Positions 1 to 23,667 are shown, counted from the first letter of the stretch. The stretch is 23,667 bases of DNA from Candidatus Sysuimicrobiota bacterium (GCA_040289515.1 PSLI01000034.1:1-23667); one strand, 5' to 3'. Numbers and translations are program-made. Notes: a model not told the origin generated them from the letters alone.

Positions 1-152
1 TGGCGCCCGTCGGTGAGCCGCACCTGCCAGGCTTGCACCACCCCGCGGGTTGCGTCCAGGTCCACCCGCTGACTGGTGAGCACCAAGGGTGCTGCGGCGG
101 CCGCGCCCCAAAGGACCGCCGCGGCCGCCGCGACCGCCAACCTGCCGCGCAC
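1..152 (-). CDS. N-terminal part of a secreted protein, possibly OstA/LptA-like beta-jellyroll (runs off the window)
   Basis: Manual translation from GTG at 152, just after the ALDH stop: MRGRLAVAAAAAVLWGAAAAAPLVLTSQRVDLDATRGVVQAWQVRLTDGR. Basic N-terminus plus Ala-rich hydrophobic signal peptide, then an alternating beta-strand pattern reminiscent of OstA/LptA. Not in the ORF track. Confidence 0.5.
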   Translation of the reverse strand, partial: MRGRLAVAAAAAVLWGAAAAAPLVLTSQRVDLDATRGVVQAWQVRLTDGR

Positions 153-154
153 GC

Positions 155-1648
155 CTACCCCAGACCCACGGGCGGCAGGTCGATCTGGGCCCGCTGCAGC
201 CGGCCGCTGTAGTCGATGTACACGGACTTCCACTCCGTGAACACGTCCAGCACCTGCAGGCCGCCCTCCCGGTGCCCGTTGCCGGTGAACTTGGTGCCCC
301 CGAAGGGCAGGTGCACCTCCGCCCCGATGGTGCCGTGGTTCACGTACACGATGCCCGTGTGGATGTCCTCCACCGCCCGCATGGCCTTGTTGACATCCCG
401 GGTGAAGATGGAGGCAGACAGCCCGTACCGCACCCCGTTCACCACCTCCACCGCCTCCTCCAGGCTCTCCACCCGGATGAGGTCGGTTACCGGGCCGAAG
501 ATCTCTTCCTGCGCGATGCGCATGCGGGGGTCCACCCGGTCGAACACGGTGGGCTGGAAGAAGAAGCCGCGCTCCAGCCCGTTCCCGGTAGCCCGCTCCC
601 CGCCCACCAGCACCACCGCGCCCTCCTCGCGGCCGATGCGCACGTAGCGCTGCACCCGCTCCAGCTGTGCCTCGCTCACCAGGGGCCCCATGTCCGTCTG
701 GGGATCCAGGCCGTGGCCCAGCCGCAGGCGGCGGGCCCGGTCCACCAGAAGGTCCGCCACGTCCCCGTGCACCTTCGGATGGACCAGGACCCGGCTGCAG
801 GCGGTGCACCGCTGCCCGGTGGTCCCGAAAGCGCTCCACGTAAGGGCATCCGCCACCAGGTCCAGGTCCGCATCGTCCATCACGATGGCGGCGTTCTTGC
901 CGCCCATCTCCAGGGACACCCGCTTGCCCCGGGCCGCGCACTTCTCGGCCACCCGGAGCCCGACCTCCGTGGAGCCGGTAAAGGAGATGAGTGCCACGTC
1001 CGGGTGTTCCACCAGGGCCGCGCCCACCTCGTCCCCGCCCAGCACCAGGTTCAGCACCCCGGGGGGTAGGCCGGCCTCCTCCAGGATCTCCACGAACCTC
1101 ACCGCACAGAGGGGGACTTCGGGAGCGGGCTTGAACACCACGGTGTTGCCGCACACCAGGGCCGGCACGATCTTCCACGAGGGGATGGCCAGGGGGAAGT
1201 TCCAGGGGGTGATGACCCCCACCACCCCCACGGGCTGCCGCACGCAGTACGCCACCTTGTGGGGCATCTCGCTGGGGGTGGTATACCCGTGCAGGCGGCG
1301 GCCCTCTCCCGCGATGAAGTACGTCATGTCGATGGCCTCCTGGACGTCGCCCCGGGACTCCAGGAGGATCTTCCCCATCTCCCGGGTCATGAGCTGGGCC
1401 AACTCCTCCTTGCGGCGCACCAGCAGCTCGGCGGCCCGGAACAGCACCTCCGCGCGCCGCGGAGCCGGCACCTTGCGCCACTTGGGGTACGCCTCCCTGG
1501 CGGCGGCCACCGCGTCCGCCACGTCCTCGATGCCCGATCGGGCGCACACCCCCAGCACCTCACCGGTGGCGGGGTCCACGGACTCGAACACCGCACCCGA
1601 CCGGGCAGGTTGCCAGCGCCCGCCGATGTAGTTGAGGTAGGTGCCCAC
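155..1648 (-). CDS. NAD(P)-dependent aldehyde dehydrogenase (about 497 aa)
   Basis: Motifs NYIGGRW, ITPWNFP, FKPA, SFTGSTEVG, LEMGGKN, catalytic GQRCTA, EEIFGPV, PFGG. Start reassigned to GTG 1648 (or 1651) behind a GGGAG RBS; the rest of the 880-aa ORF overlaps mrp. Confidence 0.95.
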   Translation of the reverse strand: MGTYLNYIGGRWQPARSGAVFESVDPATGEVLGVCARSGIEDVADAVAAAREAYPKWRKVPAPRRAEVLFRAAELLVRRKEELAQLMTREMGKILLESRGDVQEAIDMTYFIAGEGRRLHGYTTPSEMPHKVAYCVRQPVGVVGVITPWNFPLAIPSWKIVPALVCGNTVVFKPAPEVPLCAVRFVEILEEAGLPPGVLNLVLGGDEVGAALVEHPDVALISFTGSTEVGLRVAEKCAARGKRVSLEMGGKNAAIVMDDADLDLVADALTWSAFGTTGQRCTACSRVLVHPKVHGDVADLLVDRARRLRLGHGLDPQTDMGPLVSEAQLERVQRYVRIGREEGAVVLVGGERATGNGLERGFFFQPTVFDRVDPRMRIAQEEIFGPVTDLIRVESLEEAVEVVNGVRYGLSASIFTRDVNKAMRAVEDIHTGIVYVNHGTIGAEVHLPFGGTKFTGNGHREGGLQVLDVFTEWKSVYIDYSGRLQRAQIDLPPVGLG

Positions 1649-1671
1649 CACAGCGCTCCCCCAAACTTTCT

Positions 1672-2757
1672 TTACGACACGCGGGCACCCCGCAGGTGCC
1701 GGGCCGCCTCCCGGAAAGCGCGGGCACCCGGGCTGTCGGGGTAGCGTACCACCACGGGCTCGCCTGCGTCCCCCGCCTCGCAGATGCGGGGATCCAGAGG
1801 AATCCGGGCCAGCAGGGGCACCCGCAGGCGATCCGCCAGGGCCTGGCCGCCGCCCTGTCCGAATACCGGTAGCGGTGTGGGCCCGTCCAGATAGCTCATG
1901 TTCTCGATGACACCTGCCACCTTCAGGTTCACCTTGTCCGCCATCCGCGCAGCCCGGGCCGCAACTTCCACCGCGGCCTGCTGCGGGGTGGTGACCACCA
2001 GCATCTGCGCCCTGGGCAGCTGCTGCGCCACCGTGATGGACACGTCCCCCGTGCCGGGCGGCAGGTCCAGCAGCAGGGTGTCCACGTCGCCCCAGTGCAC
2101 CTCCGTGATGAAGGTCACCAGGGCTTTGTGCAGCAGGGGGCCCCGCCAGATCACCGCCTCGTCTCGATCCACCAGCATCCCCATGGACACCGCCCGCACG
2201 CCCCACCGTTCCAAGGGGATGATCATCTGGTCGATGACCGTAGGCCGGCCCTCGATCCCCAGCATGCGGGGGATGGAGAACCCGTACACGTCCGCGTCCA
2301 GGACGCCCACGCGGCTTCCCTCCTGGGCCAAGGCCACCGCCAGGTTGGCGGTCACCGTGGACTTGCCCACCCCGCCCTTGCCGCTGGCCACCGCCAGCAC
2401 CCAGACCGCGCTGTGGGGGCCGAGGAAGGGCGACGGCCTTCCCCCTTCCTCCCCGCGCAGCTTTGCCACCAGCGCCTGCCGCTGCTCGGGGCTCATCACC
2501 CCCAGCGTCACGTCCACCGACCGCACTCCCGGCAGCCGCGCCACGCGGTCGCGGATGGACTGCACGATCACCTCCCGCAGAGGACAACCCCCGATGGTGA
2601 GCATCGCTTCCACCCGCACGTGGCCGTCCTCCACCCGCACGTCCCGGACCATGTCCAGGTCCACGATGGACCGCCGCAGCTCGGGGTCCTCCACGTCCCG
2701 CAGGGCCTCTAGCACCTGCTCCCGAGTCAGCTCGGGCTGTCGCTCTGCGAACCGCAT
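1672..2757 (-). CDS. mrp: Mrp/ApbC/NBP35 P-loop ATPase (Fe-S cluster carrier family) with N-terminal DUF59-like domain
   Basis: VEDPELRRSIVDLDMV and LTIGGCPL (DUF59-like), deviant Walker A SGKGGVGKST, DADVYGFSIP, WRGP, DLPPGTGD, VVTTPQ, ENMS. GGAGGAGG RBS. Confidence 0.93.
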   Translation of the reverse strand: MRFAERQPELTREQVLEALRDVEDPELRRSIVDLDMVRDVRVEDGHVRVEAMLTIGGCPLREVIVQSIRDRVARLPGVRSVDVTLGVMSPEQRQALVAKLRGEEGGRPSPFLGPHSAVWVLAVASGKGGVGKSTVTANLAVALAQEGSRVGVLDADVYGFSIPRMLGIEGRPTVIDQMIIPLERWGVRAVSMGMLVDRDEAVIWRGPLLHKALVTFITEVHWGDVDTLLLDLPPGTGDVSITVAQQLPRAQMLVVTTPQQAAVEVAARAARMADKVNLKVAGVIENMSYLDGPTPLPVFGQGGGQALADRLRVPLLARIPLDPRICEAGDAGEPVVVRYPDSPGARAFREAARHLRGARVS

Positions 2758-2787
2758 GGCGCCTCCTCCGGGCCCTCCCTGCCTCCC

Positions 2788-2796
2788 ATGCTACCA
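2788..2796 (-). promoter_or_regulatory. Putative extended -10 promoter (TG-G-TAGCAT) for mrp and the ALDH gene
   Basis: TGGTAGCAT on the minus strand about 30 nt upstream of the mrp ATG in the 47-nt gap; no good -35 seen. Confidence 0.45.
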
Positions 2797-2804
2797 CTCA
2801 TCGC

Positions 2805-4406
2805 CTATGCGGGCCGCCGGACCAGCAGCCCCTCGTGCGGACGCAACTGGATGTTTGTTTCTTCCCCCTCGCGGTCCAGGTGGGTGGACAGCAGCACCTT
2901 CGCGGCGCCAGGGATTCGCACGGGTTCGGCGGTGAAGTTCAGGAGCACCTCCACCCGGTCGCCGCCCACCTCACGGGTGTAGCTCAGCACGCCGGGCGGT
3001 GCGTGCTGCAGCTGCAGGCTCCCGCCGATCAAGGCAGGGATCTCGCGGCGCAGGTGCAGCAGGCGACGCACCATGTTCAAAAACGAGCGCGGCTCTTCCC
3101 GCTGGACCTGAACGTTTCGGCGGGCGTAGTCGGCGGGGGTGGGAAGCCAGGGCTGTGCGGTGCTGAAGCCCGCGTGGGCCGTAGCGTCCCACGGCATGGG
3201 GGTTCGCACGGCGTCGCGGGACCACCGCCCGCCCCACTCTCGGAAGCCCGGCACGTCCAGCACCCGTTCAGGGGCGACCGGCTGGTCCCTGAGGCCCAGC
3301 TCGTCCCCGTAATACAAGGTAGGCGTGCCCCGCAGGGTGAGCAGCAGGAAGTGCGCAAGCCGCGCGCGATCCTCCCCCAGCCGCGTGGCCACCCTGGGCC
3401 GGTCGTGGTTGCCCAGCACCCAGTTGGGCCACGCCCACGGGGGCAGGGCAGCCTCATACGCCTGCACGGTGCCGCGCAGGTCCTCCGCGGTCCACCGCTC
3501 CGCGGGGAGCTCCACCAGCATGAAGTTGAAGGGCAGGTGGCAGGCCGGTGCCTGCGGGCTGCCGTAGTACTGCACCAGGCGATCACAGGGCAGGTACACC
3601 TCACCCACCAGCACCGCGTCCCGGTCGTGGTAATCCTCCAGCGCCCGCCGCAGGCGGCGCAGCACCTCGTGGGTCCCCGGCTGGTCCTCGGTGAACAAGT
3701 GCACCAGGCGGTCCCGCTCCCGCATGCCCGGCCGCCAGTCGGGATTCGGCGGCTCGTCGCGGAACTGGTCGTCCTCCACCAGCAGCCACGCCGCGTCCAG
3801 CCGGAACCCGTCCACCCCTCGGTCCAGCCAGAACCGCATGACCCGCACCATGGCGTCCAGCACCTCGGGGTTGCGGTAGTTCAGGTCCGGCTGCTCGGGC
3901 AGGAACTGGTGCAGGTAGTACTGTCCCGTTTGCGGGTCGAAGGTCCACGCGGGCCCGCCAAAGAAGCTGATCCAGTTGTTGGGCGGGCCGCCGGCGGGGT
4001 GGGGGTCGCGCCATACGTACCAGTCCCTCCGCCGGCTGGTGCGGCTGGACCGGGCCTCCTGGAACCAGGGGTGTTCGCTGGAGGTGTGGTTGGCCACCAG
4101 GTCCACCACCACCCGCAGCCCGCGCCGGTGTGCTTCCGCCACCAGCCGGTCGAAGTCCGCAAGGGTCCCCAGGGCGGGGTCCACGTCGCAGTAGTCCGAA
4201 ACATCGTAGCCGAAGTCCCGCTGCGGCGAGGGGTAGAAGGGAGTGAGCCACACCGCCCCCACACCCAAATCCGCCAGGTAGTCCAGGCGCCTCACCACGC
4301 CCGGCAGGTCCCCCACCCCGTCCCCGTTGGTGTCCTGGAAGGACCGCACGTACACCTCGTAGAAGGCCTCCGCCTGCCACCACCGCAGCCCATCCTTACC
4401 CCGCAC
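2805..4406 (-). CDS. GH13 alpha-glucosidase / oligo-1,6-glucosidase-like protein (533 aa)
   Basis: WWQ..FYEVYVRSFQDTNGDGVGDL, DFGYDVSDY, DLVANHTS, YYLHQFLPEQPDLN, GVDGFRLDA (nucleophile), LVGEVY, LGNHD. AGGAGG RBS before GTG 4406. Confidence 0.92.
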   Translation of the reverse strand: MRGKDGLRWWQAEAFYEVYVRSFQDTNGDGVGDLPGVVRRLDYLADLGVGAVWLTPFYPSPQRDFGYDVSDYCDVDPALGTLADFDRLVAEAHRRGLRVVVDLVANHTSSEHPWFQEARSSRTSRRRDWYVWRDPHPAGGPPNNWISFFGGPAWTFDPQTGQYYLHQFLPEQPDLNYRNPEVLDAMVRVMRFWLDRGVDGFRLDAAWLLVEDDQFRDEPPNPDWRPGMRERDRLVHLFTEDQPGTHEVLRRLRRALEDYHDRDAVLVGEVYLPCDRLVQYYGSPQAPACHLPFNFMLVELPAERWTAEDLRGTVQAYEAALPPWAWPNWVLGNHDRPRVATRLGEDRARLAHFLLLTLRGTPTLYYGDELGLRDQPVAPERVLDVPGFREWGGRWSRDAVRTPMPWDATAHAGFSTAQPWLPTPADYARRNVQVQREEPRSFLNMVRRLLHLRREIPALIGGSLQLQHAPPGVLSYTREVGGDRVEVLLNFTAEPVRIPGAAKVLLSTHLDREGEETNIQLRPHEGLLVRRPA

Positions 4407-4416
4407 CGGGCCCCTC

Positions 4417-6528
4417 CTACGGGCCCGCAGCCCGCCACACGGTCAGGCTGCGCGCCGGTGCGATCCACCCGCTGCCCGCGGGCAGGGGCCCCAGCCTGCG
4501 GCGAGGTTCCGCGGTCCCCCACACCCACTCCCACGTCCACGCCACGGGCGCCCGCGGGAGCACGAACCGCACCGCCCGCCCGCTGTTGAACACCGCCAGG
4601 AAGGTGTCGTCGGTCACGAGCTGTCCCCGCTCGTCCCGCTCGGAAAAAGCCCTCCCGCACAGGACCATCCCCACGGCCTTCCGCTGCCGGTCCTGCCAGT
4701 CCTCCGGCGTCATCTCGCGCCCGGCGGGGTGGAACCACGTCACGGCCCGGCACGGGCCGACCTCCTGGCCCACGGGGAAGTCACGGCGGCGGAAGTTGCG
4801 GTGCGCCCGCCGGAAGTGCACCACCTGCCGCATGAACTCGCAGAAGGCGCGCTGATCCGGATCGAGGGCCCACACGTACCACGACACCTCGTTGTCCTGG
4901 CAGTACGCGTTGTTGTTCCCGCCCTGGGTCCGGGACAGCTCGTCGCCCCCCAGCAGCATGGGCACGCCCTGGGACAGCATCAGGGTGGCCACCAGGGCCC
5001 GCTTCAGCCGCTCCCGGCTCGCCCGCACCTCGGGGTCCTCCGTGGGCCCCTCCACCCCGCAGTTGGTGCTGTAGTTCTCCTCGGCCCCGTCCCGGTTGTC
5101 CTCCCCGTTGGCCTCGTTGTGCTTGCGGGCGTAGCTCACCAGGTCCTGCAAGGTAAAGCCGTCGTGGGCGGTGACGTAGTTCACCGAGGCAAACGGAGGC
5201 CGGCCCGAGCGCCCGTACAGATCCGCGCTGCCCGTCAGCCGGGTAGCAAACTCCGCCAGGGTTCCGGGGTCCCCCCGCCAGTACCGCCGCACCGCGTCCC
5301 GGTAGCGGCCGTTCCACTCCGCCCACAGCCGCGGGAAGTTGCCGAGCTGGTAACCACCCGGCCCCACGTCCCACGGCTCCGCGATGAGCTTCACGCATTT
5401 CAGTACGGGGTCCTGCTGGATTGCCCTGAAGAAGGCGCTCTGCATGTTCACGTCGTGCAGCTCCCGCGCCAGGGCCGCTGCCAGATCGAAGCGGAAGCCG
5501 TCCACGTGCATCTCCACCACCCAGTACCGCAGGCTGTCCAGGATCAGCTGCAGCACGTAAGGGTTGCCCGGGTTCAGGGTGTTGCCCGTACCCGTGTAGT
5601 CCGCGTAGTAGCGAGGGTTGTCCGGGGCCAGCTTGTAGTAGCGGGCGTTGTCGATGCCGCGGAAGCTGAGGGTCGGCCCCAGATGGTTGCCCTCCCCCGT
5701 GTGGTTGTACACCACGTCCAAAATGACCTCGAACCCCGCCGCGTGCAGGGCCCGCACCATCTGCTTGAACTCCCGCACGGCCGCCACCCCGTCGCCGCGG
5801 GCGTAATCGGGCTCGGGGGCGAAGTAGGCCAGAGGGTTGTAGCCCCAGTAGTTGGTGAGGCCGCGCTCCACCAGGATCCGGTCGTCCACGTGGGCGTGCA
5901 CGGGCAGGAGCTGGATCGTGGTGATTCCCAAAGACCGCAGGTGCTCCAGCACGGGTTCGCATGCCAGCCCCAGGTACGTGCCCCGAAGGGGCTCCGGCAC
6001 CTCCGGGTGCAGGCGGGTGATCCCCTTCACGTGCGTCTCGTAGAGGATCGTGTCCTCCCACGGGGTCTGCGGCGGACGGTCGTCGCCCCACGGGAAGGCG
6101 TCCTCCACCACCGCACCCAGGGGCGCGTACGGTGCGCTGTCCCGGTCGTCCCGGGATCGGTCCTGCTCGGGGTCGCCCAAGCGGTAGCCGTACAGACTGT
6201 CGTGCCAACGCAGCTGTCGGCCGATGGCCTTCGCGTAGGGATCCAGCAGCAGCTTGCGGGGGTTGAACCGGTGCCCGCGGGCGGGCTCGTAAGGACCGTG
6301 GACCCGGTACCCGTACAGCTGCCCCGGCCCCACGCCCGGCAAATAGCAGTGCCACACCGGACCCGTCTGCTCCCGCAGCTCCACCACCCGCGCCGGGGCA
6401 GGGGCCTCGGCCCGGTCGAACAGGCACAGCTCGACCGCCTCCGCGTGCTCGCTGTACAAAGCGAAGTTGGTTCCCAGCCCGTCCCACGTGGCTCCCAGGG
6501 GGTAGGGCCGGCCCCGCCACACGCTCAC
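4417..6528 (-). CDS. glgX: Glycogen debranching enzyme (isoamylase) GlgX (about 703 aa)
   Basis: [72 protein letters not shown] start overlaps the glgB stop (GTGA at 6528-6525). Confidence 0.96.
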
Positions 6529-8402
6529 CGGTTCCCCTCCCAGCGCAAAAACACCACGCCCAGAGGCGGCAGGACGAGCCGGAGGGAGTACGGGCGGCCG
6601 TGCTGGGGCGCCTCCTCCGCTGTTACACCTTCCAGGTTGCCCCACCCGCTTCCCCCGTACTCCCGCGCGTCACTGTTCAGCAGCTCCGTCCACCGCCCCG
6701 GGTGGGGCACACCGATGCGGTAGTCCGTCCGCGGGACGGGGGTGAAGTTGCACACCACCGCCACCGTCTCTCCCCGCCGCCCCTTCCGGAGGAAGCTCAG
6801 CACGCTGTGCAGATGGTCGTCGGGGTCAACCCACTCGAAGCCCGCAGGGTCGCAGTCCAGCTGGTGCAGGGCGGGCTCTGTGCGGTAGGCGCGGTTCAGG
6901 TCCTCCACCCATCGCTGTACCCCCCGGTGAAGCGGGTCCTGCAGCACCTCCCACGCCAGCGCCGTCTGGTGGCTCCACTCTTCCGCCTGTCCCCCCTCGC
7001 CGCCCATGAACAGCAACTTTTTGCCGGGCTGCGCTATCTGGTAGCCCAGCAGCAGCCGTAGGTGAGCTGCCTTCTGCCACGGGTCCCCCGGCATCTTCCC
7101 CCACAGGGAACCCTTGCCGTGCACCACCTCGTCGTGGGACAGGGCCAGGACGAAGTTCTCCGAGAAGGCGTATAGCATTCGGAAGGTGAGCTCTTGGTGG
7201 TGCCAATGGCGGTGCACGGGATCCCGCCGGAAGTACTGCAGGGTGTCGTGCATCCAGCCCATGTCCCACTTCAAGCCGAACCCGAGTCCGCCCACGGAGG
7301 TGGGGCGCGACACCAGGGGCCACGCGGTGGACTCCTCCGCGATGGTCTGCACGTCCGGGAAGCGCGCGTACACCTCTTCGTTGAGCCGCCGCAGAAAGCG
7401 AACCGCATCCAGGTTCTCCCGGCCGCCGTACTCGTTGGGCAGCCAATCCCCTTCCCGGCGCGAGTAGTCCAGGTACAGCATGGAGGCCACCGCGTCCACC
7501 CGCAGCCCGTCCGCGTGGTAGCGCTCCAGCCAGAAGAGGGCGCTGCTCAGCAGAAAGCTGCGCACCTCCGGCCGCCCGTAGTCGAAGATGGCACTGCCCC
7601 AGTCCGGATGCCAGCCCCGCCGGGGGTCGGGATGCTCGTACAGGGCGTCCCCGTCGAAACGCGCGAGGCCGTGCGGGTCGGTGGCGAAGTGGGAGGGGAC
7701 CCAGTCCAGGACGACCCCCACCTCGTGCTGGTGGAGCACGTCCACGAGCTCCATGAACTCCTGGGGTGGGCCGTAGCGCGCGGTGGGCGCGAAGTAGCCG
7801 GTGACCTGGTAACCCCACGAGCCGTCGAAGGGGTGCTCCATCACCGGCAGGAACTCCACGTGGGTGAAGCCCATGTGGTGCACGTACTCGGCCAGAAGCG
7901 GTGCCAGCTCGGCGTACGAAAGCCACCGCCCGTCCGGTCTGCGGCGCCAGGAGCCCAGGTGAACCTCGTAGATGCTCATGGGAGCATCCAGGGCGTTGCG
8001 CTTTTCCCGCTGCGCCATCCAGGGGCCGTCGCACCATTCGTAGTCCAGCTCCCACACCACGGAGGCGTTCCCCGGAGGCCCCTCTGCCCGGAAAGCGAAG
8101 GGATCCGCCTTGTCGAAGGCGTCCCCGGAGGGTCCCACGATGCGGTACTTGTACCGGTGGCCTACCTCGGCCTCGGGCACCTCCCCCTCCCACACCCCAC
8201 CCTCGTCCAGCCGCCGGAGGGGGTGGCGCCGCGGGTCCCACCCGTTGAAGTCGCCCACCACGGACACCGCTGGAGCCCGGGGGGCCCACACCGCGAACCG
8301 GAAACCCCGGTCGGTCCGGTGAGCCCCCAGCTTGTCGTACAGGCGCAGGTGGCTACCCTCCCTCAGCAGGTAGGTGTCGTACGACGTCCAGCCCTCCGAC
8401 AA
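6525..8402 (-). CDS. glgB: 1,4-alpha-glucan branching enzyme GlgB (short N-terminus, about 625 aa)
   Basis: [62 protein letters not shown]. Start placed at TTG 8402, 8 nt after GGAG; start is approximate. Confidence 0.95.
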
Positions 8403-8424
8403 CCCTACAACTCCGTTCTGCGGG

Positions 8425-9187
8425 TCATTCCGGGGCACGGCCGGGGCCGCGAGATGACGCCCGCGCTCGCTGGACCTCCTCCAGCACCTGCCGAACGTCC
8501 TGTGATACGAAGATCCCGGCAAGCGGGTATTCCATGCGCCTGCGCCAGTTGGGGTGCTGGGATCCCGCGGCTGATCGGCCGGTACGGGCTTGGGTCGTGC
8601 GGGAACACGGGCAGAAGGGGAAGGGTGCTCAGCAACTCCCCGCCGTGGGCCGCAACCCAGCCCGCCAGCTCCGCCAGATCTGCGAAGTCGCCCACGGGTT
8701 GGTCCGGATGCGACCACAGGGCGTACACGGGCGCGAACACGCCCCAGCCTCCACGTCCCGCGGACAGACGCGAGGGCGCGGACAGGACCACGCAACCGTG
8801 GGATTCCCCTTCCAACTCCACACGCGCCTCGTGCACGCCGAAGGGCAAGGTCTGGGGGATCGACAGCAGCTGTACCCCTCCGCCGCGAGGCACGAGGGGC
8901 AGGCGCCACCATGCGGCTTCCTGCCCGTCTTCTGAGCGAACCCAGCACCCCGCGTGCTGGCAGTTGGTGCGCACGCGGAGTCGCAGCCGGCCGCCCCACG
9001 CCACGGCCACGGGTTCCACAGGAGGCGGGGGAGCGGCGGGATCCACGTCGAGCGCTTCCAGCACCGCCCGCACGGCCTCCGGGCTCGCAGGGCGCAGGGA
9101 TCCCGCCACGTCCCAGTAGGCCAGCTGGATCCCTAGCCGGGCTGCCGCCGTACGCAGATACCGATCCGTGGCGCTGTTGGCCGGCAC
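8425..9187 (-). pseudogene. malQ: 4-alpha-glucanotransferase (amylomaltase, GH77 long form) with large out-of-frame internal deletion
   Basis: N-terminal fragment ([12 protein letters not shown]...[10 protein letters not shown]...GDFADL...LPLLP...PSPYRPISR) to about 8567, joined directly in another frame to a C-terminal fragment [35 protein letters not shown]...stop at 8425. The catalytic core is absent. Start approximate. Confidence 0.88.
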
Positions 9188-9233
9188 GCCAGCTCGAATG
9201 CCATCCCCCTCAGGGCGCGGCCTCAGGAGCGGG

Positions 9234-9929
9234 CTAGACGGTAGAGCCCCTCCCGCGGCGGCGCCGCTTGCGGCGGCGTCGCCGGGTGCTATCGGGTGCT
9301 GAAAGCGCAGGAGGCGACAGGGCGGGGCTCGGTGCTTCCGCCGGGGCCGGCTGCAAAACCTCCCCGGCCTGCACCTCCTTCGCACCTGGCCGCACCTTCA
9401 TCAGGCGCACCTCCTCTGCAACCAGCTCCCGCTCCGCGCTCCACTTCATGCGGTCCAGGGTGCGCTCCGCCTCCTGCGCCGCTACCTGGTGGGCGGAAGT
9501 CACGTCCAGCACCGGGATGCCCGGGTCCAGTTCCACCGTGTAGCGGGCGCGCGTCCCCTCGTCCGTGGTCTCCACCTCGAACTGCGCCGCGTAGTGCAGC
9601 AGCGTCCCGTACGCCTGCCGCCAGCGGACGGCCCGGCCCGGCTCCAGCTCGGCCCGCACCACGGACTCCGCCGGCAACCCCGCCACGAAGCCCCTCAGGC
9701 GCAGGGTCCACCTGGACCCGCGTTTTTCCAGGGTGTCCGCCCGCATCCACAGGTCGGACCACCGGGGCAGGTGCTCCAGGCGACTGGCCATCCCGTACAC
9801 GACGGTCGGGGGAACCCGGAACAGCCGCTGCGCGGTGGCCCGCGCGCCCTTGGGAACCTCCAGGGTTACAGCCACGGGCGCTGCTCCCGACGAGCGCAGC
9901 GGGCGATGCCTGCGGCGGGAGCTGTCCAT
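9234..9929 (-). CDS. SRPBCC/START (polyketide cyclase/Coq10-like) family protein with Pro/Ala linker and Arg-rich C-terminal tail (about 231 aa)
   Basis: FRVPPTVVYGMASRLEHLPRW...PGRAVRWRQAYG...FEVETTDEGTRARYTVELDPG plus C-terminal helix AERTLDRMKWSAE. ATG 2 nt after the metE stop. Confidence 0.78.
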   Translation of the reverse strand: MDSSRRRHRPLRSSGAAPVAVTLEVPKGARATAQRLFRVPPTVVYGMASRLEHLPRWSDLWMRADTLEKRGSRWTLRLRGFVAGLPAESVVRAELEPGRAVRWRQAYGTLLHYAAQFEVETTDEGTRARYTVELDPGIPVLDVTSAHQVAAQEAERTLDRMKWSAERELVAEEVRLMKVRPGAKEVQAGEVLQPAPAEAPSPALSPPALSAPDSTRRRRRKRRRRGRGSTV

Positions 9930-9931
9930 GG

Positions 9932-10927
9932 CTACCCGGCCCGGGTTGGGGACCGCAACTCCTCCCGGGCGCGCCGTGCACCCTCCACCATGGAATGCAA
10001 CTTGCCGGCCGCTTCCTCGATGGTTCGCGTCTTCAGCCCGCAGTCCGGGGAGACGTACACCTGCTGCGGCTCGAACACCTCCAAAGACCGGCGGATGCCG
10101 TCCAGCACCTCCTCCGTTGTCTCCACGCGGTGGGAGTGGACGTCGATCACACCCAGGCCGATGTCTTTGGTGAAGGGGTGTTTCCGGAACACCTCCAGCA
10201 GCGCAAAGTCCTCGTTCTTCAGGGCCAGGTCGATCTGCCGCACCGGCAACTCCAGCATCTTGGGGTAGATGCGCGGTACGTCCCCGTAGCACACGTGGGT
10301 GATGGTGTACGCGCTGAGCCCATCCGTGACGATCTCCATGGCCTCCCGGGCCAGCTCGAAGTCCTCCTCGGGCCGGGTGTGGAGGGCTGGTTCGTCGATC
10401 TGGATGAACCGCGCCCCCGCCCGCTCCAGGTCCACCGCCTCCTCGTGGATGGCCCGGGCCAGTTCCAGTACCAGCTCCCGGCGGGTGGGGTAGTACTCGT
10501 TGAAGGACCACTCCGCGATGGTGTAAGGGCCCGTGAGCATGCCCTTCACCGGCTTGCCCGTGAGGGACTGCGCGAAGCGGAACCACCCCACCGTGATGGG
10601 CCGCTTCCGCCCTACGGGGCCCACCACCACGGGCTTGGGGTAGTACCGGTTGCCGTAGGAGCGCACCAGGCCCGCGATGGCGAACCCTTCCAGCTCGTCC
10701 GCGAAGTACGCCACCATGTCGCCCCGGTACATCTCCCCGTCCACGAACACATCCAGGCCCAGCTCCTCCTGCCGCTGGATCCACTCCCGGGTGGCCCGCT
10801 CTTCCAGTCGGCGCAGTTCCTCCGGTTCCAGCTGCCCCCGCAGGCGCTTCCGCCGTGCCTCCAGCAGGTAGGGGGGTTTGGGGAAGGAGCCCACCGTGGT
10901 GGTAGGGAACAACGGCAGCTCGCTCAC
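9932..10927 (-). CDS. metE: Cobalamin-independent methionine synthase, catalytic (C-terminal barrel) subunit of split MetE (331 aa)
   Basis: PTTTVGSFP, DGEMYRGDMVAYF, KGMLTGPYTI, IQIDEPA, Zn ligands THVCYG (H211, C213) and SPDCGLKT (C296). GTG overlaps the upstream stop (GTGA). Confidence 0.92.
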   Translation of the reverse strand: MSELPLFPTTTVGSFPKPPYLLEARRKRLRGQLEPEELRRLEERATREWIQRQEELGLDVFVDGEMYRGDMVAYFADELEGFAIAGLVRSYGNRYYPKPVVVGPVGRKRPITVGWFRFAQSLTGKPVKGMLTGPYTIAEWSFNEYYPTRRELVLELARAIHEEAVDLERAGARFIQIDEPALHTRPEEDFELAREAMEIVTDGLSAYTITHVCYGDVPRIYPKMLELPVRQIDLALKNEDFALLEVFRKHPFTKDIGLGVIDVHSHRVETTEEVLDGIRRSLEVFEPQQVYVSPDCGLKTRTIEEAAGKLHSMVEGARRAREELRSPTRAG

Positions 10928-11904
10928 CGGGTCACCTCCAGGGCAGCGCGCTTCACCTCCACCAGCCGCACCAGCTTCGCCTTGGCCGCCCGCCGCGGCA
11001 GGAACTCCAGTCCCGCGGTGGGACCCAAATCCACGCGGTCCAAGGACACGAAGCGCACCAGGCGCTCCAGGGCCCGCAGCACCTCGTCCACGGTCTCCAG
11101 GCGGGTGTTGCGGGCGTCCAGCACCCCAAACCCCAGGCGCCACCCTGCGGGGAAGCCCTCCGATTCCAGGACCTCCCAGTTGCGCGGCCCCGCCACGAAG
11201 TCCAGGCCCACCCCCTGTACGGGCAGGTCCGCCAGGGCCCCCAGCACCCCGCGGGCGTCCCCGAAGTACGTATACAGCATCACGGGCGAGCGTACCCCCT
11301 CCAGCAGGACTGCCATCGCCTCCCGGAACAACGGCAGGTCGTCCTTGTGCTGCAGGAGGGCGGGTTCGTCCACCTGCACCACCGGGGGGGACTCCGCATC
11401 CAGGGCTCGCAGCTCCTGGTTGAGGGCCCGGGCCAGGCTCAGCACGAAGTCCCCGAAGTGGGGGTAGTGGCGGTTCTGGCTCAGGCGGCTCAGGGTGTAC
11501 GGTCCGGTGAGCACGGGTTTCACGGGCTTCGCGCTGTGGGCGCGGGCGAACCGGTAGTCCTGCACGGTGATGGGCTCCCGCCAGCTCACGGGACCCTCGG
11601 CCACGGGCTGGCGGTAGTACACGTTGGTGTCGAACCACCGCTGCAGCCCGTTGATAGAGAACCCCTGCAGGCACCGGGCGAAGTAGGTCTGGGGGTCCTC
11701 CCACCGGATCTGGCCGTCCGTAACCAGGTCCAGGCCGGCTCCCACCTGGTCCGCGATGGCCTCCAGGGTCACCTCGTCCTCCACCCGGCGGAACTCCTCC
11801 GGGCCGATCTGGCCCCGCTGCAGCTTTTCCGCCGCGGTCCGCCATCGCCCCGGCGCGGGCAGATCCGGAATCTTGGGGTAGCTCCCCACGTGGGTGGTGC
11901 GCAA
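10924..11904 (-). CDS. MetE N-terminal-barrel-like subunit (non-catalytic partner of split MetE, 326 aa)
   Basis: HVGSYPKI, TDGQIRWED, RWFDTNVYYRQP, KPVLTGPYTL, VQVDEPAL, LYTYFGD, GLDFV, GVLDARN, GLEFLP. No Zn-binding HxC/C motifs. TTG start after strong AAGGAGGGAGG RBS. Confidence 0.88.
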   Translation of the reverse strand: MRTTHVGSYPKIPDLPAPGRWRTAAEKLQRGQIGPEEFRRVEDEVTLEAIADQVGAGLDLVTDGQIRWEDPQTYFARCLQGFSINGLQRWFDTNVYYRQPVAEGPVSWREPITVQDYRFARAHSAKPVKPVLTGPYTLSRLSQNRHYPHFGDFVLSLARALNQELRALDAESPPVVQVDEPALLQHKDDLPLFREAMAVLLEGVRSPVMLYTYFGDARGVLGALADLPVQGVGLDFVAGPRNWEVLESEGFPAGWRLGFGVLDARNTRLETVDEVLRALERLVRFVSLDRVDLGPTAGLEFLPRRAAKAKLVRLVEVKRAALEVTR

Positions 11905-11924
11905 CGCCTCCCTCCTTATTACGG

Positions 11925-13067
11925 TCACGTGGCCTGCAGCACCGCCTTGGCCACGATGAGCCGCTGGATTTCGCTGGTGCCCTCCCCGATCTCGCACAGG
12001 CGCACGTCCCGATAATACCGCTCCACGGGATAGCTGCGGATGTAACCGTAGCCCCCGTGCACCTGGAGGGCACGGTCCGCGGCCCGGTGGGCTGCCTCGG
12101 AGGCGTACAGCTTGGCCATGCTGGCTTCCTTCCGGAAGGGCAGACCCTGGTCCGCCATCCACGCGGCCCGCAGCACCAGCAGCCAGGCGGCGTCCAGTTC
12201 CACCGCGGAGTCCGCCAGCATCCACTGGATGGCCTGGAACTCCGCGATGGGCCGGCCGAAGGCCACCCGGCCCTTGGCGTACTCCAGGGCGGCCTCCAAG
12301 GCCGCCCTGCCGATACCCACCGCCATGGCGCCGATGCCGATGCGGCCCCCCTCCAGCACCCGCATGGCCTGCGCGTAGCCCTCCCCTTCCAGCCCCAGCC
12401 GGTTCTCCTCGGGCACCTCTACGTCCTCGAACACCACCTCCGCGGTGTCCGAGGCCCGAAGCCCCAGCTTGTCCTCCTTCCTGCCCACCCGCAGGCCAGG
12501 CGTGCCTCGCTCCACCACGAAGGCGCTGAGGCCGGCCGGCCCCTCCCCTCCCGTGCGGGCCATCACCACGTACACGCCCGCCACGGACCCCTGGGTGACG
12601 AACGCCTTGGTCCCGTTCAGCACGTACCGGTCCCCCCGCCGTTCCGCCCGCGTGCGCAAAGCCGCGGCGTCGCTGCCCGCGTGGGGCTCTGTAAGGCACC
12701 AGGCACCCAGCACCTCCCCCCGCGCCAGGCGGGGCAGGTAGCGCTGCTTCTGCTCCTCGTTGCCGAAGTGCACCAGGTGCGCACCACACAGGGAGTTGTG
12801 AGAGGCCACCGTGAGGGCCACGGACCCATCTGCCCACGCGATGCGCTCCACCGCCAGAGTGGCGGAGATGGTGTCCATACCGCTTCCCCCGTACTCCTCG
12901 GGGACCTGCAGACCCAGCAGGCCCAGCTCCGCCAGCTGCGGCACCACCTCGTGGGGGAAAACCCCCTCCCGATCCCACCGGGCCGCGTGCGGTCGCAGGC
13001 GCTGGGCGGCAAACTCTCCCACCGCCTGGTACACCAGCCGCTGCGACTCCGTGAGCTCGAAGCGCAT
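11925..13067 (-). CDS. Acyl-CoA dehydrogenase (short/branched-chain type, 380 aa)
   Basis: [66 protein letters not shown]. Confidence 0.95.
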
Positions 13068-13068
13068 G

Positions 13069-16044
13069 CTAGCCCTTCACCACGCCCACGGGCCGCATCT
13101 TGGCCACCTTGCGGGAGATCCCCGCCCCGTGGCACACCTCCACCACGTCCGCCACGTCCTTGTAAGCCTCCGAGGCCTCCTCCGCCAGCAGGGACCGGTT
13201 CTGGGCCCGCACGAGGATCCCCCGCTTTTCCAGCTCCGCGGCGATGTCCACGCCCCGCAGCTCGCGCACCGCCGCCTTGCGGCTGCGCACCCGCCCCGCC
13301 CCGTGGCAGGTGCTGCCGAAGGTCTCCTCCATGGCTCGCTCGGTGCCCACCGCCACGAAGGAGTACCGACCCATGTCCCCGGGGATGAGGACCGGCTGGC
13401 CGATCTCCCGGTAGCGGCTCGGGATCTCGGGGTGGCCGGGCGGGAAGGCCCGGGTAGCGCCCTTCCGGTGCACCACCAAGCGCACGGGACGGCCGTTTAC
13501 CGGGTAGGTTTCCAGCTTCGCGATGTTGTGGGCCACGTCGTACACCACCTGGAGCCCGATCTCCCGCAGCGGCCGGTCCAAGACCTTCGTGAAGGACTCC
13601 CGCACCCAGTGGGTAATCATCTGCCGGTTGGCCCAGGCAAAGTTGGCCGCGCAGCACATGGCCCGGAAGTACTCCTGACCCTCCGGCGAGGAGAAGGGCG
13701 CGCAGGCCAGCTGCCGGTCTGGGAGGGTGATCCCGTACTTCTTCAGGGCGCGGTCCGTCACCCGCAGGTAGTCCTCGCACACCTGGTAGCCCAGTCCCCG
13801 CGACCCGGTGTGGATGAACACCACCACCTGGCCGACGAACAGCCCCATCACCTCCGCGGCCCGCCGGTCGTAGACCTCCTCCACCACTTGGATCTCCAGG
13901 AAGTGGTTGCCGGAGCCCAGGGTGCCGATCTGGTCCTTGCCGCGCTCCTTCGCCCGTGGGCTCACCGCGTCGGGATCCGCGTCCGGCAGCTGGCCTGCCG
14001 CCTCGATGCTGTCCAGATCCCCGGGGGAGCCGAACCCGCGCTCCACGGCCCACCGCGCCCCGCCCCGCAGCACGTCGTCCACCTCCCGCAAGGACACCCG
14101 CACCTTGCCCGTGCTGCCCACCCCGGAGGGCACGTTGCGGAACAGCTCCTCCACCAGCTCCCGCAGCCTGGGCCGCACCTCCTCCTCCGTGAGGTCGGTG
14201 CGGAGGAGCCGGACGCCGCAGTTGGAGACCACGAACCCGTTCGCGATGAAGTTGTGGTCCGGGTGCGCCACGGTGACGTCGTAGACATCCTCCGTGAAAT
14301 CGACCAGCTCCTCCAGAGAGAGGATGCGCGCCCAGACCATCCCGCTCTCGCCCAGGCCCGCGGTCGCCTCCCGCCGGTAGGTGTCGAAATCGGGGAAGTC
14401 CACGCCGATCCGGACGGACTCCTTCCCGCCCCCGTACACGGAACGTTCCACGAAGTGCCCGTTCGCTCCCTGGACCGACGGTTCTTCCTGGATCCGTGCC
14501 AGAGGGCTGCCCGCCGCGTAAAGGGCCACGGCCGCCGCCTGTTCCCGTGCCCGGGTGGCGCGCTGCCTCTGTTTGAGATACTGGACGGCCACCAGCCCCT
14601 GCACGTGGCGGCGGCGGTTGTACTCGAACCCGATGCGTCCCCACAGAGCAACCAGACTCTCGGGCCTGGAGGAGAGAAGGAGGCGGAACCGAACGGAGCG
14701 CGTGCCGTCCGTGCGCGGCTCGACCCGCCGGGTGATACCGCACACCTCCACACCGAAACGGGCCAGCAGGGAAGCCACGTCCTGCAGGAACAACTCGCCG
14801 CTGTCCGCCACCGGCTCCCGTTTGCTCAAGGAGAGGAGAGACACGTGGGAATCCTTGCCGTGGCCGTCGATGGGGCCCGGCGTGGAGCGCCCGGCGCCGA
14901 AGAAGGCCGCCAGGAACAGGCGCTGTTGCCAGCGTGGGGCCTCCCACAGCCAGGAGGGGAGTCGGAAGTCCTGCGAAGCTTTCGCGCCCACCGGGACACC
15001 CAGGGCCACCAGGAGCGCCGCCAGCGCGCTGCTGGACACCTTCACGGCATGCTCCGTGCGCTCGAACCGGTACGCGCCGTACGGGGTTCGAAGAGCGTGG
15101 CGAGGCCGGCGCGGGTAAACCCTCGACGGGCTGAACCCCAAGGCGGCGATGTCGGCGCGAATCGCCTCCAGGTCCTCCGGAGGGCCGTAGAACCAGACCG
15201 TGCCCCTGCCGGTGCCTCCGGTGAAGTACAGGGTGCCGTCTCCGAACAGATATCCCAGCAGCTTCAGCAGATAGGGCAGCGCCGGAGAGTCCAGGCGCAG
15301 GGGAAGCAGCCCCCGCCGGGTCAGCTGCGCGCGAATCTGCGTCCCCACTTCCTTCCTCCCTTTGCCCAGCGCCTCCAGAACACGCTGCAGACGCGCTTCG
15401 TCCACGAGGACGCGCGCTTCCGGCTCTTCATACTCGACACCCTCGAAGGGGTACACGGCAACCCGGTCGCCGGGCCGAAGCTCTCTCAAAGGCCGCATCC
15501 CGTCCGGCGTCCAGAAGGGGTGGTCCGCCGTGGCCACGATCTGCTCCCCGGTCTCCGTGGTCAAGCGGTAGACGGCAACGTGGGGCTTGCGCCGCAGGTA
15601 CAGGACGAGGTAGGTCGCCGCCTCCCGCTCCCTGGCAAAGTCCTGGCAGCGCAGGCGGGCTCGCTCCCAGCCTCGCTCCATGCGGGCGATGGGGACCGTG
15701 TAACCGAACTCGTGGAGGACCCGGCTGTCGCCCGCGATGCAGTTGATATCGTAGCCGACCCCCCCGGGGGAGATGACCCCGTCGTCCGCCCGCAGCGCCG
15801 CCACCCCGCCCACGGGGAACCCGTACCCCCAGTGGATGTCCGGCATGGCCAGGGAGTACCGCACGATCCCGGGCAGGGTGGCCACGTTGGCCACCTGCTC
15901 CAGCGCCTGGTCCTGGCCGATCTGCCGCAGCATGGCCTCGTCCGCGTACACAAATCCGGGCACCCGCATGCCGGGTTTGTAGTCCTGCGGGATCTCCCAC
16001 CGGTACTCGTCCACCTTGCGCAGCACCCGCGTCCACTGCGTCAT
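13069..16044 (-). CDS. rtcB: RtcB RNA ligase precursor with intein (991 aa; 484 aa after splicing)
   Basis: [88 protein letters not shown] 16044 with GGAGG RBS. Confidence 0.97.
14221..15741 (-). mobile_element. Intein (507 aa) with LAGLIDADG-type homing endonuclease domain inserted in rtcB
   Basis: Block A CIAGDSRV, block B ATADHPF, LAGLIDADG-like LLGYLFGDG and FLAAFFGAG, block F VYDVTV, block [12 protein letters not shown] followed by extein Cys. Removal restores GYDINCGVR. Confidence 0.96.
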
Positions 16045-16114
16045 GGCCGCACCTCCAAGCAAAGAGCCCCCCACGTTCCGTGAGGGGCCCCGCGCACTCC
16101 TCCCCGGGCACCCG

Positions 16115-16369
16115 CTAGAAGGGCACGGCTTCCACCGCCTGGATCTCCGGGACCTCCTCGCGGATCATCCGCTCCACCCCGGCCTGCAGGGTCATCATGG
16201 AGTACATGCAGCCCACGCAGGCACCCGCTAGGCGGATCTGCACCACCCCGTCGCTGACGTCCACCAGCTCGATGTCCCCGCCATCGGCCTGGATGTAAGG
16301 CCGGATGGCCTCCAGCACCCGCTCCACGCGGGCCCGCACGTCCTGCTCGTGGGAGATGGTCTCGCTCAT
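16115..16369 (-). CDS. NifU C-terminal domain / Nfu-type Fe-S carrier (84 aa)
   Basis: IRPYIQADGGDIELV...LAGACVGC...TLQAGVE. Confidence 0.93.
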   Translation of the reverse strand: MSETISHEQDVRARVERVLEAIRPYIQADGGDIELVDVSDGVVQIRLAGACVGCMYSMMTLQAGVERMIREEVPEIQAVEAVPF

Positions 16370-16381
16370 TCCAGCCTCCCG

Positions 16382-16750
16382 CTACGCCTGCGGCGCGTCC
16401 TCACAGGGCTGCGCCTCGCCCGGGTCGTCCACGGTCTTGAAGGAGTGCCCGCAGCCGCACGTGGCCACAGCCCGCGGGTTGTGCACCGCAAACCCCTCCC
16501 CGAAGGGGGTCTGCCGGTAGTCGATACGCGCCCCGTCCATGACCCGCCAGGTGAGGGCATCCACCACGAGCCGGATCCCGTGCTGCTCGCTGACTTGATC
16601 ATCGGGCTGGATCCGATCGTCAAAGCCCATGCCGTACGTGAAGCCCTCGCACCCGCCCTTGGTGACGAACAGGCGCAGGTACACCTCCCCCGGCTGGTCC
16701 GCCATGAGCTCCCGGATCTTCCGTGCTGCCGTCTCCGTAAGGGTGATCAT
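16382..16750 (-). CDS. A-type Fe-S cluster carrier (HesB/IscA/SufA/ErpA family, 122 aa)
   Basis: MITLTETAARKI, GGCEGFTY, NPRAVATCGCGHSF. ATG 16750 after GGAGG RBS. Confidence 0.94.
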   Translation of the reverse strand: MITLTETAARKIRELMADQPGEVYLRLFVTKGGCEGFTYGMGFDDRIQPDDQVSEQHGIRLVVDALTWRVMDGARIDYRQTPFGEGFAVHNPRAVATCGCGHSFKTVDDPGEAQPCEDAPQA

Positions 16751-16796
16751 ACCGCCTCCCCGTCCCTGCGGCACTCCCGCGGGCAGCCCTAAAAGA

Positions 16797-16825
16797 ATTC
16801 TAGGAGCCGGCCCCAGCCCTGTCAA
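16797..16825 (-). promoter_or_regulatory. Sigma70-type promoter for the leftward Fe-S carrier/rtcB operon
   Basis: TTGACA (16825-16820), 17-nt spacer, TAGAAT (16802-16797). Confidence 0.85.
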
Positions 16826-16844
16826 ACACGCCCGGCCTGCGGCC

Positions 16845-16873
16845 TTGGCCCCGTGCGGCGCGTGTGCTACAAT
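16845..16873 (+). promoter_or_regulatory. Sigma70-type promoter for yjbQ
   Basis: TTGGCC (16845-16850), 17-nt spacer, TACAAT (16868-16873) with extended -10 TG at 16865-16866. Confidence 0.75.
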
Positions 16874-16956
16874 GCCCTCTGATCTACCGTAGGCCGACGT
16901 ATCGAACCCTGACCGGCCGGCACGGCCGCGCGGGGTGACAAGGGAGGTACGGAGGC

Positions 16957-17418
16957 GTGAAGCGGGCGGCCGAGGCGGCTTCGGGGCTGTTCAAGGTCTT
17001 CACGGAAACCTTCCAGATCCGCAGCACGGAGCGGTTTGAGGTCCGGAACATCACCGACCTGGTCCGGAACCTCCCCGCCCTCGCGGAGGTCACCCACGGG
17101 ATCGTGCACCTGCAGTCCCTCCACACCACCACCGCCCTGTTCCTCAACGAGTTTCAGGACGCCCTCCTGCAGGACGTCCGGGAGCTGCTGCAGCGGCTGG
17201 TGGCGGAGACGGAGGGGTATTTCCACAACAATCCCGCGTACTCCGACTGCGACCGCGGCAACGCCGCGTCCCACCTGCGGTCCCTGCTGCTGGGCAACAG
17301 CGTGACCATCCCCATTCACGAGGGGAAGCTGCTGCTGGGCCGGTTCCAGAGCGTGCTCTTCGCGGAACTGGATGGCCCCCAGACCCGGCGCATCGTGGCC
17401 CAGGTGATGGGGGTGTAG
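16957..17418 (+). CDS. yjbQ: YjbQ/UPF0047 family protein (secondary thiamine-phosphate synthase-like, 153 aa)
   Basis: HTTTALFLNE, NAASHLRSLLLG, LGRFQSVLFAELDGP. GGAGG RBS. Confidence 0.92.
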   Translation: MKRAAEAASGLFKVFTETFQIRSTERFEVRNITDLVRNLPALAEVTHGIVHLQSLHTTTALFLNEFQDALLQDVRELLQRLVAETEGYFHNNPAYSDCDRGNAASHLRSLLLGNSVTIPIHEGKLLLGRFQSVLFAELDGPQTRRIVAQVMGV

Positions 17419-17462
17419 CGGCCGCGGTTGCCCCGGTCCTGCAGGCCAGGAACTCCGCTCCG

Positions 17463-17735
17463 GTGCAAATAGGACCAACCGGGAAGACCACGCTTGACAT
17501 CCCGGAAGGCCTGTATCGCCGGGTCAAGGCCAAAGGCGCCCTGCTCGGCAAGCACGTCCGGGAGGTGACCATTGAACTGTACCGCCGCTGGCTCGCGGAG
17601 CACCGTCCTGCTGCAACCGAACAGTGGCTAGAGGACTGGATCCGCCTCGGTCAGGAAGCACTCGGCAACGTGTCAGGCGGCCCCACGGCCTCGGGAATCC
17701 TGGCCCGCGACCGCAGGAACCTGGAGCGCGGCTGA
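17463..17735 (+). pseudogene. Ribbon-helix-helix antitoxin (VapB-like), probable start-codon loss
   Basis: KTTLDIPEGLYRRVKAKGALLGKHVREVTIELYRRWL is an RHH pattern. The codon before KTT, 6 nt after an AGGA RBS, is GGG (17481-17483). Could still be translated from GTG 17463. Confidence 0.65.
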
Positions 17736-17738
17736 GCG

Positions 17739-18143
17739 GTGCTGACCTTGGAGTCCAATGTCTGGGTCGCGGCCTTCGACCCGCACGACGGATTCCACGC
17801 AAGCAGCGTGGCCTTCCTGCGCACCGTATCCCAGCGCCGGCTCCGCCTGTACGGACCTGCGGTGGTGCTGCTGGAAGCCGCGTGCGCGTTGGCCCGCCGG
17901 GCCCGGGACGCAGCCGTGGGCGCCGGAGCGATTGCGCAGGCATCCGCTGCTGGTGCTCCACCCCGTGGATAGCCGGCTGCTCTCCACAGCGCAGGACCTG
18001 GGACCGCGGCAGCTGCTCTGCAGCATCGATGCGCTGTACACCGCGACGGCAGCCCTGGTCGGTGCTTTCCTCGTGTGGTGGAACGAGGAGCTGGTGAGTC
18101 GTGCAGGTGCATCACCCCCCAGCGGTGGCTGGGCAGCCTGTGA
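17739..18143 (+). pseudogene. vapC: PIN-domain toxin (VapC-like) with two frameshifts
   Basis: MLTLESNVWVAAFDPHDGFH...VLLEAACALARR; shift near 17920 to ERLRRHPLLVLHPVD...IDALYTATA...LVWWNEELV; shift near 18110 to ITPQRWLGSL-stop (18141-18143). Confidence 0.82.
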
Positions 18144-18152
18144 CCGCAACCT

Positions 18153-18455
18153 TCATCGTGGCGCCGCCAGCTCCACCACGTTTCCCGCAGGGTCTTTGAC
18201 TCCGGCCACCGGATCCCCCACGGCCGGAGGGGACGAAGGCCGGTTCTGCGCCCGAGGAGACCAGCAGGCGGTAGGTCTGATCCACATCCTCCACGAGAAA
18301 GCGCACGGAGACCGCCGGGCCCTGCCGGCCGCCGCCTCGCGCGTGGAGTTGAAGGACAACCCCTTCGGTGTTGAGTCGAGCAAACGCCTCGTCCTCAAAT
18401 CAGACGGTGAGCCCCGGGTCAACACCGCGATCGGCCCTAGCTGAAGTCTGCTCAA
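18153..18455 (-). pseudogene. VOC (glyoxalase/bleomycin-resistance) family gene remnant
   Basis: Fragments across frames: LQLGPIAVLT; GLTV*FEDEAFARLNTEGVVLQLH...SVRFLVEDVDQTYRLLVSSGAE; RPWGIR; VAGVKDPAGNVVEL-stop. In-frame TGA at 18402-18400. Confidence 0.8.
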
Positions 18456-18465
18456 GGCGAGCGAC

Positions 18466-19650
18466 CTAGCTGCGGCGGGCCGGCTCCCCTTCCCGCTCCG
18501 GGAGGCCTGTCCGCACCGGTTTGCCCGCGTTCTGCCAGGCCAGGATCCCCCCCACGAGGTTGAATACCTGGTCGTAGCCGCGCTCCCGCAGCCACTGGGT
18601 GACCTTCCCGCTGCGGTTTCCCGACGCGCAGTACACCACCACGGGGCGATCCCTGGGGATCTCGTGGTACCGGGCCTCCACCTCACCCATGGGAATCCAC
18701 CGCACGCCCTCGATGTGAGCCTGCGCCACCTCCCACGCCTCTCGGACGTCCACCAGCACCGCGCCCTGCCGCACCAAGGCGTCCACCTCCGCCACGGACA
18801 CCTCCGCAGGCTTGGCGGGGACCTCCGACACCCGGTCGTGCTCCGGAACGCCGCAGAAGGCCTCGTAGTCGATGAGCTCGTGGATGGCGGGGTGGTCACC
18901 GCACACGGGGCAGTCGGGGTTTCGGGACCATCGGACGAACCGGATCTCCCCGGTGAGGGCGTCGAACAGCATGAGCCGGTTGGCCAGGGTCTGCCCCACG
19001 CCCAGCAGGATCTTGATGGCCTCCAGGGCCTGGTGGGTGCCCATGAAGCCCGCCACCGCACCCACGATCCCTGCCTCCGCGCAGGAGGGAACGGCCCCGG
19101 GCGGAGGGGGGCTGGGGAACAGGCACCGGTAGCAGCCGCGGCCCGGCAGAAAGGTAGTAGCCTGGCCCTCCCACCGCAGGATGGCGGCGTCCACCAGGGG
19201 TTTACCGAGCAGCACGCAGGCGTCGTTGACCAGGTAGCGGGTGGGGAAGTTGTCGCAGCCGTTTACCACCACGTCGTACTGCGACAGGATCTCCAGGGCG
19301 TTGGCGGACGTCAGAACCGTCTGGTGCGGCACCACCTGCACATCGGGGTTGACGTCCTCCAGGGTCCGCCGGGCAGACTGGGTCTTCGGGCGCCCGATGT
19401 CGTGGTGGAAGTGCAGAATCTGCCGGTGCAGGTTGGTGAGATCCACCCGGTCCCCGTCCACGATGCCGATGGTCCCCACCCCGGCTGCGGCCAGGTACAG
19501 GGCCGCGGGCGAGCCCAGCCCGCCGGCACCCACCACCAGCACGCGGCTAGCCAGCAGCTTCCGCTGCCCCGCCACCCCCACCTCCTCCAGGATGATCTGC
19601 CTGGAGTACCGCTGCAGCTGTTCCTCCGTCAGAGTCTGACCCGTCGCCAT
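18466..19650 (-). CDS. moeB: MoeB/ThiF adenylyltransferase fused to C-terminal rhodanese (MoeZ/MoeBR type, 394 aa)
   Basis: RYSRQI, VGAGGLGSP, NLHRQ, DNFPTRYLVND, CYRC and CPVC Zn pairs, PSCAEAG, rhodanese DVRE and YCASGNRS. Confidence 0.94.
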   Translation of the reverse strand: MATGQTLTEEQLQRYSRQIILEEVGVAGQRKLLASRVLVVGAGGLGSPAALYLAAAGVGTIGIVDGDRVDLTNLHRQILHFHHDIGRPKTQSARRTLEDVNPDVQVVPHQTVLTSANALEILSQYDVVVNGCDNFPTRYLVNDACVLLGKPLVDAAILRWEGQATTFLPGRGCYRCLFPSPPPPGAVPSCAEAGIVGAVAGFMGTHQALEAIKILLGVGQTLANRLMLFDALTGEIRFVRWSRNPDCPVCGDHPAIHELIDYEAFCGVPEHDRVSEVPAKPAEVSVAEVDALVRQGAVLVDVREAWEVAQAHIEGVRWIPMGEVEARYHEIPRDRPVVVYCASGNRSGKVTQWLRERGYDQVFNLVGGILAWQNAGKPVRTGLPEREGEPARRS

Positions 19651-19781
19651 ACATCTCTCCCGAACGTCTGAGTGGAATTCTGAAACAGTGCAGAGCGGGG
19701 GCTTCCCCGGCTCGGGGTCTACCCCCGCCGGGGACAGATGCACTCGCGGGGCTTCCGCAGGCGACCCATGGATCCGCTAGG

Positions 19782-19810
19782 AGGGTACCCCACCGGGGGA
19801 CCCGTGTCAA
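19782..19810 (-). promoter_or_regulatory. Sigma70-type promoter for moeB
   Basis: TTGACA (19810-19805), 17-nt spacer, TACCCT (19787-19782); implies a leader of about 125 nt. Confidence 0.65.
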
Positions 19811-19861
19811 ACCCCACGCGGGTTGCTGACTTGTGTCAACCCGCCCGCTCCGGAGCCCCTC

Positions 19862-19870
19862 TGGTACAAT
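19862..19870 (+). promoter_or_regulatory. Extended -10 promoter (TG-G-TACAAT) for the ferredoxin-NADP reductase gene
   Basis: TGGTACAAT 27 nt upstream of ATG 19898; no clear -35. Confidence 0.65.
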
Positions 19871-19897
19871 CCCCGCAGAACGCGAAGAGGAGGCGCC

Positions 19898-20911
19898 ATG
19901 GACCTGTACGACCTCACCATCGTGGGGGCGGGCCCCACCGGGCTGTTCGCGGCGTACTACGCGGGATTCCGGACCCTGCGGACCAAAATCATCGACAGCC
20001 AGTCCGACCTCGGCGGGCAGGTCACGGCCCTGTACCCGGACAAGTACATCTACGACGTGGCCGGGTTCCCCAAGATCCTCGGCAAGGACCTGATCCGCAA
20101 CCAGGTGGAGCAGGCCATGCAGTACAACCCCACCGTGGTGCTCAACGAGCGGGTGGAGGTGCTGAAACGGCTGCCCGACGGGAACTACCGCCTGGTCACC
20201 CACACCGGCCAGGAGCACTTCACCCGGGTGGTCCTGATCGCGGCGGGCATCGGTGCCTTCACCCCCAAGAAGTACAACCGGCCGGAGCTGGACCGGTACG
20301 AGGGGCGGGGCCTGTACTTTGCGGTCCGCAACCGGGAGGACTTCCGCGACCGGCGGGTGCTGGTGGTGGGCGGGGGTGACAGCGCTTTGGACTGGGCCCT
20401 GAACCTGCTCCCCATCACGCGCGAGCTCACCCTGATCCACCGGCGGGACCAGTTCCGCGCCCACGAGGACTCCGTCCGAAAGCTCATGAGCTCCTCGGCC
20501 ACGGTGAAGCTGTTCTACGAGCTGAAGGCCCTGGAGGGCAACGAGCGGGTGGAGCGGGCGGTCCTCTTCAACAACCGTACCCGGGAGGAGGAGGTCCTGG
20601 AGGTGGACGCGGTGCTGGCCTTCCTAGGACTGGTCAGCAACCTGGGGCCCATTCGGGAGTGGGGGCTGCACATCGAGGACAACGCCATCGTGGTGAACAC
20701 GAAGATGGAGACCAACCTCCCGGGGGTGTACGCGGCGGGGGACATCGCCACCTACCCGGGTAAGCTGAAGCTCATCGCCACGGGTTACGGGGAGGCTGCC
20801 ACCGCGGTCAACAACGCCTACACCTACCTCAACCCGGGTGCCAAGGCGTTCCCCGGGCACTCCAGCGCCATCATGGAGAAGCGGGAACGGGCAGCCGCGA
20901 AAACCGGCTGA
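19898..20911 (+). CDS. TrxB-type ferredoxin--NADP(+) reductase (YumC-like, 337 aa)
   Basis: IVGAGPTG, LGGQVTALYPDKYIYDVAGFP, GGGDSALDWA, HRRDQFRAHE, GDIATYPGKLKLIATG, C-terminal FPGHSS. No thioredoxin-reductase CxxC. GAGGAGG RBS. Confidence 0.92.
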   Translation: MDLYDLTIVGAGPTGLFAAYYAGFRTLRTKIIDSQSDLGGQVTALYPDKYIYDVAGFPKILGKDLIRNQVEQAMQYNPTVVLNERVEVLKRLPDGNYRLVTHTGQEHFTRVVLIAAGIGAFTPKKYNRPELDRYEGRGLYFAVRNREDFRDRRVLVVGGGDSALDWALNLLPITRELTLIHRRDQFRAHEDSVRKLMSSSATVKLFYELKALEGNERVERAVLFNNRTREEEVLEVDAVLAFLGLVSNLGPIREWGLHIEDNAIVVNTKMETNLPGVYAAGDIATYPGKLKLIATGYGEAATAVNNAYTYLNPGAKAFPGHSSAIMEKRERAAAKTG

Positions 20912-20918
20912 AGCCCAC

Positions 20919-21587
20919 CTAGCCGCGGCCGCGGCGCACCGCGCCCACGGGCTCCATCCGCAGGGTGCGCTTGGCCACCCAGGCCAGCCAGCCCCCCACG
21001 GTCCACCGGGCGGGCTTGTGGGCCAGATTGCGGAAACCCACGGACAGCGCCTCTGCCACCGCCTGCTGCACCGCCTCTGCCGTCAGGGGCCGGCCCAACC
21101 GCAACAGCTCCCGTTCCACCGCCCGCCGCAGGCCCGCCAGGCCCTCCTCCGCCAAGCCGTCGAAGGCTTCCCGGTCCCCCACCAGGGCCCGGTCCAGCAG
21201 CTCCCGCTCTTCCCGCAGGGCGCGCTCGTACGCCTCCACGGCCTCCCGCGGCAACGAGGCCCGGCGGCGTTCGTGGGCATGCTCCCGCCGCAGGCGAGCC
21301 TTGTAGCGGGACAGCTGCTCCTCCAGATCGTCGAACGCCGCGCGCAGCCACCCCTCCGGCGTTGCCGACCGGTTGCGCCGGGCTGACAGCACCCGCCCGG
21401 GCAGGTACACCCGGGCGCTACCGGTGTACTCCTCCTTGCGAGCCGCCCGCTCCACCTTCACGTGCAGCTGCACCAGGTCGGGCCGGAAGTGCCGGAGACG
21501 CCGCTGCAGCCGCGCCACAGAGCGGTCCAGGACCTCGCGCGCGTGGCCTCCCAGTTCGAACCGTTGCGTGGTCAGGTGGACCTCCAT
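20919..21587 (-). CDS. HPF/RaiA ribosome-associated domain fused to ECF sigma factor region-2-like domain (222 aa)
   Basis: aa 1-102 follow the HPF pattern (MEVHLTTQRFEL...LYLPG-like VYLPGRVLSA...AFDDLEEQLSRYKARLR). aa 126-211 ERELLDRALVGDREAFDGL...WLAWVAKRTLR resemble ECF sigma2. AGGAGG RBS before ATG 21587. Confidence 0.8.
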   Translation of the reverse strand: MEVHLTTQRFELGGHAREVLDRSVARLQRRLRHFRPDLVQLHVKVERAARKEEYTGSARVYLPGRVLSARRNRSATPEGWLRAAFDDLEEQLSRYKARLRREHAHERRRASLPREAVEAYERALREERELLDRALVGDREAFDGLAEEGLAGLRRAVERELLRLGRPLTAEAVQQAVAEALSVGFRNLAHKPARWTVGGWLAWVAKRTLRMEPVGAVRRGRG

Positions 21588-22045
21588 ACCGCCTCCTGTC
21601 CTTCGGGGAACTGCCAGGGGGGCTCCGGGGCGCACGTGCCGCACTCGGGCTCCTGCACGCCCACCCATCGCACGGTGGCCTCCAGCTGCTCCCAATCCGG
21701 CAAGGTTGGGTGGCGCAGCACCCACGCGGCTGCAGCCTGACCCCGCCGGTCGAAGGCCAGCACCACCGCGTCCGCATCCGGGTCCCACTCCGCGCGGGTG
21801 CGGCCTGTGGGATCGTACAGCTGACGGGCCAGCTCCACCAAGGGCTCCGGCTCCTCCCGGACCCCAACAAGGCCCACACCCCACATCGCCCAAGCCAGCT
21901 CCTGCCGCGCTGCCTGCTGCGCCAGGGCCCTGCACGAAGAGCAGCTCGGGCCGTGCAAGACCAGCGCCACGTGCGCCCGCAGCCGCCAGCCGGGTATCCA
22001 CCGGACAGCTCCTCCCTCCTCCCCCCAAAGCCCAGGCCGCCTCAC
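21572..22045 (-). CDS. Small thioredoxin/peroxiredoxin-like fold protein with two CxxC motifs (about 157 aa)
   Basis: VALVLHGPSCSSCRAL, LVGV, LYDPTG, VLAFDRRG pattern of redoxin folds, plus C-terminal QEPECGTC. GTG start overlaps the lipA stop (GTGA); 3' end overlaps the HPF gene start by 16 nt. Confidence 0.7.
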   Translation of the reverse strand: MRRPGLWGEEGGAVRWIPGWRLRAHVALVLHGPSCSSCRALAQQAARQELAWAMWGVGLVGVREEPEPLVELARQLYDPTGRTRAEWDPDADAVVLAFDRRGQAAAAWVLRHPTLPDWEQLEATVRWVGVQEPECGTCAPEPPWQFPEGQEAVWRST

Positions 22046-22917
22046 CGCACCACCGCTCGCTGCACCTGCTCGTCCGCGTGGTAGCTGCTGCGCACCAGGG
22101 GCCCGGACTCCACATGCCGGAACCCCATGTCCAGGGCCACCCGCTTGATCTCCGCGAACTCGTCCGGGTGCCAGTACCGGTGCACGGGTTCGTAGCCCGG
22201 ACCAGGGCTCAGGTACTGCCCCACGGTCACAATGTCGCAGCCCACCGACCGCAGGTCGTGCAGGGTCTGCACCACCTCCGGGAAGGTTTCGCCCAGGCCC
22301 ACCATGAGCCCGCTCTTGGTGAGGCAGGGGTAGCCCCACCGTTTGACCCGCGCCAGCAGCTCCAGGGAGCGGTCGTAGCTGCCGCCGCTGCGCACCCGCT
22401 TGAACACGGACCGCACCGTCTCGATGTTGTGGTTGAGGATATCCGGCCCCGCGTCCAGGACCGCGCGCAGGGCCTCCGGGTCCCCCTTGAAGTCGGGGAT
22501 GAGGACCTCCACGCTGCAGTCGGGCTTCCGCCGGCGGATGCAGCGGATGGTTTCCGCGAACACGCCCGCCCCGCCATCCCGGAGGTCGTCGCGGTCCACG
22601 GAGGTCACCACCACGTGGCGCAGCCCCAGGGCGGCCACCGCGCTGGCCACCCGCTCCGGTTCCCTCCAGTCCACCTCCGTGGGCAAGCCGTGGGCGATGG
22701 CGCAGTACGAGCAGTTACGGGTGCACACGTTGCCCAAAATGAGGAAGGTGGCCGTGCGCCGTTCCCAGCAGTCGCCGATGTTGGGGCAGCGGGCCTCCTC
22801 ACACACCGTGTGCAGTCGCTGGGTCCGCAAAATAGCCACCAGCTCCCGGTAGTTGGGGCCGGAGGGGACGCGGGCCTTGAGCCACGGCGGGCGCTGCGGG
22901 ATCACGGGAGCGGTCAT
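22042..22917 (-). CDS. lipA: Lipoyl synthase (291 aa)
   Basis: TVCEEARCPNIGDC (CX4CX5C), radical SAM CTRNCSYC, TSVDRDDL, NHNIETV, GQYL, PLVRSSYHA. Confidence 0.97.
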   Translation of the reverse strand: MTAPVIPQRPPWLKARVPSGPNYRELVAILRTQRLHTVCEEARCPNIGDCWERRTATFLILGNVCTRNCSYCAIAHGLPTEVDWREPERVASAVAALGLRHVVVTSVDRDDLRDGGAGVFAETIRCIRRRKPDCSVEVLIPDFKGDPEALRAVLDAGPDILNHNIETVRSVFKRVRSGGSYDRSLELLARVKRWGYPCLTKSGLMVGLGETFPEVVQTLHDLRSVGCDIVTVGQYLSPGPGYEPVHRYWHPDEFAEIKRVALDMGFRHVESGPLVRSSYHADEQVQRAVVR

Positions 22918-22936
22918 GGGTGCGGCCTCCTCCGGT

Positions 22937-23667
22937 TCACCGGGTCACGGGGTCCACGGCCTCCAGGCTCGCCTTCACGTGGTTCAAAAACTGCACCGCC
23001 ACCGCGCCGTCGAACACCCGGTGGTCGAAGGACAGGCCCAGGTGGAGGATGGACCGGATGGCGATGGCGTCGTCCCGCACCACGGGCCGCTTCGCGATGG
23101 CGTCCGTGGCCAGGATGGCCGCCTGCGGGTAGTTAATGATGGGCAGGGACCACACGGACCCAAACACACCTGGATTCGTCAGGGTAAAGGTCCCGCCCTG
23201 CACGTCCTCCAGCGTCAGCTTCCCTTCCCGGGCGCGCCGGGTGATGTCCTCCAGCTCGCGGGCCAGGCCCACCAGGCTCTTCTCCTCCGCGCGGTGAATC
23301 ACGGGGACCACCAGTCCGTCCTCCACGGACACCGCGATGCCCAGGTTCACGTGGGGTTTCAGGACGATGGCGTCCTCCGCCCACTGGGCGTTCACCACGG
23401 GGAAGGCCCGCAGGGCCTCCACCGCGGCCCGGGCGAACAGGGCGGTGTACGTGAGCCGGACTCCGTGCTGGCGCTGGAAGGACTCCCGGTGCGCCTCGAA
23501 CCAGTGCACCAGCTCCGTGACATCCGCCTCCACCACCCCGTAGGCGTGCGGCACCTCCCGCTTGGCCCGGCTCAGCCGCTCCGCGATCGCGCGGCGGACA
23601 GGTGACAACGGGATCCGCCGCTCCTCTGCAGCGGGCAGGGGCTGCGGCGGGGGTGCCTCGGCCGCCG
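22937..23667 (-). CDS. Dihydrolipoamide acyltransferase (E2 of a 2-oxoacid dehydrogenase), C-terminal catalytic domain; 5' end outside window
   Basis: Pro/Ala linker then RRAIAERL, NLGIAVS, GLVVPVI, GGTFTLTNPG, PIINYPQAAIL, catalytic FDHRVFDG. Frame open to the window edge. Confidence 0.95.
   Translation of the reverse strand, partial: AAEAPPPQPLPAAEERRIPLSPVRRAIAERLSRAKREVPHAYGVVEADVTELVHWFEAHRESFQRQHGVRLTYTALFARAAVEALRAFPVVNAQWAEDAIVLKPHVNLGIAVSVEDGLVVPVIHRAEEKSLVGLARELEDITRRAREGKLTLEDVQGGTFTLTNPGVFGSVWSLPIINYPQAAILATDAIAKRPVVRDDAIAIRSILHLGLSFDHRVFDGAVAVQFLNHVKASLEAVDPVTR

What the first reader, a model, noticed from the sequence alone, without database searches (positions are those of the whole stretch)
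20919..21587. Ribosome hibernation factor (HPF/RaiA) fused to a stand-alone ECF sigma region-2-like domain
Seen: aa 1-102 carry the HPF beta-alpha-beta-beta-beta-alpha pattern with its basic terminal helix (LEEQLSRYKARLRRE). After a short linker, aa 126-211 read ELLDRALVGDREAFDGL...LRRAV...EAVQQAVAEAL...FRNL...WLAWVAKRTLR, matching ECF sigma2 hallmarks (L..RA..GD..AF..L and W L..IA.N). No region-4 HTH follows. Known: long HPFs normally carry a dimerisation C-terminal domain; sigma2 binds the RNA polymerase beta' clamp helices and melts the -10 element; Bacillus subtilis YvrI/YvrHa is a two-subunit sigma with regions 4 and 2 on separate chains. Inference: this protein could link idle ribosomes and RNA polymerase, act as half of a split sigma, or be a sigma decoy whose availability depends on ribosome occupancy. 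The region 2.2 DAEDxxQE motif is degenerate (EAVQQAVAE), so core binding may be altered or lost. I know of no characterised protein with this architecture, but cannot check databases.
Basis: partly seen in the sequence, partly recalled or inferred. Interest (0 to 1): 0.82.

Follow-up and report, generated by a model that had tools for sequence, protein, structure and literature searches.

The report
Hibernation factor with half-sigma tail
This gene really does join a ribosome-silencing (HPF) domain to half of a stress sigma factor; it is a shortened branch of a fusion class already noted in a 2025 preprint but untested, and its sigma half has lost the parts needed to start transcription, so it most likely serves as a tail of an extra ribosome-protection protein.

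Summary
Real 222-aa minus-strand gene. N-half is an HPF/RaiA domain (Pfam above cut-off; fold Z 13). C-half is a sigma-2 fold (Z 9.6; profile chain to AlgU), and no sigma-4 follows. It is a conserved sigma-4-less branch (host family, Chloroflexota) of a wide HPF-sigma2-sigma4 family. That family includes the pEc78 protein, which sits at the orf11 position of the heat-resistance island and fits the 'SigE-HPF' chimera of bioRxiv 2025.11.04.686544; no functional test was found. The sigma-2 has lost its acidic core-binding motif and its melting residues (sigmaE F64 to K, N80 to R, R76 to W, the last a change that impairs unwinding in sigmaE) but keeps a conserved Trp/Arg patch. No cognate orphan sigma-4 was found in the genome, so a split sigma is unlikely. 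The HPF half has two of four invariant rRNA-binding basics charge-reversed. Best reading (0.45): accessory hibernation factor whose sigma-2 fold is a repurposed RNA-binding anchor, as in HPFcold and RafH. A ribosome-polymerase link stays open (0.2). This scan found the class before on other DNA, including a sigma-2-only planctomycete form. New variant of a known kind; interest 0.45.

The parts
20919..21587 (-). HPF-sigma2 gene, 222 aa (P0001)
   Evidence: synonymous codon changes equal or exceed non-synonymous ones in both domains against 6 of 6 close relatives compared, e.g. 32:12 and 29:12
21276..21587 (-). HPF/RaiA domain, aa 1-104
   Evidence: Pfam PF02482; fold Z 13.4 to RaiA 8rd8; groups with the HPF-sigma clade, not with the host's own long HPF (SH-aLRT 91, quick tree)
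21318..21329 (-). D87 and E90: charge reversal at E. coli HPF K80 and R83
   Evidence: alignment to 4v8h chain AX; D in 28 of 32 and E/D in 26 of 32 subfamily rows
21213..21275 (-). conserved helical arm, aa 105-125 (R107, R109, E121, L124)
20955..21212 (-). sigma-2-fold domain, aa 126-211, with the LLDRAL.GD..AF first helix
21063..21074 (-). A172-V-Q-Q175: the DAED core-binding position, without acidic residues
   Evidence: role of DAED from PMC8103513 and PMC8999054 passages
20967..21017 (-). K191-P-A-R-W195...W200..W203...R207: conserved aromatic/basic patch on the face that binds the -10 strand in sigmaE
   Evidence: sigmaE F64, W73, R76, N80 from PMC6648896 passages
21592..21597 (-). AGGAGG ribosome-binding site
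21572..22036 (-). upstream ORF (about 150 aa, start uncertain, no Pfam hit) whose end overlaps the HPF start by 16 bases; probably co-translated
   Evidence: a matching ORF precedes the gene in L015, L017, L033, L034 and L097, L107
22042..22917 (-). lipA (lipoyl synthase), same operon direction
19823..20911 (+). convergent pyridine nucleotide-disulphide oxidoreductase; leaves no room for a downstream sigma-4 gene

Best explanation
An accessory, stress-type ribosome hibernation factor of the HPF-SigE chimera class, in a branch that has shed sigma-4. SHOWN: one protein with an HPF fold and a sigma-2 fold; it coexists with a separate long HPF; the sigma residues for core binding and promoter melting are replaced. 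INFERRED: the HPF domain docks in the 30S mRNA/tRNA cleft of idle 70S ribosomes, more weakly than canonical HPF because of D87 and E90. Its long helical arm leaves towards the mRNA exit. The sigma-2 fold, an ancestral single-strand binder, no longer acts in transcription and uses its Trp/Arg patch to clamp the 16S anti-Shine-Dalgarno end or the platform, making up the lost affinity and protecting a 70S monomer. This would parallel the cold-shock domain of HPFcold and the linker of RafH.
For: Within the subfamily alignment, conservation is highest in the first helix (0.77), the region 2.3 loop (0.68) and region 2.4 (0.66), and lowest in core-binding regions 2.1 and 2.2 (0.50, 0.53). Three aromatics at 195/200/203 occur in 17 of 32 short rows against 0 of 32 long rows and 0 of 11 ECFs; the mean net charge of that stretch is +3 against +0.16 in long rows and +1.9 in ECFs. 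The HPF domain keeps the helix-1 basics R26 and R29, plus R94, K96 and R98, and adds R59 (30 of 32) at a position that contacts 16S in HPF structures. S. aureus K84A/R87A still binds ribosomes; only the quadruple mutant does not (PMC4889938). The best PDB sequence hit of the family profile is the ribosome-bound HPFcold (E 3e-5), which also has D at the K80 position and caps the anti-SD with its appended domain (PMC13392368). The RafH linker binds the anti-SD, partly through Trp stacking (PMC10799931). Outside the host family, 3 of 8 genome loci carry a baeRF10 (aeRF1-type, Balon-like by inference) gene within about 3 kb; metagenome loci add L106 (baeRF10) and L104 (RtcB, BON, DnaJ, PsiE). The preprint reports the same pattern: chimeras coexist with canonical HPF and often sit by Balon.
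Against: Nothing here shows ribosome binding. K80 and R83 are two of only four identical HPF/YfiA rRNA-contact residues, and R83 is described as the single essential arginine at m4C1402 (bioRxiv 2025.10.07.680626). Here both are reversed in charge, which is worse than alanine, and HPFcold keeps R83. The protein misses the TIGR00741 cut-off (26.9 against 40.9 bits). At this locus and across the host family the gene sits behind 2-oxoacid dehydrogenase and lipA genes, with no hibernation or chaperone neighbour in the operon; 5 of the 8 outside loci show no baeRF10 in the DNA held. Anti-SD binding by a sigma-2 fold rests on analogy only. The RafH W111A mutant inhibited translation like wild type, so Trp stacking may matter little.
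Confidence: 0.45

Rival explanations
1. RNA polymerase decoy or tether: the sigma-2 still binds the beta' clamp helices and blocks or parks core polymerase, with availability set by whether the HPF half is held on idle ribosomes.
For: Intact sigma-2 fold with the canonical first helix (31 of 32 short rows, 9 of 11 ECFs, 0 of 32 long rows). E179 (AlgU E53 position) is acidic in 21 of 32 rows and E171 in 70% of 50 rows. W203 equals the sigmaE R76W change, which impairs unwinding and would suit an inhibitor.
Against: The last D of DAED is acidic in 3 of 32 rows and the invariant Q is mostly A (17 of 32), against 11 of 11 for both in ECFs. ECFs lacking the acidic motif are inactive until phosphorylated. 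There is no sigma-4 or linker for the second and third core contacts.
Confidence: 0.2
2. The HPF half has also left its old job: the protein is a stress-island RNA- or protein-binding adaptor (for instance acting with the baeRF10 factor or on free 30S or mRNA) rather than a hibernation factor.
For: Charge reversal at K80 and R83 is subfamily-wide. The strongest conservation is in the arm and first helix (R107, R109, R128, D132), which have no known counterpart. Stand-alone sigma-2-only relatives exist (P0152, P0175; no genomic context), so the domain may work without HPF.
Against: The HPF half is under constraint similar to the C-half, stays strongly basic (net +11 for aa 1-110) and keeps the other contact residues.
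Confidence: 0.2
3. Sigma mimic (PhyR-like anti-anti-sigma): the sigma-2 titrates an inhibitor of, or pairs with, the HPF-less sigma2-sigma4 paralogue of the same family.
For: Such a paralogue was found in 3 of 4 Chloroflexota host genomes searched, with only its 3' part in the fourth, and lies near the fusion gene in L026 and L104. In L026 it precedes a zf-HC2-baeRF10 fusion (zf-HC2 E 0.005, below its cut-off). PhyR shows that degenerate sigma folds are used this way.
Against: No such paralogue in this genome, nor among 94 phylum genomes, where other matches reached only E 1e-20 and began at region 2.2, as ordinary ECFs do (at most 22 candidates scored per genome). PhyR carries both sigma-2 and sigma-4 (recalled).
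Confidence: 0.1
4. Half of a split sigma factor (SigO-RsoA / YvrI-YvrHa type) that works with a separate sigma-4 chain.
For: One relative locus (L025) holds an isolated sigma-4 frame two genes upstream (PF08281 E 5e-8).
Against: That frame has no clear start and matches the 3' half of the intact paralogue of L104, so it looks like a remnant. In this genome the only short sigma-4-like frame is a 131-codon frame on C16 (YlxM-like, label recalled). The melting residues are lost.
Confidence: 0.04

Closest known systems
HPF-SigE chimeric hibernation factors (bioRxiv 10.1101/2025.11.04.686544, abstract passage, sections 10 and 15 and one 10,000-character part read; named in PMC13392368, passages read)
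   Same: HPF N-domain without the dimerisation CTD, fused to an ECF-sigma module; coexists with a canonical HPF; relatives lie beside Balon-like genes. The short-family profile aligns with the long family over 218 columns (E 6.6e-39), and the long family with the 381-aa pEc78 protein WP_001723515.1 over 335 columns (E 6.8e-31).
   Different: Ends after sigma-2 (about 222 aa against 300-414). Keeps the ECF first helix that long forms lack. Has a Trp/Arg patch and mostly acidic residues at R83. The direct comparison of the short profile with the pEc78 protein alone is weak (probability 8). Figure 6 and the supplements of the preprint could not be seen and may show a short form.
tLST / locus of heat resistance Orf11
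   Same: The pEc78 long-family gene lies between hdeD-GI and trx-GI, the orf11 position; orf11 is described as of unknown function (PMC8290217 passages).
   Different: Orf11 has the sigma-4 part and sits on a mobile island; the short form had no match among 72,556 plasmids.
HPFcold (HPF-CSD, 9T0Z) and RafH (8WHX)
   Same: HPF domain plus an appended part that replaces the dimerisation CTD and protects the anti-SD on 70S monomers; HPFcold shares D at the K80 position.
   Different: The appendage is a cold-shock domain or a duplicated HPF CTD, not a sigma-2 fold; both are shown on ribosomes, this one is not.
ECF sigma factors (sigmaE, AlgU, BldN)
   Same: Sigma-2 fold, first helix, W73 equivalent.
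   Different: No sigma-4; DAED, Q, F64, R76 and N80 positions replaced.
SigO-RsoA (YvrI-YvrHa) split sigma; PhyR sigma mimic (PMC8103513 passages)
   Same: Isolated or degenerate sigma domains with real functions.
   Different: No cognate sigma-4 gene, receiver domain or anti-sigma found at this locus; HPF fusion.

Membership tests
HPF/RaiA superfamily (PF02482) | [quoted passage not shown] | tested here: met
   33.1 bits against 23.7; Z 13.4, rmsd 1.7, 99 aligned
HPF/RaiA superfamily (PF02482) | helix-1 basic patch (S. aureus K27/R30) | tested here: met
   R26 and R29; basic in 21 of 32 and 24 of 32 subfamily rows
HPF/RaiA superfamily (PF02482) | helix-2 invariant K80, R83, K87, K91 | tested here: not met
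   D87, E90, R94, R98: two of four reversed
HPF/YfiA equivalog TIGR00741 | score above curated cut-off | tested here: not met
   26.9 against 40.9 bits
HPF/RaiA superfamily (PF02482) | binds the 30S A/P site and inhibits translation | not testable with these tools
   needs experiment
long HPF (100S-forming) | PF16321 dimerisation CTD | tested here: not met
   no hit at E up to 1; the C-half folds as sigma-2
ECF sigma factor | sigma-2 domain | tested here: met
   the short-family profile alone pulls 10 sigma2-sigma4 ECF-type frames among the 21 loci inspected
ECF sigma factor | sigma-4 domain on the same chain | tested here: not met
   stop at aa 222; 23 of 25 relative loci stop at 221-230 codons, the other 2 run off contig ends (loci partly redundant)
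ECF sigma factor | acidic DAED motif and Q/E of region 2.2 | tested here: not met
   AVQQ-AV-A-E; D kept in 3 of 32 rows
ECF sigma factor | -10 pocket and wedge residues F64, W73, R76, N80 | tested here: not met
   K191, W200, W203, R207: one of four kept
HPF-SigE chimera class | HPF domain fused to a SigE-like module, homologous to the pEc78 protein | tested here: met
   through the long family; the direct comparison is weak
HPF-SigE chimera class | coexists with a canonical HPF at another locus | tested here: met
   C48:31591, E 4.5e-20; a second PF02482 gene in 3 of 5 Chloroflexota hosts, 2 of them with PF16321
HPF-SigE chimera class | often adjacent to Balon-like genes | tested here: inconclusive
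   not at this locus (this genome's baeRF10 is on C20); 3 of 8 outside loci; that baeRF10 equals Balon was not tested
split sigma (SigO-RsoA type) | separate cognate sigma-4 gene | tested here: not met
   (assembly 96.7% complete, 76 contigs)
PhyR-type sigma mimic | sigma-like domain plus receiver, with cognate anti-sigma and ECF in the locus | tested here: not met
   no receiver in the protein and no such Pfam hit among the 25 window frames scanned

The most novel reading that the evidence does not exclude
The protein is a coupler of the two dormant machines: its HPF half sits on idle ribosomes while a melting-dead sigma-2 (a natural sigmaE R76W/F64K/N80R form) grips the RNA polymerase clamp. 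It would either park polymerase on hibernating 70S or be released as a global transcription brake when ribosomes wake. In Chloroflexota the ancestral HPF-sigma gene would have been partitioned into HPF-sigma2 and sigma2-sigma4 copies that regulate one another.
Probability: 0.15. Interest if true: 0.85.

Novelty: new variant of a known kind. Interest (0 to 1): 0.45.

Why it matters
The HPF-SigE class is widespread and includes the unexplained orf11 of the mobile heat-resistance island of enterobacteria, yet no test of the sigma part was found. A conserved branch that dropped sigma-4 and rewired the core-binding and melting residues is a natural deletion experiment: it argues that the selected function of the fusion does not need promoter recognition. 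A small protein from a high-GC lineage whose named relatives include a thermophile is a good candidate for settling by cryo-EM whether a sigma fold was co-opted as a ribosome-binding cap (a sigma domain working in translation) or links hibernating ribosomes to RNA polymerase.

Tried and rejected
Complex prediction of the sigma-2 domain (aa 111-214, alignment A2) with the host beta' clamp fragment (103 aa, alignment A4) gave no answer: score 0.25 against a mark of 0.32, controls not folded; it is not used as evidence either way. No RNA holder was listed for the locus, so expression is unknown. Pfam Sigma70_r2 does not detect the C-half of P0001 and hits only 4 of 39 close relatives, best E 0.05; phmmer of the C-half against the PDB gave only a chance hit; the Atlas search of aa 105-222 gave sigma-2/ECF clusters at 0.87-0.88, a lead only. 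No sigma-70 promoter consensus was found in 20700-23667. The sigma-2 tree (82 rows, 90 columns, quick tree only; 2 mis-cut rows dropped and 2 long rows not cut) puts the short forms on one branch (SH-aLRT 89) but cannot order events; a donor or a direction of loss is therefore not claimed. 'Simple truncation of a long form' was rejected as a full account, because short forms keep the ECF first helix that 32 of 32 long forms lack. Frameshift or assembly artefact was rejected. The 18 proteins of 223-380 aa inspected look like long-family members, most of them fragments or frameshifts; P0124 (231 aa) may be a separate sigma-4-less form, without context. No model of the long family and no source names for the distant short members were obtained, so their taxa remain unknown. 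Paper searches: 'hibernation promoting factor + fusion + sigma factor + domain architecture' 0 papers; 'HPF + ribosome hibernation + sigma factor + fused'; 'S30AE + sigma'; 'HPF/SigE/hibernation/chimeric'; 'Balon/hibernation/baeRF'; 'pEc78'; 'locus of heat resistance/orf11/sigma'. None of the listings or passages seen described a sigma-2-only form or a functional test; subscription journals and the preprint's figures and supplements were not visible.

Full report
1. Observation. Window 21587..20919 (minus strand) is one 222-aa frame with an AGGAGG site before the ATG and coding-type GC in both halves. Pfam finds Ribosomal_S30AE at aa 4-100 above its cut-off and nothing on the C-half; TIGR00741 is hit below its cut-off. 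A word-index search returned 40 proteins among 7,999 candidates scored: 39, the query included, are 201-252 aa and cover 89-100% of the query, and one is 344 aa. Against 6 of 6 close relatives compared, synonymous codon changes outnumber non-synonymous ones in both domains. The gene is real and both halves are constrained.

2. Folds. The AlphaFold2 model from 39 sequences has pLDDT 87.7 and pTM 0.51, that is two confident domains of uncertain relative position. Aa 1-104 superpose on RaiA/HPF (Z 13.4, rmsd 1.7, 99 aligned). Aa 125-218 superpose on ECF sigma-2 domains: BldN Z 9.6 (rmsd 2.0, 77), AlgU Z 9.6 (rmsd 3.6, 88), sigmaE region 2 Z 9.1 (rmsd 3.9, 95); Foldseek gives 4lup a target TM-score of 0.72 at E 0.03. 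Such Z values are middling for helical bundles, so I sought sequence proof. A profile search over 1.84 billion representatives gave 911 hits, 150 listed. I scanned 82 of these: 53 of the 58 that are 299 aa or longer carry a sigma-4 Pfam hit at E up to 0.1, and 0 of the 11 full-length 216-227-aa ones do. The short-family alignment (62 rows) matches the long-family alignment (54 rows) over 218 columns spanning both domains (probability 99.96, E 6.6e-39). The long family matches AlgU from region 2.2 through region 4 (E 2.7e-19). Independently, the short profile, built without any ECF, retrieves 10 ordinary sigma2-sigma4 ECF-type frames through its C-half among the 21 weak loci inspected. The C-half is therefore a true sigma-2 homologue.

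3. No sigma-4, no partner. The stop is 7 bases from the stop of a convergent oxidoreductase gene. In 13 genome loci, 12 end at a stop after 221-229 codons and 1 runs off its contig; in 12 metagenome loci, 11 stop at 221-230 and 1 runs off; the two sets overlap in part. In the host genome (96.7% complete), PF08281 gave 11 matches, all in full sigma factors, other regulators or a YlxM-like frame (labels from inspection and recall). An unfiltered six-frame search with the short, long and HPF-less profiles found no cognate orphan sigma-4. A separate long HPF lies on C48.

4. Distribution and context. Full-length matches occur in 9 of 94 genomes of the host phylum: the host, 7 of 11 other genomes of its family and one of another family. 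In the host family the order 2-oxoacid dehydrogenase genes, lipA, small unknown ORF, HPF-sigma2, then a convergent oxidoreductase is conserved. Of the 8 genome loci outside the family, 3 hold a baeRF10 gene (L021 with Usp, L025, L026 with SDH protease and ClpB), and 5 do not in the DNA held. Metagenome loci L106 (baeRF10) and L104 (archease, RtcB, BON, DnaJ, PsiE) add to this. Balon genes most often lie beside RaiA and in stress operons (PMC10901736 passages); that baeRF10 is Balon-like is my inference. Chloroflexota hosts also encode an HPF-less sigma2-sigma4 protein of the same family: 3 of 4 genomes searched, a 3' remnant in the fourth, and again in L026 and L104. It was not found in the 94 host-phylum genomes (at most 22 candidates scored each). 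In a quick tree of the HPF domain (78 rows, fitted to the short profile), short and long forms group together apart from canonical long HPFs (SH-aLRT 91), so the gene is not a duplicate of the host's own hpf.

5. What the residues say. Anchored on W200 without gaps (32 short, 32 long, 11 ECF rows): the last D of the DAED motif is acidic in 3, 27 and 11 rows; the following Q is A in 17 short rows, D in 24 long rows and Q in 11 ECFs; sigmaE F64 is K/R in 31 short rows; R76 is W in 17 short rows; N80 is R/K in 25 short rows and N in 11 ECFs. DAED is needed for beta' clamp binding (PMC8103513 and PMC8999054 passages). In sigmaE, F64A, W73A and N80A slow promoter opening and R76W strongly reduces it (PMC6648896 passages). 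This domain cannot be a working sigma. Conservation is lowest in regions 2.1-2.2 (0.50-0.53) and highest in the first helix (0.77), the KP.RW loop (0.68) and region 2.4 (0.66): selection acts on the face that binds single strands in sigmaE and on the arm junction, not on the core-binding helix. In the HPF half, E. coli K80, R83, K87 and K91 map to D87, E90, R94 and R98; D is found in 28 of 32 and E/D in 26 of 32 short rows, whereas the canonical HPF controls keep basics. These four are the identical HPF/YfiA contacts, and R83 is singled out as essential at m4C1402 (bioRxiv 2025.10.07.680626 passages). This is the main result against a plain hibernation role. In mitigation, S. aureus K84A/R87A still binds ribosomes (PMC4889938 passages), ribosome-bound HPFcold has D at K80, helix-1 basics are kept, R59 is gained in 30 of 32 rows, and aa 1-110 carry net +11.

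6. Mechanism. Most likely (0.45) an accessory hibernation factor: a weakened HPF domain in the 30S cleft, a helical arm towards the mRNA exit, and a sigma-2 fold re-used as an aromatic/basic anchor on the anti-SD or platform, as the CSD of HPFcold and the linker of RafH do. Architecture, conservation and residue losses are shown; ribosome binding, geometry and target are inferred. Rivals: polymerase decoy or tether 0.2; adaptor that has left the canonical ribosome site 0.2; sigma mimic for the HPF-less paralogue 0.1; split sigma 0.04.

7. What is known. bioRxiv 10.1101/2025.11.04.686544 (abstract passage, sections 10 and 15 and one further part read; figures and supplements not seen) reports HPF fused to Csp, SigE or CBS, coexisting with canonical HPF, often beside Balon, and a SigE-HPF fusion on plasmid pEc78. 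PMC13392368 cites it as HPF-SigE. A long-family query matched 402 plasmid records, 49 over 80% of its length and some only as ordinary ECFs. One match is pEc78, where the 381-aa WP_001723515.1 lies between hdeD-GI and trx-GI, the position of orf11, described as of unknown function (PMC8290217 passages); it aligns with the long family over 335 columns (E 6.8e-31) but only weakly with the short profile directly. The short form had no plasmid match. The searches listed under Tried and rejected showed no sigma-2-only form and no functional test. This scan already holds 12 notes on the class, 8 shown, among them a sigma-2-only planctomycete gene; I reached the class, the preprint and the orf11 link before that look-up.

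8. Verdict. This is a new variant (sigma-4-less, melting-dead, with an altered HPF helix 2) of a computationally described, untested class. It works most likely like HPFcold or RafH; it is not a member of the ECF sigma, long HPF or split-sigma families by the features tested. Interest 0.45; the ribosome-polymerase coupler reading has probability about 0.15 and would deserve 0.85.

Noticed in passing
window 13069-16074 (-): RtcB RNA ligase interrupted by an intein (PF01139, PF14890).
   Followed up: no
window 21572-22036 (-): Unnamed ORF with CxxC and CGTC motifs between lipA and the HPF gene, overlapping its start by 16 bases; no Pfam hit; conserved in family loci.
   Followed up: partly
L026:1195-3266: HPF-less sigma2-sigma4 gene followed by a protein joining a weak zf-HC2 anti-sigma zinc finger to baeRF10: a possible anti-sigma/Balon-like fusion.
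   Followed up: partly
L118, L119, L120, L104:7705-8442, L025:2940-3323: HPF-less sigma2-sigma4 paralogue of the HPF-SigE family in Chloroflexota, directly upstream of baeRF10 in L119 and L025 (Pfam) and probably L118 (cut by contig end); L025 holds only its 3' part.
   Followed up: partly
L021:4700-4981, L103:4704-4985, L025:4464-4742, L108:838-1116: Small 92-93-aa protein without Pfam hit in the three copies scanned (shared W..GYRDPP...N motif) directly upstream of the HPF-sigma2 gene.
   Followed up: no
P0152, P0175 (no genomic context): 128- and 143-aa proteins with only the short-family sigma-2 domain, nested in the short clade.
   Followed up: partly
L076:1462-1857 (G038): Stand-alone HPF of the fusion subtype without any sigma part.
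   Followed up: partly
L156:6575-7720 (pEc78): The orf11-position protein belongs to the long HPF-sigma family, has no Pfam hit and lacks even the region 2.4 tryptophan.
   Followed up: yes
L155:6001-7128: Long-family gene on a Burkholderia plasmid between three Hsp20 genes and groES-groEL-dnaK.
   Followed up: no
window 16115-16825, 18466-19743, 1672-2757: NifU-like, IscA-like, ThiF-rhodanese and Mrp/NUBPL genes: an Fe-S and sulfur-transfer set near lipA.
   Followed up: no
L117 (G000:C20): The genome's single baeRF10 gene lies between an alcohol dehydrogenase and a radical SAM gene, away from the HPF fusion.
   Followed up: partly
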